Assembly: GCA_964291265.2 (NCBI GenBank)
Contig: OZ219747.1
Coordinates: forward strand, 3,744,001 to 3,808,000
Source: Alphaproteobacteria bacterium
GTDB lineage: Bacteria > Pseudomonadota > Alphaproteobacteria > SP197
Direction: 5' to 3'
Length of the DNA stretch: 64,000 nucleotides
Shown: positions 1 to 64,000 of the stretch, one piece after another
How the letters are laid out: every line of letters begins with the position of its first letter
Position numbering within the stretch: position 1 is the stretch's first letter
Translations under genes and position numbers: made by a program
Notes under the pieces: generated by a model
Databases searched by the model: none
Told to the model about the DNA's origin: nothing
What the model saw: only the letters and a program-made list of their open reading frames with translations

Positions 1-1017
1 GGCGAGACGCGGAACCCCTGGAACCGGGCTTTCACCAGTGGCGGCTCGAGCGGCGGCGCCGCCGCCTCGATAGCCTGGCGCCAGGTGCCGCTGGCCGTCG
101 GCACCGACGGCGGCGGTTCCGTCCGGATCCCGGCCAGCGCTTGCGGGATCTTCGGGCTGAAGGCGACTCTGGGGCGAATCCCCCACGCCCATGCTCCGGA
201 TCTTTTTGCCAACAACGCCTGCATCGGCCCGATGGCGGGTACGCTCGATGATCTCCGGTTGATGTACGGGGTGATGGCCGGAGAGACGCCCGAGGATCCC
301 TGGTCGCAGGTGCTTGCGGACCCCGCGCCGGCGCCCGGACGCCCTCGGATCGGCTGGGCACTGAAGATCGGCAACCCGGTCGTCGAGCCGGATGTCGCCG
401 CCGCCACCGAAGTCGCCGTTGCGGCGCTGGCCGGCGTCGGCATGGATCCCGAACCCGTCGAGATTGACCTTGCATCGTCGGAGCCACAGTTCCGGGTCAT
501 GCTCGAGACCGCGCTGGCCGCGCGCGCCGGCAAGCTGATCGAGAGCCAGCCGGAGCTCTTCGACCCGACCTTCGTGACCACCGTCCGGAACGGCCTCACC
601 CGAACCGGCGCGGAGGTGCAGGCTGCCGCCGCCGACCGCTCCGCTCTCTACCGCCGGGTCGAACGCCTGTTCGAGGGGATCGACTATCTCCTCACGCCCA
701 CGCTTGCCGCCACCTCGGTGCCGGCAGAGACGGACACCCACGCGGACATCATCATCGCCAACACGAACGCGGGCCGGATCCGGGCAGGCTGGTACCCCTA
801 CACCTTCCCTTTCAACCTGACCGGCCACCCGGCTCTCAGCCTGCCCACGGGCCGGGACGGGAACGGCCTGCCGACGGGACTGCAGATCGTCGGACGCTGG
901 TACGACGAGGCGGGCATCCTCGCATTGGCCCAGTCCCTCGCGTCGCTGATCGATGTCGGGGGCCGCAGGCCCGCGCCGGAACGCAAGACCCATTCCTCGG
1001 CAGGAGTCGGTCAGTGA
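1..1017 (+). CDS. amidase signature family protein (5' partial)
   Basis: Frame is open from base 1: GETRNPWN..SGGSSGGAAA..GTDGGGSVRIPAS amidase signature; C-terminal FNLTGHPALSLP..GLPTGLQIVG. Confidence 0.92.
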   Translation, partial: GETRNPWNRAFTSGGSSGGAAASIAWRQVPLAVGTDGGGSVRIPASACGIFGLKATLGRIPHAHAPDLFANNACIGPMAGTLDDLRLMYGVMAGETPEDPWSQVLADPAPAPGRPRIGWALKIGNPVVEPDVAAATEVAVAALAGVGMDPEPVEIDLASSEPQFRVMLETALAARAGKLIESQPELFDPTFVTTVRNGLTRTGAEVQAAAADRSALYRRVERLFEGIDYLLTPTLAATSVPAETDTHADIIIANTNAGRIRAGWYPYTFPFNLTGHPALSLPTGRDGNGLPTGLQIVGRWYDEAGILALAQSLASLIDVGGRRPAPERKTHSSAGVGQ

Positions 1018-1229
1018 CCGCAAGGAGGGGTCCTGGTCCCCTGCGTCTGCGCGTGATCTCGTGTGACACGCGCGGTCGCTCTGCGTGCTGTTGAACGGTT
1101 TCTTCGGTCGCAGGATTGTCCCACGCTACGGCTGATCGACACTGTCGCAGTGGACCGTGCCGGCCCCTGAATTCCCTTGTCTCCAGGTGCGATTGACAGA
1201 GTTGCTGCCAGTGGCCACTCATGACCATC

Positions 1230-1489
1230 ATGAGATCGGTCGGAATCAAGGCGCTGAACAGCCGGCTGAGCGAACATGTGCATCAACATCCGGTGAGACG
1301 GTGCTGATGACAGACCGCGACCGGGTGGTCGCGGAACTCGGCCCGCCGAGGGAGACCCGGAGCCCGGTTCTCGCCGGCGCCTTCCTGGCCGACCTGGTGC
1401 GCAAGGGCTGGATGACGCCGCCGTCGGCCCCTGTCATGCCGCTGGCTGAAATCCTCGAGGGGCTGGACGCCGACAGAAGCGAGCGGTGA
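1230..1489 (+). pseudogene. Phd/YefM-type antitoxin, frameshifted
   Basis: ATG at 1230 gives MRSVGIKALNSRLSEHV; a frame change near 1285 continues GETVLMTDRDRVVAEL; stop overlaps the downstream PIN gene. Confidence 0.65.
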
Positions 1490-1640
1490 TCCACCTCGAC
1501 AACTCCGTGATACTCGCACATCTCGCTGGCGAAGACCGGCGTCCTCCCGCATCGCTGTGGCGCGAGACACTGGCGTCGAGCCGACTTATGGAAGTCGAGA
1601 CATGGAATAGGCTGCGTACGCACGGGCCTGCCGACACGCG
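1486..1640 (+). pseudogene. PIN-domain (VapC-like) toxin, truncated
   Basis: MIHLDNSVILAHL..SSRLMEVETWNRL PIN-like N-terminus; similarity is lost after about 50 aa. Confidence 0.6.
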
Positions 1641-1782
1641 TTGCGCTCCCTTCCGGCTATGTGCCGTTGTTGGACTCGGCAATGGCCAAAGGATGACCGG
1701 CGAGGGTCAACAACAGCTTCCTCCGGATGCAACCCTTGCATGCCCGTTGACCGAAATGCCCCACTGTGTCATACAATAAAGA

Positions 1783-2121
1783 ATGCACACAATCGCCGAG
1801 ACCCCGACCTTTAGCCGGCAGGCGGACCGGCTGTTCCGCGAGGACGAGCGGCAGGCGCGGATCGACCATCTGGCCGAACATCCCTTGGCGGGCGACGAAA
1901 TTCCGGGGACGGGAGGCGTCCGGAAGCTGCACTTCGCCGCCTCGGGACAGGGCAAGCAAGGTGGTGCGCGGGTTGTCTATTTCTATGGTGGCGACGCCAT
2001 GCCGATCTATGCGCTTCTCGCCTATGCAAAGGACGGGAAGACCGACTTGAGCCCATCCGAACGCCACGCCGTAGCCAGCATCGTCGCCGCAATCAAGCGC
2101 ACCGAAAGGGCAAGCCGATGA
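1783..2121 (+). CDS. RelE/HigB-2-like toxin
   Basis: IAETPTF..PLAGDEIPGTGGVRKL..GKQGGARVVYFY..AYAK motifs; overlaps downstream HTH gene (ATGA). Confidence 0.85.
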   Translation: MHTIAETPTFSRQADRLFREDERQARIDHLAEHPLAGDEIPGTGGVRKLHFAASGQGKQGGARVVYFYGGDAMPIYALLAYAKDGKTDLSPSERHAVASIVAAIKRTERASR

Positions 2122-2399
2122 ACACATTCGGCGACAACCTGATCCAGTCCCTCAACGAGGCCCTTGCTCACGCCACCGGCAAAGGCCCCGCCGTCGTGCA
2201 TGCGCCCGTGACGCCGCGCGAGGTTCGCCGGCAGGCCAAGCTGACCCAGGCGCAGATGGCGCCCCTGGTGGGCATGAGCGTATCCGGATACCGGAAGTGG
2301 GAGCAGAGCACGCGCCGGTTCAACGGCCCGGCGGCGGCACTGCTGCGCGTGATCCAGAAAGAACCGGAGGCCGTCAGGCGGGCGCTGTTGTCCGGCTGA
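2118..2399 (+). CDS. XRE-family HTH antitoxin (HigA-like)
   Basis: VRRQAKLTQAQMAPLVGMSVSGYRKWEQ HTH followed by GPAAALLRVI. Confidence 0.85.
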   Translation: MNTFGDNLIQSLNEALAHATGKGPAVVHAPVTPREVRRQAKLTQAQMAPLVGMSVSGYRKWEQSTRRFNGPAAALLRVIQKEPEAVRRALLSG

Positions 2400-2579
2400 A
2401 AGAGGCGTCATCGGCAACCCTGGCAGGCTGCGGAAAGTCCTGTGACTTCATCCGACACTCCCCGACCAAGTGTCCGTGTATCCGGAGACGCTCCGCACAT
2501 CGTCGTCCAACCAGAGGCCAGACCCCGGCAATACCACTGCCATTCTGGCGAGTGACTTGGAATCTCCGATTGATCAGAC

Positions 2580-3921
2580 GGGTGTGAGTTTCGTATGTCT
2601 GCTTGAAAATCAGTTCCATTGTTTCATCTCATGCGGCCAGCGCCGGGGTGTGATGTGGGCTGATGTTGTCGTTGGCTGGTGCGTTGTCGCCCTCGATCAT
2701 GGCGGTCCACGCGCTTTCGAAGCGGCCGGATTTGATGAGGGCGCGGAAGGTGAGAACGGCTTGTCCGCCGACGATGCGCCAGCGCATGCCGGAGCGCTTC
2801 ATGCGCTGTGTGACGAGGGTCTTGTTGGCTGCCTCGACAAGTCCCGAGCCGATGGCGATCCCCTGTTGCTTCAGTGCGTGGTAGCGCATGCGGTGGCGAT
2901 GCTTGCGGAAGAAGGCCAGTTCCCTGTCGATGTCGGCTCGGCCCGCCGGCTTGGCGGTGTCGCGAAGGTGGCGCAGCGCCCGGATCACCCTGTCGATGCC
3001 GCGGGGGTCGTGACGCAGGATCTCGCGGTACTTCTCGAACCAGTGGGGCGCCGCTGCATGATCGGCCGCCACGCGCAGATGCTCGCAGGCATGCCAGAAG
3101 TCGATCACCTCGGTTTCGGGTTCAAGACCAGAGAGGAAGGTCCAGTTGTCGGCGGCGGCGGCGGCGATGGCGCTGATCCTGATCTCGGGACGCTTGCGCC
3201 TGATATGCGCGACCTCGCTTGCCAGCTGCGCCTTCAGCGTGCACTTGCCGCGCTCGGGCATGCGGCCGAGATAGACGGTCTTCAGGCGCTCACCGTCGGC
3301 GTCGTGGAAGGAGACTGTGCCACAGGCCGCCTCGCGCCAGCAGGCCTCGCTACGGCCGTCCTCGCCGGCCCGCAGCGCCACCATGACGCCGTCGAGCGAG
3401 ACCGAGGCGGTGACCGCGTCCTGCGGGATGTCCTCGGCTTCCCGGATGCCATCCAGGGCCTGCGGGCCGAGACGTTCCCAACGCTCCTGCATGGTCAGGC
3501 TCAAGCGCTGCAAGGTGCTCACAGACGGCGTCACGGCGCCGAGCTTGTCGAAGAACGCCTCCGCTTCCCGCGCCGTGCAGTGGACCATCATCATCAGCCC
3601 AAGCTGAGCCGCCGGCCGTGTCAGGTCGTCGTCGACGAGGCCCAGGCTTTCGTCCACCGGCATCAGCGACCGGCGGTGTCCGCCGGTGCGGTAGCGCGCA
3701 CGCCGAAAGGTCACCGGGCCGAGCGAGGTCATGATCGTCTTCGGCGTCGGCGCCACACGGAACCAGTTCTGCCCGTCCCGCTCGATCCGGGGCGCACCGT
3801 CGTCCCGGGCCTCGGCACAGGCACCCAGGATCTCGCAGCCAAGCGCGTGCACGCTCTCAAGCACCCGCCGCTCCGTTTCGTCGAAGGCCTCGGCAGAGCA
3901 CTCTGAACCGAGCTGCCGATG
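2580..3921 (-). mobile_element. ISKra4-family element, 5' truncated
   Basis: Near-identical to 32064-33430; terminus GGGTGTGAGTTT at 2580; SLDGVMV, IDFWHACEHL and IGSGLVEAANK motifs; identity with the full copy stops at about 3921. Confidence 0.85.
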
Positions 3922-4373
3922 GAAGGTCCGGCGCTGCACGCTCAGGATGAAGCCGAGCGACTCGACATGCGCGGACGGGTCCGCCAGCGGGAAGGCAACG
4001 GTCTCGCGCTCGTCCAGATCATGAAGGTCGAAGGTCCGGAAGTCGCTCACCAGGATGAAGCGCGGGCGCTCGCGGTCCGGCAGCGCGTCGAAATACTCCC
4101 CGGCCTGTTCGTACGCTCTCCGGAGATCGCGCCCGGCGCTCTTCTGCTCGACGATGAGCACGCCCGGCCAGAACAGGTCGATGAAGCCCGAACGGTCGTC
4201 GAGCTTCGCGACATGCGCCTCGTAGCGGGCGACGTTACGCCGCCGCACGCCGAACACACGTCGAAGAAGGCGTTGTAGAAGCTCTGAGTCTCGCCCTTCT
4301 CGTAGGCCGCGTCCTTCCAGTCCTCGGCGAAGGCGGCGGCGCGGGCGCGGACCTCGTTCCAGGACGGGCGCAT
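3922..4373 (-). pseudogene. MmeI-like type IIL restriction-modification enzyme, N-terminal fragment
   Basis: MRPSWNEVRARAAAFAEDW..EKGETQSFYNAFF, frameshift near 4260, then GFIDLFWPGVLIVEQKSAGRDL..RFILVSDF. Confidence 0.8.
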
Positions 4374-4420
4374 CAGTCAGACTCGGGCAGACCCGACCGC
4401 ACCGACGGCGGAAGCCTCGA

Positions 4421-4744
4421 TCATGCGTGCAACGCACCCGCACTCCGTCCGGCGGCAACCCGGTCCCGGCGCGCCTGTGCAAGCTCGTAGCTCGCCTGCA
4501 TCCGCATCCAGTGTTCGGCGGTTCCCCAGCCGATATCCTCCAGCGCCAGCGCCATGTTGGCCGACACCCCCGCCTTGCCGTTCAGCAGGCGCGACAGCGT
4601 TCCGCGCTCGCAACGGAGCCGAGCCGCCGTACCGGTCACGTTCCAGCCCACATCGTCCATGCTCTCGCGGATCAGTTCGCCCAGGTGCGGCGGGTTCCGC
4701 ATCGGACCGACGCGCTCATTTTCAATGTCGTTCATGGTCAGCAC
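4421..4744 (-). CDS. higA: HigA-family addiction module antitoxin
   Basis: MRNPPHLGELIRE..LSRLLNGKAGVSANMALAL..TAEHWMRMQASYEL. Confidence 0.88.
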   Translation of the reverse strand: MLTMNDIENERVGPMRNPPHLGELIRESMDDVGWNVTGTAARLRCERGTLSRLLNGKAGVSANMALALEDIGWGTAEHWMRMQASYELAQARRDRVAAGRSAGALHA

Positions 4745-4753
4745 CCCATTCGG

Positions 4754-5026
4754 TCAGTGATAGTCGATCAGGTCCACGTCCACGGCCTCGCCGTCCTCGA
4801 AGCGGAACACCACGCGCCAGTTGTCCGAGACGCGAATGCTCCACTGGCCCGCACGATCGCCCTTCAGGGGATGCAGCCGAAAGCCCGGCGCGTCGGCGCT
4901 GCCCGGATGCGTTGCCTCTTGCAGCCGAAACAGTATGCGCTTCAGTCGTGGCGCGAGAGCGGCGGGCACCCGTGCGGGATTGTCCCGCTCGTGCAGCGCC
5001 CGCAGTCCCTTGTGCCTGATCTTCAT
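4754..5026 (-). CDS. higB: HigB-family toxin (plasmid maintenance killer type)
   Basis: IRHKGLRALHE..PGFRLHPLKGDRAGQWSIRVSDNWRVVFRF..DLIDYH. Confidence 0.9.
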   Translation of the reverse strand: MKIRHKGLRALHERDNPARVPAALAPRLKRILFRLQEATHPGSADAPGFRLHPLKGDRAGQWSIRVSDNWRVVFRFEDGEAVDVDLIDYH

Positions 5027-5587
5027 GGTTCACCGTAGCGCGCCACGCCACACGCCGCAAGCATCCGCCGCGTCGTCGCGTTCAGCGGTAATGCTGCGGA
5101 GCGGTAGCGGGAGCGTCCGGGCCCGCACCGCCGCCGACGGCGCAGACCGGGCGAATGACGCTACCGATGAACGGGACTTCGCGCATTGCATCGTTCCCTC
5201 GTGCTTCCTATAGTGCCGCTTGAAAGCCGCGCGGCGGTTCGCAGGACTGTCTTCGCAAGTGCGCGGCGGGCGCTGTCACTCAAGCGCCGCTCGGGCTGAA
5301 TGCCGATGGCACAACGGCTCGCAGCGCCCGACGGATAGAGCGGTCAGGCAGCACGATTGGAACGCACTTCGGCGCGGTGGTTGTCACACCCGACGCATCC
5401 TTGATGCAGGGAGCGAGGCCCGGCCGGCCTGCATCGGTCGGCAGTTTTCCGTTGCGTGACAGACGGTTGGGCCTGGCCCGGCCTGTGGCCGCGGTTTCGC
5501 GCGCGGGTCGCGTTGTCCGTTCAGGAGCGCCGTTCCGTTCCCCCGGGACGGACGGCGCCCGAGGGAACAGACAACGGAGACACGCCC

Positions 5588-6724
5588 ATGCGCATCCATG
5601 CCCCCGTCAACGAGCGGACGGTCCGCCGCACCTTCAGGGAGAAGAAACCCGGACGATACGGTCTGACCGTCATCGACAGGGACCTGCCCGCCTTCGGCTT
5701 CACCATTGCCGGGAACGGGACGAAGACCTTCTTCGTCCGGACCTCACGCCAGTTCGGCGCGCCCAGGGTGATCCTCGGCACGACCGACGACATGACCGCC
5801 GCCGAGGCGAGGGAGAAGGCCATTGCCGCCATCGCCGAAGCCGGAGCCGACCGCGAGACCGGGCCGCTGTTCGCCGACTTCGCGGCCGACTTCATGCGCC
5901 GTCAGGGGCGGCGCTGGAAACCCTCCACGAGGAAGGCCAACGCCCATCTGATCGAGCGCCGCCTCGTGCCCTTCTTCGGCGCGATGCCCGTCGCCGGGAT
6001 CGACCGCGCCGATGTGCGGCGCTGGTTCGATTCCCTCAGCGGAACCCCCGGCAGCGCCAACCGGACCCTGCCGGTGCTCTCGGTGATGATGCGGCAGGCG
6101 GAGCTATGGGACCTTCGCCCGCAGGGTTCCAACCCCTGCCGCAACATGCGGCGCTACAGGACGGCGCCGCGCGAGCGGTTCCTGTCCCTGGACGAGTTGA
6201 AGCGCCTCGGCTTCGTTCTCGACCATGCCGAGGACCGGCAGGCCGCCGCCGCCATCCGCCTGCTGCTGTTCACCGGCGCCCGGTCGTCCGAGATCGCCGG
6301 CCTGCAATGGGACTGGATACGGGACACCCGCGCGGTGTTGCCGGACTCCAAGACCGGACCGAAGGCGCTCCAGCTTCCCCCGCCCGCGCGGGCCGTCCTG
6401 AATGGCCTGCCGCGCGAGGGACGCTTCGTCTTCCCGAACGGGAAGGGCGACGGCCCGATGACCGGCCTCGGCCTGCGCTGGCAGAAGCTGCGCGGTCTCG
6501 CCGGGCTGGACGATGTGCGCATCCACGACTGCCGGCATACCTTCGCCTCCCATGCCGTGATGAGCGGCCTCGACCTCTACACCGTCGGCCGCCTGCTCGG
6601 CCATGCCGATACCGCCTCCACCGAACGCTACGCCCATCTCGCCGACGAGCATGTCCGCGAGGCGGCCGGGCGCATCTCCGGCATCGTCCACGAGGCCATG
6701 ACCGGGAAGGAGAGCGGGCGATGA
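5588..6724 (+). CDS. tyrosine recombinase/integrase 1 with arm-binding N-terminus
   Basis: TGARSSEI, HDCRHTFAS and LLGH..TERYAH catalytic motifs; ATG at 5588. Confidence 0.9.
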   Translation: MRIHAPVNERTVRRTFREKKPGRYGLTVIDRDLPAFGFTIAGNGTKTFFVRTSRQFGAPRVILGTTDDMTAAEAREKAIAAIAEAGADRETGPLFADFAADFMRRQGRRWKPSTRKANAHLIERRLVPFFGAMPVAGIDRADVRRWFDSLSGTPGSANRTLPVLSVMMRQAELWDLRPQGSNPCRNMRRYRTAPRERFLSLDELKRLGFVLDHAEDRQAAAAIRLLLFTGARSSEIAGLQWDWIRDTRAVLPDSKTGPKALQLPPPARAVLNGLPREGRFVFPNGKGDGPMTGLGLRWQKLRGLAGLDDVRIHDCRHTFASHAVMSGLDLYTVGRLLGHADTASTERYAHLADEHVREAAGRISGIVHEAMTGKESGR

Positions 6725-8022
6725 GCGGCGGCAGGCATCGTGTCCGGCTCACCGTGAAGGCCGTCGCCGCCGCCAAGCCGGCGGAACGGGAATACACCCT
6801 GTGGGACAATCTGCTGGCGCATTTCGGGGTCAGGGTGCAGCCCTCCGGCGTCAGGTCCTGGATCGTCCAGACCCGCGTCCGGGGACGCATGCGCAAGATC
6901 ACCCTCGGGCGCTTCCCCGAACTGCCTCTCGACGCGGCCCGCCGGGAAGGCGCGGCCGTGCTCGCCCGCCTGTGGGGCGGCGAAGACGTGACGCCGCCGC
7001 GCAAGGAGAAGGCGCCGCTGTTCCGGGACTTCGCCGCCCGCTACCGCTCGCGGCGGAAACACCGCTGGAAGCCGTCCTCGCTCAAGACCTTCGATAGCTA
7101 CATGAAGAACCGCCTGATGCCGCATTTCGGCAGGCTCCGGCTCGACGCCATCGACCATGCGCGGGTCTCGGCGTGGTTCGACGCCGCCAGCGCGGACAGG
7201 CCCGGCGCCGCCAACCGCGCCTTCGAGATCCTCCGCGCCATGCTCGGGACGGCCCGGCAGTGGGGCGACATCGGCGAGCATGTCCCCGATGCCTGCGCCA
7301 ACATCGTGAAGAACCCCCGCAAGCCTGTCGCGCGTTACCTCAGCCGCGAAGAGCTGGAGCGTCTCGGCGCGGTGCTGGATCGGCACCGGGAGCAGCACCC
7401 CTGGCCGGTGGCGGCCATCCGGCTGTTGACGCTCACCGGGGCGCGGCTCTCCGAAGTCATCAACCTCAGGTGGGACGAGATCGGAGAGCTGGGCGGAGAC
7501 GGCGCGAGCGCGCGCATCGAAGACTCCAAGACCGGCCCGCGCACCATCTGGCTCGGACCCGAAGCGGCAAGGCTGGTCGAGGCGCTGCCGCGACCGGATG
7601 GCCGGGAGCGGGTGTTCCCCGAGACCCTCACATCGGCAAGGCTTTACACCTTCTGGTGCGGTATCCGCGACGAGGCGGGGCTTCCGGGCCTTCGTATCCA
7701 CGACTGCCGCCATACCTGGGCCTCGCAGGGCGTCATGAACGGCGTCGGGCTCACCACCGTCGGACGGCTGCTCGGACACCGCAAGCGGGAGACCACCGCG
7801 ATCTACGCCCATCTCGACGATGGCGCGCTGCGCGACGCCGCCGCGCAGGCCGCCGCCGTCATCGCGCGAGCGATGGGGTACAAGGCGGAACCGCCTCCGC
7901 TGCCGGACGAGGCGGCGCACGGCGATGCATCGGCCGACATACCTGCGCCGTCCAGGCCCGGTGCGTCGGCATCACCGGAGGGAGGGCGATCCTCCCTCCG
8001 GGGCAGGACCGGGGATCCGTAG
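6721..8022 (+). CDS. tyrosine recombinase/integrase 2 with arm-binding N-terminus
   Basis: ATG overlaps the upstream stop (ATGA); RLTVKAV..HFGVRVQPSGVRSW, TGARLSEV, HDCRHTWAS, LLGH..TAIYAH. Confidence 0.9.
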   Translation: MSGGRHRVRLTVKAVAAAKPAEREYTLWDNLLAHFGVRVQPSGVRSWIVQTRVRGRMRKITLGRFPELPLDAARREGAAVLARLWGGEDVTPPRKEKAPLFRDFAARYRSRRKHRWKPSSLKTFDSYMKNRLMPHFGRLRLDAIDHARVSAWFDAASADRPGAANRAFEILRAMLGTARQWGDIGEHVPDACANIVKNPRKPVARYLSREELERLGAVLDRHREQHPWPVAAIRLLTLTGARLSEVINLRWDEIGELGGDGASARIEDSKTGPRTIWLGPEAARLVEALPRPDGRERVFPETLTSARLYTFWCGIRDEAGLPGLRIHDCRHTWASQGVMNGVGLTTVGRLLGHRKRETTAIYAHLDDGALRDAAAQAAAVIARAMGYKAEPPPLPDEAAHGDASADIPAPSRPGASASPEGGRSSLRGRTGDP

Positions 8023-8404
8023 CGATCGGATGCAAGCATCCGCCGTAGACCGCAGGGTATCGGGATCTGAGCTTGTGGCGGGCGTGGAGCCGATCGGGGA
8101 CCCTCAGGCGGGGTCTTTGCCGTGAAAATGGTTGGGGATCGGGCGCACAAAAACCCCTCCCCGCCAAAGCACTGCTCCCGAGGCGTCCGATACTCGCCAT
8201 CTGCGGCGCCCGTCTTGCGGAGCGTGACCGGTAGGCAACCCCGTACAAGCCCGAAGTCCCGCCCGCTCCGCCAGCCGTGCGCGTCATGTAATACCACCGG
8301 TCGTTGATCGGAACCGATAGCAGAGTCTCCCTCCTTAGCTCGACCCCTGAGCCGGCGCCTCGTACCGCAGGGGGTAACCTCCGCCGGGAGAGGCTCATCG
8401 GTTC

Positions 8405-8599
8405 TTATTTGTCGCCGCTGGTATAACGGATGGCGTTCAGAACCTCGCGAAGGTCTATGCCCAGCTTGCGGCCCCGCGGCGCCGGCCTCGGCAACAACGG
8501 CTCTATCCGAACCCATTCCTCATCGGTCAGATCGCTCGGATAACGCTTCGTCTTCCGCTTGATTACCGCCAGCCGGCCTCGCGTCCCTCGTGTCCACAT
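8405..8599 (-). pseudogene. IS5-family transposase N-terminal fragment
   Basis: KRYPSDLTDEEWVRIEPLLP..GR..DLREVLNAIRY, then truncated. Confidence 0.8.
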
Positions 8600-8642
8600 G
8601 AAAAGCCTGAATCACCTCTTGAATATCAACACAAGCCTATTC

Positions 8643-9926
8643 TCAAACGATCTCTGACTTGGAGAGGGTGCCTTGCCCGCCGTGAGTGCCTCCACGTCCC
8701 AGCGGCAAGTTCGGCTCGATCAAACACCGATACCTATCGGGATGTTGCTCGCATTCTTCCCGTACCCGGTTGAGCCATGTTTCATACCAGCACCATGTTT
8801 TCCCGACCGCGACAGCACCGTAGCCCTTTGCGGGGTTCTTTCCACCGAGCCTCTTCCATAGCTTCGTATGACTATGCATCGTGAACCGGCACCAGCCCTC
8901 GGCCTTCATTTGGTTCACGATCTCCCCCGGTAGGTATTTCTTCTTCTCGACCTCTTTCAGTGCAATGTTGAATTTCTCCGAAATTTCCGATTCGGGCGGC
9001 ACGATCTCAACCGCCAGGTCGGCGCTCGACGCTCGGTTGGCTGTCCTATTCACCATAAATACGCGGAAGGCATAGCGCGGGTCAGCCTGTTGCTCAGGTG
9101 TCATATCGCGCTCGAAATCGCCCATCATGGTCTCGACATTTGGTGGCAGCCCACTAGCCCTTTTCAGGATGGAACGCTGATCTGGGCTGAAGGTCACGAA
9201 TTGCAGGGCAATCGGCAGACGGCGTTCGAGCGCATACTGCGCTCCGAACAAGACCTTGATGACATCGTTGAAGTTGATGCAGCAGGCTTGGAGCTTCGCG
9301 CTGACGGCATCGTCGATGCGATTAGTCGAGCGATGCTCGATCTCGTGGCGTAATTCCAGCAGAAACGTCAGATTATCCTTGGTTCCTTGTTCGATTGGGC
9401 AGCGTACGTGTTTCAGGCATTGCCCCAACTCCCAGAATTTCTCGGCTCCACTGGGAGTTTTGATAACGACCTTCTGGCCGTTCTGGTTTTTTGTGTGGCG
9501 GTAATCGATCCCCTCGCGCTTGAACCATGCATGCAACAAGTACGTCCAAGCGATGATCGCGGTAACGATGAACAATTCGGTGCGGAACGTCAGACTACCG
9601 CTGTTGAAGGTGTGAACCGCCGCGATCATAGCTTCGCGCGCCTTGATGAGCAGTTCATCGCCACGCAAGGAAAGGCCAGTCTCCGCGTCAACTTCCGGCC
9701 AAGACGCGAGAAAGCCGTCCAAGTCGTCGGTGGCGGCAGCCTTGATGGCGACATGCTTCTTGCCGGTACGAATTTCGGCGATAGCCCTGTGATTGATCGA
9801 ACGGGTCGGGCGAGTGAAATAGGCAAGAATATCCTGATCGTTAGGCCAGCGACCATCGGAGATCATCGCCTTGATAAGCGCGATTTCCCATCGTTCGAGC
9901 TTGTTTCCCCGCCTGCGTACCGTCAT
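8643..9926 (-). CDS. DUF3644 domain protein
   Basis: LLIKAREAMIAAVHTFN..FRTELFIVTAIIAWTYLLHA..LLELRHEIEH motif; less GC-rich codon usage than its neighbours. Confidence 0.7.
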   Translation of the reverse strand: MTVRRRGNKLERWEIALIKAMISDGRWPNDQDILAYFTRPTRSINHRAIAEIRTGKKHVAIKAAATDDLDGFLASWPEVDAETGLSLRGDELLIKAREAMIAAVHTFNSGSLTFRTELFIVTAIIAWTYLLHAWFKREGIDYRHTKNQNGQKVVIKTPSGAEKFWELGQCLKHVRCPIEQGTKDNLTFLLELRHEIEHRSTNRIDDAVSAKLQACCINFNDVIKVLFGAQYALERRLPIALQFVTFSPDQRSILKRASGLPPNVETMMGDFERDMTPEQQADPRYAFRVFMVNRTANRASSADLAVEIVPPESEISEKFNIALKEVEKKKYLPGEIVNQMKAEGWCRFTMHSHTKLWKRLGGKNPAKGYGAVAVGKTWCWYETWLNRVREECEQHPDRYRCLIEPNLPLGRGGTHGGQGTLSKSEIV

Positions 9927-10039
9927 CCACCTACCTCACCGGGCCGTGATTTGCGTCTCCCGCCATCGTCATCCCTTAACCACAACCATATCGCAGAGGC
10001 CATGGTGCATTAGGCCCTCGTGGCTCTCAATGCCTAGCC

Positions 10040-12455
10040 CTGCCGAGTAATGACAATTACGACGTGACGTCAAGGGTCTGAATGTGTTGCAAGGGTTGCC
10101 GCTGTCCGGCCCGGAAGCCGACTTGATGGCCAAGAACGGCGCTGGTCAGGCGGGTCGCGCCGTGCCACATGATCTGGTGTCCGGGCTCGGGATCATGCTT
10201 GCGATCCTGGTACCCGCCGAGATGGGCCACCAGGCGGACGGCATCCCCGAGGCGGTCGGGCGGCGTCATGCGCTTCTCGGCGGCGTAGTCGCGCAGGAAG
10301 CTCAGCTCCTGATCGGTGAACATCAGCTCGGGCTCACAGTCGGGAACCTGCCGTCCGAGCAGTGTCATGACCATGATGCGCCAGGCGATGACGGCGTTGA
10401 TGGCGATGGCCCGCTGCAGTCGTTCTGCGGTCCGGAACAGCAGGAACTCGGTGCGACAGCCTGACTTGAGGACGCGGAAGAAGTCTTCGACCTTCCACCT
10501 CTGGAGGTAGAAGCCAACCATCCTGGCGGCGTCCTCGGCGCTGCGCACCTTGAGCGTGGTGAGCAGGAACCACTGCACCGGGTTCTCGCCCTCGGGAGGA
10601 TCGGTTTCGATGATGTGGACACCGGAAAGGGCGAGCGGCGCCCGGCCTTCGAGGGTGGAGGGCAAGGTCACGCGGCGGAACCGCAGTGCGCACTGAGCCA
10701 CGCGTTTGCGTCGGGCCGCACGCGCCTTCGTTCGGCTCGCCTTCGGACGCTCGCTCAGGCCGTCGACCTCGACGGTGACGCCGCCGTCGGGTGGGCCTGC
10801 GCTCAAGGTTGCAAACAGCTTTGCGCGCCCCTTGCCGAGAACCCGGTCATGTCGGGCTCGGACCAGAAGCCCGACCCGTGGGTTGAGACGTTGATGATCG
10901 AACAGCTCGAAGAAGTCCGCTTCCCGATCACAGACCGAGATCACGCGCGTCGTGCTTGCGATGTCGCGAACCGCTTCGTCGATGTCCTTGAAGCCTTCCA
11001 TCCAGCGTCGGCTCTTCAACCGCTCCTCGGCCGCCGGGGAGCGCTGCTTCACCGCATCGAACCCCAGACGCAGAACCCCGAGCGGCAACCCCGTCTCGCT
11101 CACCGCCAGCGTCGCATGCAGGTGCAGACCCCGGGCCGACGAGGAAGTCTGGTTCTTGCCGATGACCTGAAGACCTTCGCATCCCGGCCGCCGGGAGAAA
11201 TTGAGGTCGCTCCCGTCCTGGATCGCCAGCACGGTCGTTTGACCCTGGATGCGCCGGATCGTGCGCTCCCGATGCGGAGCAAGAATGTTCGCCACCGTCA
11301 CCGCACTCTCCACCGGCTTCTCGATCAGGCGGTAGAAAGCACTGATCGCCGTGTTGTCGGCATCCGTGCTCGCGTGAATCTTGGAACCGGGACAGGAAGC
11401 CAGAAGAGCCGCACTCTTCACCAGGCGTGCCGACAGTCGCTTGTCACCCAAGGGAGCCCCTCCGAATTCGTTCACCGCCCACACCGCAGCATCCAGACCG
11501 TCTCCGGGTCCCAGCGACCCGGAAGGGTCGACCGGACCCACCCCCAGCTTGCGTCGCCAGCGCCGATCCAGACCGCGCATCCAGACCGTCTTGACGGTCT
11601 TGGCAGCGCGATGGTGACGATCCTGACGACCCCGACCCTTCGTCCGCCCCGCACACACGAAGTTCGCAGCCCGCAGGCAGGTCCCGGCATAGCCCTCGTC
11701 CGCATAGGTTTCCACCACCAGGGGACGGAACCCATACCGGGCCTCGAAATCCCTCGGTAGGCGCCGGAGAAGTCGCCCCAGAACATGGCTCGCCAGGTGC
11801 CGGCACCGCACCCGAAGCAGAAACCGGCTCAGACAGACCACCCGCTGGAGATGATCCCGCCGCTGGGACGGCGTCCATGCCATCCAGCGATCGCGGGCCT
11901 CGCCCGTCAACGCCGCCGCCGAGATCCCGACCGCACCCAGGATCCCGTGCTCCGACGTCACAAGATAGCGCACCTGACAGCCGGCAAACGTCGTCATGCC
12001 ATGAGGATGCTCGCGCGCCATCAACGTGTTCCATACCGTTCGCTCCGAAACCTCGGTCACCACCGACAACCGCACCTGCGCAATCCCGGACAGACGGGAC
12101 GGCACCCCGACCGGCAGCGGCACTTCTCCGTCAAGAAGACGCGGAGAGTTGTCCACGGCAGCAGCCTGCGGTGCCGGAAGCCGGATCTCCGGATACGACA
12201 ATGCCAACGTGGTCAGGGCCTTCAGACAACTCGACAGTTGCCAACGCCCGGCCGCGTCCCGGAACGAAAACTCTTCGCATACCCGGCGGCTCGCAGCCCG
12301 ACGGCCAGAGTGCTGCTCCCGCGACAGGATGGCAGCAACGCGAACCCGGGCCCCGTCCTCGCGTAGAGTGTGGAGAATGCTGGATCGTGCCATCATGGCG
12401 GCAAGCTAGCGCAGACCGAGCGGCACGTCCAGACCTAATTTTCATGACATGGCAG
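10040..12455 (-). mobile_element. IS4-family element encoding a DUF4338-fused transposase
   Basis: Imperfect 20-bp IRs (CTGCCGAGTAATGACAATTA / CTGCCATGTCATGAAAATTA); 8-bp TSD GCCTAGCC at 10032-10039 and 12456-12463. Confidence 0.88.
10057..12396 (-). CDS. DUF4338/DruA-like domain fused to IS4 (Tn5-like) transposase, 779 aa
   Basis: N-half RDRWMAW..CLSRFLL..ETYADE..GTCLRAANF..GRTKGRG; C-half LGDKRLSARL, IQDGSDL, CDREAD, YLQRWKVEDFFRVLKSG. Confidence 0.85.
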   Translation of the reverse strand: MMARSSILHTLREDGARVRVAAILSREQHSGRRAASRRVCEEFSFRDAAGRWQLSSCLKALTTLALSYPEIRLPAPQAAAVDNSPRLLDGEVPLPVGVPSRLSGIAQVRLSVVTEVSERTVWNTLMAREHPHGMTTFAGCQVRYLVTSEHGILGAVGISAAALTGEARDRWMAWTPSQRRDHLQRVVCLSRFLLRVRCRHLASHVLGRLLRRLPRDFEARYGFRPLVVETYADEGYAGTCLRAANFVCAGRTKGRGRQDRHHRAAKTVKTVWMRGLDRRWRRKLGVGPVDPSGSLGPGDGLDAAVWAVNEFGGAPLGDKRLSARLVKSAALLASCPGSKIHASTDADNTAISAFYRLIEKPVESAVTVANILAPHRERTIRRIQGQTTVLAIQDGSDLNFSRRPGCEGLQVIGKNQTSSSARGLHLHATLAVSETGLPLGVLRLGFDAVKQRSPAAEERLKSRRWMEGFKDIDEAVRDIASTTRVISVCDREADFFELFDHQRLNPRVGLLVRARHDRVLGKGRAKLFATLSAGPPDGGVTVEVDGLSERPKASRTKARAARRKRVAQCALRFRRVTLPSTLEGRAPLALSGVHIIETDPPEGENPVQWFLLTTLKVRSAEDAARMVGFYLQRWKVEDFFRVLKSGCRTEFLLFRTAERLQRAIAINAVIAWRIMVMTLLGRQVPDCEPELMFTDQELSFLRDYAAEKRMTPPDRLGDAVRLVAHLGGYQDRKHDPEPGHQIMWHGATRLTSAVLGHQVGFRAGQRQPLQHIQTLDVTS

Positions 12456-12463
12456 GCCTAGCC

Positions 12464-13167
12464 TGCCCCTGTTGACTGGTCCAGCGTGAATGTTAGCGCA
12501 TTGAGGGTTTCTCCGCCAGGCTGGGGTCCGGGGGAGCGTAGCGGAGCCGGGCGGCCAGCCTGGCGTGACGATCGTCTCGGGTGCCGACGACTGGTATCCC
12601 AAGCAGCCATGTGGTCGTATGGCGTTGTAGCGGCGTCGCATGCTTCAATTAGGATCCGGGCCTCGTTCAGGCTGTAGAAGATCTCCCCGTCGAGGAGCTC
12701 GTCGCAGAGCCGGGCGTTGAAGCTTGCAGCCGTTCTCCCAGGGTGAGCCCGGATTCGGTGAAGGCGGTGCGGGCGCCGAGTGCAGCGATCCACCGCCTGA
12801 CGGCCTTGGCGACGAACTCCGGTCCGTTGTCGGAGCGGATGTGGCCAAGGACGCGGCGCAGGATGAACAGATCGGTCAGCACGTCGATGACGTCGATCGA
12901 GGGGAGCTTGCGCCGAACCCGGATCGCCAGGCTCTCACGGGTGAACTCGTCCAGGACGTTGGGCATGCGCAAGGCCCGGCCATCATATGTCCGGTGATGG
13001 ACGAAGTCACAGGACCGGACGTGGTCCGCCCGCGCGCAGCCGGATACAGGCTATTGTCGGCGATACACTCGAATACCTTCGTGGGTCCGCTCGCGCGCAG
13101 CCGGATACAGGAGCCGTCGTTCAGCCACGGACGGCCCCGCTTCTGTTGTCTGCCGCGCACCTTTAGC
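12464..13167 (-). pseudogene. IS3-family transposase 3' part (degenerate)
   Basis: VLDEFTRESLAI..HIRSDNGPEF..SPWENG..SFNARLCDELLDGEIF with frameshifts; continues at 15505. Confidence 0.8.
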
Positions 13168-13253
13168 CCGAAGTTCCAGCACCGTTCAGACGTATCATCA
13201 TGAATGTATTGACGTTTGATGGAATCGAGTGTGGCGCTACTGGGAACGCTAGA

Positions 13254-15203
13254 CCGAAGTTCCGGACGATTTCAGCGGCAGAGTCACGATAACCGGTTGA
13301 TTGTGTTGGCAAAATAGCGCGATGACGGCGCGAGAATGTTCCCATGTGGCGGCGAAGTTTTCCCTTGACACGGTGGGCTTACGCCCCCATATACGTTGCC
13401 ATGTACGTAGACATCGTCCCCAACCGTAACTCACCCCCCGCCGTCCTCCTGCGAGAGGGATGGCGCGAGAACGGCAAGGTCAAGAAGCGCACCATCGCCA
13501 ATCTCTCCTCCTGGCCCATGGAAAAGGTCGAGACCCTGCGGCGGTTCTTGAAGAACGAACCCCTCGTCGGTCGTGACGACGCCTTCGACATCGTCCGCTC
13601 CCTACCCCATGGGCATGTCGCCGCGGTGCTGGGAACCCTGAAGAAGCTGGGACTGGACAGGCTGATCGACCCGAAGCCCTCGCCTGAGCGCGATCAGGTC
13701 CTGGCCATGATCGTGGCACGCATCCTCGAGCCCGCCTCGAAGCTGGCCACGGCCAGGGGGCTGGCCGAGGCCACGGCGGTCAGCACCCTGGGCGAGGTCC
13801 TCGATGCGGAGATGGACGAGGACGCCCTCTACGGCGCCATGGACTGGCTCCTGGAGCGTCAGGAGAGGATCGAGCGGTCCCTGGCGAAGCGGCGCCTCGA
13901 AGAGGGCTGCCTGGTGCTCTATGACCTGACCTCGGTATGGATGGAGGGGAGAGCGTGTCCCCTGGCAAGGAGGGGTCATTCCCGGGATGGCAAGAAGGGC
14001 AAGCTGCAGATCGAGTTCGGCCTTCTGTGCGATCGGGACGGCTGTCCAGTGTCGGTGGAAGTGTTCCCCGGCAACACGGCGGACCCCGGGACGGTTGCCT
14101 CACAGATCACCACGCTGCAGGAGCGCTTCTCCCTGGCGAAGGTGGTGCTGGTGGGAGACCGGGGGATGCTGACCGAGGCGCGCATACGCGAGGAGGTGAA
14201 GCCTGCGGGCCTGGACTGGATCAGCGCCTTGAGGGGACCGGCCATCCGCGCCCTTGTGGAGGCCGGCGACGTCGAGATGTCGCTCTTCGACGAGAGGGAC
14301 CTGGTGGAGATCACCAGCGATGCGTATCCCGGCGAACGCCTCATGGTCTGCCGCAACCCCCTGCTGGCCGAGGACCGGGCCCGCAAGCGCCAGGAACTGC
14401 TCGAGGCCACCGAGGCCCTGCTTGAACCGATCGCCGCAGCGACACGGCGCGACAAGCGCCGTCTCAAGGGTGCCGACAAGATCGGGGAGCGGGTCGGCAA
14501 GGTCATCGGTAAATACAAGATGGCGAAGCACTTCACGTGGTCCATCGACGACGAGGGTGTCTTCACCTATGGGCGCGATGAGGCTGCCATCGCCGCCGAG
14601 GCCAGGCTCGACGGCCTCTACGTGATCCGCACCAGCCTGCCGCAGAGCGAGCTCGACGGTCCCGGCACAGTGCGCGCCTACAAGCGGTTGAGTTCGGTGG
14701 AACGGGCCTTCCGCAGCCTGAAGACCGTGGATCTGAAGGTCCGTCCCGTCTGCCACCGCACCGAACCCCGGGTCCGCGCCCATGTCTTCCTGTGCATGCT
14801 CGCCTACTACGTGGAATGGCACATGCGCCAGAAACTGAAGCCCATGCTGTTCGACGACGAGGATGCCGAAGGCGCCGAGGCCCGGCGGCCGTCCGTCGTG
14901 GCGCCGGCAGAAGTCTCGGCGAGCGCCCGGGCCAAGGCGGCAACGAAGAGGACGCCCGGGGGTGATCCGGTGCACAGTTTCCGCACCCTCCTCGATGATC
15001 TCGCGACCATCACCCGCAACACCGTGGCGCCCCGCCTTGCGGGCGCCAAACCCTTCCAGGTCACCACGCGGCCCACGCCGCTCCGGAAAAAGGCCCTGGA
15101 CTACCTCGGCATACGCCTGCAGCGTTCCCAGTAGCGACACACCCGATTTTTTCAAACGTCAATACATTCATAACGATACGTCTGATCGGTTCTGGAACTT
15201 CGG
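13254..15203 (+). mobile_element. IS1634-family insertion sequence (complete)
   Basis: IR CCGAAGTTCC at 13254 and its inverse ending at 15203; 6-bp TSD GCTAGA (13248-13253, 15204-15209). Confidence 0.9.
13401..15134 (+). CDS. IS1634-family DDE transposase
   Basis: MYVDIVPNRNSPPAVLLREGWRE..LYDLTSVW..GHSRDGK..VGDRGM..VERAFRSLK..RPVCHR..RVRAHVFLCMLAYY. Confidence 0.9.
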   Translation: MYVDIVPNRNSPPAVLLREGWRENGKVKKRTIANLSSWPMEKVETLRRFLKNEPLVGRDDAFDIVRSLPHGHVAAVLGTLKKLGLDRLIDPKPSPERDQVLAMIVARILEPASKLATARGLAEATAVSTLGEVLDAEMDEDALYGAMDWLLERQERIERSLAKRRLEEGCLVLYDLTSVWMEGRACPLARRGHSRDGKKGKLQIEFGLLCDRDGCPVSVEVFPGNTADPGTVASQITTLQERFSLAKVVLVGDRGMLTEARIREEVKPAGLDWISALRGPAIRALVEAGDVEMSLFDERDLVEITSDAYPGERLMVCRNPLLAEDRARKRQELLEATEALLEPIAAATRRDKRRLKGADKIGERVGKVIGKYKMAKHFTWSIDDEGVFTYGRDEAAIAAEARLDGLYVIRTSLPQSELDGPGTVRAYKRLSSVERAFRSLKTVDLKVRPVCHRTEPRVRAHVFLCMLAYYVEWHMRQKLKPMLFDDEDAEGAEARRPSVVAPAEVSASARAKAATKRTPGGDPVHSFRTLLDDLATITRNTVAPRLAGAKPFQVTTRPTPLRKKALDYLGIRLQRSQ

Positions 15204-15504
15204 GCTAGAGGCGCACGCCGAGGTGGTTCAGGGCCCTTTTTATGGAGCGGCGTGGGCCGCGTGGTGACCTGGAAGGGCCGCAGGGTTTCGACGTTCTCCA
15301 TGGGCCAGGAGGAGAGACTGGTGGCGGGGGGCTCATGCGGTTGGGGACGATGTCCAAGTACATGGGGGCAAAAGCCGCCTGTGTCAACAGGGTGTTTCAC
15401 CGTTACATGGGAACTTCTGCATGTTGTCTCTGTACGCTTTTACCAGTAAGATCAACTAGTTGATGTGGTTATAGCGCTGAAATCGTCCGGAACTTCGGTT
15501 TAGC

Positions 15505-15870
15505 CCCTCGCGCCGCCACAGGCGCTCGACCCGTTTGTCGTTGGCCTGCCAGCCGGCATCGCGAAGCAAGGTCGCGATCCGTCGATAGCCGTAACGGCCA
15601 TACTGGCGGGCCAACTCGATCATGGCGCCGACCGGCGGTCCTCGTCGCCACGACCGCACGGGATGCGGTGCCGGGTCGAGCGGTGCTGCCCAAATACCTG
15701 GCAGGCCCGGCGCTCCGAGACCCCGAGCCGATCGCAGACATGGTCGATGCACTGGCGGCGGCGCGAGGGGGCCTGGAAGTATCCCCGCGCGTTCGCGCAT
15801 TCACTCGAACCAATGGCGTGCATGCGCTCACCCTTGAGGATCTGCTTGTCCAGCGTCAGGTGCGAGGGCA
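15505..15870 (-). pseudogene. IS3-family transposase 5' part
   Basis: LTLDKQILK; RRRQCIDHVCDRLGVSERRACQVFGQHRST; ARQYGRYGYRRI..NDKRVERLWRREGL. Confidence 0.8.
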
Positions 15871-17035
15871 TATTCCCCGCTCAGTTCAAGATCAGCACCA
15901 ACGGTGCGAGATGGCGCGAATCCGACGTCAACCGCCGGGTTGCCGATCCGATCAGGTGGAAGCCGAAAGGCGAAACCGATGTAAGCGTTCGGCCGTTCGG
16001 TGATGGCTGATTTTGGTTGGTTTGGGTCTTGCTGACTATCGTCTGAGAAAGAGCTGGTAAACTCGTTTGGTCTCGATTATGGTCGAGGCCATGAAGACTT
16101 TTGCCGAGACGCGCGGAGCGACACAGCAGCTGACGGGAGGTGGTGACGGCCTATGTCGGGCGTCAGTGGCCTTGTCATGCGAGGCGCCTGACTGGCGTGC
16201 GCTCTATGAGGCGGAGCGGGTTCGTGCGGATGCGGCGGAAGCGCGTATGCGTGACCTGCGCCGTGCGAAGAATTCTGCCCGTGCCCGTGCGGGCACATTC
16301 AAGTTTCATCTCGACCGCACTCGTGATCAGCTCAAGGAGGCTCGCCGGGAGGTGAAGCGTGGACAGGTCCGAGCGGAGGCGCTGGAGCAGGAAAGGGACG
16401 CTCTGAAGCTCAAGAACGCTGAACAGGCGAGCGAGCTGAGGAATCTCCGCGGGACGCGTGCCAAGCACGCGACGGCGCGCTTCGGGTCGAAGAGCGAGAA
16501 ACGGAAGAAGAAGGAAGGCACCGGGAACAAGCGGGGTCAGCAACCCGGCAAGAGCGGCCACGGGCGCACTCCGCGTCCGAAGCTCAAGGAGAAGCACGAA
16601 CGCCATGATCCACCGGCATCGCAGCGCACGTGCCCGTGTTGCGGCGAGCCCTATGTGGCCAACGGCAGCCACGAGACCTCGATCATGGAGGTCCATGTCA
16701 AGGCTCATATCCGGCGGATTGAACGTGGGCGTTGGCGCCGTGGTTGTCAGTGTTCGTCGGCGCCTGCGGAGATCATCGCGCCGCCACCTTTGCGCTTGCT
16801 TGCGAATACCCCCTTCGGCATCAGTGTCTGGGAATGCGTGCTCTATGAGCGCTTCGCCTGCTTGCGTCCCCTGCGCCGGGTCTCGCGATGGCTGGAAGAC
16901 CAGGGACTGCCGATGGCGCCGGGAACGATCGCTGGCGGCATGAAGAAGATGACGCCGATGTTCGCGCCTCTCGCTCAGGCCATCCTCGATCATCAGAACC
17001 GGCTGACGGTGCGCCACGGCGACGAGACCAGCTGG

Positions 17036-18954
17036 GTCGCGGTAGGGATGCGCATTGCTGCGCACCCCCCGCACAGATCCGGACATGGACGTTAATCCAT
17101 CCGGCTCCTACCTCGGGTGCTTGACGGTAAACCGCTGGTCCGGCCATGGGTGGCGGATGGAGACGCGCGGCCAAAGAAGCTCGGTCATGCGCTCCAATCG
17201 CTTCCAGTCAAAGCAGTGGCGCTGGGAGCGGCGGCGGATCGCTCGCAGCCATAGGCGTTGCAGCCTTTGGCGGAACGTGCGCAGCCATCGGGTCGACCCC
17301 GGAACGGCGAAGTAGTTGGACCAGCCATTGACAACTCGCCCAAGCCACATGCCGACCTCCCATATGTCGTGATGCCGTCGATTGCGAAGCACCTCCTCGA
17401 TGCGCGCCAGGGTCCTTGCGACCCGTTTTGCGACCGGCTTGCGACCAAGCCTGAAGCGTCCTCTCCGGGTCTCCGTGCAGAAGTGCGTGAAGCCCAGGAA
17501 GTCGAACGTCTCCGGCCTGCCCGCCCCGCGAGATCGCCGGTTCGCCTTGGCAAACCGTCCAAACTCAACGAGACGGGTCTTGTCCGGGTGAAGGGTGAGA
17601 CCAAAGCGGTCCAGCCTCTCCCGAACGTCGCGAAGGTATGTCTCCGCATCCCGCTTATGCTGGAACCCGACCACAATATCGTCCGCGTAGCGGACAATGA
17701 TCGCTTTACCGTTCGGAACCTTCGGACGCCATGCCTTGTGAAACCACAGATCGAGCACGTAGTGCAGAAACACGTTCGCCAGGCAGGGGCTGACAATGGC
17801 GCCCTGAGGCGTGCCCGCACCGGTGTCGCTCCATGATCCGTCGGTCATGACGCCAGCGTTCAGCCACTTGCGGATCAGACGGATCACCCGCCTGTCGCCA
17901 ATGCGATGCTCCAGGAACTTGATCAACCAATCCCTCGGGATTGTGTCGAAGTACCCCTGAATGTCCGCGTCGACTATCCAGTTGACCTTGCGCCGCTCGA
18001 TCCCGAACGCCAGGGCGTCGAGAGCGTCATGCGCCCCTCGGCCCGGTCGGAACCCGTAGCTGAAGCCAAGGAACTCCACCTCATAAATCGGTGTCAGGAT
18101 CACATCCACAACCGCCTTCTGGACGATCTTGTCCTCCAGTGCGGCAATCCCGAGCGGTCGTGTCCCGCCGTCCGGCTTGGGTATCTCAACCCGCCGAACC
18201 GGCGGCGCCCGGTACGCTCCCCCACGATGCAGGCGCGAGTGCAGATCAAGCAAGCGCTCGTCCAGACCCTCGCCATACGCCGCCCACGTCACGCCGTCGA
18301 CACCTGCCGAGGCTTCCTTCTTCAAACCGAAGTAGGCCGCCCGGAGCGCGTCCGGCGTAATGTGATGGAAGAGTGCAGTGAGACGCTCCTTCGGGTTCCT
18401 CTCTGCAGCTTCCCGTATCCGGTCCGCCGCCTGTGGCACACTTGCCCGACACTGCGTTCGGTGCGTGCTTTGGCGTCCCGGATTCCCCTTGGTTGAGGCC
18501 CTTTCCTCCAGCGACTCCGCAGAAGCTGACGCTCCCTTGTTCGCCGCCTTCACCGGTCTTACGGCCCCATCCGACTTCTTCAAACCGTTCCTCATAGGCT
18601 TCGGCTTTCTCCTTTCCCTACACGGTCCCGCCACGACAGGCGGGATAGTTCGAAGACCTCCCAGGGTCCCAACAGAAGGCGTGCGGACGTGCATGGGTTC
18701 TCCGACACCGCGGGGCTCGCCGACATCTCACCAAATCGATGCCTGCGATGTTGCCTTCGACCGATGCGAAAGCCTCGGCACCCCGAACAACGGACTTTTC
18801 GGTGCTCATTAGCCCTGCCCATCCGTACCGCTACCGACGCTTCGCCTGCCCCCTCGCGGGAACCGACGCACGGCTCGCGGAGAAACGTGGTTTGGTTACT
18901 CCTTCGTTTCAGGGGACTTTCACCCCCTACCTTCCGCCAGTTCGCCTGGCACAC
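17036..18954 (-). mobile_element. RT-encoding group II intron (class E-like)
   Basis: 5' end GTGTGCC at 18954; 3' end CCCTACCGCGAC at 17036; DV GAGCCGGATGGATTAACGTCCATGTCCGGATC; EBS1/EBS2-like sites match exon GATGCG and GGACT. Confidence 0.92.
17108..18595 (-). CDS. ltrA: group II intron reverse transcriptase/maturase without endonuclease domain
   Basis: GVDG, IPKPDGGTRPLGI, FSYGFRPGR, DADIQGYFD, GTPQG, RYADD, FDFLGF, domain X; start ATG at 18595 chosen by family resemblance. Confidence 0.93.
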   Translation of the reverse strand: MRNGLKKSDGAVRPVKAANKGASASAESLEERASTKGNPGRQSTHRTQCRASVPQAADRIREAAERNPKERLTALFHHITPDALRAAYFGLKKEASAGVDGVTWAAYGEGLDERLLDLHSRLHRGGAYRAPPVRRVEIPKPDGGTRPLGIAALEDKIVQKAVVDVILTPIYEVEFLGFSYGFRPGRGAHDALDALAFGIERRKVNWIVDADIQGYFDTIPRDWLIKFLEHRIGDRRVIRLIRKWLNAGVMTDGSWSDTGAGTPQGAIVSPCLANVFLHYVLDLWFHKAWRPKVPNGKAIIVRYADDIVVGFQHKRDAETYLRDVRERLDRFGLTLHPDKTRLVEFGRFAKANRRSRGAGRPETFDFLGFTHFCTETRRGRFRLGRKPVAKRVARTLARIEEVLRNRRHHDIWEVGMWLGRVVNGWSNYFAVPGSTRWLRTFRQRLQRLWLRAIRRRSQRHCFDWKRLERMTELLWPRVSIRHPWPDQRFTVKHPR

Positions 18955-19778
18955 CGCATCCAGTCCCTCAAGGCCTCGGGGCGCTCGCAGAAGGCCTGGC
19001 TGTGGACCGCGGTCAGCGCCGACTCCGTCTTCTTCCTTATCGACCCGTCACGCAGCACCCGGGTGGCCATGGTGCTGTTCGCCTCCACCGAAGGCACCGT
19101 CTTCCTTGTCTGCGATCGCTACGCGGTCTACAGGAAACTGGAGCGTGAGCTTGATGGCAAGGTGATCCTCTGCCTTTGCTGGGCGCACTCCAGGCGCGAT
19201 GTGATCGAGGCTGCGGCAGGCCAAGAGGGGCTGGAAGAGTGGTGCGACAAGTGGCTCGACAGGATCGCGCTGATCTACACACTGAATGGGCAACGGCTGA
19301 AGCACTACGATCCCGCACGCAAGCGTCAGTCAGCGAGGTTCAATGCCCTGCAGAAGGACCTTCGTGCGGCTGTCGAGGCGCTGTTCAGGCAGGCTCAGGA
19401 GGAACTCGACGCCTTGCCCGAGGGTGCACGCGAAGCGAAGCCCTTGCGTTCCCTGATCCGTCACCGCGAGGGACTGTGCGTCTTTGTCGACCATCCCCAG
19501 GTGCCCATGGACAACAACTTTGCCGAGAGAACCCTCCGGGGTGCGGTGACCGCGAGAAAGCTGAGCTTCGGCTCCGACAGCGAGGAAGGCGCCGCCTTCA
19601 CCGCCATCATGTACTCGGTCATCGGCACCCTTGCCATGAACAACATCAATGTTCGGCGCTGGCTTCATGAGTGGCTTGAGGCCTGCGCGCAGAACGGCGG
19701 CAAGCCGCCGGATGACCTCGACCCGTGGCTGCCATGGTCGATGACCCCGGAGCGTCGAAGGGACCTCATGGAACCGGG

Positions 19779-20126
19779 GTGATCGAGTGCCGTTACGACG
19801 GCCGTGACTTCACCGCGCACGAGATGGAGCTGTTGCGCTCCCTGATCACCCAGCACCCCACCCGTGCGGCCATCGCCCGCGCCTTCTGCCGCAAGACCGG
19901 CTGGTACAAGCCCGACGGCGGCCTCAAGAACATGATGGCGAGTGTCACCTTCCTGGCCATGCACCGCGCTACACAGGCGCCGTCTACAAGGCGTCGGGTT
20001 GGATCCATGTCGGCACCACCAAGGGGCGCGGACGCTACGATACGCACAGGAAACTCGACAAACCAAAAAAAGGACATCTGGCTGAGGCCTCTCCGCAAAG
20101 ACTGGAAACTCATCCTCAACCGGTGA
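19779..20126 (+). pseudogene. DUF4338/DruA-like accessory gene, internally deleted
   Basis: GTG overlaps the tnpC stop; N-terminal RYDGRDFT..ELLRSLI..TRAAIARAFCRKTGWYKPDGGLK and C-terminal KDIWLRPLRKDWK are retained, the middle is missing. Confidence 0.65.
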
Positions 20127-20532
20127 ATATCACCAACAATCACTGCGCGACCGAACGCTTACAAACCGATTGAGCGTGGAAGGCTGATGTTGTAGGTGAT
20201 GTAGGTGACGGTCCCGCGCGTGACCTTGCCGATGACGGTAGCTTGGAGAAAACCCCTCGCTCCCGGCGTGCCACAAGACCGCCCACGGCACCGGAGCAGC
20301 TTGGGCGCTGTGGCCATTTCCCGACGGGCTACCCAAGCACGATCTCACCAACTGGACCGCCATTGATGACTGGCCCGATCCCGTGCCGTTTGCGGAGGCC
20401 GAGATCGATGGTGTTCGAGCGATGGTTTGGCGACCTGTTCGATGAACTGTTCGACTCGGATTTCTGAGTGTCTCTGTGCCGGGGCCGGAGTCAGGCTTGC
20501 AAATGGTACCACAAATTGATACTGGACACTCC

Positions 20533-20787
20533 ATGAGAAAGCGCCATAGAGCCACGCTGGAACTGATCTTTGTCCGCCCGGTCAGCGGCTCAATCCGCTG
20601 GACCGACATCGAGGCGCTGTTTGCCGCTCTCGGGGCAGAAATCAGCGAACGGGAAGGTTCGCGAATAGGCGTGTTCCTGTTTGGCGAAGTGCGCGTCTTT
20701 CACCGTCCGCATCCGTCACCGGATACGGACAAGGGCGCGGTTGCCAGTATTCGCAAGTGGCTGGAAGAACACGGAGTGAAGCCATGA
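20533..20787 (+). CDS. hicA: HicA-family toxin
   Basis: KRHRATLELIF..IRWTDIEALF..EREGSR..FHRPHPSPDTDKGAV. Confidence 0.9.
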   Translation: MRKRHRATLELIFVRPVSGSIRWTDIEALFAALGAEISEREGSRIGVFLFGEVRVFHRPHPSPDTDKGAVASIRKWLEEHGVKP

Positions 20788-21134
20788 TCAATGTGATCGA
20801 GATCGATGGGGAGAAGGCGGTCGTTACCTTTGACTCGGACATTCAGATGCTGCGCGGCGAGTTTATCGGGCTGAATGGCGGGGCCGACTTCTATGCCGAG
20901 AGTGTCCACGATCTGATCGAGGAAGGCCGGAAATCGCTGGCGGTCTATCTGGAGATGTGTCGGGAAAAGGGCATCGAACCGGGCCGGAAATTTTCCGGGA
21001 AGTTCAATGTCCGCCTCGATCCTTCCGATCATGCCGCAGCAGTCATTGCAGCCGCCGCAGCGGGCAAGAGCCTGAATGAATGGGTCGTCGGGGCGATCAG
21101 GGAAGCCGCCGAGAGTGGCAACCAGGCGGCTTGA
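20784..21134 (+). CDS. hicB: HicB-family antitoxin
   Basis: GEFIGLNGGADFYA..SLAVYLEMC..FSGKFNVRL..GKSLNEWV; ATGA overlap with hicA. Confidence 0.9.
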   Translation: MINVIEIDGEKAVVTFDSDIQMLRGEFIGLNGGADFYAESVHDLIEEGRKSLAVYLEMCREKGIEPGRKFSGKFNVRLDPSDHAAAVIAAAAAGKSLNEWVVGAIREAAESGNQAA

Positions 21135-21417
21135 TCTTGAGCCTATGACCGGATCGTTTCGGTATCGACATATGTTCGAGAAGGAGACCGGGCATGAACG
21201 CTTACCCTGCTTCCACCATCACTCGGCACGCTGCCCCTTAGCTGTGCGTCTCGACGGCGCGTCAGGCCCAGTATGAGGCCTCCATTCCCGACCAGAAGCG
21301 ACAAGGCGAAGCCTATTGCGAGGCGCGAGGCCTGCAACTGGTCGAGGCCTTCATCGAACCCGGTGCGTCGGCGACCAATGATCGCCGTCCCGATCCAGCG
21401 TATGATCGAGGTGAAAA

Positions 21418-22010
21418 GGGCGTGAGTCTGGCATGGCGATGTTGTGATCGCTCGGCTGATCCCGTTTATGCGGCGCGCTTGGGGGCGTAGCCGGGACAGT
21501 TGTTGTCGTTGGCCGGGGTATCGGCCTTGCCCATGAGGGCATTCCATGCGCGGTCGAAGCGTCCGGATTTGATGAGGGCGCGTACGGTGAGGACGGCCTG
21601 GCCGCCGTGGATGCGCCATCGCATGCCGGAGCGCTTCATTCAACCGTGTGACGAGTATTTTGTTGGCGGCCTCGACGACGCCCGAGCCGATGGCGACGCC
21701 GCGGTCGCTGAGGTGGCGGTATCGCATGCGCTTGCGGTGCTTGCGGAAGAAGGCGAGTTCGCGCTCGACGGCGTTGCGCGCGGCGCGGTTGCTGCCTGCC
21801 TTGTCGCGCAGATAGCGCAGCGCCCTTATGACCCTGGCGCTGCCATGCGGATCGTGTCGCAGGGTATGGCGACAAGTCTCGAACCAGTTGGGATCGACGG
21901 CATGGTCGGAGGCTGTGCGGAGATGCTCGCAGGCATGCCGGAAGTCGACGGCTTGCGCTTCGGGCGAGAGGCTCTCCAGGAAGGTCCGGTTGTCGGGGGC
22001 GCCGTCGGCT
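21418..22010 (-). pseudogene. ISKra4-family transposase 3' remnant (divergent copy)
   Basis: Terminus GGGCGTGAGT at 21418; MRYRHL..GVAIGSGVVEAANKILV and DFRHACEHL-like motifs, frameshifted. Confidence 0.75.
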
Positions 22011-22232
22011 GTACCTGTCGCTCGGGCGGCGCATCATGTGAAGCGGAGCCATCTGTACCCCGTGACGCGGTATCATATTGATCTGTTGGGCAGCGTCGGC
22101 GACGCTGGAATGGTGGCACCGCGATCTACGGGATCCTTCCCCGCCCGAACCGTGTCGGCCAAGTATGCAGTGGTATTCGTAGAGCCGAGGCGGCAAACTG
22201 TATCCGCGTTGGCAGCCAGGGATTCAGACTAT

Positions 22233-23590
<1,358 letters not shown>

Positions 23591-25210
23591 CAGGGCTTTT
23601 CTTTTGTCGTCCCGGCGCTCGGCGCACGCAGGCTGATCTTTGGGGTGGACATCCCGTTTTCGCTGTGGCAGTGTGCCGGCATGACGATGCTTGCGACCCC
23701 GGATTCCCCTATCGACCTTCGCGAGGTGACGGTGCGCCCGACCCGTGGCGCACGTGAGCACCGGCTCTGGGATCGTCTGGTCAAGGAGCATCACTACCTG
23801 CGGTTTCACGGCATCATCGGCAAGGGCCTGCGCCATGTCGCCCTGCACGGCGAGACCTGGGTGGCGCTGGTCGGCTGGCAGCCGGGCTCGTTCAAGCTTG
23901 CTGCACGCGACCGCTGGATCGGCTGGACTGCGGAGCAGCAGTTCCGCCGCCTGCATCTGATCGCGAACAATTCCCGGTTCGTCATTCTTGGCCCGAGAGG
24001 GGTGCCGAACCTGGCGTCCCGCGTGCTCGGCCTGAGCCTTCGGCGGCTGTCCGCCGACATTGAGGCTGCGCACGGATACCCAGTGTTCCTCGCGGAGACG
24101 TTCGTCGACATCAAGCGCTTCGCCGGAACCTGCTATCGCGCGGCGAACTGGCGCTCGCTGGGATTGACGCGCGGCTTCGGTCGCAAGCCCGGCGGCGCCG
24201 CACGCTTCCGTCACCACGGCCAGCCCAAGGAGATCTTCATGTACGAACTGACCGACGATGCCGCCGAGGCGCTGAGCCGGGACGCGATCCCGGAGAGCTG
24301 GAACGCGGAGCAGCACGACCAAGCCGGACCGATGGCCGCGTCCGGGCTGCGCAGTCTGTTCGCCTGCCTGGGCGAGGTGCCCGAGTGCCGCAAGCCCCGG
24401 GGCAAGCGCTATCCGCTGAGAACCATTCTCGCGATCGCCGTCGCAGCCCGGCTCGCCGGCTACCGCGGCGTGAGCGCATTCGCTCAGTTCGCCGCCCTGC
24501 TCACCCAGGAACAGCTGGCGGCGGTGGGTGCGTTCTACAGCCCGTCGAAGAAGCGCTACACGGCGCCCACGTCCACAACCTTCCACAGCATCCTCGCCAA
24601 CCTGCCGCCCGAGACCCTGGACCACGCCATCGGCCTGTGGACGGCCCAGCAGGCCGGTGCAGACACACCGCTCGCCATGGACGGCAAGGACATCCGCGGC
24701 GCCTCCAGGCAGACCAAAAACGGGCGGCGGATGATGGTCGCAGCGGTCGAGCACGGAACCGGCATGGTCCTCGGCCAGGTCGAGGTCGACGCGAAGAGCA
24801 ACGAGATCCCCGCCGTGCGGGACCTCGCCAGCAGCATCGACGTCACGGGCCGCATCGTCACCCTGGACGCGATGCACGCTCAGCACGAGACCGCGCAACG
24901 GCTTCTCGAGCGCCGCGCCGACTATGTCATCACGGCGATCAAGGATAACCAGGAGACCATGCTCGACGACCTCAAGGCCATCGACTTCAAGGGCGCGGCT
25001 TCGTTCGAGACACTCGACAAGGGGCACGGACGCATCGAGCGCCGCCGCTGTGCCGTGGTCGACATCTCCGGCGCCGAGTGGGACGGCTACGCCGCTCTCC
25101 ACGGTCACCACCAAGCCATCCGCATCGAGCGCGAACGCGAGATCTGCAAGACCAAAGAACGCAGTGTCGAGACCACCTGGTGCCTCACCTCGCTCGCTCC
25201 CGAACGCGCC

Positions 25211-26986
25211 GTCGGGTAGGCCACTGGCGCGCGTATCCGTAGGCAGAGGCTTTGTCCGTCACCGCTCTTTCGATTGCGGGCGGGGTCGCAGTTCTCCCAT
25301 AGACCACGTTTCCAGCAGTCGGGTAGGCCGCTGGCGCGCGCATCCGTAGGCAGAGGCTTTGTCCGGCACCGCTCTTTCGATTGCGGGCGGGGTCGCAGAA
25401 CTACCATAGACCACGTTTCCAGCAGCCTCCCTAAAATTCCGTACGTCCGGTTTTCCCGGGTACGGCTTCAAGCATCAGGCACCCACTTGGAGTTCGGTGC
25501 GGAGCCTTCCGCCGAACACGCCATGGTCAAGGCTGACCCGACCATACCCACGGCATCTCCGAGCGTTTGCTCCGTCCTTCGACCTTGCAGTCTGTCGGTC
25601 GGTGCCGGTCTCTGAGTACCGACTTGACCTGCCGCATAAGCCACCTGAGCCCTGAGGTCCTCGCTCAGGACGGGTTGTGTTGTCCCGCCCGTCAACGCTT
25701 ACTCGACCTCATCCGCCAGTCAGGAGGACTCCGCGTCCTTTCCCAGTCCTGGTTATAGACGCGGTCCTTGACATTCAAGGGTCACTTCATCCTGTCTGTC
25801 CTCCTCACCTTCCGGCCTTTCACTGCTGTACTGTCCCGGATTGCCGTCGTCTCTACCACGGGGAACCCGATGCGTGCTCCCCAGTTCTTCCGCATCGACT
25901 CTGGCCACCAAGCTGGGGGCAGGCCCTTGGCGTTCCCAACACCCCACAAGTCAGCTTCATGTGGGAAATTTCATTTTCGAGGCTTCGTACAATCGTTCGC
26001 TTTCGCTACGGCCCTCCGGTTCGCTCGCCGCCCTGGCTGACCAGACCAACTGGACACTGCGTTCCAGCCAGCCCACAGCGGCTTCTACATCCCAGCTCGC
26101 TGGCCCAGGGTCACCCCTGTACCAGTGGGATATGCTACGGCGCCAAACTGGGAATTGCGCCGGCGGGACTTTCACCCGCAAGTACAGCAGCTAGACTCGC
26201 TGCACGCCCCCCTAAAATTCCGTACGTCCGGTTTTCCCGGGTACGGCTTCAAGCATCAGGCACCCACTTGGAGTTCGGTGCGGAGCCTTCCGCCGGACAC
26301 GCCATGGTCAAGGCTGACCCAACCATACCCACGGCATCTCCGAGCGTTTGCTCCGTCCTTCGACCTTGCAGTCTGTCGGTCGGTGCCGGTCTCTGAGTAC
26401 CGACTTGACCTGCCGCATAGGCCACCTGAGCCCTGAGGTCCTCGCTCGGGACGGGTTGTGTTGTCCCGCCCGTCAACGCTTACTCGACCTCATCCGCCAG
26501 TCAGGAGGACTCCGCGTCCTTTCCCAATCCTGGTTATAGACGCGGTCCTTGACATTCAAGGGTCACTTCATCCTGTCTGTCCTCCTCACCTTCCGGCCTT
26601 TCACTGCTGTACTGTCCCGGATTGCCGCCGTCTGTACCCCGGGGAACCCGATGCGTGCTCATCAGTTCTTCCGCATCGACTCTGGCCATCGGGCCGGATC
26701 CACGCCCTTGGCATTCCCGACCACCCCACAAATCAGCTTCGTGTGGGAGCATCATTTCGTGGCTTCATCCAATCGTTCGCTTTCGCTACGGCCCTCCGGT
26801 TTGCTCGCCGCCCTGGCTGACCGAACCGGCTGGGCACTGTGTCCCAGCCAGCCCACAACGGCTTTCTACGTCCCAGCTCGCTGGTCCAAGGTCGCCCCTG
26901 AACCAGTGGGATATGCTACGGCGCCAAACTGACAATTGCGCCGGCGGGACTTTCACCCGTAAGTACAGCAGCTAGACTCGCTGCAC
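25211..26986 (-). ncRNA. ORF-less group II intron, outer variant copy 1 (888 nt: 25211-25317 plus 26206-26986)
   Basis: 5' GTGCAGCGAG at 26986; 3' CCTACCCGAC at 25211; DV GAAGCCGTACCCGGGAAAACCGGACGTACGGAATTT; no RT ORF. Confidence 0.88.
25318..26205 (-). ncRNA. ORF-less group II intron, inner variant copy 1 (888 nt)
   Basis: Complete 5' (GTGCAG) and 3' (CCCGAC) ends; DV at about 25433-25469; inserted at the DV-DVI junction of the outer intron. Confidence 0.9.
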
Positions 26987-28762
26987 GTCGGGTAGGCCAC
27001 TGGCGCGCGCATCCGTAGGCAGAGGCTTTGTCCGTCACCGCTCTTTCGATTGCGGGCGGGGTCGCAGTTCTCCCATAGACCACGTTTCCAGCAGTCGGGT
27101 AGGCCGCTGGCGCGCGCATCCGTAGGCAGAGGCTTTGTCCGGCACCGCTCTTTCGATTGCGGGCGGGGTCGCAGAACTACCATAGACCACGTTTCCAGCA
27201 GCCTCCCTAAAATTCCGTACGTCCGGTTTTCCCGGGTACGGCTTCAAGCATCAGGCACCCACTTGGAGTTCGGTGCGGAGCCTTCCGCCGAACACGCCAT
27301 GGTCAAGGCTGACCCGACCATACCCACGGCATCTCCGAGCGTTTGCTCCGTCCTTCGACCTTGCAGTCTGTCGGTCGGTGCCGGTCTCTGAGTACCGACT
27401 TGACCTGCCGCATAAGCCACCTGAGCCCTGAGGTCCTCGCTCAGGACGGGTTGTGTTGTCCCGCCCGTCAACGCTTACTCGACCTCATCCGCCAGTCAGG
27501 AGGACTCCGCGTCCTTTCCCAGTCCTGGTTATAGACGCGGTCCTTGACATTCAAGGGTCACTTCATCCTGTCTGTCCTCCTCACCTTCCGGCCTTTCACT
27601 GCTGTACTGTCCCGGATTGCCGTCGTCTCTACCACGGGGAACCCGATGCGTGCTCCCCAGTTCTTCCGCATCGACTCTGGCCACCAAGCTGGGGGCAGGC
27701 CCTTGGCGTTCCCAACACCCCACAAGTCAGCTTCATGTGGGAAATTTCATTTTCGAGGCTTCGTACAATCGTTCGCTTTCGCTACGGCCCTCCGGTTCGC
27801 TCGCCGCCCTGGCTGACCAGACCAACTGGACACTGCGTTCCAGCCAGCCCACAGCGGCTTCTACATCCCAGCTCGCTGGCCCAGGGTCACCCCTGTACCA
27901 GTGGGATATGCTACGGCGCCAAACTGGGAATTGCGCCGGCGGGACTTTCACCCGCAAGTACAGCAGCTAGACTCGCTGCACGCCCCCCTAAAATTCCGTA
28001 CGTCCGGTTTTCCCGGGTACGGCTTCAAGCATCAGGCACCCACTTGGAGTTCGGTGCGGAGCCTTCCGCCGGACACGCCATGGTCAAGGCTGACCCAACC
28101 ATACCCACGGCATCTCCGAGCGTTTGCTCCGTCCTTCGACCTTGCAGTCTGTCGGTCGGTGCCGGTCTCTGAGTACCGACTTGACCTGCCGCATAGGCCA
28201 CCTGAGCCCTGAGGTCCTCGCTCGGGACGGGTTGTGTTGTCCCGCCCGTCAACGCTTACTCGACCTCATCCGCCAGTCAGGAGGACTCCGCGTCCTTTCC
28301 CAATCCTGGTTATAGACGCGGTCCTTGACATTCAAGGGTCACTTCATCCTGTCTGTCCTCCTCACCTTCCGGCCTTTCACTGCTGTACTGTCCCGGATTG
28401 CCGCCGTCTGTACCCCGGGGAACCCGATGCGTGCTCATCAGTTCTTCCGCATCGACTCTGGCCATCGGGCCGGATCCACGCCCTTGGCATTCCCGACCAC
28501 CCCACAAATCAGCTTCGTGTGGGAGCATCATTTCGTGGCTTCATCCAATCGTTCGCTTTCGCTACGGCCCTCCGGTTTGCTCGCCGCCCTGGCTGACCGA
28601 ACCGGTTGGGCACTGCGTCCCAGCCAGCCCACAACGGCTTTCTACGCCCCAGCTCGCTGGTCCAAGGTCGCCCCTGAACCAGTGGGATATGCTACGGCGC
28701 CAAACTGACAATTGCGCCGGCGGGACTTTCACCCGCAAGTACAGCAGCTAGACTCGCTGCAC
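26987..28762 (-). ncRNA. ORF-less group II intron, outer variant copy 2 (26987-27093 plus 27982-28762)
   Basis: Repeat of 25211-26986 at a 1776-bp offset with about 5 substitutions; 5' end abuts the transposase exon at 28763. Confidence 0.88.
27094..27981 (-). ncRNA. ORF-less group II intron, inner variant copy 2 (888 nt)
   Basis: Apparently identical to 25318-26205 (identical overlapping translations). Confidence 0.9.
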
Positions 28763-29123
28763 GGACCCGAGATGCTTCTGGCCCTCGTGCGCGACCACTG
28801 GGTCATCGAAAATCGACTCCACTACGTACGCGACTTCACCTACGACGAGGACCGCTGCAGGGTCCATGTGCGCCATCTGCCACGCAACCTCTCCTGCCTG
28901 ACAAACGCCGCCATCGCCATCGTGCGCTGCGGCGGACATTTCGACTATATGCCCGAAGCCAACCGGCACTACGCCGCCCGCGCCCAGGACGCGCTCGACG
29001 CTATCCTCATCCCGCCCGGCGGATGAACCTTCGCTCCTGACCCCGCGCCACAAGCCGGGAACGCGCCGCCTGACGGCGCAACAGGACAGCTCTGTTCGCA
29101 CACTCGAAAAAACGTGCCTAGTA

Positions 29124-31552
29124 CTGCCCTTTAGTCATAAATCGTGCTGGACAAGATGATTCGGATGGTGCACCCTGCCCTGCATGGAAGCACACATTCC
29201 GATCAAACGTGTCCTTGAGGACCAGCTCGATCGCCTGCAGTCGATCGTCACCGAGAGCGGCGATAGTAGTCAAAACCGCCTGGCGCTGGAAGTGTGCCGG
29301 CACTTCGGCCTGCGGGACGCACGGGGACGCGAGCGGGTATCGAGCTGTGTCGTGGCCCTGAAGCAGCTGGCATCGCAGGGCAGGATCGAGGGCTTGCCGG
29401 AGCCCTCCGGTCAGCGGCGTCGGGCAACGCCCCGCCGGCTCGGCGAGGCGGTGGAGAAGCCGCGTGATGTGCCGGCGAGCGTGGCGGCGATCCAGGGTCT
29501 GCGGATCCTGCTGGTGCGCACGGATGCCGAACGGGCGCTCTGGAACGAACTGATGGCGCGGGAGCACTTTCTCGGCGCTCCCATTCTGGCCGGTCATCAG
29601 CTGCGCTATCTGGTGGATTCCGCTCACGGCTGTCTCGGCGGTTTCGGCTTTGCCGCAGCGGCGCTGAAGGTGGCGGATCGGGATGCCTGGATCGGCTGGG
29701 ATGCCGACCGGCGTCGTGCGGAGCGACACCGGGTGCTGTCGATGAGCCGGTTTCTGATCCGGGTGCCGGTTGCGAACCTTGCGTCGAAGACGCTGTCGAT
29801 GTGCCTGTCTCGCCTGGGCGCCGATGTTGCGCAGCGCTACGGGTTCCTGCCATGGCTGGTCGAGACCTATGTCGACCCGACGCGCGACGGTGCGAGCCTG
29901 CGGGCGGCGAACTGGCAGCTCGTGGGGTTCACCCGGGGCCGAGGCCGTCAGGACCGCGCGCGCGAGATGGCCGAGAGCGTCAAGGCCGTGTACATGTACG
30001 TTCTGGACCGGGACTGGCGGCACAAGCTGGGGGTGGCGGAGCCGATGCCGGCCCTGTCCCCGGGGGAGGGTCTGGACGCCTCGGCGTGGGCGCACCACGA
30101 GTTCGGGGGAGCGCCGATCGGCGACCGGCGTCTGAGTGCGCGCCTGGTGGAGATTGCACGAAGACAGGGAGAGAGTCCGATGTCGTCCTACAGCGGTCTG
30201 GCGCGCCCGGATCCTGCCGGTGTCCGGGCCTATTATCGGTTCCTGGATCAGCCGGAGACGTCGGCGGTGACCCCGGCGAACATCCTGGCGCCGCACCGTC
30301 AACGAACGGTGCAGCGGATGTGCGGCCAGCGGGTGGCGTTGTGCATTCAGGACGGGACGGACCTGAACTTCGCGACCCGTCCGGGCTGCGACGGTCTGGG
30401 CATCATCGGCACGAACCAGACGGCCTCGCAGACCCTGGGCCTGCACCTGCACGCCAGCTACGTTGTCAGCGGCGAAGGCCTGCCGCTGGGGGTGGCGCGT
30501 CTTGCCTTCGACGCTCCTCCCCGCCCCCGGGCAAAGACCGGTTCGGGCGAGGATGTCGAGATGTCCCGGCGCAAGTCGCAGCGCTGGCTCGACGGTCTCG
30601 ACGACATCGCGGACCTCGCGGCCCGGACGACCGGGGTGAAGGTCGTGTGCGTGATGGACCGGGAAGCGGACTTCTTCGAACTGTTCGACCGGTGCCGGCA
30701 GCATCGCCGTCTGTCGATGCTGGTGCGGGCTCGACATGACCGGGTTCTCAAGCGCGGGGCTGCGAAGCTGTTCACCCGACTACGTACGTCTGCCTGCCGC
30801 GGCACCATGCAGATCGACATACCCCGCCTGACGGCCCGGCCGAAGTCCTCGGGGCGCAAGAAGCAGCCCGGCCGCACTGCCCGGCGGAACGCGGTGCTGG
30901 AGTTGCGCTGGTTGTCGACCACGCTGCCGGCGACCGCTGGCTGCCCCGATGCCGCGCCCGTGGCCGTGACCGCGCTGCATCTCCTCGAGACGGCCCCGCC
31001 GGCCGGGGAAGCTCCGGTGGAATGGTTCCTGTTGACCGACCTTCCTGTGGACCACGCCGAAGCGGCCCAGGAGATCGTCGGCTGGTACGCGCTGCGCTGG
31101 CGGATCGAATGCTGGTTCCGGGTGCTGAAGTCCGGCTGCCGGGTGGAGCACCTGGCGACGCGCAAGGCCTGCCGCCTGGAACGGCAGATCACCATCCACG
31201 CCGTGATCGCCTGGCGTCTTGCCCTGATGACCCTGCTCGGGCGGGATGTGCCGACGATGAAGCCCGACTGCCTGTTCTCGGACCTGGAACTCCGCTTCCT
31301 CGGCGACTATGCCCGGCGATACCGGCTGGACCCGCCCGACACGCTGGGGGCGGCGGTGAAGCTGGTGGCGATCCTCGGCGGGTATCTGGACCGCAAGCAT
31401 GATCCGGCGCCGGGCAACCAGACGATGTGGCATGGCTATCCGCGACTGGCCACCGCTGCCCTGGCCTATGAATGCCTGCTCGAGGCCCTCGATCTGGATC
31501 CGACGTCGGAAGGACACGATCACGTCCTGCACGATTTGTGACTAATAGGTAG
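29124..31552 (+). mobile_element. IS4-family element encoding a DUF4338-fused transposase
   Basis: 24-bp IRs CTGCCCTTTAGTCATAAATCGTGC / CTACCTATTAGTCACAAATCGTGC; 8-bp TSD GCCTAGTA (29116-29123, 31553-31560). Confidence 0.9.
29184..31541 (+). CDS. DUF4338/DruA-like domain fused to IS4 transposase, 785 aa
   Basis: HFLG..GHQLRYL..RDAWIGW..SRFLIR..NLAS..ETYVD..RAANW, then IGDRRLSARL, IQDGTDL, MDREAD, YALRWRIECWFRVLKSG. Confidence 0.87.
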   Translation: MEAHIPIKRVLEDQLDRLQSIVTESGDSSQNRLALEVCRHFGLRDARGRERVSSCVVALKQLASQGRIEGLPEPSGQRRRATPRRLGEAVEKPRDVPASVAAIQGLRILLVRTDAERALWNELMAREHFLGAPILAGHQLRYLVDSAHGCLGGFGFAAAALKVADRDAWIGWDADRRRAERHRVLSMSRFLIRVPVANLASKTLSMCLSRLGADVAQRYGFLPWLVETYVDPTRDGASLRAANWQLVGFTRGRGRQDRAREMAESVKAVYMYVLDRDWRHKLGVAEPMPALSPGEGLDASAWAHHEFGGAPIGDRRLSARLVEIARRQGESPMSSYSGLARPDPAGVRAYYRFLDQPETSAVTPANILAPHRQRTVQRMCGQRVALCIQDGTDLNFATRPGCDGLGIIGTNQTASQTLGLHLHASYVVSGEGLPLGVARLAFDAPPRPRAKTGSGEDVEMSRRKSQRWLDGLDDIADLAARTTGVKVVCVMDREADFFELFDRCRQHRRLSMLVRARHDRVLKRGAAKLFTRLRTSACRGTMQIDIPRLTARPKSSGRKKQPGRTARRNAVLELRWLSTTLPATAGCPDAAPVAVTALHLLETAPPAGEAPVEWFLLTDLPVDHAEAAQEIVGWYALRWRIECWFRVLKSGCRVEHLATRKACRLERQITIHAVIAWRLALMTLLGRDVPTMKPDCLFSDLELRFLGDYARRYRLDPPDTLGAAVKLVAILGGYLDRKHDPAPGNQTMWHGYPRLATAALAYECLLEALDLDPTSEGHDHVLHDL

Positions 31553-31678
31553 GCCTAGTAAGCCCTGATGCACCAGCAGTGCCCACTGAAACCAGCCCAC
31601 AGTGAACCCGGGCGCCTCAACCATGCCGGTCCCTGTCACATCAACAATCCACAGGACTGAAAAAAGAATGGTCCTGAC

Positions 31679-32063
31679 TGATGCGGGAGAGGTACGAGAT
31701 CGTGAGCGCGATGTTCCATGGTTTCGACTTCCGCAAGGACCTTGTCGGCTCGCCGCACTGGCCGGCGCCATCGAGTGGGTCCTCGCCATGCAGCAACGCG
31801 AGTCGGCCCGGGAAGCGACCGAGGACGGCAAGAAACACGCCCATCGCCGCTTCAACGACGCCGTGCTGGCGCTCTCCAGGGCCTTCGCGCTTGCGGCCGC
31901 CAGCGACGAAGCCCGGGAAATCCGCGACGAGGTGGGTTTCTTCCAGACCGTCCGTGCGGCGCTCGCCAAGACTGCGCCCGGCGCCGGCAAGTCTTCCGCG
32001 GAGCGGGACCTCGCGGTTCAGCAGATCGTCAGCCGCGCGGTCGTTTCGACCGAGATCGTCGAC
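31679..32063 (+). pseudogene. hsdR: type I restriction enzyme HsdR internal/C-terminal fragment
   Basis: MRERYEIVSAMFHGFDF, frameshift, then RRFNDAVLALSRAFALAAASDEAREIRDEVGFFQTVRAAL..VQQIVSRAVVSTEIVD; cut by ISKra4. Confidence 0.75.
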
Positions 32064-33730
32064 GGGTGTGAGTTTAGTATGGCAGTTATGTTATGGTCTT
32101 AAGTTATGGACTTAGTTCCATTGTTTTATCTCATGCGGCCAGCGCCTGGGTGTGATGTGGGCTGATGTTGTCGTTGGCTGGTGCGTTGTCGCCCTCGATC
32201 ATGGCGGTCCACGCGCTTTCGAAGCGGCCTGATTTGAGCAGGGCGCGGAAGGTGAGAACGGCTTGTCCGCCGACGATGCGCCAGCGCATGCCGGAGCGCT
32301 TCATGCGCTGTGTGACGAGGGTCTTGTTGGCTGCCTCGACCAGTCCCGAGCCGATGGCGATCCCCTGTTGCTTCAGCGCGTGGTAGCGCATGCGGTGGCG
32401 ATGCTTGCGGAAGAAGGCCAGTTCCCTGTCGATGTCGGCTCGGCCCACCGGCTTGGCGGTGTCGCGAAGGTGGCGCAGCGCCCGGATCACCCTGTCGATG
32501 CCGCGGGGGTCGTGACGCAGGATCTCGCGGTACTTCTCGAACCAGTGGGGCGCCGCTGCATGGTCGGCCACCACGCGCAGATGCTCGCAGGCATGCCAGA
32601 AGTCGATCACCTCGGTTTCGGGTTCAAGACCAGAGAGGAAGGTCCAGTTGTCGGCGGCGGCGTCGGCGATGGCGCTGATCCTGATCTCGGGACGCTCGCG
32701 CCTGATATGCGCGACCTCGCTTGCCAGCTGCGCCTTCAGCGTGCACTTGCCGCGCTCGGGCATGCGGCCGAGATAGACGGTCTTCAGGCGCTCACCGTCG
32801 GCATCGTGGAAGGAGACTGTGCCACAGGCCGCCTCGCGCCAGCAGGCCTCGCTACGGCCGTCCTCGCCGGCCCGCAGCGCCACCATGACGCCGTCGAGCG
32901 AGACCGAGGCGGTGACCGCGTCCTGCGGAATGTCCTCGGCTTTCCGGATGCCATCCAGGGCCTGCGGGCCGAGACGTCCCCAACGCTCCTGCATGGTCAG
33001 GCTCAAGCGCTGCAAGGTGCTCACAGACGGCGTCATGGCGCCGAGCTTGCCGAAGAACGCCTCCGCTTCCCGCGCCGTGCAGTGGACCATCATCATCAGC
33101 CCAAGCTGAGCCGCCGGCCGTGTCAGGTCGTCGTCGACGAGACCCAGGCTTTCGTCCACCGGCATCAACGACCGGCAGTGCCCGCCGGTGCGATAGCGCG
33201 CACGCCGAAAGGTCACCGGGCCGAGCGAGGTCATGATCGTCTTCGGCGTCGGCGCCACACGGAACCAGTTCTGCCCGTCCCGCTCGATCCGGGGCGCACC
33301 GTCGTCCCGGGCCTCGGCACAGGCACCCAGGATCTCGCAGCCAAGCGCGTGCACGCTCTCAAGCACCCGCCGCTCCGCTTCCTCGAAAGCCTCGGCAGAG
33401 CGCTCTGAACCGAGCTGTCGATGACACACCGCGGTCACTTGCGTGACCGCCTCGACAACCCGAGGCGGCAAGCCGAGAAGATCGATGGACGCGGAAGGCC
33501 GAAGCTGTGACACTGACATGGGAGCGCTCCTGATGTTGTGGTTTCAAGCTAGCATCATATCGCATCTTGCGGTGCGGAGCGTTCCCGCATCCACCGCCAA
33601 GCCCTGCTGTCGTGACAAAATCCGGCCCTGAAACGGGCAATTGTCACGAAACCCCATTTTCGCCGTTCCATCGCGAACGCACAACCGTGATAAATCAATG
33701 ACTTGGCTTCGCCATACGAGAACTACATCC
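32064..33730 (-). mobile_element. ISKra4-family insertion sequence
   Basis: Ends GGGTGTGAGTTTAGTATGG (32064) and inverse GGATGTAGTTCTCGTATGG (33730); no TSD; flanks are unrelated truncated genes. Confidence 0.75.
32131..33519 (-). CDS. ISKra4-family (UPF0236) transposase, intact, 462 aa
   Basis: SLDGVMV, IADAAADNW, IDFWHACEHL, IGSGLVEAANK, RMKRSGMRW. Confidence 0.85.
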   Translation of the reverse strand: MSVSQLRPSASIDLLGLPPRVVEAVTQVTAVCHRQLGSERSAEAFEEAERRVLESVHALGCEILGACAEARDDGAPRIERDGQNWFRVAPTPKTIMTSLGPVTFRRARYRTGGHCRSLMPVDESLGLVDDDLTRPAAQLGLMMMVHCTAREAEAFFGKLGAMTPSVSTLQRLSLTMQERWGRLGPQALDGIRKAEDIPQDAVTASVSLDGVMVALRAGEDGRSEACWREAACGTVSFHDADGERLKTVYLGRMPERGKCTLKAQLASEVAHIRRERPEIRISAIADAAADNWTFLSGLEPETEVIDFWHACEHLRVVADHAAAPHWFEKYREILRHDPRGIDRVIRALRHLRDTAKPVGRADIDRELAFFRKHRHRMRYHALKQQGIAIGSGLVEAANKTLVTQRMKRSGMRWRIVGGQAVLTFRALLKSGRFESAWTAMIEGDNAPANDNISPHHTQALAA

Positions 33731-33970
33731 GGCGGCGGCCCCGGCGTCGAGAAGATCGCCGCCAGCTGGGCCGAGCGCAACGGCGTCCACCAGGTCGTCT
33801 GCAAGCCCAACTGGGACCGCCACGGTCGCGCCGCCCCCTTCCGCCGCAACGACGAACTGCTCAACCTCCTGCCCAGGGGCGTCATCGCCTTCCCCGGCTC
33901 CGGCATCACCGACAACCTCGTCGACAAGGCCCGCAGCCTCGGCATCCCGGTCATGCGCTGCCCCGCCTGA
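33731..33970 (+). pseudogene. DUF2493/YspA-like SLOG protein, C-terminal fragment
   Basis: GGGPGVEKIAASWA..KPNWDRHGRAAPFRRNDELL..GVIAFPGSGITDNLVDKAR..GIPV. Confidence 0.7.
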
Positions 33971-34936
33971 CACGCAGCACCCACGGGCCGCGTCGTCTCC
34001 GCTCCGGCGGCGGCGCGGTCCGTCTCCGTATGCGCACACCCGTCGCGCTGCGCCGCCGACACCTCGCGCGCGCTTCGCGCCGCGTTCGTGCGGAGCCTGC
34101 CCCGGACTGCGGTCCGGGGCTGCCGCATCACGCGCCGCTGCACCATGCTTCGCATGGGTGCATCGCGGGCTGCGCCGAGCCCGGCGCAGGGCCGCCGGCA
34201 CTGCTGACCCGCCCACTGCCGGCGCTGCTGCCGGACCAGCACGACACCGTGCTTCGCACCGCTGCCCGCAGTCCTGCAGGCGCCGCCGTCGGCGCCTCCG
34301 ATCGCAACGGCTATCGCAACCGTCACCGCACCCGCGCGGCTGACGCCGCGGTAACGGGTGCGCCATCCCCGTCTGCGTCTGCGGTAATGTGTGAGCAGCA
34401 CGCGATCACCCTGAACAGCCCCGCTTTCGTCCAGCACGCCTGTATCGCGGTAACATGTGCGCGGCGTCCTTCGGCTCCGCGGAACATGTGCGGCGGCGCC
34501 CGTGCCGCCGAGGTAACGCCGCCGGCTCCGGTGCGCCATGTGTGAAGACTGCCCTCCGCCGTTTGCACGCCGCGCCGCGTTCTGTTACCTCTGCCACCGA
34601 ACGACAACGCGGAACGCGCTCGAAGATCGCGGACCGGTCGTCTCGCTCAATCGCCGCGACGGCTCCCGTCCCTTGCGACGCCGGCGTTTCAGGCGATGGT
34701 GGTGTGCAGGGCAACCTCGCCCGATCTCGACTCCGTTCGGGGTTTTACCGTCACACCCGACGCACCGAGGGTGCAAGTCCAGCATGCGGCCATGTGCCTG
34801 GAATCAAGTCTCGGCCTTGAGGATCAGCCGCGATTCCGCGACCGGGCGAAACTGTCGGGCATCGGCGGCGATCTGGTCTCGTCGCCGGTGTTCAGGAAGG
34901 CACCCTGCAGGCTGCATCACGGCCCGAGGGCCTGCA

Positions 34937-35692
34937 TCAGGCGGTCGCGGCGCGGAGATGCCTGCGGTCGACATGAACGTCGGGCCTGTTGCGGGAGGCC
35001 GGACCGACCCAGCGGTCGACGAACGCCTCGGTCCATCTCTGGATGTCCGCTTCGTGGAGATGCGCGAGGCGGACCTGTTCGTCGACACCCTGGGCGCCCT
35101 CCACGTCGATGAGCGAATCGCCGGCAATCGCTTCCGGGGTCAGCCTGTCCAGCCTGGCGTCGGGATGGAACTGCACACCGTAGGCGGTGTCGCCGACACG
35201 GAAGGCCTGGACGGGAAAGTTCTCACCCGTTGCCAGCAGAACAGCCCCTGCCGGCAGGGTCATGACGCCTTCGTAGTGGGCCTGGTAGAAACACCGCGAA
35301 TAGCGGAAGAGACTGGCTCCCTCCGCCGTGGGCTCCACGGGATAGAATCCGAGTTCGCACAGGCCATCGGCCCGCCCGCCCACCTCCCCGCCACAGGCTG
35401 CGGCCAGAATCTGGCACCCCATGCAGATGCCGAGAAAGGGGATGTCCCTTGCCAGGACATCGCGGACAAGGGCGATTTCCCTTCCCACCCAGGGTGGATC
35501 GTCGGGCTCGGCGACGTGGCCGTCCTCGCTGCCTCCCACCATGACGGCTGCATAGCCATCGAGTGCGGGAAGATCGTCGCCGAAGGGAGGGCACACATGA
35601 TCGATGGCGTATCCCCTGGTCTCGAGCGTGTCGGCGACCCGGCAATCGGTCCATGCCGGATTGTGGATGATGTAGAGGACCTTCGATGTCAT
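34937..35692 (-). CDS. class I glutamine amidotransferase-like protein
   Basis: PFLGICMGCQILA nucleophile elbow and YGVQFHPD. Confidence 0.85.
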   Translation of the reverse strand: MTSKVLYIIHNPAWTDCRVADTLETRGYAIDHVCPPFGDDLPALDGYAAVMVGGSEDGHVAEPDDPPWVGREIALVRDVLARDIPFLGICMGCQILAAACGGEVGGRADGLCELGFYPVEPTAEGASLFRYSRCFYQAHYEGVMTLPAGAVLLATGENFPVQAFRVGDTAYGVQFHPDARLDRLTPEAIAGDSLIDVEGAQGVDEQVRLAHLHEADIQRWTEAFVDRWVGPASRNRPDVHVDRRHLRAATA

Positions 35693-38355
35693 GGCGCGTT
35701 CCCTCCCTGGGAGACATCAAGGCGCACCAGGGCCTCCTCGAGGCGACCGCGTGCGTGGAGCGCCGCCTCGAGGCGTTCACGCTGTTCCTCCACGACCTCT
35801 TCCGGGGCCCTGGAGAGGAACTGCTCGTTGCCGAGCTTGCGTTCCATGGCGGCAATCGATGTTCCCGTCCTGTCGATTTCCTTCTTCAATCTGACCATCT
35901 CGGCATCGATGTCAATGACGCCCTCAAGGGGCAACGACACGACCGCGCCATCGAACACCGCCTCCACCGAGCCCGGCGGAGGTGTCCCGCCGATGGTGAG
36001 TTCATCGAGGCGCGCCAGGCGCTTGATGAGGACCATGTGACGCTCGATGAGGCGCGCGAGCTTGTCATCGGCATCACGCACCAGGGCTGTGATCCGGCGT
36101 GCCGGAGGAACATTAAGTTCGGCCCTCACCGTCCTGATCAGCGTGACGAGACGCACCACCTGGTCCATCTCGTGAGCCGCACTTTCGTCAATCAGCCCGG
36201 AACCCACTGCCGGCCAGGGGGCCTCGATGAGCAGCGTCTCGCGATCGCCGTCTGTCTCGCGCCACAGGGCCTCCGTCACGAAGGGCATCAAGGGGTGAAG
36301 AATCGTCAACAGCTGATCGAGCACCCAGCCGGTGGTCTGCCTGGTTTCGGCCGCCGGGCCTTCGTCGCCCTTCTCGAAGATCGGCTTGGTGAATTCCAGG
36401 TACCAGTCACAGAAGACATTCCAGATTCCCTGATAGACAGCCTGGGCAGCGTCGTTGAACCGGTAGGCTTCCAGAGCCTCGTCGAACCGCATGCGAAGGC
36501 CCGCCACCTCACCCACCATCCACCGGTTCACCGTTTCCCTGCACGTCTGCGGATCAAAGCCGGGGCCGGCGTGGCAATCGTTCATCTTGCAATAGCGCGC
36601 CGCGTTCCACAGCTTGGTGGCAAAGTTCCGGTATCCCTCGACCCGCTGTTCCGAGAGGCGGATGTCGCGACCGGGTGCAGCCATCGCGGCCAGCGTGAAC
36701 CGCAGGGAATCGGCGCCGTAGACCTCCATCAGTTCCAGGGGATCGATGACGTTGCCCTTCGACTTCGTCATCTTGGCGCCGGCAGCGTCACGCACCAGGG
36801 CATGGATGTAGACGGTGCGAAAGGGAACATCACCCATGAAGTGAAGACCCATCATCATCATCCGAGCAACCCAGAAGAAAATGATGTCAAAGCCTGTCAC
36901 GAGCACATCGGTGGGATAGTAGCGCTCGAGCTCGGGCGTCTCCTCGGGCCAACCGAGGGTCGAGAAGGGCCAGAGGGCCGAGGAGAACCAGGTGTCGAGC
37001 ACGTCATTGTCACGCTCGAGGTCCACGTCTTCACCATAGTGCAGGCGTGCCCTGTCATGGGCCTCGCCAGCAGTCTCCGCCACGAAGATCTCGCCGTCGG
37101 GTCCGTACCACGCGGGGATGCGATGCCCCCACCAGAGCTGCCGGGAAATGCACCACGGCTGGATGTTGTGCATCCAGTGGTCATAGGTCTTGGTCCACTT
37201 CTCCGGGAAGAAGCGGGTCCGTCCCTCCTCCACGGCCTTGATGGCCGGGCCGGCAAGGGTGCGCGCATCCGCGTACCACTGTTCGGTCAGGTACGGCTCG
37301 ACCGGCACACCGCTGCGGTCACCGTAGGGAACGGTGTGCACGTGCTCTTCGATCCGCTCGACGAGACCGGCTGCCTCCATGTCGGCGACGACCTTCCTGC
37401 GGGCCGCGATGCGGTCGAGACCGCGGTAGGGAACGGGCACGTTGTCATTGAGCCGGGCTCGCCGATCAAGGATGCTGATCATCTCGAGATCATGGCGGCG
37501 GCCGACGTCAAAATCGTTGAAATCGTGCGCCGGCGTGATCTTGACGGCTCCGCTTCCCTGTTCCGGGTCGGCCCATGTATCTGCAACGACCGGGATTCTC
37601 CGCCCCACCAGGGGGAGGACGGCGTGGCGCCCCACCAGCGCCGCATGACGATCATCATCGGGATGGACGGCGATGCCGGTATCGCCGAGCATGGTTTCGG
37701 GACGGGTGGTGGCAATCGTCACGTGCAAACCATCGGTTCCCTCGACAGGATACCGGAAGTACCAGAGGTGACCGCGTGTCTCCCTGAACTGGACCTCAAG
37801 GTCCGAAATCGCCGTTTCCAGGCCGGGGTCCCAGTTGACGAGCCGCTTGTCCCGGTAGATGAGGCCCTCTTCATGGAGGGTCACGAAGGCCTTGATGACA
37901 GCCTTCGAAAGACCCTCGTCCATGGTGAAGCGTTCACGCGACCAGTCGGCGGAAGCACCCAGGCGGCGAAGCTGCCGATTGATGAGTCCGCCCGATTCCT
38001 CCTTCCACTCCCAGATCCTCTCGATGAAGGCCTCGCGGCCGATATCACGCCGCGCGACCCCTTCCTCGCCGAGCTGCCGCTCGACAACCATCTGTGTCGC
38101 AATTCCGGCGTGGTCCGTGCCCGGTTGCCACAACGCATCGCGGCCCCTCATGCGTTCATGACGGATGAGGATATCCTGCAGGGTATTGTTGAGGGCATGG
38201 CCCATGTGCAGGCTGCCCGTCACGTTGGGGGGGGGGATGACAATGGTGTAGGGCCGGGCATTGTCCCGCCTGCCGATGGCAAAGGAACCACCGTCCTCCC
38301 ACTCCTCGTAGAGACGGCCTTCCGCCGATGTCGCATCCCAGTTCTTCTGCATCAT
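35689..38355 (-). CDS. valS: valine--tRNA ligase
   Basis: PPPNVTGSLHMGH, GTDHAGIATQ, KMTKSKGN, C-terminal coiled coil. Confidence 0.97.
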   Translation of the reverse strand: MMQKNWDATSAEGRLYEEWEDGGSFAIGRRDNARPYTIVIPPPNVTGSLHMGHALNNTLQDILIRHERMRGRDALWQPGTDHAGIATQMVVERQLGEEGVARRDIGREAFIERIWEWKEESGGLINRQLRRLGASADWSRERFTMDEGLSKAVIKAFVTLHEEGLIYRDKRLVNWDPGLETAISDLEVQFRETRGHLWYFRYPVEGTDGLHVTIATTRPETMLGDTGIAVHPDDDRHAALVGRHAVLPLVGRRIPVVADTWADPEQGSGAVKITPAHDFNDFDVGRRHDLEMISILDRRARLNDNVPVPYRGLDRIAARRKVVADMEAAGLVERIEEHVHTVPYGDRSGVPVEPYLTEQWYADARTLAGPAIKAVEEGRTRFFPEKWTKTYDHWMHNIQPWCISRQLWWGHRIPAWYGPDGEIFVAETAGEAHDRARLHYGEDVDLERDNDVLDTWFSSALWPFSTLGWPEETPELERYYPTDVLVTGFDIIFFWVARMMMMGLHFMGDVPFRTVYIHALVRDAAGAKMTKSKGNVIDPLELMEVYGADSLRFTLAAMAAPGRDIRLSEQRVEGYRNFATKLWNAARYCKMNDCHAGPGFDPQTCRETVNRWMVGEVAGLRMRFDEALEAYRFNDAAQAVYQGIWNVFCDWYLEFTKPIFEKGDEGPAAETRQTTGWVLDQLLTILHPLMPFVTEALWRETDGDRETLLIEAPWPAVGSGLIDESAAHEMDQVVRLVTLIRTVRAELNVPPARRITALVRDADDKLARLIERHMVLIKRLARLDELTIGGTPPPGSVEAVFDGAVVSLPLEGVIDIDAEMVRLKKEIDRTGTSIAAMERKLGNEQFLSRAPEEVVEEQRERLEAALHARGRLEEALVRLDVSQGGNAP

Positions 38356-38646
38356 GTCGCGTTCCACATCACACCCGAACGGCCGGGTGAACTCTGCCAT
38401 CGAGGGAAAAGGCCATTGTCCGGACACGTCCCGGGATCCAGCTTCACGGTGAAACTGGCGTCGCTGGTCCCCGGCCCGACATTCGTTCCCCGCACGGCGG
38501 AACCGAGACATCCGAACCCTGCGGCGCCGTCATCCCTGGACGATGAAGCGGGCCCTGACCACCTGTCAGCCATGACGGCATGCATGGCGGGACTGCCCAT
38601 CGCAGCAGCAAGGTTGCGCGAGGGTCGGCGCTCTCGCTCCCACAGG

Positions 38647-38982
38647 TCAACCGCGGCGGTCCATCAGACCACGAACCTCTCGCTCGACGACTCGTGCGAC
38701 AATGTCCGGCAGATGCTCTCCAAGCCAGTCCCGCACCATCGGCCTGATCTGTTCCACGACCATCTCTTCCAGCACCTCGGCGCGCCCTGGCGGCATGGCC
38801 GGGACAGCGCCTGATCCCGTCGTGTCCGCCACCGCATCAGCCGCCGGTGCATCGATGGTGTCGTCTGAAGCGTTCGAATCTTCCGGCAAACCGGCTTGAG
38901 GGGCGTCCTCGACAGGGTCGGCCTCCATCATGCCCCGAACGGCCTCGAGGGCCTCGCTCACCGGCTTGTCCCGACTCGTCAT
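38647..38982 (-). CDS. PopZ-like / DUF2497 protein
   Basis: Acidic linker and C-terminal LEEMVVEQIRPMVRDWLGEHLPDIVARVVEREV; lies between valS and tolC. Confidence 0.75.
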   Translation of the reverse strand: MTSRDKPVSEALEAVRGMMEADPVEDAPQAGLPEDSNASDDTIDAPAADAVADTTGSGAVPAMPPGRAEVLEEMVVEQIRPMVRDWLGEHLPDIVARVVEREVRGLMDRRG

Positions 38983-39003
38983 GAGGTCCCCCGCCCACGC
39001 GTT

Positions 39004-40368
39004 TCACTCGAACCAGTCATCCGCACGGATCGTGTTGTCGCCATACCCCCACAGCGTGGACCGCGCCTCCTCATGGTAGGCGCGCTCGTCGTAGACCGCG
39101 ACCGGCAATCCCAGGCTGCGCACGTTCAGCCGACCGGTCGCTGCCAGCAACTCGTGGGCTGCCGTCACCTCTTCGCTGCGGGCGCGGGCGAGGCTGACCT
39201 CACTGATGAAGAGCGCCTGTTCGGCATCGAGCACGGCCAGCACCGTGCTCAATCCGGCCTGCAGTTCGTTGGAGACGCCTTCCAGCGCCGTCGCATTGGC
39301 CGCGACCTCTTCCTCGAAGGCCGCGATTTCGGCGCGAACCACCTTGAGGGACTGCCAGGCGCTCACGACACCGGCCTCCACCTGCCTGCGGACGCCGTGG
39401 ACTTCCTGCTTGAGGGCAGCTGACCTCTGTTGTGCTTCCCGGGTCCGGGCCGAAACCAGTCCGCCCCGATAGATAGGCACGACAAAGCGGGTCAGAACAC
39501 GGAAGTCATCGCGCCAGACATGTTCGAGGCCGGTGGCGTCCTTCACCCGCCTGAATTCCGCCCTCAAGTTCAGCGACGGCCCGAGGTCGGAGGCTATGAC
39601 ATCGGCATTCTTCCACGCCGCCCTTTCATCCTCGACGGCCCGCAAGACAGCGGGGTGTTCCGACACGGCGCGCGCCGTGGCTTCTTCAAGGCTTGTCGGC
39701 AGACTCTCTGGCACAGCCGGCTGCACGAGGTTGTCGGGAACGACGCCGACAACCTGCCGGAACCGCGCCGACACCGTCAGCACCTGACCCTGTGCCCGTT
39801 CCCTGTCCGCGCGCGCACCGGCCAGTCGCGCCCGCGCCTGGGCCACGTCGGTCAGGGTGAAGAGGCCCAGGCGGAAACGATCCTCTGTCGCCTCGAGGTG
39901 GCGCTCCAGTCTCTGCTCGTTGCTGATCGCACGATCGAGGATGGTGTGCGCCAGGACCACATCCGCGTAAGTCCGTGCGACATCCAGCAGGACACGTTGT
40001 TCGACATCGGCCAGACCGGCGCGCGCACTTCCCACGACGTGCGCCACCTGATCGATGCCGGCAGAGACGGCGCCATGATAGAGCACCTGGTCGACACCGA
40101 TGGACCAGGAGGCCGGTTTGGTACTCCCGAAACTCTCGTGTTCCCTCAGTCCGAAGTCCCCCTGGAGAGAGAGCGAGGGACGCGTTTCGGCGTAGGCCCG
40201 GGCTGCCTGCTCATCGGCAACTCTCACACGTGCCCGGGCTGCTTCGAGCACCGGGCTGCCCTCGTAGGCCATGGTCATGGCCTCGACGAGAGTCTGGGAG
40301 GATGACGGCCAGGACAACGCCAGCACGGTGGCGATGACGAACGCTCTACAAGCGGAATTCAGGTTCAT
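39004..40368 (-). CDS. tolC: TolC-family outer membrane protein
   Basis: Signal peptide, TLVEAM..P.LEAARA, TLTDVAQARARL, TVLAVLDAEQ. Confidence 0.88.
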   Translation of the reverse strand: MNLNSACRAFVIATVLALSWPSSSQTLVEAMTMAYEGSPVLEAARARVRVADEQAARAYAETRPSLSLQGDFGLREHESFGSTKPASWSIGVDQVLYHGAVSAGIDQVAHVVGSARAGLADVEQRVLLDVARTYADVVLAHTILDRAISNEQRLERHLEATEDRFRLGLFTLTDVAQARARLAGARADRERAQGQVLTVSARFRQVVGVVPDNLVQPAVPESLPTSLEEATARAVSEHPAVLRAVEDERAAWKNADVIASDLGPSLNLRAEFRRVKDATGLEHVWRDDFRVLTRFVVPIYRGGLVSARTREAQQRSAALKQEVHGVRRQVEAGVVSAWQSLKVVRAEIAAFEEEVAANATALEGVSNELQAGLSTVLAVLDAEQALFISEVSLARARSEEVTAAHELLAATGRLNVRSLGLPVAVYDERAYHEEARSTLWGYGDNTIRADDWFE

Positions 40369-41002
40369 GTCTGAAACAGTCCAGTGGTGGGAGGAAGGCA
40401 TCGAAAAGGACCCGCCGGCTCAGGTTGCCAGCGGCGTCACGGCGAATCACCACGGCGCGTCCGACGGCGGCGTCGCTGCACACAGCGACGAGTCGGCCAC
40501 CCGGGGACAGCTGTTCGGTCAGGGCGCGCGGCACCTCGTCGCACCGTCCCTCGATGACGATGACGTCATAGGGAGCCTGCTTCGGCCAGCCCAGTCGCAT
40601 GTCGCCACAAACGACGACGCCATTGTAGACCTCGAGACGGGCGAGAGTGGCCTCGGCCCTGGAAATCATGTCCGCATCGTCGTCGAGGCCCACCACGGCT
40701 GCAGCCAGGCGCGCCGTCACGGCAACGCCGTATCCAGTGGTGCAACCGATGACGAGGACGGCGTCGTCGGGTCCGATATCGCTCGCCTGCAGGAGACGGG
40801 CCAGCACCATCGGCTCGGTCAGGTAGCGATTGCCTGCAAGACGGATATCCTCGTCGACATAGGCAACGCCGCGCAGGTGTTCCGGCACGAACAGTTCCCG
40901 CGGCACCTCACGCAGCGCCTCGATGAGGTTTTCTTCGTCCACCCTTACCGAGCGGATCTGGTTCTCCACCATGACCTGACGAGCATTCGCAAACTCGATC
41001 AT
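40346..41002 (-). CDS. pcm: protein-L-isoaspartate O-methyltransferase
   Basis: ARQVMVENQIR..VPRELFVP..VLVIGCTTGY..APYDVIVIEG..QLSPGGRL. Confidence 0.88.
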   Translation of the reverse strand: MIEFANARQVMVENQIRSVRVDEENLIEALREVPRELFVPEHLRGVAYVDEDIRLAGNRYLTEPMVLARLLQASDIGPDDAVLVIGCTTGYGVAVTARLAAAVVGLDDDADMISRAEATLARLEVYNGVVVCGDMRLGWPKQAPYDVIVIEGRCDEVPRALTEQLSPGGRLVAVCSDAAVGRAVVIRRDAAGNLSRRVLFDAFLPPLDCFRHEPEFRL

Positions 41003-41125
41003 CGCGCAACTTCAGTATCCAAGAGGCCTGACCCCGCCCGGGCGAGGCGGCACTTCGCAAGCAATCAAGACGGCAGTATAGTGGATGGCCGCATTGTGTG
41101 GAAGAGTGTCCCGCAAGGCGGCAGG

Positions 41126-41199
41126 GGCTAGGTGGCAGAGTGGTGATGCACCGGACTGCAAATCCGTTTACACCGGTTCGATTCCGGTCCTAGCCTCCA
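41126..41199 (+). tRNA. tRNA-Cys (GCA)
   Basis: GGCTAGG/CCTAGCC acceptor stem, CTGCAAA anticodon loop, GGTTCGATTCC T arm, encoded CCA. Confidence 0.96.
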
Positions 41200-41217
41200 C
41201 GCTTCCCTGGCCGATCA

Positions 41218-42309
41218 TCAGTCCACCGGCGGCTCATCACCGGCAATGGCGCAGAAGTAGTCGCCATGGCGAACCAGGCGGTGACTGCGCCGCGTGTAGA
41301 GGCATCCCGCGACCGGAGCGGTCACCGGATGGCGTGCGCCGCTGGCTGGATCGAGGATGTGGGCCAATGTCTGACCCCGGGCGACGTGCTTGCCGAGCGC
41401 TTCGGTATAGATGACGATGCCGCCAGCCTTGGCCTGAAGTCGCCGCAGACCGGCAACCGAACGCGCCTGGCACCTTGGCGGCGGGAGAGGTCCCGGCTCT
41501 CCACCAACGATGCCGCGGCGGCGGAGCCAGCGCAGCAACCCGCGTGCTGCGGGCAGGGTCAGGTGATCGTCGACATCCCTCTGCCCGCGCAGCTCGAGAA
41601 CCGCGGCAAGACAGCCCGGTCGTTCGAGGCTCGCCGGAAATTGCCTGGCGATTCCCTGCCAGAAGAGGACATGGGCCGACTTGAAGGTCATCATCGGGTT
41701 GCCGTCGTCAATGATCACCACCTCGCTTTCCATGTCCCGGGCGAGGTCCCCGGCGTCAGGCCAGTGGAGGGAACTGACAAACAGGTGCGGCAGCGCCTCC
41801 CAGGCCGTGTGAAGGTCGAGGACGTAGTCGCTGTCCAGAGACAGGCGCAACAGGGTCGACTTCAGGACATCGTCCTCACGCAGTACCCGCCGGCGTTCCA
41901 GAACTTCGAGGGCCGCCCGTCTCACCCTTGCAACACTGACGTCATGGCCGCCGTCAAGGCGACCGGTCACGACGTGCACCACCTCGTCCAGGATATCGGG
42001 AAAGCCGCGGTTGTAGTTTCGCCCCGTATCGAGGTCGTAGCGCCCCGGGGTCTCCATCATGACCTGCTGCGCCAGGCCAATCGGGTTGGCAAAGGGCACG
42101 ATGACCACCTCTCCCCTGACATCGGCGTCACGCAGCATGCCGACCAGGTGATCGAGGACGACGATGCCGGGAAGCTCCTGGGCATGGAGCGCCGCGTGAA
42201 GGTAGGCCTTGGGCCGCGAGCCCGGTTCGCCGAAGCGGTGGACGACGATGCTCCGCCGGGTCCCGGGACTTGTCCGGGGGAGCTCGATGATCTCCTGCCT
42301 GCAGACCAC
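41218..42309 (-). CDS. succinylglutamate desuccinylase/aspartoacylase (M14) family protein
   Basis: YLHAALHAQELPG, VPFANPIG, NYNRGF, VLDLH, VLELRG; start uncertain. Confidence 0.85.
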   Translation of the reverse strand: MVCRQEIIELPRTSPGTRRSIVVHRFGEPGSRPKAYLHAALHAQELPGIVVLDHLVGMLRDADVRGEVVIVPFANPIGLAQQVMMETPGRYDLDTGRNYNRGFPDILDEVVHVVTGRLDGGHDVSVARVRRAALEVLERRRVLREDDVLKSTLLRLSLDSDYVLDLHTAWEALPHLFVSSLHWPDAGDLARDMESEVVIIDDGNPMMTFKSAHVLFWQGIARQFPASLERPGCLAAVLELRGQRDVDDHLTLPAARGLLRWLRRRGIVGGEPGPLPPPRCQARSVAGLRRLQAKAGGIVIYTEALGKHVARGQTLAHILDPASGARHPVTAPVAGCLYTRRSHRLVRHGDYFCAIAGDEPPVD

Positions 42310-42317
42310 GGGCCGGC

Positions 42318-43457
42318 CTACCAGTCGTGGACCGGATAGTCCGGAGGCGGCAATTCCTCCGTTCCCGACACCACCGCGAAGGACTGGCCTGGACGCACCA
42401 GACGACTCAGCCGGCGGCCATAGAAGATGCCGCTCGCCCGGCTTGCAACCGGCGTCCGCGCCCTGTGCCAGTCGGTTTCCGACGGATCGACAATATCGGC
42501 GACGACCATGCCGGCCTCGACCCTGTCGCCTGGCGCCAGACGGTAACTGACGACACCGGAGACGGGCGCCACCAGGTTGTCGGACCCGGCAAGCGGCGTC
42601 GGTTCGCACAACAGGTCCGGAGGCGGGGCGGCATCACCGATGATGAAACCGTGACGCACGAGAAACCGCCACAGGGCGGACGCATCATTCCGGGCAAGGT
42701 CGACGCCAACATCGGATTGGCCTCTCAGCTCCAGGGTCGTCGTGAAGGGTGGGTCTGCGATCGCATGGTCTGGAAAGGCCCTGCGGATGGTCGACCAGGC
42801 GACGGCGGCGGCGTTCTCGAAGGCCGTGCCGTCCGTGACGTCGTGCAGCAGGATGGTGCGGCAGCCCAGGTCAGCGGCCAGATCGCCGTAGCGTGGCCAG
42901 ACGTCCCGGGGCAAGTAGATGTAGGCGATTCCCTCGCCGTGACAGTGCAGGTCGAACACGAAATCGCTGTCGATCGAGAGTCCGAGCAGTGCCTTCCTGA
43001 GCTGATTGGCCTCTCCCGCCGCGGGCCATTCGGCAACCGCGTCAAGGAAGGCGCGGTGGATGACCCGCGTGTTGGCTTCCCGGTCATCGCCCAGCAGACC
43101 GCCTATTCCCTGCACCGCGACGGCGCCCGGATCCGGATACCAGCGGTTGAAATTGCCATCACCGGCCAGATCGAAACGGCCCAGGTGGTAGTTGAGGATG
43201 CGATTGGCGAGACCGACGGGATTGGCGAGGGGGACGATCACGAATTCGCCCTTGAGGCCTCCCTCCTCGTCCGCCTCCTTCAGCCAGGACAGCATATGGT
43301 TGAGCACCAGCGATCCCGGGAGCTCGTCGGCATGAAGCGCGGCCTGGAAGTAGAGTTTCGGGCGTGCGCCCGGTTCACCGAAACGATGCACGACGAGGTG
43401 TCGCTCGCTTCCCGGACCCGGCGGCAGAAGAGGAACTGTCTCGATGCGGTGCGTCAC
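42318..43457 (-). CDS. succinylglutamate desuccinylase/aspartoacylase (M14) family protein
   Basis: YFQAALHADELPG, VPLANPVG, NFNRWY, VFDLHC, TLELRG. Confidence 0.88.
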   Translation of the reverse strand: MTHRIETVPLLPPGPGSERHLVVHRFGEPGARPKLYFQAALHADELPGSLVLNHMLSWLKEADEEGGLKGEFVIVPLANPVGLANRILNYHLGRFDLAGDGNFNRWYPDPGAVAVQGIGGLLGDDREANTRVIHRAFLDAVAEWPAAGEANQLRKALLGLSIDSDFVFDLHCHGEGIAYIYLPRDVWPRYGDLAADLGCRTILLHDVTDGTAFENAAAVAWSTIRRAFPDHAIADPPFTTTLELRGQSDVGVDLARNDASALWRFLVRHGFIIGDAAPPPDLLCEPTPLAGSDNLVAPVSGVVSYRLAPGDRVEAGMVVADIVDPSETDWHRARTPVASRASGIFYGRRLSRLVRPGQSFAVVSGTEELPPPDYPVHDW

Positions 43458-43470
43458 CGCCGGCTGGCTC

Positions 43471-44469
43471 CTATCCGCCCGTCACGCTCATATGGCGGGC
43501 GACGCTCGGCCGCCTCGTTGCCCGGTCGATGACAAAGTCATGGCCCCTGGGCTTGCGGCCGATGGCCCTGCGAATGGCCGCCTCGAGCGCCGCATCGTCG
43601 GGAGAGGTGCGCATGGGTGTCTTCAGATCCGCGGAGTCTTCCTGGCCAAGGCACATGTAGAGGGTGCCGGTGCACGTCAGCCGAACCCGGTTGCAGGATT
43701 CGCAGAAATTGTGGGTCATCGGTGTGATGAAGCCGAGGCGCCCGCCAGTCTCGGCAATGCGCACGTAGCGCGCCGGACCGCCGGTCCGGTGGTCACTGTC
43801 GATGAGCGTCCACCGCCTTGCGAGATCGGCCCTGACAGCCGACAGCGGCAGGTACTGTTCCGTCCGGTCACCGTCGATGTCGCCCATGGGCATGGTCTCG
43901 ATCAGTGTCAGATCGAACCCCCGTTCGCCGCACCAGCGAATCATGCGGTCGAATTCGTCGTCGTTGACGCCCTTCATGGCCACCGCGTTGATCTTGATGG
44001 CCAGTCCTGCCTGCGTCGCGGCGGCGACGCCTTCCATCACCCTGTCCCAGCGGCCCCAGCGCGTGACGGCCCGGAACTTCTCCGGATCGAGGGTATCGAG
44101 CGAGATGTTGATTCGCCGGACGCCGGCTTCATGGAGCGCGCCGGCGTGACGAGCGAGCTGGCTGCCGTTGGTGGTCACGGTCAGTTCGTCGAGCCCGCCG
44201 CCGTGAAGGTGCCGTCCCAGGCTCCTGAACAGCTGCATGACGCCCTTGCGCACAAGGGGTTCGCCTCCCGTAACACGGACCTTGCGCGTGCCGAGACGCA
44301 CGAAGGCGCTGGTCAGGCGGTCGAGTTCCTCCAGGGTGAGAAGGTCCTTCCTGGGGAGGAAGGTCATGTCTTCCGACATGCAGTAGATGCAGCGAAAGTC
44401 GCACCGATCGGTTACCGAAATCCGGATGTAGCTGATCTCACGACCGAAGGGATCGACAAGTGGCGTCAT
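43471..44469 (-). CDS. moaA: GTP 3',8-cyclase
   Basis: [15 protein letters not shown] radical SAM motif, [13 protein letters not shown]-terminal MSVTGG. Confidence 0.96.
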
Positions 44470-44692
44470 GGGTCCGGTTCACACAGAAGGAGGGAGACAA
44501 TCCTACCGCCGGACCATCCGTCATTGCAATGCCGCAACGCGCCGGGCAGGAATGACGTCGCCGGCAGGGAGACCCGCGCAGTCCGTCGGGGGAATGGCGC
44601 GCTCCCGGTTTTCTCTGAAACTGGACAGCCGGGGGGATTGTATCGCAGTGTGATGTACCGGGGAGAGCAACTGGTGCGGAGATGGCGGGGGA

Positions 44693-45706
44693 ATGGCCCT
44701 ATTCATAGGCAAACGCTTGCTGATGATGCTCGTCACGATGTTCGTGACATCCGTACTCGTCTTCTCGCTCCTCGAATTCACGCCGGGCAATGTCGCGAGC
44801 AAGACCCTTGGTCCCTACGCCACCCAGGCGCAAAAGGAAATCCTCTTCAAGAAGCTCAATCTCGATGATTCCCTGGCGGTGCGCTACGTGCGCTGGATCT
44901 CGGTCCTCTCCGGCATCATCAGGGATCCGGTCTATGATCCCGACCTCAAGCTCGGCTACAAGGATCCCAGGGGGGATCAGTACTTCGGCAACTTCGGCTG
45001 GTCGCTCAAGTACCGGCTGCCCGTGAACGACATCATGTGGCGCCGTCTGGGCAATACCATGATCCTCGCCGGCATCGCCTTCGCCATCATTGTACCCCTC
45101 TCGCTGGTCTTCGGCGTGCTGTCGGGCATGCGGGAGGGAAGCGCGCTCGACAGGTCGCTTTCCTATACCGGCATCACGCTCACCTCCATTCCGGAGTTCG
45201 CATCCGCCACCTTTCTGCTGGTCATCTTCGTGCTCATGCTCGGGTGGTTGCCGGGCACCTCGAACATGCAGAGTTTCGAGCCCTGGTCGTGGGCCTCGCA
45301 GATGGTGCTGCCTGTCCTCGTGCTCGTGCTCTACGACTTCGGTTACGTGGCGCGCATGGTGCGGGGCTCCATGGTCGAGGTCATGACCAGGCCCTACATC
45401 CGCACGGCGATTCTCAAGGGCCTGCCCTACCGTCAGGTCATTCTCAAGCACGCTTTGCGCAATGCGCTGATCGCTCCGTTCACGGTCATCCTGCTGCAGA
45501 TTCCCTTCCTCATCACGGGCGTCGTCGTCACCGAAACCGTGTTCAGCTACCCGGGATTCGGCAAGATGCTCCTCGAGGCCGCGCTCTTCGGCGACACGGC
45601 GCTGATCGAGGCCGCCACACTCATCGCCGTCTTCATTGCCGTGTCGACGCAGCTCGTCGGGGATGTCGGCTACATGTACATCAACCCGCGCATCCGCTTC
45701 ATATGA
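44693..45706 (+). CDS. peptide/nickel ABC transporter permease (DppB-like)
   Basis: Hydrophobic helices; YIRTAILKGL..ILKHALRNAL; ETVFSYPGFG; INPRIR. Confidence 0.9.
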   Translation: MALFIGKRLLMMLVTMFVTSVLVFSLLEFTPGNVASKTLGPYATQAQKEILFKKLNLDDSLAVRYVRWISVLSGIIRDPVYDPDLKLGYKDPRGDQYFGNFGWSLKYRLPVNDIMWRRLGNTMILAGIAFAIIVPLSLVFGVLSGMREGSALDRSLSYTGITLTSIPEFASATFLLVIFVLMLGWLPGTSNMQSFEPWSWASQMVLPVLVLVLYDFGYVARMVRGSMVEVMTRPYIRTAILKGLPYRQVILKHALRNALIAPFTVILLQIPFLITGVVVTETVFSYPGFGKMLLEAALFGDTALIEAATLIAVFIAVSTQLVGDVGYMYINPRIRFI

Positions 45707-45716
45707 TGATTCCGGC

Positions 45717-46631
45717 ATGACCGACACCACCACGGACAGCGCCCGGGCGAATCCCGCCAGCGCCGAACAGCCGGACCGGACGGGCTGGGCGCGCTTCTTC
45801 TATTCGATCGGCCTGCTGCGCGAATCGCCTGCCGCGATGATCGGCCTGTCGCTCGTCATGCTGTGGGTTCTCGTCGCCGTCCTTGCTGACGTGATCACGG
45901 TCTGGGGTCCCAACGAGTACGACTACGCCGCCATCTCCGTGCCACCGCTGACCGTTGATGGCCACTGGCTTGGAACCGACATCTCCGGCCGCGACATCTG
46001 GTCGCGCCTCGCTTACGGGGCGCGGGCGACCCTGACCGTGGCGCCTGCCGCCATCCTGGTGTGCTATCTCGTCGGCATCACCATGGGCATGCTGGCCGGA
46101 TACTACGGTGGCTGGGTCGACAGCATCCTGATCAGCCGCATCAGCGACATTCTCCTCTCGTTTCCGCTGATCATTCTCTTCATCATCATCATCACCGTCT
46201 TCGGCGCTTCAGCGCTCAACATCATCGTGGCCGTCACCCTTGCGTCGTCGCCGGGAATCGGCCGCATCGTGCGGGGGCTCACCCTCGACCTGCGCAATCT
46301 CGAGTACGTCTCGGCAGCCCAGATCCGGGGCGAGCGAAGCCTCTACATCATGGCGGTGGAGCTCCTTCCCAATGCCCGGGGACCGCTCATCGTCGATGCC
46401 TGCCTGCGCATGGGTTACACCGTCATCACCATAGGAATCCTCGGCTTTCTTGGCCTCGGCCTGCCGCCTCCCGACCCCGACTGGGGCGGCATGGTGTCCG
46501 AATCGCGGACCATGGCGACGGTTCCGGGCATGGCCTACATGCCGATCATCCCGTCCATCGCCGTCTCGAGCCTGGTGATCGGATTCAACCTCCTGGCCGA
46601 CGGCCTGCGGGAAATCTCGACAAGGGACTGA
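45717..46631 (+). CDS. peptide/nickel ABC transporter permease (DppC-like)
   Basis: HWLGTDISGRDIWSRLAYGAR, LGFLGLG.PPP.PDWG, FNLLADGLR. Confidence 0.9.
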   Translation: MTDTTTDSARANPASAEQPDRTGWARFFYSIGLLRESPAAMIGLSLVMLWVLVAVLADVITVWGPNEYDYAAISVPPLTVDGHWLGTDISGRDIWSRLAYGARATLTVAPAAILVCYLVGITMGMLAGYYGGWVDSILISRISDILLSFPLIILFIIIITVFGASALNIIVAVTLASSPGIGRIVRGLTLDLRNLEYVSAAQIRGERSLYIMAVELLPNARGPLIVDACLRMGYTVITIGILGFLGLGLPPPDPDWGGMVSESRTMATVPGMAYMPIIPSIAVSSLVIGFNLLADGLREISTRD

Positions 46632-46635
46632 ACCC

Positions 46636-48714
46636 ATGGCGCACGACTCCAGCAACGACTACGTGCTCGAGATCGAGAATGTCGGGATCTCCTACTTCAC
46701 GCGCCTTGGAGAGATTCCCGCAGTCCCGGACTTCTCGCTCAAGCTCAAGCGGGGTGAGAGCTACGGTCTTGTCGGCGAATCGGGATGCGGCAAGACCACC
46801 GTGGCCATGGCCATCATGAACTACCTCGGCCTCAATGGCGGCATCGTCAAGGGACGGATCAGGTTCGAGGGCCGCGACATGTCGACCATGTCCGATGAAG
46901 GACTGCGTGCCGTCCGCGGGTCACGAATCGCCATGGTCTACCAGGAGCCGATGAGTGCCCTCAACCCGTCACTGACCATCGGTACCCAGATCAAGGAGGT
47001 GCTTGTCGTCCACGAGAGCGTCTCCGACGCCGAGGCCGCGGAACGCTCCATCGAGATGCTGCGCGATGTCAACATGCCGGATCCCGAAAGGGTGATGACG
47101 CGTTATCCGCACCAGATTTCGGGAGGCCAGCAGCAGCGGGTCGTCATCGCCATGGCCATGCTGTCCAACCCGTCGCTCCTGCTGCTCGATGAGCCCACCA
47201 CCGCACTCGACGTGACGGTCGAGGCGACGGTGATCGACCTCATCGTGCAACTGCGCGAGAAGTTCAACACCACCTTGCTCTACATCAGCCACAATCTCGG
47301 TCTCATCGTGAAGGTCTGCGACCGCGTCGGTGTCATGTACTCAGGCTCCATGGTCGAGGAAGGCACCATCCGACAGGTCTTCAAGGAAACCCGCCACCCC
47401 TACACGTTCGGCCTCTTCGACTGCATTCCCACTCTCGGTGCGGACAAGCGCTCCCGGACCCTGCAACCCATTCCGGGGCAGGTGTCGCTTCCCCATGAAA
47501 GACCTCGAGGCTGCTCCTTCGGACCGCGCTGCAGCTACTTCAGACAAGGGGTCTGCGATGTCGGCGAGCCTCCCCTCGAGACGGTGGCGGAGGGCCACCG
47601 TGCACGGTGCCGGCGTATCGGGGAGGTCCGCCACGTGTCCTCGGCAGCGCAGAGCGAGATCGCTGGCGGTGACGGCGATTCCGTGCTCGATGTCGTCAAC
47701 ATGAGCAAGTTCTACGAGATCAGCGATGTGTCTCTCGCGTCACTGGTCAGGGGCCGGAGCCGGCACTTTGTCAAGGCCAACGAGAAGATCAGCTTTCGCG
47801 CGCAGCGCGGTCGCACCGTCGCCATCGTCGGCGAATCGGGGTGCGGCAAGTCGACCTTCGCCAAGGTGCTCACCGGGCTCGAGACCGCCACCGACGGCGA
47901 GATCTTGTTCGAAGGCCGCAACATCGCCGCCATTCCGGTGCACAGGCGCAATCAGGACCTCATACGCGCCATGCAGATGGTGTTCCAGAATCCCGATGGC
48001 ACGCTCAACCCGAGCCATTCCGTCGGTCACTGCATAGGCCGGGTCGTCAAGAAGTTCGGCATCCGCACCGACAGCAAGGGAATCCGGGAACATGTCGGCG
48101 AGATGCTCGACGTCGTGCGCCTTCCCAAGGCCTTCTCGACGCGCAAGCCACGCCAGCTTTCCGGCGGTCAGAAGCAGCGCATCGCCGTGGCCCGCGCCTT
48201 TGCCGGCAATCCGTCGATGGTCATCGCCGACGAACCTGTCTCGGCACTCGACGTATCCGTGCAGGCGGCCGTCATCAATCTCCTCAACGATGTGCAGAAG
48301 CGTTACAACACCACCCTGCTCTTCATCAGCCACGATCTTTCCGTGGTCCGTTTCCTCTCCGACGAGATTGTCGTCATGTACCTCGGCGAAATCATGGAGG
48401 CCGGTTCCTCCAAAAGCATCTTCATGCCGCCCTATCATCCATACACCGAGGCGCTGTTGTCGGCCGTGCCGATCCCCGACCCCGACATCATCCAGAAGCG
48501 TATCCGGCTCGAAGGCGAAATGCCGTCTGCTCTCGACCCCCCGGAGGGATGCCGCTTCGCTTCCCGCTGTCCACGGTACATGGGCAGGATCTGCAACGAC
48601 GAGGTTCCGCCTGACCGGGAGGCCGGAGGCGGCCACACCATCAAGTGCCACATCCCCCTCCATCGACTCGCCGCGGTGGAGCCGATCTTCAACACCAGGG
48701 ACAGTGCGGACTGA
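46636..48714 (+). CDS. peptide ABC transporter, fused double ATP-binding protein
   Basis: Two GESGCGK(T/S) Walker A motifs, two SGGQ signatures, HPYT and Cys-rich C-domains. Confidence 0.93.
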   Translation: MAHDSSNDYVLEIENVGISYFTRLGEIPAVPDFSLKLKRGESYGLVGESGCGKTTVAMAIMNYLGLNGGIVKGRIRFEGRDMSTMSDEGLRAVRGSRIAMVYQEPMSALNPSLTIGTQIKEVLVVHESVSDAEAAERSIEMLRDVNMPDPERVMTRYPHQISGGQQQRVVIAMAMLSNPSLLLLDEPTTALDVTVEATVIDLIVQLREKFNTTLLYISHNLGLIVKVCDRVGVMYSGSMVEEGTIRQVFKETRHPYTFGLFDCIPTLGADKRSRTLQPIPGQVSLPHERPRGCSFGPRCSYFRQGVCDVGEPPLETVAEGHRARCRRIGEVRHVSSAAQSEIAGGDGDSVLDVVNMSKFYEISDVSLASLVRGRSRHFVKANEKISFRAQRGRTVAIVGESGCGKSTFAKVLTGLETATDGEILFEGRNIAAIPVHRRNQDLIRAMQMVFQNPDGTLNPSHSVGHCIGRVVKKFGIRTDSKGIREHVGEMLDVVRLPKAFSTRKPRQLSGGQKQRIAVARAFAGNPSMVIADEPVSALDVSVQAAVINLLNDVQKRYNTTLLFISHDLSVVRFLSDEIVVMYLGEIMEAGSSKSIFMPPYHPYTEALLSAVPIPDPDIIQKRIRLEGEMPSALDPPEGCRFASRCPRYMGRICNDEVPPDREAGGGHTIKCHIPLHRLAAVEPIFNTRDSAD

Positions 48715-48824
48715 ACGCCGCCATGGGACGGCTGTCACGCAACCGGCGCCATCCGGGGCGGCGCCTTTCGGAATCCTGCGAATTGCCGTATGGATGCGGC
48801 GTGTCCTGAGATCGGACCGAGAGC

Positions 48825-50072
48825 ATGAAGTATTCCCTCTGGAACCTTCTGCGCCAGGCGCCCCGCGGTCATCGGGACTGGCCGCAGGCCTGGCGGAATC
48901 CGGAACCCAGGGAGTCCTACGACGTCATCATCATCGGCGCCGGAGGCCATGGCCTGGCCACGGCCTACTACCTGGCGAAGGAGCACGGCATCACAAGGAC
49001 CGCGGTGCTCGAAAAGGGCTGGCTTGGCGGCGGCAACACCGGGCGCAATACGACCATCGTGCGCTCGAACTACCTCTGGGACGAGAGCGCACACCTCTAC
49101 GAGCACTCCCTCAGGCTCTTCGAGACCCTGTCGCAGGATCTCAACTTCAATGTCATGTTCTCTCCCCGCGGGGTCATCAACCTGGCGCACAACGAGCACG
49201 ACCTGAAGGAACTTCGACGGCGCGGTCACGCCTGCCGTCTCAATGGCATCGACTACGAGATGGTCACCCCTCGGGACATCAAGGAGATCGCGCCGATCAT
49301 CAACATTTCCAGATCCATCCGCTATCCGGTGCTCGGCGGCGCCATGCAGCGCCGCGCCGGGAATGCCCGCCACGACGCCGTGGCCTGGGGCCTTGCCAGG
49401 CGTGCCGACGAGTTCGGTGTCGACATCATCCAGAACTGCGAAGTGACGGGCATCGATGTCCGGGACGGCCGGGTCACAGGCGTGCAGACCACCAGGGGAG
49501 CGATCAGGGCCAACCGCATCGGCGCGGTCCCGGCTGGCCATGCGTCCGTCGTCGCCTCGATGGCGGGCCTGAGGCTGCCGGTGGAAAGCCATACCCTCCA
49601 GGCCATGGTGACGGAACCGGTCAAGCCGGTGCTCGATACCGTCATCATGTCGAATACCGTGCACGTCTACATCAGCCAGTCAGACAAGGGTGAACTCGTG
49701 CTCGGGGCCGGCATCGACGGTTACAACAGCTACAGCCAGAAGGGTGGGATCAACGTCATCGAGCATCAACTCGAGGGACTGTGCGAACTCTACCCCATTG
49801 TCTCGCGCCTGAAGATCATGCGGGTGTGGGGCGGCATCGTCGATATCGCGCCCGACGCCAGCCCGATCATCTCGAAGACACCGGTCGAAGGCTTCTACAT
49901 CAACTGCGGCTGGGGGACGGGTGGATTCAAGGCGACCCCCGGCTCGGGCTGGGTGTTCGCCCACACCATCGCCCAGGACCGGCCCCACAGACTCAACGAA
50001 GCCTTCGATCTCGGCCGCTTCGAGAGCGGTCTGCTCATTGACGAGCACGGCGCGGCGGCGGTGGCCCACTAG
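48825..50072 (+). CDS. soxB: sarcosine oxidase subunit beta
   Basis: [34 protein letters not shown]-terminal [10 protein letters not shown]. Confidence 0.95.
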
Positions 50073-50086
50073 GCCGGAGCAGAACG

Positions 50087-50365
50087 ATGATGCTGATCCC
50101 CTGCCCCTGGTGTGGCGAAAGACTCGATGCCGAGTTCGCGTGCGGTGGCGAAGCCCACATCGTTCGTCCAGACCCGGCCACGGCCAGTGACGCCGAATGG
50201 GCCGACTACCTCTTCATGCGGAAGAATCCGAAGGGTCTTCATCACGAACGCTGGTTCCATGCCCACGGCTGCCGCCGCTGGTTCCACATGACACGTGACA
50301 CGGTGAGCCACCGCATCCTGGCGGTCTACGCCATGACCGAGAACCCTCCGGAGGCAGCCGGCTGA
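50087..50365 (+). CDS. soxD: sarcosine oxidase subunit delta
   Basis: IPCPWCGER..EF..GGEAHI.RP..HAHGCRRWF. Confidence 0.95.
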   Translation: MMLIPCPWCGERLDAEFACGGEAHIVRPDPATASDAEWADYLFMRKNPKGLHHERWFHAHGCRRWFHMTRDTVSHRILAVYAMTENPPEAAG

Positions 50366-53355
50366 TGCAGTCGTGGCGAAACAGCGCCGGCGGGATCATC
50401 GATCGAAGCCGCCATCTGTCCTTCACCTTTGACGGCAGACACCTCTGCGGTCATCCAGGCGACACGCTTGCGGCGGCCCTTCTCGCCAACGGCATCCACT
50501 TCGTCGGCCGCAGTTTCAAGTACCACCGTCCGCGCGGGATCGTCGGTTCCGGTGTGGAGGAACCCAATGCCCTTGTCAGACTCGGCGAAAGCGGTTCCGT
50601 GGAACCCAATGCGAGAGCCACGACCACGGAGCTCTTCGACGGTCTCGTGGCGTCCAGCCAGAACCGCTGGCCGAGCCTCGCCTTCGATGTGGGGGCGCTC
50701 AACAGCGTCGCATCTGGCCTTGTACCGGCAGGATTCTACTACAAGACATTCATGTGGCCTGCGAAGGCGTGGACGTTCTACGAACGATTGATCCGGCGCG
50801 CAGCCGGCCTCGGCCAGGCGCCCGAAGAACCCGACCCGGATGTCTACGAGAAGCGATTTGCCCATTGTGACGTGCTCGTCGTCGGCGCCGGGCCAGCCGG
50901 TTTGCAGGCGGCGCGGGCCGCCGGACGTTCGGGCGCCCGCGTGATCCTTGCCGACGAACAGGCCGTTCCCGGCGGATCGTTGCTGGCTGAACACGTCACC
51001 CTTGACGGTGTGGCTGGCCAGGAGTGGCCCGAATCGGTCCGCACGGAACTCGCGAGCATGAGCGACGTCACCCTGCTCACCCGGACCACCGTGGCCGGTT
51101 ACTACAATCACAACTTTCTCGTCGCTGTCGAGAGGATCACGGACCACCTGCCGGCAGGTGAGAGTGTCCTGCCGCGCCAGCGTCTGTGGAAGATCCGGGC
51201 CCGCCATGTCGTTCTCGCCACCGGAGCCATCGAACGGCCCCTGGTGTTTCCCGGGAACGATCGGCCCGGCGTCATGCTCGCCGGCGCGGTACGAGCCTTC
51301 GCGAACCGCTGGGGCGTGCGCTGTGGCGCGCGAGCCGTCGTCTTTGCCAACAACGACAGCGCCTACCGCTCGGCCATCGATGCCGCCGACTCCGGCATCC
51401 ACGTGACAACCATCGTCGATTGCAGGGCCGCACCCCGGGGGCGCCTCGTCGAGGAAGCGCACTCGCGCGGCATCGACGTGATGGCCGGACGTGTCATTGC
51501 GGGGGTCGAGGGAAGGAAACGGGTGCGCGGTGTCGCCATCTCCACCCTTGACGACGGTGCGTCGGCAGTCGTGCGCAAGGAATGTGATCTCGTCATGATG
51601 TCGGGAGGCTGGAACCCGACCGTTCACCTCGCCTCCCAGTCGGGAACCCGGCTCGTCTGGGACGAGTCCCGGGCGACGTTCATTCCCGGCGATTCCGCCG
51701 CACACCAGACGAGCGCCGGTGCGGCAGCGGGAACCTTCGGTCTCGCCCAGTGCCTGAGATCCGGAGCGCTGGCGGGAACCGAGGCAGCGGTCCAGGCCGG
51801 GTTCGATGGCGAAGCCCCGGCCATGCCGGAGGTCGAAGGCGACACCGGAGAGGGCGCGCTCGGTCTCGAGCCGTTCTGGCACCGTCCGGCGTCACCGCGG
51901 GACGGCAAGGCCTTCCACGACTTTCAGAACGACGTCACCACCGCCGACGTGGCGCTCGCCACCCGGGAAAACTATGCCTCGGTGGAACACTTCAAGCGCT
52001 ACACGACCACCGGCATGGGGACCGATCAGGGCAAGACGTCGAATGTCAACGGCCTTGCCATCCTTGCCGACCACCTTGGCAGCAGCATTCCCGGGGTCGG
52101 ACATACGACCTATCGCCCCTTCTACACGCCTGTCAGCGTCGGCGCCCTTGCCGGAATCGACACTGGAGGCGATCTCTACGATCCCGTCCGCAGGACACCG
52201 ATGCATGTCTGGCATGCCGACAACGGGGCACACTTCGAGGACGTCGGCCAGTGGAAGCGGCCTTACTGCTACCTCAGGGAGGGCGAATCGATCGAGGATG
52301 CTGTCCAACGCGAGACCCTGGCCGCACGCACCGGCGTCGGCATTCTCGACGCCTCGACGCTGGGCAAGATCGATGTCCAGGGAAAGGATGCGGCGGCGTT
52401 TCTCGATCGCATCTACACCGGCTCCTTCTCGACCCTGGCTCCCGGACGCTGCCGCTATGGTCTGATGTGCCATGATGACGGCATGGTGTTCGACGATGGC
52501 GTGACGGCGCGCATCACCGACACCCGGTTCCTTGTCAGCACCACCACCGGGGGTGCGGCCGCGGTCCTCAACTGGTTCGAGGAGTGGCTGCAGACGGAAT
52601 GGTGGGATCTCGACGTTCACGTCACGTCGGTCACCACGCAGTGGGCGGCCATCGCCGTTGCCGGACCCAGGAGCCGTGATCTGGTTTCCGGTCTGACGAC
52701 GACCGATCTCTCCTCCGAAGCCTTCCCCTTCATGACCTGGCGCGACGCCGACATCGCCGGCATCCCGGGTCGCATCTTCCGTATCAGCTTTTCCGGGGAG
52801 ACCGGCTACGAACTCCACGTGCCGGCGAGCTACGCCCTGGCGCTGTGGCAGATTCTCCTGATGGCTGGCGAGCGTCATGCCATCACCCCCTACGGCACGG
52901 AGGCCATGCACGTTCTGCGCGCCGAAAAGGGGTTCATCATCGTCGGCCAGGACACCGACGGCACCACCACCCCCCATGATCTCGGGATGAGCTGGCTGGT
53001 ATCGCACAACAAGCCGGACTTCCTCGGCAAGCGCGGCCTCGAGCGGCCCGACACCCTGCGCGATGACCGCAAGCAGCTGGTCGGACTTCTCACGGACGAT
53101 CCCGGGGAGGTCATCCCGGAAGGGGCGCACGTGTCGCCGGAACCCGGAGCGAAGCCGCCCGTTCCCATGGAGGGATGGGTGTCGTCGAGCTACATGAGCC
53201 CCAACTGCGGTCACTCGATCGCCCTTGCCCTCGTCCGGCGCGGGCATGACCGCACGGGCGAGTCGGTCGCCATTCCCCTGGAAGACAGGATCATCCGGGC
53301 GCGTATCGTCAAGCCTGTGTTCTTTGACGAGGAAGGAGGGAGGCTCCGTGGCTGA
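50365..53355 (+). CDS. soxA: sarcosine oxidase subunit alpha
   Basis: GDTLAAALLANG, SFKYHRPRG, EHFKRYTT.GMG.DQGK, GcvT-like C-terminus. Confidence 0.95.
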   Translation: MQSWRNSAGGIIDRSRHLSFTFDGRHLCGHPGDTLAAALLANGIHFVGRSFKYHRPRGIVGSGVEEPNALVRLGESGSVEPNARATTTELFDGLVASSQNRWPSLAFDVGALNSVASGLVPAGFYYKTFMWPAKAWTFYERLIRRAAGLGQAPEEPDPDVYEKRFAHCDVLVVGAGPAGLQAARAAGRSGARVILADEQAVPGGSLLAEHVTLDGVAGQEWPESVRTELASMSDVTLLTRTTVAGYYNHNFLVAVERITDHLPAGESVLPRQRLWKIRARHVVLATGAIERPLVFPGNDRPGVMLAGAVRAFANRWGVRCGARAVVFANNDSAYRSAIDAADSGIHVTTIVDCRAAPRGRLVEEAHSRGIDVMAGRVIAGVEGRKRVRGVAISTLDDGASAVVRKECDLVMMSGGWNPTVHLASQSGTRLVWDESRATFIPGDSAAHQTSAGAAAGTFGLAQCLRSGALAGTEAAVQAGFDGEAPAMPEVEGDTGEGALGLEPFWHRPASPRDGKAFHDFQNDVTTADVALATRENYASVEHFKRYTTTGMGTDQGKTSNVNGLAILADHLGSSIPGVGHTTYRPFYTPVSVGALAGIDTGGDLYDPVRRTPMHVWHADNGAHFEDVGQWKRPYCYLREGESIEDAVQRETLAARTGVGILDASTLGKIDVQGKDAAAFLDRIYTGSFSTLAPGRCRYGLMCHDDGMVFDDGVTARITDTRFLVSTTTGGAAAVLNWFEEWLQTEWWDLDVHVTSVTTQWAAIAVAGPRSRDLVSGLTTTDLSSEAFPFMTWRDADIAGIPGRIFRISFSGETGYELHVPASYALALWQILLMAGERHAITPYGTEAMHVLRAEKGFIIVGQDTDGTTTPHDLGMSWLVSHNKPDFLGKRGLERPDTLRDDRKQLVGLLTDDPGEVIPEGAHVSPEPGAKPPVPMEGWVSSSYMSPNCGHSIALALVRRGHDRTGESVAIPLEDRIIRARIVKPVFFDEEGGRLRG

Positions 53356-53917
53356 AACATGGCAACGACAGAGCCCCCTCGCCCGGCGCGCTCCCCTGGA
53401 TGCCGCCGGGCTCGCCATGACGGAACGGGCGTTCCTGGCCAAGATCACGGTACGGGGCAAGGTGGCGGATGACGCCATCCACGAGGCGCTCGGCCTCTCC
53501 CTTCCACGCGAACCCAACACCGCAGCTTCCACCGGGGAGCACGCCATCCTGTGGCTGGGGCCGGACGAGTGGCTCGTCGTCGGGCATGCCGAGACCGAAG
53601 GGCCGCTCTCATCCACCCTCGAGGCGGCTCTCCCCGACGCCACGATCATCGACGTCACCGATGGTTACGCCACAATCCGTCTCGGCGGCTCGCTCGCCAG
53701 GGATGTCCTGTCGATGGGGACGCCGCTCGACCTCCACCCTCGCCAGTTCGCCGCCGGCGCGGCGACCCGGACCCTGTTTGCCCGCACCACCGTCATCCTG
53801 CACAAGGTCAACGAAGACCCCGTCTTCGACATCCACGTCGAACGCAGCCAGGCCGACTATCTCTGGACCTGGCTCGAAGCCGCCTCGCGCCCCTACATCA
53901 CGGACCCTGGCGCCTGA
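53348..53917 (+). CDS. soxG: sarcosine oxidase subunit gamma
   Basis: LWLGPDEWL, DLHPRQF, RSQADYLWTWL; GTG start at 53348. Confidence 0.9.
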   Translation: MAETWQRQSPLARRAPLDAAGLAMTERAFLAKITVRGKVADDAIHEALGLSLPREPNTAASTGEHAILWLGPDEWLVVGHAETEGPLSSTLEAALPDATIIDVTDGYATIRLGGSLARDVLSMGTPLDLHPRQFAAGAATRTLFARTTVILHKVNEDPVFDIHVERSQADYLWTWLEAASRPYITDPGA

Positions 53918-54269
53918 CACCGGCCACGTGCACGGTGACGACATCGTGGCCATCGACAACAGGCAAGGCTTCAGGACCGTCAGTCCCGCCAGATGGCGTT
54001 CGGCCGCGTCGATGCGGGACAGGCGCATGTTCCGGGTCTCCTCGTCCGGGACATGGGATATCGGTCCGGCCTTGCCATTGAACACCCACAGGAACGTCAG
54101 AACCATTGTGTTGTCGGGCCTGGAGTGCTGATGTAACAGGGACCGGGCATGCTTGAAGCACCCGGGTTCACTACGTGCCGGTTTCATGGCCACTGCTGGT
54201 TCCTGTCGCGCCATCCGGCGGCGCGTTCCCGGTGTATCGAACGGGATCAGGAGCGACGGTTCATCCGCC

Positions 54270-54406
54270 AGGCGGCCCACGCCGCTCCAGAAATGGTCCT
54301 GAACCACCTCGGCATGCGCCTGTAGAGTTCCCAGTAGCGACACACCCGATTCTCTCAAACGTCAATACATTGTTAACGATACGTCTGATCGGTGCTGGAA
54401 CTTCGG
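54270..54406 (+). mobile_element. IS1634 right-end remnant
   Basis: Homologous to 15070-15203, ending CTGGAACTTCGG. Confidence 0.8.
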
Positions 54407-54499
54407 CCTTGGGCGCGGGCGGCGTCATACCGGTTGGCCTCGGGCATGTCGACAGTCTGCTCTGACCTTCCCGCACGGGATTGTGTGCGACGCTCCTAA

Positions 54500-54730
54500 C
54501 ATGTGATTGGTTCGCAGGTGCATGGAAACCTGCTGTCCTTTCCATCGAGAAACTCCGATGGCTCTTCCCTGTCCGAGGTCGAGATCCGCTTGGCCGGAGA
54601 AACGTCCGCTCCGGGACGCGCTGGTGGACAAGCACCACGATCTCGGCTTCCACCGGTCGGCGGGCCCGCGGCCTGCGCCACAATACGATCTTCAAGGGTC
54701 GCTGGCGGAGCCAGTCGGCGTGACAGATGC
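54500..54730 (+). pseudogene. degenerate DUF4338(-ISAs1) 5' fragment
   Basis: SLSEVEIRLA..EKRPLRDALVDKHHDLGF..GLRH..FKGRW across frameshifts; homologous to 59200-59400. Confidence 0.65.
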
Positions 54731-54860
54731 CCGGTATGGCGGTCGAACATCGCAATCTCGCGCAGACAATGCTCTCGCGTGACAGGTGACAGCCCCTTCA
54801 CTTTCATCACATCGACCGTCTTCCGGCGAAGAGGGAAGATTTCCTTGTTTGGACGAAGGG
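54725..54860 (-). pseudogene. integrase N-terminal (SAM-like) fragment
   Basis: PLRRKTVDVMKVKGLSPVTREHCLREI resembles the PLRQRMIEDM..GLSP.T motif. Confidence 0.4.
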
Positions 54861-55001
54861 CCGCTTCGCGGCCAGGGAGCTTCGTGAAGAGGCGTGTGGC
54901 GGCTGGAGCCGGTCGGGCGCGGCGATTCGGTCGTCCCGCCCCGAGCGTTTCGCCGGGTGTGGTTGTCGTCACGGTCTTCATCCACCGGCGGACCGGCGGT
55001 A

Positions 55002-55996
55002 TCAGTCGTGGCGCAGGTTCTTCAAACGCCTGTAGGGTCGACTCCCCTTCAATGCGTCGTTCTCTTCAATCATGTTCCACGGAGTCCAGCCATCCAAGGT
55101 CCGAGCCTTGTGACTTGCTCCCCGGTCGAGCAGCAGCCCGACCACTTTCGGATTGCTGCTCATTGCCGCCGCCACGTGAAGCGGAGTCAAGTCATGCTTG
55201 CTGCGCGCTTCCAGGTCCGCGCCCCGGTCGAGCAACAGCCCGACCACTTCCGGATTGTCGTGTGCCACCACCGCCCTGTGAAGCGGGGTACTGCCATCCA
55301 TGTCGCGCGCTTCCAGGTCCGCGCCCCGATCGAGCAACAGCCCGACCACGTCCGGGTTGCTGCTTACTTCGGCCGCCGCGTGAAGCGGGGTCAGGCCATG
55401 CTCGTCGCGCGCTTCCAGGTCCGCGCTCCGGTCGAGCAACACCCCGACCACTTCCGGATAGCTGCTCATTGCCGCCGCCATGTGCAGCGGAGTCGCGCCA
55501 CGCTCGGCGCGCGATTCCATGTCTGCGCCCCGGTCGAGCAATAGCCCGACCACGTCCGGGTCGCTGCTTGCTACCGCCGCTACGTGAAGCGGAGTCGCGC
55601 CACGCTCGTCACGCGCTTCCAGGTCTGCTCCCCGGTCGAGCAACAGCCCGACCACGTCCGGGTCGCTGCTTGCTGCCGCCGCCACGTGCAGCGGAGTCGC
55701 GCCAAACTCGCTGAGCGCTTCCAGGTCCGCGCCGTAATCGAGCAACATTCCGACCACTTCCGGATCGTCGTCTGCTGCCGCCATGTGAAGCGATGTCAGG
55801 CCATCCATGTCGCGCACCTCCAGATTTGCGCCCTAGTCGAGCAACAGCCCGACCACTTCCGGGTTGCTGCTTGCCGCCGCCGCCACGTGCAGCGGAGTCG
55901 CGCCAAGCTCCGCGCACACTTTCAAGTCAGCGCCTGCGTCGAGACAACGGGCTACATCAACCAACGTGGTCCGGTCAAATGGTCCGGTCGTGAAAT
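55002..55996 (-). pseudogene. ankyrin repeat protein (about 9 repeats), in-frame TAG at 55833-55835, 5' end truncated
   Basis: Repeated TPLHVAAA..SNP.VVGLLLDRGADLEARD units of about 102 bp; upstream VARCLDAGADL. Confidence 0.88.
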
Positions 55997-56055
55997 CAGG
56001 ACTTTCCCGTTGTCGTCCCGGCGCTCGGCGCAGGCTGATTTTGCCGGTGCAGGCA
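55997..56055 (+). mobile_element. ISAs1 left-end remnant
   Basis: CAGGACTTTCCCGTTGTCGTCCCGGCGCTCGGCGCAGGCTGAT matches 23591-23640. Confidence 0.7.
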
Positions 56056-56094
56056 TGTGCGTCGATGTCGTGCAAGGAATCTTGAAACATCTTC

Positions 56095-56375
56095 ACTCCA
56101 CCCAACCGGCGGAGAGCGCCTCCGCCTGTTCGAGCACCTGAGCGGGTTGCCTTTTCCTGCTTGCCGGGAGGATAGTCGTGCTGGAGCAGGACGCGCTCAA
56201 CCGTCGGCGCAGTTCGACGCGGACATTCTCGCGCAGTGTCCAGTCGATGGCGACGTTGCCACGCACTGTCACGACGAGTTCACGGCGCTATGCGCGTCTC
56301 GTCGCCCATCACCCGGACGGCGCTGTCATGGGTCTCCAGCGCGTCGTGGAAGGCGAGCTCGTCCTCCGACAGTCC
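56095..56375 (-). pseudogene. hsdR: type I restriction HsdR extreme C-terminal fragment (DUF3387-like)
   Basis: [26 protein letters not shown]; VRGNVAIDWTLRENVR..YPP..QEKA..VLEQAE. Confidence 0.75.
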
Positions 56376-56379
56376 CGAT

Positions 56380-56769
56380 CGAACCGTCGAAGACATGGAA
56401 CATGCGCAGACCGGCAAGGCCACGATCGCTCCGGAATCGGTAGAAGGAAAAGCGCCGGAAGACCTCGTCTGCGACATCCTCGAACAGGATGGCTTCGGTC
56501 TCGACAGGCAAGATTCCGTCAATCGTGGAGCGTGACGCCAGAAGGGATGTTGCCTTGTCCCGGTCGCACGCCAGGGTCATGGCTCCGACGTCGCCTATGG
56601 AATGCCAGATCCTCTTGCCGTCGACCTGGCTGTGAAGGAAGTATCGCTCGCGGTCTGACGGCAGGACACAGCCGCCAAAGCCCCGGATGACTGGATCGCG
56701 AATGTCACGGGTCTTTCGGGTTGGTTTGAGGGAATCGACCCATTGTTGCGTGAGACGTTTCTTCGGCAT
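56380..56769 (-). pseudogene. integrase arm-DNA-binding domain fragment
   Basis: MPKKRLTQQWVDSLKP..DIRDPVIRGFG..VLPS..DGKRIW..IG..MTL. Confidence 0.7.
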
Positions 56770-57189
56770 GGCATTCTCTCCGGTTCCTGTCGCACCGGGG
56801 TTACGGAAACGACATGAATCCGCTTCCCCGATTGCAAGTCGTGAGAGATAATACTTTTTTCAGTGAGTTACAGTTCGCTCAGCACCATAAGTGCGCCCAT
56901 GGCGTTCCACCTCACGCAGGCCGGATGACGACGGCCGACCACCGGGTCGACGCGTCCGCCAGGACTTTCCTACGCTACGGCTGATTTTTCGGGAAGCCGA
57001 TGAATCGCGCCCGAATCGGCCATCTGATCTTTCGCGAGGCCGACGAATCGAGGCCGAATCGGGATGTCACTGGGCGGATTCCGTGGCTTCAGTGCCGCCC
57101 GCACAGCGACACTGGCAGCGTTTTCGGCCCGGATGCTTGGTTCTCGATGTTCTGGCAGCGTTCCGGGATCCCCGGACGTTCAAGGCGTC

Positions 57190-59407
57190 TCAGGGCCGGG
57201 TCAGGGCGTTGATGGCCTCGCGGCGGTCCAGTTGTAGGCGACGCCGGGTTTCGGCGAGGCTTTCGGTCTCGCGGCGGTTGGCGAAGATCACCGCGAGCGC
57301 GATGTTGTTGAGGCTGGCCCGGTTCGCCGGGCCGTTGTCGGTGCGGGTCAGGCAGGCGTCTTCGCCGAAGACGCAATCCCTTTGTCGATGGTTCAGATTT
57401 TCCACGGCCCAGTGGCGGCGGTTCAGTCGCAGCAACTCTTCCGGCGACGTGGCCCCCGTATCGAGAGAGGTGATGATGTAATCGGTTTCCGTGTAATCCT
57501 TCTCTTCTTGCTTCCCGGCATCGCCGGAGCCTTTCTTCCCGGCATCGCCGGGGCCTTCCTTCCCGGCATCGCCGGGGCCTTCCTTCCCGGCATCGCCGGA
57601 GCCTTTCTTCCCGGCATCGCCGGGGCCTTCCTTCCCGGCATCGCCGGGGCCTTCCTTCCCGGCATCGCCGGAGCCTTTCTTCCCGGCATCGCCGGAGCCT
57701 TCCTTCCCGGCATCGCCGGAGCCTTCCTTCCCGGCATCGCCGGAGCCTTCCTTCCCGGCATCGCCGGGGCCTTCCTTCCCGGCATCGCCGGAGCCTTCCT
57801 TCCCGGCATCGCCGGAGCCTTCCTTCCCGGCATCGCCGGGGCCTTCCTTCCCGGCATCGCCGGAGCCTTCCTTCCCGGCATCGCCGGAGCCTTCCTTCCC
57901 GGCATCGCCGGAGCCTTTCTTCCACGGCTCCCGATAGCGGGTGATGCGGGCGACCTGACGGACGCCCGGATAGTTGATCAGACCGTCCAACGGGACGAGG
58001 ACGCTGATCGAACGCTGCTCCAGTCGACCGTGCGCCTTGTCGAACGGCTCCGTGAAGTGGCCGGTAGCGTCTTTTTGCCAATTGATGCTGTCGAGGATGG
58101 CGAAGGTCTCCGGAGCGTTGCCCTTGACGACGAAGACGTAATCCGCGCGTTGTGTGATCAGCTTCGCGGTATGGCGTGTCGTGTGCAGCGCGTCGAGGGT
58201 GATCACCTTGCCGCCGATGTCGCTGCGCTCCAGGAGATCGTGCATGGCCGCCAGTTCGCCGCCTTCGTCGTTGAAGTTCAGGAGGGAAAAGGGCGCGCCG
58301 GTCTCATGGTCGACAAGGGCCACGGTCTCTCAGACGGCCATCGCCGTTGCGGTTGGCGCCGCGGATGCGCTTGCCGTCGGCGGCGAGTGCACGGGCGAGG
58401 TGAAGCCGAGGCCGGGACCAGCGGGTGTGTGTGAGCACATCCTCCAGAGCCTCGGGGTCGATCGACTGGATAACCCGGTGGATGGTGGACTTGGAGACGG
58501 GCTCGCGAAGCCCCGTCTTCGGGTTAAGCCACGCGCCGATGGCCTCCAACTCCTCCTGGGACAGGGACCGCGCGAACTGCGCGGCGGCGACACAGCCCTT
58601 CATGTTGGCGAACTCGGCGAGCACGTGCACGGTGAGCACCGATGCCGCGGTATGCTTCCTTCCCTGCGCCCGGCGGAAGTCGGGAATGGCCGCAAGCTCG
58701 GCGTAGAGCGAGCGCAGCACCTTGGGGTCCCGGGGCGCCAGTTCGGGGCATGAGGGCGGCGCCACGTCGGGGGGAAGCGGCAGTGGGCTCGACAGCAGCG
58801 CCCGGGCATCGCGCCTCAGTGCCGTAACGTAGATATCCTTGGGCTTGCCGTGGGGATCGGTATAGCGCCCGTTGGAGCGGGCAAACCCCTTGGTCTCACC
58901 CAGACACGTCCAGCCCGCAGCCTTCAACATCGTGCCGGCAAAGATCTCCGGATCGCAGAACGTCTCCGCCAGCAGCACCCCGTGGCCGTGCACCTGCAGC
59001 CAATCGTCACAGAGCCGGCGCGTCATGCACGCAAGGAAACAGGAAGCAAGGTTCGCAAACACCCCGGGCTTGGAGAGGATCAAGAACCGCGTGTTGTTGG
59101 CTACCATCGAGAGCCGCTGGAACTGCTGCTCCGGCTTCCAGCCGGTCCACTGGTCGCGGGGAGCGCACTTGAAGGCGCCGTTCTGCCACGCCGCCAGCCC
59201 CAGCCAATGGCCCCTGAAGGTCGCAAGGTAGCGCAGACCGCGACCCGCCAGGCGACGGAAGCCGAGATAGTGGTGCTTGTTCATCAGCGCGTCCCACAGC
59301 GGACGCTCCTCCGGCCTCGCCAGGCGAACATCGACCTCAGACAGGGAAAAACCCTCAGGTGCTTCCTGATGGATCGGGACAGCTTCCATGAGCTTGCGAA
59401 TCGACAT
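57190..59407 (-). pseudogene. DUF4338-ISAs1 fusion transposase, frameshift near 58330, with an in-frame repeat expansion
   Basis: HHYLGF..RDQWTGW..NNTRFLI..NLAS..ETFCD; AADGKRIRG; ITLDALH, VKGN, AHGRLE, HWAVENLNH. Confidence 0.85.
57511..57922. repeat. 24-bp tandem repeat, about 17 copies (CTTCCCGGCATCGCCGG[A/G]GCCTT[C/T])
   Basis: Translates as (GDAGKEG[S/P])17 in the transposase frame. Confidence 0.95.
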
Positions 59408-59597
59408 GACCGGACCGTCGCACATCCCAAGCGGGATGGCCAGCGGAAAATGTCCGCGCGCGTGCAACATACGAACGCCTGACGTCAAGTGAAATCAAGC
59501 GAATTCCAGCGTGGGAAGGCCTTGCGCGTCCGCTGTCGAAACCTGACTGGAGGGGTCGAACGGGATAAGGTATGCCTGAATCGTGGGGACACGTGAC

Positions 59598-60380
59598 ATG
59601 ACGGACAACCTTCCGGAGAGTGTTCTGGTCGAGCGGCAGGGGTTCATTGCCACCGTCACCATCAATCGTCCCGAGAAACTCAATGCCATCGACACGGTCA
59701 CGGCCCGCGGGCTCTCGGATGCCTTCGACATGCTGTCGGTGGATGACACCCTGCGCGTCGTGGTGCTGCGCGGCACCGGCGATCGCGCCTTCGGGGTGGG
59801 CGCCGACATCAGTGAATTCTCCGAACGGCGCGACAGTCCCGAACAGGCGGTCGAGTACGAGGCCGCCTGGGGTCAGGGGCTGGCGAATTGCCGGCATCCC
59901 GTCATTGCCATGATCAGGGGCTACTGCATCGGCGGCAGTCTCGGTCTCCTCCCCGACACGGACCTGCGCATTGCCGGTGAAAGTGCCCGCTTCGCCATTC
60001 CCGCCGGGCGGCTCGGCATCACCTACGGGCACGACGACATCGACAAGCTCAAGCGCCTGATCAGTCATGCCCATGCCCTCGAGATCCTCCTGGAAGCCTC
60101 GCAGTTCACGGCGGCGCGCGCACTCGACATCGGCCTCGTCAGCCGTGTCGTCGCCGACGATGAGGTGGAGGAGGAGACCTACGCCTGCGCCGAACGCATA
60201 GCCGCGAATGCGCCGCTCTCGGCACGCTGGCACAAGAAATTTGCCCGCCGCCTGCTCGATCCGGCGCCCCTGACCGACGAGGAACGTCGGGAGACCATGG
60301 CCTGCTTTGCCACCCAGGACTACGCCATCGGCCGGGCGGCCTTTGCCGTGCGCAAGGAACCGCGGTTCAGGGGACGTTGA
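59598..60380 (+). CDS. enoyl-CoA hydratase/isomerase family protein
   Basis: TINRPEKLNA, GDRAFGVGADI, IAMIRGYCIGG, DLRIA, KEPRFRG. Confidence 0.9.
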   Translation: MTDNLPESVLVERQGFIATVTINRPEKLNAIDTVTARGLSDAFDMLSVDDTLRVVVLRGTGDRAFGVGADISEFSERRDSPEQAVEYEAAWGQGLANCRHPVIAMIRGYCIGGSLGLLPDTDLRIAGESARFAIPAGRLGITYGHDDIDKLKRLISHAHALEILLEASQFTAARALDIGLVSRVVADDEVEEETYACAERIAANAPLSARWHKKFARRLLDPAPLTDEERRETMACFATQDYAIGRAAFAVRKEPRFRGR

Positions 60381-61591
60381 CCATGGACACAGGCTATGGA
60401 CCCCTCAACGGCATCCGTGTCATCGACTTCACCCATGTCATGGCCGGTCCGACCTGCACGCTGATGCTCGCCGACATGGGAGCTGACGTCATCAAGATCG
60501 AACGCGTCCCCTTCGAAGAGGACCCGTCCCACAATGCCGACGACCCCTACTGGATCAACGGCGTGTCGGCGTCCTACATGATCGTCAACCGCAACAAGCG
60601 GGGCCTTCCTCTCGACCTCAAGCGCAGGGAGGCCGTCGACATCGCAAGGCGCCTCATCGCGTCCGCGGACATCATCGTCGAAAACTTCCGTCCCGGCGTG
60701 CTCGACCGCCTCGGCCTCGGCTACGAGGATTCCCGTGCGGTCAATCCCGCCATCATATACGGGGCGGTGAGCGGTTTCGGCAGGACCGGACCCTACGGGA
60801 AGCGTCCCGGCTACGATCTCATGGCCCAGGCCATGTCCGGAATCATGAGCGTGACCGGAGAGGCGCCCGGGCGCCCTCCCGTCAAGCCCGGTGTGCCGAT
60901 GACCGACATCACCGCCGGCATCCTGCTCGCCATGGGCCTGTGCGCAGCCCTGCGCCATCGCGACGCAACGGGCGAAGGCCAGATGGTCGACACTTCCCTC
61001 TTCGAAGCCGGTATTGTCCAGACCTACTGGCACTCAGCCATTGCCTTTGCCACGGGCGAGGCGCCTCAACCCCTGGGGTCCGGGCATCCCCTTGTGGCCC
61101 CCTATCAGGCCATTCGCACCAAGGACGGCCACATCACGATCAGTGCCGGAGGCTGGATGTGGCCGAAGCTCTGCGAACTGGTGGATCCTGCCCTCGAAAA
61201 CGATCCCCGATTCGACACCAATGCCAAACGCATGACCAACGTTGCCGAACTCGCAACAGTGCTTGACGAGCGCATGTCGGTGAAGACGACGGATGAGTGG
61301 ATCGCCGAACTCGAGGCGGCCGGCATGCCCAGCGGCCCCATCAACACCATCCCAGGAATGCACCGAGATCCCCAAGCACTGGACCGCAAGATGGTGGTGG
61401 CGCAGCACCACCCCGTGGCCGGGGAGGTGCAGACCCTCGGTCTGCCCGTCAAGTTTTCCCAGACTCCAGGCGGCCCGGCACGGCCGGCCACGGTCTATGG
61501 TCAGTACACCCGGGAGATTCTCGCGGAACTGGGCTACAGCAAGAGCGATATCACCCGGCTCACTCAGTCGGGCGTCACGGCCGACGGCTGA
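60377..61591 (+). CDS. CaiB/BaiF family III CoA-transferase
   Basis: PLNGIRVIDF..AGP..LADMGADVIKIE, NRNKR, ENFRPG, GYD..AQA.SG. Confidence 0.92.
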   Translation: MTMDTGYGPLNGIRVIDFTHVMAGPTCTLMLADMGADVIKIERVPFEEDPSHNADDPYWINGVSASYMIVNRNKRGLPLDLKRREAVDIARRLIASADIIVENFRPGVLDRLGLGYEDSRAVNPAIIYGAVSGFGRTGPYGKRPGYDLMAQAMSGIMSVTGEAPGRPPVKPGVPMTDITAGILLAMGLCAALRHRDATGEGQMVDTSLFEAGIVQTYWHSAIAFATGEAPQPLGSGHPLVAPYQAIRTKDGHITISAGGWMWPKLCELVDPALENDPRFDTNAKRMTNVAELATVLDERMSVKTTDEWIAELEAAGMPSGPINTIPGMHRDPQALDRKMVVAQHHPVAGEVQTLGLPVKFSQTPGGPARPATVYGQYTREILAELGYSKSDITRLTQSGVTADG

Positions 61592-61599
61592 GCCTCGCT

Positions 61600-63077
61600 G
61601 GCGATGGCGCCGACCATGCGCACCGTGACCCGCAACGCATTACCCAAAAAGGTAGGCAAAAGGCAGATCCTCCATGTCGACGGTCTGCGGTGTCCGTGCC
61701 TCGGCGCCGCCGGCGACGGCACGCTCTTCGGTCAGGCACCGGGCACGGCGGAGAGCCTCGTCCCGCGCCAGGCCGGAGAACACCCGGCCGCACTCTCCCG
61801 ACACCTGGGCCATCACCGCACCTACCGTATTGGCGACAGCGCCCTGTTCGACGCGGATCACCTCGCCGGCGCCGGCGATGTCATCCGCCATAGGAAAGGC
61901 TCCTCCCCCGACGGCGATGACCGGCTCGTCGCCGGCACGAACCTTGTGATGCGGTCGATGGCGTCGGCGAGCATTGTCGAGGCGACGCCTGTCACCCAGG
62001 CCCAGCCGGTTTCCTACCATCCCGAAATCGCCGAGCGTCAGCTCGTCGCCGCCAAGGATGCTCAGCCCGCGGCTCACTCTCGTGACCCGCTCTGGCAGGT
62101 CCGATGGTGCCTGCCTCCTCGTCGACCAGCGCCTCCACCCAGGCCGATGAATTGAGATCGGACATGCGAAAGAGGGTCCTGGTGCCGAACAGCGTGACAG
62201 CATTGTTCGCTTCCCGCGGGAATTCCGCCCCAGCATGCCGACATTGCTCGTCGTGCCGCCGACATCGACGACGGTGCCGTGGTCAAGGCCGCTCAGAAGG
62301 GCCTGCTCCCCGCGTCGCATTGGCCGGACCGCACGCCATGTTGATGACAGGGAACCTTGCGGCTTTCCCGGCCAACAGCACCGTGCCGTCGTTCCTGGTG
62401 AGACAAGGCGGACATCGAGGCCTGCGTGTCCCAGGGCGCCCTCCACGGCCCTGGTGAACCGTTCCGCCACGGGGTGTCGCAGGCTGACATCGAGGATGGC
62501 GGCATTCTCGCGCGCCAGCAGACCGATCCTGCCAATATCGGTCGAGAGCGCGATACGGCAATCGGGAAGCGCTCTCCAGTGATGTTCCGGCGCGGTCCTC
62601 GCAGGACATGTTGAGAGGCGAGAAAACCGAGGCAATTCGCGACATTGCGGAACTCACTGTCGGCAATCCTCGCGGCAAAGACGGCAATCGTCTCCTCGTC
62701 GAGAGCGACAAGAAGCCTGCCGTCGACCTCGCATCCGTACCCGACACTACAGGATGGGCCGCCAACCCGTTACGCGGAATGGTCAGTCGACAAGGGGCGT
62801 GAAGATGCGACTGGCAGGAAGACCGATGCGCAGGCACGCCACGGGCTCCAGGTTGCGGCCCTCGACAATGGCGTTGGTGAAGCGAGTGGTTCCCACCATG
62901 ACCGCCTCGACCGGACCGGACGCGTCCCACTCCCTCGTCACGCCGACAAGGTCGCGTGAGATGCCCCGCCATGACATCGGTGGTGGTCGCGACCTCGACA
63001 CTCGACACCACCGTCGTGGCATCGACCAGCACGGTGTCGGTGTTGGCCCCCCCGACATCGACCCCAGTACGCCGCAC
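61600..63077 (-). pseudogene. hydantoinase/oxoprolinase family, multiply frameshifted
   Basis: GVDVGGANTD, VMVGTTRFTNA, VVDVGGTTSNVG and VIAVGGGAF spread over several frames. Confidence 0.8.
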
Positions 63078-63238
63078 GCCCGGTTTCCCCTGCTTCGCAA
63101 GGAGGCGCTGTCACTCATGGAGCCGGCGGCGGGCAAGGCCTTGTCGCGGCCCTGTCCTTGCGCCACACTTGCGTTCCGGACAATCGAGGGCAAGGTGATC
63201 CGTCACGACGGGACAACACTCTATGGGGAAGGAGCACC

Positions 63239-64000
63239 ATGACGACGGGCTCGGCTCTGGACAGGACCGAAACGATCGATGCCAGAACACCCGACATCAG
63301 CACCATCCCGGTCATCGACTTCGCGCCCTTCCGGAACGGCTCCGAGGACATGAAGCGTCGGGTGGCGGAAGTGATCGGTGAAGCCTGTCGTCACACGGGC
63401 TTTTTCTACATCATCAATCACGGCATTCCGGAGACCCGGATCGATTCACTGATCCATCAGGCTTTCCGTTTCTTCCATCAACCACTTGAAGAAAAGCTGA
63501 AGCTCGACATCGATCACGTGCAGCGCCATCGCGGCTATGTACCCCAGGGCGGTCTCTACGCCGATGTCAGCGCCGAACCGGATGTCCAGGAAGGCTACGA
63601 GGTCTCCCTGGAACTGCCCAGCGACGATCCAGACTACCTTGCCGGCAACATCATGCTCGGTCCCAATGTCTGGCCCGACAACCTGCCGGGCTTCCAGAAC
63701 GCTGTCTATGCCTACTACGAATCGATCCTCGGCCTCGCCCGGATGCTGCTGCGCACATTCGAGATGACGCTTGGCCTCGAGGAAGGCTGGTTCGACGACA
63801 AGACCGACAAGCCCATGGGACAGTTGCGGCTGATCTACTATCCGCCGCAGGACGGGCCGATCGACCCCCGACATATCGGTATCGGCGCCCACACCGACTA
63901 TGAGTGCTTCACGCTCCTCCTCCAGGACGAAGTCGGTGGCCTCCAGGTCGGCCACCGCAACGGCGAGTGGATCCAGGCGACACCAATCCCCGGGAGCATC
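63239..64000 (+). CDS. isopenicillin N synthase-like 2OG-Fe(II) oxygenase (3' partial)
   Basis: IPVIDF..ACRHTGFFYIINHGI..RGY..PNVWP..LRLIYYPP..GAHTDYECFTLLLQD..GGLQV; runs off the window end. Confidence 0.9.
   Translation, partial: MTTGSALDRTETIDARTPDISTIPVIDFAPFRNGSEDMKRRVAEVIGEACRHTGFFYIINHGIPETRIDSLIHQAFRFFHQPLEEKLKLDIDHVQRHRGYVPQGGLYADVSAEPDVQEGYEVSLELPSDDPDYLAGNIMLGPNVWPDNLPGFQNAVYAYYESILGLARMLLRTFEMTLGLEEGWFDDKTDKPMGQLRLIYYPPQDGPIDPRHIGIGAHTDYECFTLLLQDEVGGLQVGHRNGEWIQATPIPGSI

Follow-up and report, generated by a model that had tools for sequence, protein, structure and literature searches.

Nested and tandem group II introns lacking ORFs within an alphaproteobacterial transposase gene, with a putative link to a class E reverse transcriptase

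The split transposase gene and its insert

The window, i.e., the complete stretch of 64,000 nucleotides analysed here, contains a transposase gene, presumably of the ISAs1 kind, that is split by an antisense insert of 3,552 nt. When the insert is taken out, a single frame of 635 codons is restored across LAPERA|GPEMLL without duplication, and this junction is unbroken in eight other transposase copies, which represent empty alleles. On the minus strand, four GTGCAGCGAG starts (28762, 27981, 26986 and 26205) and four CCTACCCGAC ends (27094, 26987, 25318 and 25211) resolve the insert into four ORF-less group II introns with the layout (A[B])(A[B]), each element being 888 nt long. In agreement with the initial annotation, an insert of 3,552 nt without target duplication thus lies between LAPERA and GPEMLL, each of its 1776-nt units consists of one 888-nt element within another, and no reverse transcriptase (RT) ORF is found in the introns. 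A and B are distinct variants that share 94% identity; five positions distinguish A1 from A2, while B1 equals B2.

25211-28762, minus strand: complete insert, antisense to the transposase gene
23567..25210, plus strand: 5' part of the host transposase, with DruA-like N-terminus, DDE_Tnp_1_assoc and DDE_Tnp_1
28763..29026, plus strand: 3' part of the host transposase (GPEMLL...), the 5' exon of intron A1 on the minus strand
27982..28762, minus strand: nt 1-781 of outer intron A1, covering DI-DV plus the first strand of DVI
27992..28024, minus strand: A1 domain V with AGC catalytic triad
27094..27981, minus strand: inner intron B1, 888 nt, identical to five other B copies of the genome
26987..27093, minus strand: outer intron A1 nt 782-888, remaining DVI, bulged branch A at 26993
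26206..26986, minus strand: nt 1-781 of outer intron A2, whose initial G serves as IBS3 for the upstream copy A1
25318..26205, minus strand: inner intron B2, 888 nt
25211..25317, minus strand: nt 782-888 of outer intron A2, with its bulged branch A located at 25217

Ribozyme fold, exon pairing and insertion sites

All four elements are matched by RF02003 (group-II-D1D4-4) with 65-68 bits (cut-off 49), whereas RF00029 (Intron_gpII) gave no match to them at gathering threshold nor at E<=5 on 1 kb, so that of the Rfam models named in the initial annotation group-II-D1D4 recognized the introns and Intron_gpII did not. As RF00029 gives no match, the fold of DV and of the 111-nt DVI is based on our own alignment of 15 members that are 72-96% identical, from which the OZ219790/1 loci were excluded on account of many small deletions. 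The RNAalifold consensus contains two-sided changes in all six domains, bearing out the six-domain fold that had been proposed as a check, and a single-sequence fold reached z = -3.99. The DV helix with its AGC triad is paired in 224/225 cells across the 15 members. The DVI, whose length had likewise been pointed out, carries a bulged A at nt 882 (-7), ends in AC and has basal stems paired in 103/105 and 87/90 cells. The GTGCAG 5' end read earlier as a departure from GUGYG is present in all four elements (as GUGCAG) and in most relatives, with GUACAG and GCGCAG also seen. GUGYG is a consensus and not invariant, just as RF00029 is a detection tool and not a definition. By the criteria of DV, DVI, fold and exon pairing, the four elements are confirmed as IIB-type group II introns that are predicted to splice.

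With regard to class, the family profile matches DI and DV/DVI of class F and not of class E, RF02003 being common to the family and class F. Class F introns (g2-g5), e.g., Ni.ha.I1 as described in PMC3552965, share an RF02003-type DI and a long DVI with the elements and provide the best profile matches; this similarity is remote (<=23 bits, ~75% over 69 nt). We do not file the elements as class F, which is defined by an intron-encoded protein (IEP) in the class F clade, while the four introns contain neither ORF nor RT. Class E introns, on the other hand, differ in having an RF02005 ribozyme, a short DVI and an RT of their own, and the elements present neither that ribozyme nor an IEP.

Exon pairing was derived from blind covariation, which left out five parsed elements longer than 910 nt (one misparsed, four with inserts lacking the YADD motif). 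Exon positions -1..-5 covary with nt 286-290 (EBS1; 85-100% paired, 4-6 pair types) and exon position +1 with nt 353 (EBS3; 94%), by which an EBS3 near nt 323-326 is ruled out. EBS2 was read by eye in the variants of this genome; in the blind test it is weak (60-71%) because of register shifts.

28472..28477, minus strand: A1 EBS1 GGAUCC, pairs with IBS1 GGGUCC (28763-28768)
28524-28529, minus strand: A1 EBS2 GAUGCU, pairs with AGCAUC (28771-28776)
28410, minus strand: A1 EBS3 C
27691..27696, minus strand: B1 EBS1 GCCCCC, pairs with GGGGGC of A1 (27982-27987)
27741-27749, minus strand: B1 EBS2 UGAAAUUUC, pairs with 27989-27997, the DV/DVI junction of A1
27629, minus strand: B1 EBS3 G
27201..27216, minus strand: B1's own DV/DVI junction, GGGAGGC in place of GGGGGGC

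EBS1, EBS2 and EBS3 of A match the antisense strand of the transposase. The second A occupies the 5' junction of the first; the latter begins with a G that can pair with the C of EBS3, and the tandem fits re-insertion of another A at this junction through that pair. In EcKTE56.groEL, as far as described in PMC12584367, pairing of EBS3 with the initial G of a resident copy likewise lets a second one integrate at the 5' junction; that case involves a U.G wobble in a laboratory assay, whereas here a C-G pair occurs in a natural genome and each copy is invaded by B. An origin of the tandem, or of the spread of A[B], by DNA-level duplication, gene conversion, IS carriage or mis-assembly instead of independent retrohoming appears highly improbable. 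Although both units are 1,776 nt long, nearly identical and known from the assembly, and a B-free A that occupies this transposase site facing the disfavoured way may be IS-carried, all five differences between the units lie in A and none in B, A[B] occurs at five loci with unrelated flanks (IBS1 and IBS2 being well matched at four), the junction agrees with the EBS3-first-G mechanism reported in PMC12584367, and EBS3 is a C as well in a triple tandem from a different genome (L049).

B is located at nt 781/782 of the outer intron, within the basal stem of DVI on its 5' strand and four pairs above the branch A, an insertion site that is confirmed by the B-free A elsewhere in the genome. EBS1 and EBS2 of B are retargeted and match the DV/DVI junction of A, into which B would home, and the insertion is precise and complete as expected for a twintron. 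In B itself, GGGAGGC retains the DVI pair (G.U to A-U) and mismatches the EBS1 of B; judged by these pairings, one structurally silent change removes the target site from B. An independent twintron (L071) from a Silicimonas MAG makes use of this DV/DVI site as well, by means of EBS1 GUCCCC; the G-to-A change is likewise present in the inner copy. B is found in six of the seven A copies of the genome, and all six B copies are 100% identical, while among the A hosts the five close ones show 4-8 nt differences and a sixth shows 36-40. As B splits the DVI stem, A[B] would be spliced sequentially from the inside out, with B leaving before A can branch; A[B] could then not retrohome as a unit, and each B would have arrived on its own. 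One A copy of 2,844 nt (C2:3658598) was considered as an ORF-bearing form and rejected, its extra sequence being a DDE transposase element within DVI.

Insertion orientation relative to replication, tallied by hand, is the favoured one for 15/16 class E introns, 13/15 class E delta-ORF copies, 6/7 copies of A and 6/6 of B; the lone B-free A and all eight empty transposase sites are in the disfavoured orientation. The bias itself is plain and may reflect a preference for the lagging-strand template, as in endonuclease-less introns. Neither suppression of A by B, leaving transposase sites empty, nor a block to B by the IS in DVI at the B-free A is needed as an explanation, since all eight empty sites and this one A share the disfavoured orientation. 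EBS-IBS covariation, the multiple A and B copies found in the genome, the replication-biased orientation and the lack of an ORF together uphold the original view of nested and tandem non-autonomous retroelements, to which the retargeted guide of B, a mechanism for the tandem and a candidate RT source are added here.

Reverse transcriptases and the DIVa hairpin

The genome (two contigs, 100% complete) yielded 18 RVT_1 and 18 GIIM matches and encodes 16 intact RTs, all of one family that clusters with a catalogued class E intron; class E is therefore the source of its only intact RT family. Searches of the genome with tblastn, PF00078 and PF08388, together with one using a class F query, revealed no intact cognate RT, nor any class F RT exceeding 48% identity. 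At C2:1340063-1340566 lies a truncated non-E RT that could once have served the introns. An RT is present inside the intron in 0/51 genome and 0/80 metagenome loci and upstream of DV in 0/80 metagenome loci, 42 of which have at least 900 nt upstream. On the sense strand of the ORF-less introns no ORF remnant was found, and tblastn matches of class F RTs to DIV are antisense (best E 0.005) and were taken as chance. Class E introns are frequent insertion targets of the ORF-less family, and RT motifs beside the family copies L045 and L052 are part of class E host introns. Searches of plasmids (blastn), viral sequences, one genome pattern and one metagenome pattern gave no matches.

17036..18952, minus strand: full-length class E group II intron with RT/maturase, 1,917 nt, one of 16 near-identical RT-bearing copies, candidate RT donor
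18431-18473, minus strand: DIVa hairpin of this class E intron, loop ACGCAGUG
28161..28180, minus strand: A1 DIVa hairpin, 8-nt loop ACUCAGAG
27380-27399 (B1), 26385-26404 (A2) and 25604-25623 (B2), minus strand: same DIVa hairpin

The DIVa loop of the ORF-less family reads RCNCAG(A/U)R. Class E introns (reference NC_014718 356996-358907, as given in PMC8919778) resemble the family in their DIVa loop, RCNCAGNN, and in their strand bias. By a criterion defined within this analysis, the strict octaloop hairpin precedes the RT in 13/15 class E1 and 3/9 class E2 introns (7/9 when relaxed), in 0/17 of class F and in 0/6 of other classes; for Kl.pn.I5 no class label was found in its papers. Loop and upper stem are present in 15/15 members of the ORF-less family. 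Fifteen ordinary class E delta-ORF copies in the genome retain the hairpin, the deletion beginning just after it. In the wider metagenome lineage the hairpin occurs at 26/66 loci (shuffled mean 1.0, maximum 5), the other 40/66 (26/38 clusters) having other DIVa tips. A class E DIVa covariance model gave full-length matches (E<0.05) at the hairpin position in 7/45 metagenome loci and 0 matches within 22 control introns; strong matches in control loci fell in flanking class E introns (L083, L145), and one of 20 bits (L143) is a false positive in a flanking gene. For A and B the match to the model is confined to the upper hairpin, with 11 bits and E 1.3 on 64 kb, which alone is not significant.

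Cross-class borrowing of an RT by way of this look-alike hairpin appears slightly favoured by these comparisons, even though, according to PMC4615759, IEPs tend to be specific and mobility is mostly lost in heterologous pairs. The four introns could instead be ordinary delta-ORF derivatives of a class F-type intron, mobilised in trans by a cognate class F RT that was lost or is encoded by an unassembled replicon or by a strain living alongside, with the octaloop reflecting shared ancestry or convergence. We regard this as unlikely. In its favour, the ribozyme resembles that of class F, a related IEP donor exists for nearly all ORF-less introns as far as covered by PMC4424553 and PMC2882425, and class F RTs occur in 5/22 congeners and several carriers: a carrier of a family fragment (G013) has class F RTs only, and intact ones are also present in G061, G062, G064 and G065, co-occurrence counts that are not independent, the genomes being related and rich in introns. 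Against this stand the lack of a class F RT in a complete genome in which B spread very recently, the remoteness of the RNA similarity, the missing sense-strand remnants, the hairpin's absence from all 17 class F introns and the metagenome loci devoid of an RT upstream of DV.

Even less probable, in our estimation, are relaxed 'driver' IEPs, with any abundant group II RT being used and the hairpin aiding some subfamilies without being a class E-specific handle. IEPs of this kind exist (PMC2882425), the strict hairpin is missing from the 26 clusters mentioned, and RT content varies among carriers, one full-length family member, in genome G002, residing with intact E2-type RTs that have a different loop. 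However, published relaxed IEPs act only on close relatives, and loop positions C2, C4, A5 and G6 are invariant in the 15 members, with covarying stems, and equal the class E consensus.

Overall, the explanation that we consider best and reasonably probable is a tandem of A, each copy with B in its branch helix, both likely copied by the class E RT. Lacking an ORF, the lineage, whose ribozyme is of class F type, would recruit the class E RT/maturase through a class E-like DIVa hairpin; it would thus parasitize another intron class in a SINE-like manner, and B would in turn be a parasite of the parasite. We give even chances to the broader proposal of a large, old ORF-less lineage that hijacks the RT/maturase of another class by combining class F-type ribozyme and class E protein-binding hairpin, as a counterpart of SINE and LINE, with two divergent sub-lineages whose guides would lead into a sister's branch helix and whose own site is altered.

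Known systems and implications

Nested introns of Methanosarcina acetivorans are said to target intron ORFs, while here a ribozyme branch helix is the target. In their repeated homing into introns, some of them ORF-less, they are similar (via PMC4424553). The closely comparable TeI3/TeI4 twintrons of Thermosynechococcus elongatus (Mohr, Ghanem, Lambowitz 2010, PMC2882425) are, as far as described there, likewise ORF-less, EBS-diversified and mobilised in trans, with one EBS family homing into sister introns and with identical inner and diverged outer copies. They differ in the position of the inner intron, which there lies in DIV where the ORF starts and here in the DVI basal stem, and in their clear ORF remnants and closely related, same-class RT donors; in this genome neither remnants nor a close ORF-bearing intron accompany the introns, both partners being ORF-less. 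The arrangement itself is thus already published: twintrons whose inner copies are identical are documented in PMC2882425, arrays of nested introns in PMC4424553 and tandems driven by EBS3 in PMC12584367. ORF-less introns as such are known as well; new are the DIVa hairpin match and the DVI-targeting, self-avoiding guide.

As summarized in the review PMC4424553, ribozyme and RT co-evolve without much exchange between classes, and bacterial ORF-less introns are rare and reliant on close relatives. A widespread ORF-less lineage that is missed by RF00029-based pipelines is at odds with this rarity. Should a 20-nt hairpin indeed suffice to link an RT with a foreign ribozyme, the specificity of RTs would be modular, which would bear on how one maturase came to serve many introns and on the design of compact targetrons. 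A three-part test system is provided by A, B and the class E RT of one genome.

Nested introns in the transposase gene

The insert described in the initial annotation as four ORF-less group II introns was recovered as two outer introns (A1, A2), each holding an inner one (B1, B2), every element measuring 888 nt. IS elements are dense around it. In window coordinates:

21828-23252, type I methyltransferase-like fragment
23567-25210, 5' part of the host transposase, N-terminal domain DruA-like
25211-28762, minus strand, four-intron insert, A1[B1] then A2[B2]
29184-31541, second large transposase-like ORF, N-terminus resembling that of the host transposase (by eye)

As claimed, the insert splits the transposase between LAPERA and GPEMLL, and its removal restores one 635-codon frame. 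The host transposase carries the Pfam domains DruA, DDE_Tnp_1_assoc and DDE_Tnp_1, and the empty LAPERA|GPEMLL junction is present in eight other transposase copies. All four elements matched the group-II-D1D4 model (RF02003) above cut-off, and the likewise proposed Intron_gpII model (RF00029) found no match in them even at E<=5. The six-domain fold was borne out when 15 family members (72-96% identity where compared) were folded together in RNAalifold, the consensus showing two-sided changes in each domain. Domain names were assigned by the usual layout of group II introns. That the insert consists of real group II introns, really nested, is close to certain.

Table. Intron domains in the RNAalifold consensus of 15 members
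DI: nt 7-393 of intron
DII: nt 394-491 of intron
DIII: nt 496-552 of intron
DIV: nt 555-735 of intron
DV: nt about 739-771 of intron
DVI: nt 775-885 of intron

A blind scan of about 50 aligned elements against their flanks mapped exon positions -1 to -5 to nt 286-290 and exon position +1 to nt 353. EBS1 (GGAUCC) and EBS2 (GAUGCU) of A match four loci, among them the transposase site; at one of the other three the match is imperfect. A variant, A', has different EBS sequences that match its own insertion site. A and B differ mainly in these guides: EBS1 of B (GCCCCC) pairs with GGGGGC at the DV/DVI junction of A, and EBS2 of B (UGAAAUUUC) with GGAAUUUUA just before it. Since B is inserted at nt 781/782 of A, between the basal DVI helices 775-781/878-885 and 782-787/872-877, the branch helix of A should, on the consensus fold, be unable to form until B is removed. 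The junction of B itself reads GGGAGGC, which keeps the stem and mismatches EBS1. Self-avoidance by B through this change is suggestive rather than proven, because the same change also occurs in L052, L089 and L090, family members without known targeting of the site. A Silicimonas MAG (L071) contains a twintron at the same DV/DVI site, with elements about 77% identical to A, EBS1 GUCCCC and an inner copy whose junction is again changed. B is very likely a guide-retargeted invader of the branch helix of A.

Twintrons, nested arrays, trans-mobilised ORF-less introns and tandems have all been published before, and nesting in DVI is not unprecedented, given the insertion 3 nt from the 3' splice site reported for a euglenid twintron (PMC5572947). 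Among titles and abstract openings, with subscription papers mostly outside this literature, neither a bacterial guide aimed at a DVI stem nor an ORF-less lineage using the RT of another class was found.

Spread, tandem and strand orientation

The genome of the window (G000) contains seven A-type copies, six of them with B inside. The six B copies are identical; five of their hosts differ pairwise by 4-8 nt, and 36-40 nt separate the sixth from the others. Dispersed A copies were therefore invaded by B one at a time, a pattern also reported for TeI3/TeI4 (PMC2882425). The tandem junction is consistent with a second A having inserted at the 5' junction of a resident copy, EBS3 being C in A and the first nucleotide of the resident copy G, as shown for another intron (PMC12584367). 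In B, EBS3 is G, and a B-B tandem occurs at none of six sites; in the triple tandem at L049, EBS3 is C. As none of the 12 Binatia copies with EBS3 C is in tandem, C permits tandem formation and does not force it. The B-free A copy (L001:2099-4942; G000:C2:3658598-3661441) occupies the same transposase site as the tandem and carries, 20 nt into DVI, a DDE transposase element with 10-bp inverted ends and a short duplication, which we take to be IS1634-like.

From GC skew, the origin of G000 lies near 0.72 Mb and its terminus near 3.29 Mb. By hand count, the intron strand is the leading-strand sequence in 15/16 RT-bearing class E introns, 13/15 class E copies with deleted RT gene (delta-ORF), 6/7 A and 6/6 B copies; the one B-free A and all eight empty transposase sites have the opposite orientation. 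This bias is a lagging-strand-template preference, as described for endonuclease-less RmInt1 (PMC8914252).

The ORF-less lineage and its RT-bearing neighbors

A 20-nt pattern search yielded 51 family loci in 13 GTDB assemblies from Paracoccaceae, other Alphaproteobacteria and Binatia. Among 55 parsed elements, a count that includes a few overlapping loci, 50 measure 820-904 nt, and the YADD motif is absent between the ends of all 55. Members nest in one another at nt 194, 584, 619 and 769-781 and are also inserted in DIII of class E introns and, as 7/12 Binatia copies are, within a class E RT gene. The CAXXGT loci L042, L046, L047, L050, L054, L055 and L075 contain a variant with an EBS1 that matches family DIVa at nt 584, adjoining on its 5' side the hairpin with an 8-nt loop (octaloop), and double and apparently also triple nests result. 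In L196:1-980, the 3' half of a family DV follows immediately on an ORF-less intron that has an AAC triad and the same octaloop hairpin. This suggests insertion into the DV loop; the upstream half is missing from the contig. In L036, L037, L052 and L068 (OZ219790/1), introns and ORFs alike show numerous small deletions between short repeats, which looks like an assembly problem.

A DV pattern matched at least 120 metagenome stretches. No RT lay upstream of DV in the 80 analysed, 42 of which have at least 900 nt upstream; DIII ends at most 420 nt from DV in 54 of 64 loci, and in five stretches an RT, of class E in four and of class F in one, lies downstream.

The ORF-less ribozyme is class F-like, with RF02003 in common and a long DVI; the family profile scores up to 23 bits against DI and DV/DVI of class F and hardly matches class E. 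L181 is Ni.ha.I1 of class F/g3; labels of the remaining RT classes are presumed. RT matches spaced about 2.0 kb (G064:C46:77867-82533, G064:C46:102399-107065, G013:C1:2099217-2102650) suggest tandem full-length class F introns.

All 16 intact RTs of G000 belong to one family; further fragments include a truncated one of another lineage. This RT family clusters with L180, which is 98.8% identical to an intron labelled class E in the supplement of PMC8919778. The class E intron at window 17036-18952 (minus strand) has 16 RT-bearing and 15 delta-ORF copies in G000, the latter about 657 nt long (13/15 identical) and retaining nt 1-550 and the last 100 nt. In DIII of one class E copy sits a truncated intron of another lineage (G000:C2:1339360-1340570; 5' GTGTGC, 206-codon RT stub), and a similar element comes after a family copy in L037. 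In L045 and L150 (G062), a family copy and another ORF-less intron split the class E1 RT genes, so that production of this RT may have to await splicing of the inner introns. Family DNA occurs in 8 of 22 congeners, seven of these eight containing class E and four class F RT sequence.

The DIVa hairpin and a possible class E partner

A hairpin with the loop RCNCAG(A/U)R and covarying stems opens DIV in 15/15 family members. A matching octaloop hairpin, likewise with a covarying stem, is present 270 nt before the RT IPK motif in class E1 (13/15 introns) and class E2 (3/9, or 7/9 when relaxed), and in none of 17 class F introns or six of other classes; per strand, the genomic background is 0.055 per kb. 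Of the 66 loci (38 clusters) in the wider lineage, 26 (12 clusters) carry it, against a mean of 1.0 in approximate, dinucleotide-token shuffles. A class E-only covariance model, run on 45 of the 80 metagenome loci, gave full-length matches at the hairpin position (E<0.05) in seven; 5/12 GTDB loci gave hairpin-only matches of 12-16 bits, and A and B only 11 bits. DIVa is described as the main IEP-binding site in studied introns (PMC4615759). The octaloop hairpin is the predicted binding site of the class E IEP, a role which its presence in all 15 class E delta-ORF copies supports.

A second hairpin, in DI (window 28611-28618, minus strand; A1 nt 145-152; same place in B), has the loop ACGCAGUG, which equals the DIVa loop of the G000 class E intron; the A2 loop is ACACAGUG. 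It was observed only in the G000/G063 sub-lineage, and the identity may be chance. Wider-lineage subfamilies without octaloop (L197, L205, L217, L264, L215, L225) have other conserved DIVa tips, and these may be adaptations to RTs of other classes.

The chief points against borrowing from class E are the weak model score in A and B, the 40 of 66 wider-lineage loci without the hairpin, and carrier genomes with E2 RTs only. On these sequence comparisons, the balance tips slightly towards an ORF-less lineage that would borrow the class E RT through its DIVa hairpin.

Follow-up and report, generated by a model that had tools for sequence, protein, structure and literature searches.

In group IIB introns, reverse splicing is guided by the pairing of EBS1, EBS2 and EBS3 to the DNA target, and in Euglena an inner intron is known within domain V of another intron. 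Among the closest described systems are the TeI3/TeI4 introns of Thermosynechococcus elongatus, in which one scaffold carries six EBS1/2/3 families, identical ORF-less F3 copies lie inside divergent sisters and were interpreted as separate insertions, F4 occupies a conserved IS site, and mobilization takes place in trans (Mohr, Ghanem and Lambowitz 2010, PMC2882425). The nested introns of Methanosarcina acetivorans arose by repeated site-specific homing into group II introns (Dai and Zimmerly 2003, as summarized in PMC4424553 and PMC2882425). For EcKTE56.groEL, another IIB intron, it has been shown experimentally that a second copy enters the exon/intron junction with EBS3 pairing to the resident G1, and the resulting head-to-tail junction is regarded as diagnostic of tandem integration (Gomes et al. 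2025, PMC12584367). An intron within a near-identical or related intron has also been described for the self-invading plant mitochondrial cox1i1149g2 and for a Trichodesmium twintron (PMC7049729, PMC4649490). Reviews and papers on twintrons place the inner introns in RT ORFs, DI or DIV.

Here, we describe a locus that combines several of these features at a different landing site. On comparison of all copies, we consider it highly probable that they form a single gene-less IIB-type family in which EBS1, EBS2 and EBS3 vary and match each copy's own flanks, and that the variant with guides GCCCCC, GAAAUU and G sits 7 nt inside DVI of all six occupied sisters, having likely arrived by separate retrohomings with a trans-borrowed RT.

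The window is the whole 64-kb stretch of DNA that was analysed. A profile search returned four near-identical RF02003 matches on the minus strand of the region, and the exact intron ends resolve these into two 1776-nt twintrons in tandem at 25211-28762, antisense in an ISAs1 transposase. Twintron A (28762-26987) and twintron B (26986-25211) are arranged head to tail on the minus strand, and each is composed of 781 nt of outer 5' part, 888 nt of inner intron and 107 nt of outer tail. The sequence-only reading had given the range 25318-26986, which is too short because it leaves out the 107-nt outer tail at 25211-25317. The features, with their supporting evidence, are arranged as follows.

23567-25210, plus strand: 5' part of the ISAs1-family transposase, the host element in which the introns lie antisense (NF033564 positions 1-261; empty copies 97-99% identical).
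25211-25317, minus strand: twintron B outer 3' tail, predicted branch A at 25217 (exact ends; fold).
25318-26205, minus strand: twintron B inner, ORF-less, 888 nt, DV at 25434-25469, predicted branch A at 25324 (RF02003 at 26001-26181).
25425-25430, minus strand: the inner's own copy of its target, GGAGGC, with one C-A mismatch to the inner EBS1 (sequence).
25853, minus strand: twintron B inner EBS3 G, forming G-U with the outer tail +1 U (pairing analysis).
25915-25920, minus strand: twintron B inner EBS1 GCCCCC (covariation, consensus fold).
25967-25972, minus strand: twintron B inner EBS2 GAAAUU (covariation, consensus fold).
26206-26986, minus strand: twintron B outer 5' part, DV at 26215-26250 (RF02003 at 26781-26962; fold).
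26206-26211, minus strand: inner IBS1 GGGGGC, in the 5' strand of the outer DVI basal stem (sequence; fold).
26214-26219, minus strand: inner IBS2 AATTTT, in the outer DV 3' end plus linker (sequence; fold).
26634, minus strand: twintron B outer EBS3 C, which pairs with the exon +1 G and the resident intron G1 (14/17 guide types pair at this column).
26696-26701, minus strand: twintron B outer EBS1 GGAUCC, in the terminal loop of Id3 (consensus fold; whole-intron fold).
26748-26753, minus strand: twintron B outer EBS2 GAUGCU, in the unpaired linker 5' of stem Id2 (consensus fold, covariation).
26986-26987, minus strand: head-to-tail junction CCGAC/GTGCAG between the twintrons (sequence).
26987-27093, minus strand: twintron A outer 3' tail, the remainder of DVI, predicted branch A at 26993 (exact ends; fold).
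27094-27981, minus strand: twintron A inner, ORF-less, 888 nt (100% identical to five other inners).
27743-27748, 27691-27696 and 27629, minus strand: twintron A inner EBS2, EBS1 and EBS3.
27982-28762, minus strand: twintron A outer 5' part, DI-DV plus 7 nt of DVI (RF02003 at 28557-28738; fold).
28524-28529, 28472-28477 and 28410, minus strand: twintron A outer EBS2, EBS1 and EBS3.
28763-28768, minus strand: outer IBS1 GGGTCC (6/6 pairing with EBS1 GGAUCC).
28771-28776, minus strand: outer IBS2 AGCATC (6/6 pairing with EBS2 GAUGCU).
28763-29026, plus strand: 3' part of the ISAs1 transposase, the 5' exon of the minus-strand array (NF033564 positions 265-313).

Excision of 25211-28762 leaves one stop-free plus-strand ORF whose two halves align with NF033564, the ISAs1 transposase model, at 1-261 and 265-313, which places the introns antisense in the IS; the transposase mRNA can thus not be repaired by splicing. 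Nesting is precise and on the same strand, since removal of the inner restores an outer of 888 nt, the length of the inner itself, with the junction found in the uninvaded outer at C2 3658598. Neither the inner nor the outer intron contains an ORF. Between the two twintrons there are 5 differences, every one of them in the outer. Around the array, the ISAs1 ORF carries a long N-terminal extension ahead of the NF033564 domain (23567-24300), which resembles the N-terminal part of the adjacent 785-aa ORF (29184-31541). A gene at 22235-23620, presumably a type I restriction-modification M subunit from its DPCCGSG and NPPF motifs, has an in-frame TAG at 23250-23252 and is truncated next to ISAs1. 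Tandem repeats occur in the window at 55015-55943 (period 102 nt, 6 copies) and 57411-58019 (period 24 nt, about 18 registers).

All 13 full copies in this genome score 61-68 bits against RF02003, for which the gathering threshold is 49, as expected of a domain I-IV architecture, and a six-domain fold is predicted. DVI has a bulged A at -7 and the 3' end is CCGAC, in keeping with the IIB pattern of an A 7-8 nt from an AY end. The 5' end is GUGCAG or GUACAG across the family, not GUGYG, and the intron boundaries were fixed by exact empty sites instead. A DV-like hairpin with AGC and an AC bulge is kept in 20 other genomes, and its basal stem needs a 2-nt bulge. Overall we read the family as gene-less group IIB-type introns, with splicing predicted. 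RF00029 gave no match to the family's DV even at E<=5. As a published intron census starts from the RF00029 model, undercounting of such introns is likely.

The sequence-only reading had proposed one guide pair for the outer intron and another for the inner, and direct reading of the sequence finds all four hexamers where it put them. The outer EBS1 pairs 6/6 with GGGUCC (one G-U) and EBS2 6/6 with AGCAUC, while the inner EBS1 pairs 6/6 with GGGGGC and EBS2 6/6 with AAUUUU (one G-U); both IBS2 sites lie at -14 to -9, as it had held, and full pairing of a fixed hexamer by chance has a probability of 0.0007-0.004 in each case. Its description of two near-identical introns diverging mainly in domain I is also borne out: 56/891 columns differ, 44 of which fall within nt 1-390, and comparison of the inner with the spliced outer places 21 of the 56 in nt 201-310. 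The exon it cited, AGCATC-TC-GGGTCC (28763-28776), was assigned to the wrong copy. It flanks the upstream twintron A (26987-28762), whereas next to the copy that begins at 26986 lies the 3' end of the other twintron, which pairs 1/6 with EBS1. The inner's target had been described as the DV-DVI junction of the outer; the DV/DVI region holds for 6/6 inners, but the cut itself falls 7 nt inside the DVI basal stem. Two guides and two variants had been counted, yet EBS3 has changed too, and T2 (EBS1 CGUGAC) makes a third variant.

In a consensus fold built from 18 representatives, EBS1 is the terminal loop of Id3, EBS2 is a linker before Id2 with 5/6 columns unpaired, and a third variable base, EBS3, lies in the coordination loop, each pairing with its IBS1, IBS2 or IBS3. 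Folding of domain Id, the check proposed with the hexamers, thus puts EBS1 in a loop and EBS2 in an unpaired linker, and not in stems. The EBS columns are both unpaired and variable (entropy 1.4-1.7 vs 0.37 elsewhere). Single-sequence folds of short Id fragments gave z of about 0, with the inner EBS1 mispaired with the fragment end.

Covariation between guides and exons, the other proposed check, is present across homologues, as 17 guide types covary with their own exons. Counting one exon site per guide type, EBS1 pairs at 100/102 positions (shuffle mean 55, max 74), EBS2 at 95/102 (mean 72, max 84) and EBS3 in 14/17 types (mean 6.8, max 13), and 0/5000 family-wide shuffles reached the observed value for EBS1, EBS2 or EBS3. 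The EBS2 score is the best over the offsets searched, and the EBS2 null is high because of this best-of search. The count omits the copy B outer, whose flank is the tandem junction, the duplicate L055, and copies for which no 5' end lay within 800 nt. EBS3 is unpaired in 3/17 types, the L054 inner among them, and T3 has one mismatch in IBS1 and one in IBS2. These 17 natural EBS1/2/3 sets on one ORF-less scaffold of 850-890 nt constitute a test set for targeting rules, among them any role of EBS2 in the homing of E/F-like introns. EBS2 was found dispensable for self-splicing, with its role in homing left open (PMC3753933).

Six twintrons of the same build are present in the genome (C2 486719, 1366526, 3117383 and 4091336, and two in the window). 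Their six inners are identical, with 0 differences in 15/15 pairs, while all six outers differ from one another, by 3-8 nt pairwise and by 36-40 against T2. The inner is held by 6/7 full outers. The seventh (L001, C2:3658598-3661441) lacks it, but a transposase-like insertion of 1956 nt lies 20 nt deeper in its DVI, so that none of the full outers in this genome has an uninterrupted DVI. This element, which we take to be IS1634, is flanked by a short direct repeat. Three EBS guide sets occur in this genome, the third being that of T2 (CGUGAC/GACGCU/G), which matches its own exon. At 5/6 insertion sites the intron is on the G-rich strand, a bias expected under replication-fork homing.

The outer guide had been said to target the transposase. 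The GGAUCC guide is in fact found at 5 sites, only 2 of which are ISAs1 copies, always antisense there, and 8 matching ISAs1 sites are empty; transposase-specific targeting is ruled out by the three non-transposase sites, namely two without an empty copy elsewhere and one multi-copy ORF. No copy of the inner was found in this genome outside its sisters, although 47 RF02005 matches are present, which excludes the inner as a general intron parasite. Contigs from sequencing runs X1 and X2 show the empty-site joint, which the empty ISAs1 copies would lead one to expect. The intron 3'-to-5' junction (26961-27015) is crossed by one X1 contig with 26+29 letters, below the 31-letter bridging bar and hence uncounted; the match ends at a base private to copy B and could be from another tandem allele or an intron circle.

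Beyond this genome, the exact DV pattern recurs at 53 loci spread over 20 further genomes, most of them Alphaproteobacteria MAGs, with Binatia and two Bacillota besides, and at 10 further metagenome loci; plasmids, viral contigs and 400 phylum-wide genomes gave no match. Both ends were located for 47 outside loci, and 27 of these are inserted in a second group II intron, on its sense strand; counted by distinct insertion site, 15/32 are inside group II introns. With so many members inside other introns, and no RT encoded by any member found, parasitism is a family habit. The earlier proposal that retargeting created an intron-parasitizing variant is therefore upheld in its aim at sisters; the creation of parasitism by that step is not, nor is an outer-to-inner direction.

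A second DVI twintron was found in a Paracoccaceae genome (L054). Common ancestry of the two DVI-targeting inners is rejected, since each inner groups with its own genome's outers with 100/100 support, a tree uniting the two is excluded by the AU test (p=0.002), and DI-DV contains 121 genome-pattern vs 0 role-pattern sites. From these comparisons, DVI targeting most likely arose independently twice in the family, suggesting that the conserved DV/DVI stretch is a recurring niche. Three further outside loci are of note. L063 has a family 3' end with an inner-type DVI inside domain I of a sister, a second sister-targeting site, with its 5' end off the contig. L091 is a Bacillota ORF-less intron with the same atypical DV, apparently nested just ahead of another intron's RT ORF. 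L186 (G468:C20:277500-286500) consists of six exact head-to-tail copies, with a period of 895 nt, of a different short RF02003-type intron, and shorter repeats with the same 895-nt period occur in G468:C42 and C8; the L186 array is natural multi-round tandem homing.

The order of events may be pictured as follows. The first step would have been the spread of outers to several sites, including two antisense in ISAs1, through ordinary retrohoming guided by EBS1/2/3. At an occupied site the exon IBS1 and IBS2 would remain available, and a second outer could have homed there because its EBS3 C pairs with the first G of the resident intron, giving the head-to-tail pair. Each outer would then have been invaded separately by a variant with guides matching the conserved end of DV and stem of DVI, and the same retargeting would have occurred independently in another sub-lineage (L054). 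The identity of the inners within divergent outers argues for separate and recent invasions, the reasoning that Mohr et al. applied to T. elongatus. An invaded outer might splice once the inner has been excised, or by way of a composite DVI formed by the inner 5' strand and the outer tail. The composite DVI folds at -105.5 kcal/mol and the inner's own DVI at -103.5 kcal/mol, within 2 kcal/mol of each other, and given this modelled fold the invaded outer need not be dead.

Such movement requires an RT, and the window contains one candidate apart from the twintrons.

17108-18920, minus strand: a different group II intron, of RF02005 type, with a 528-aa RT/maturase, candidate trans helper (RF02005 169.7 bits; TIGR04416 356 bits).

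The intact RTs found in this genome all belong to this RF02005-type intron, present in about 16 copies, and RF02003 matches over the cut-off comprise only the ORF-less copies and one fragment. RF02005 introns are present in 19/19 carrier genomes and, within the genus, in 8/8 carriers vs 3/14 non-carriers, a co-occurrence confounded by the intron richness of carriers, the non-independence of kin and a possible overlap of the two genome sets. In a BLAST comparison with the RF02005 intron, a 13-nt DI word was all that matched, and no DIV-like segment was shared. We regard this abundant RF02005-type RT as the most likely helper, with about even confidence. If it is the helper, this would be an exception to the rule that ORF-less introns of bacteria rely on closely related IEPs, and such introns would be undercounted, as RF00029 is blind to them. 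About 14 identical short RF02005-type derivatives with only an N-terminal RT remnant (e.g. C2:377171-377395) occur beside the full RT copies. One RF02005-type copy (C2:1339225-1340563) is interrupted by another group II intron with a truncated RT (1340138-1340563), the only other RT type seen in the genome.

The alternative that survives best is that a cognate RT, recently lost or outside the assembly, mobilizes the family and the RF02005 intron is merely a frequent target. This would follow the usual rule for bacterial ORF-less introns as given in PMC4424553, and it fits the RF02003-type RT introns in 10/19 carrier genomes, whose DVI is similar to that of the family. A cognate RT may have disappeared only recently, as the genome does contain a truncated RT of a different type. 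A query with the L145-type (RF02003-type) RT, however, gave no match at 1e-100 in 9/19 carriers, this genome included, and among outside copies with a located 5' end none has an RT ORF. Marker genes put the completeness of the genome at 100%, and the lack of any difference among the six inners implies that they moved recently. We see a cognate RT as a real possibility, though one we do not favor. Going beyond the RF02005-type helper itself, it is conceivable but speculative that the family is a long-lived, wholly ORF-less lineage, unseen by the standard DV/DVI model, and a non-autonomous parasite of another intron class: it would use an RF02005-type RT in trans and often insert into RF02005 introns, its three guides would have been reprogrammed repeatedly and independently onto the branch-point helix of its sisters, and a composite DVI would keep the host splicing.

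A further question is why the inners themselves are free of insertions, 0/6 being invaded vs 6/7 outers. An A at -4 of the inner's own DVI site (GGAGGC) makes a C-A mismatch with EBS1 GCCCCC, and the A variant occurs in 2 of 63 outside DV matches, both nested in sisters, as expected if it were selected to block self-insertion. However, the L054 inner has the same A and yet an EBS1, CCCUCC, that is fully complementary to its own GGAGGG, the A also converts a G-U to an A-U in the DVI stem, and the inners, being younger, have had less time to be invaded. Selected self-immunity is thus doubtful.

It might also be supposed that the inner invaded once and the whole 1776-nt twintron then moved as a unit, excised by a chimeric ribozyme of outer DI guides, inner DV and composite DVI. 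The composite DVI being the minimum-energy fold would allow this, and unit movement would account for the 6/7 occupancy and for a tandem of complete twintrons. Copying as a unit nonetheless predicts that inners diverge as much as outers, and the inners show no divergence in any pair while the five GGAUCC twintron outers differ by 4-8, and by 36-40 against T2, which makes the proposal improbable. Equally improbable is that the head-to-tail pair is an assembly duplication or a product of DNA recombination: although no contig of four public sequencing runs spans the array, its copies differ at 5 positions, all outer, the junction is exact at both intron ends, the EBS3 C-G1 pairing permits re-homing as shown for EcKTE56.groEL (PMC12584367), and another ORF-less intron forms exact head-to-tail arrays in G468.

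In summary, separate retrohoming of a retargeted inner into the DVI of its sisters is the reading we prefer, and its parts can be set against the known systems. The RF02003-type RT-encoding introns L145 and L140, presumably class E/F-like, share with the family the RF02003 match and a similar DVI motif, GGAAACGTGG...GCGCGCCAG; the window family differs in having no ORF, a 5' GURCAG instead of GUGYG, an apparent 2-nt basal-stem bulge in DV and no detection by RF00029. Its pattern follows that of T. elongatus in nearly every detail, and it shares with that system EBS-set families on one scaffold (3 sets here, 17 family-wide) and identical inners in divergent outers. The landing site described there is the start of the RT ORF in DIV, whereas here it is the DVI basal stem, and the helper described there is a closely related IEP (PMC2882425), whereas in the present family neither partner has an ORF and the search for an intact cognate RT gave none; a closely related RT-encoding intron, as in T. 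elongatus, was not found in the same genome. The M. acetivorans case is archaeal, has RT ORFs as targets (by its title) and forms nested arrays, in contrast to the head-to-tail twintrons described here. The EcKTE56.groEL junction, CCGAC/GTGC, is of the same kind as that of the window array, but the published events are laboratory events of an RT-encoding CL1 intron with a U-G wobble (PMC12584367), whereas the tandem in the window is natural, uses a C-G pair and has had each copy subsequently invaded. The inner of cox1i1149g2 lies in DIV and is dead, and that of Trichodesmium lies in DI; neither is in DVI, unlike here.

Our literature search, in which coverage of subscription papers was thin, found no bacterial intron homing into the DVI of a sister. 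The family is a clean example of natural guide reprogramming on one ribozyme scaffold, for which T. elongatus is an earlier case. The literature already contains ORF-less sisters that have been retargeted and nest in introns or IS elements (T. elongatus), as well as tandem re-homing (Gomes 2025); it is the DVI landing site, together with the likely use of an enzyme borrowed from another class of intron, that appears to be undescribed.
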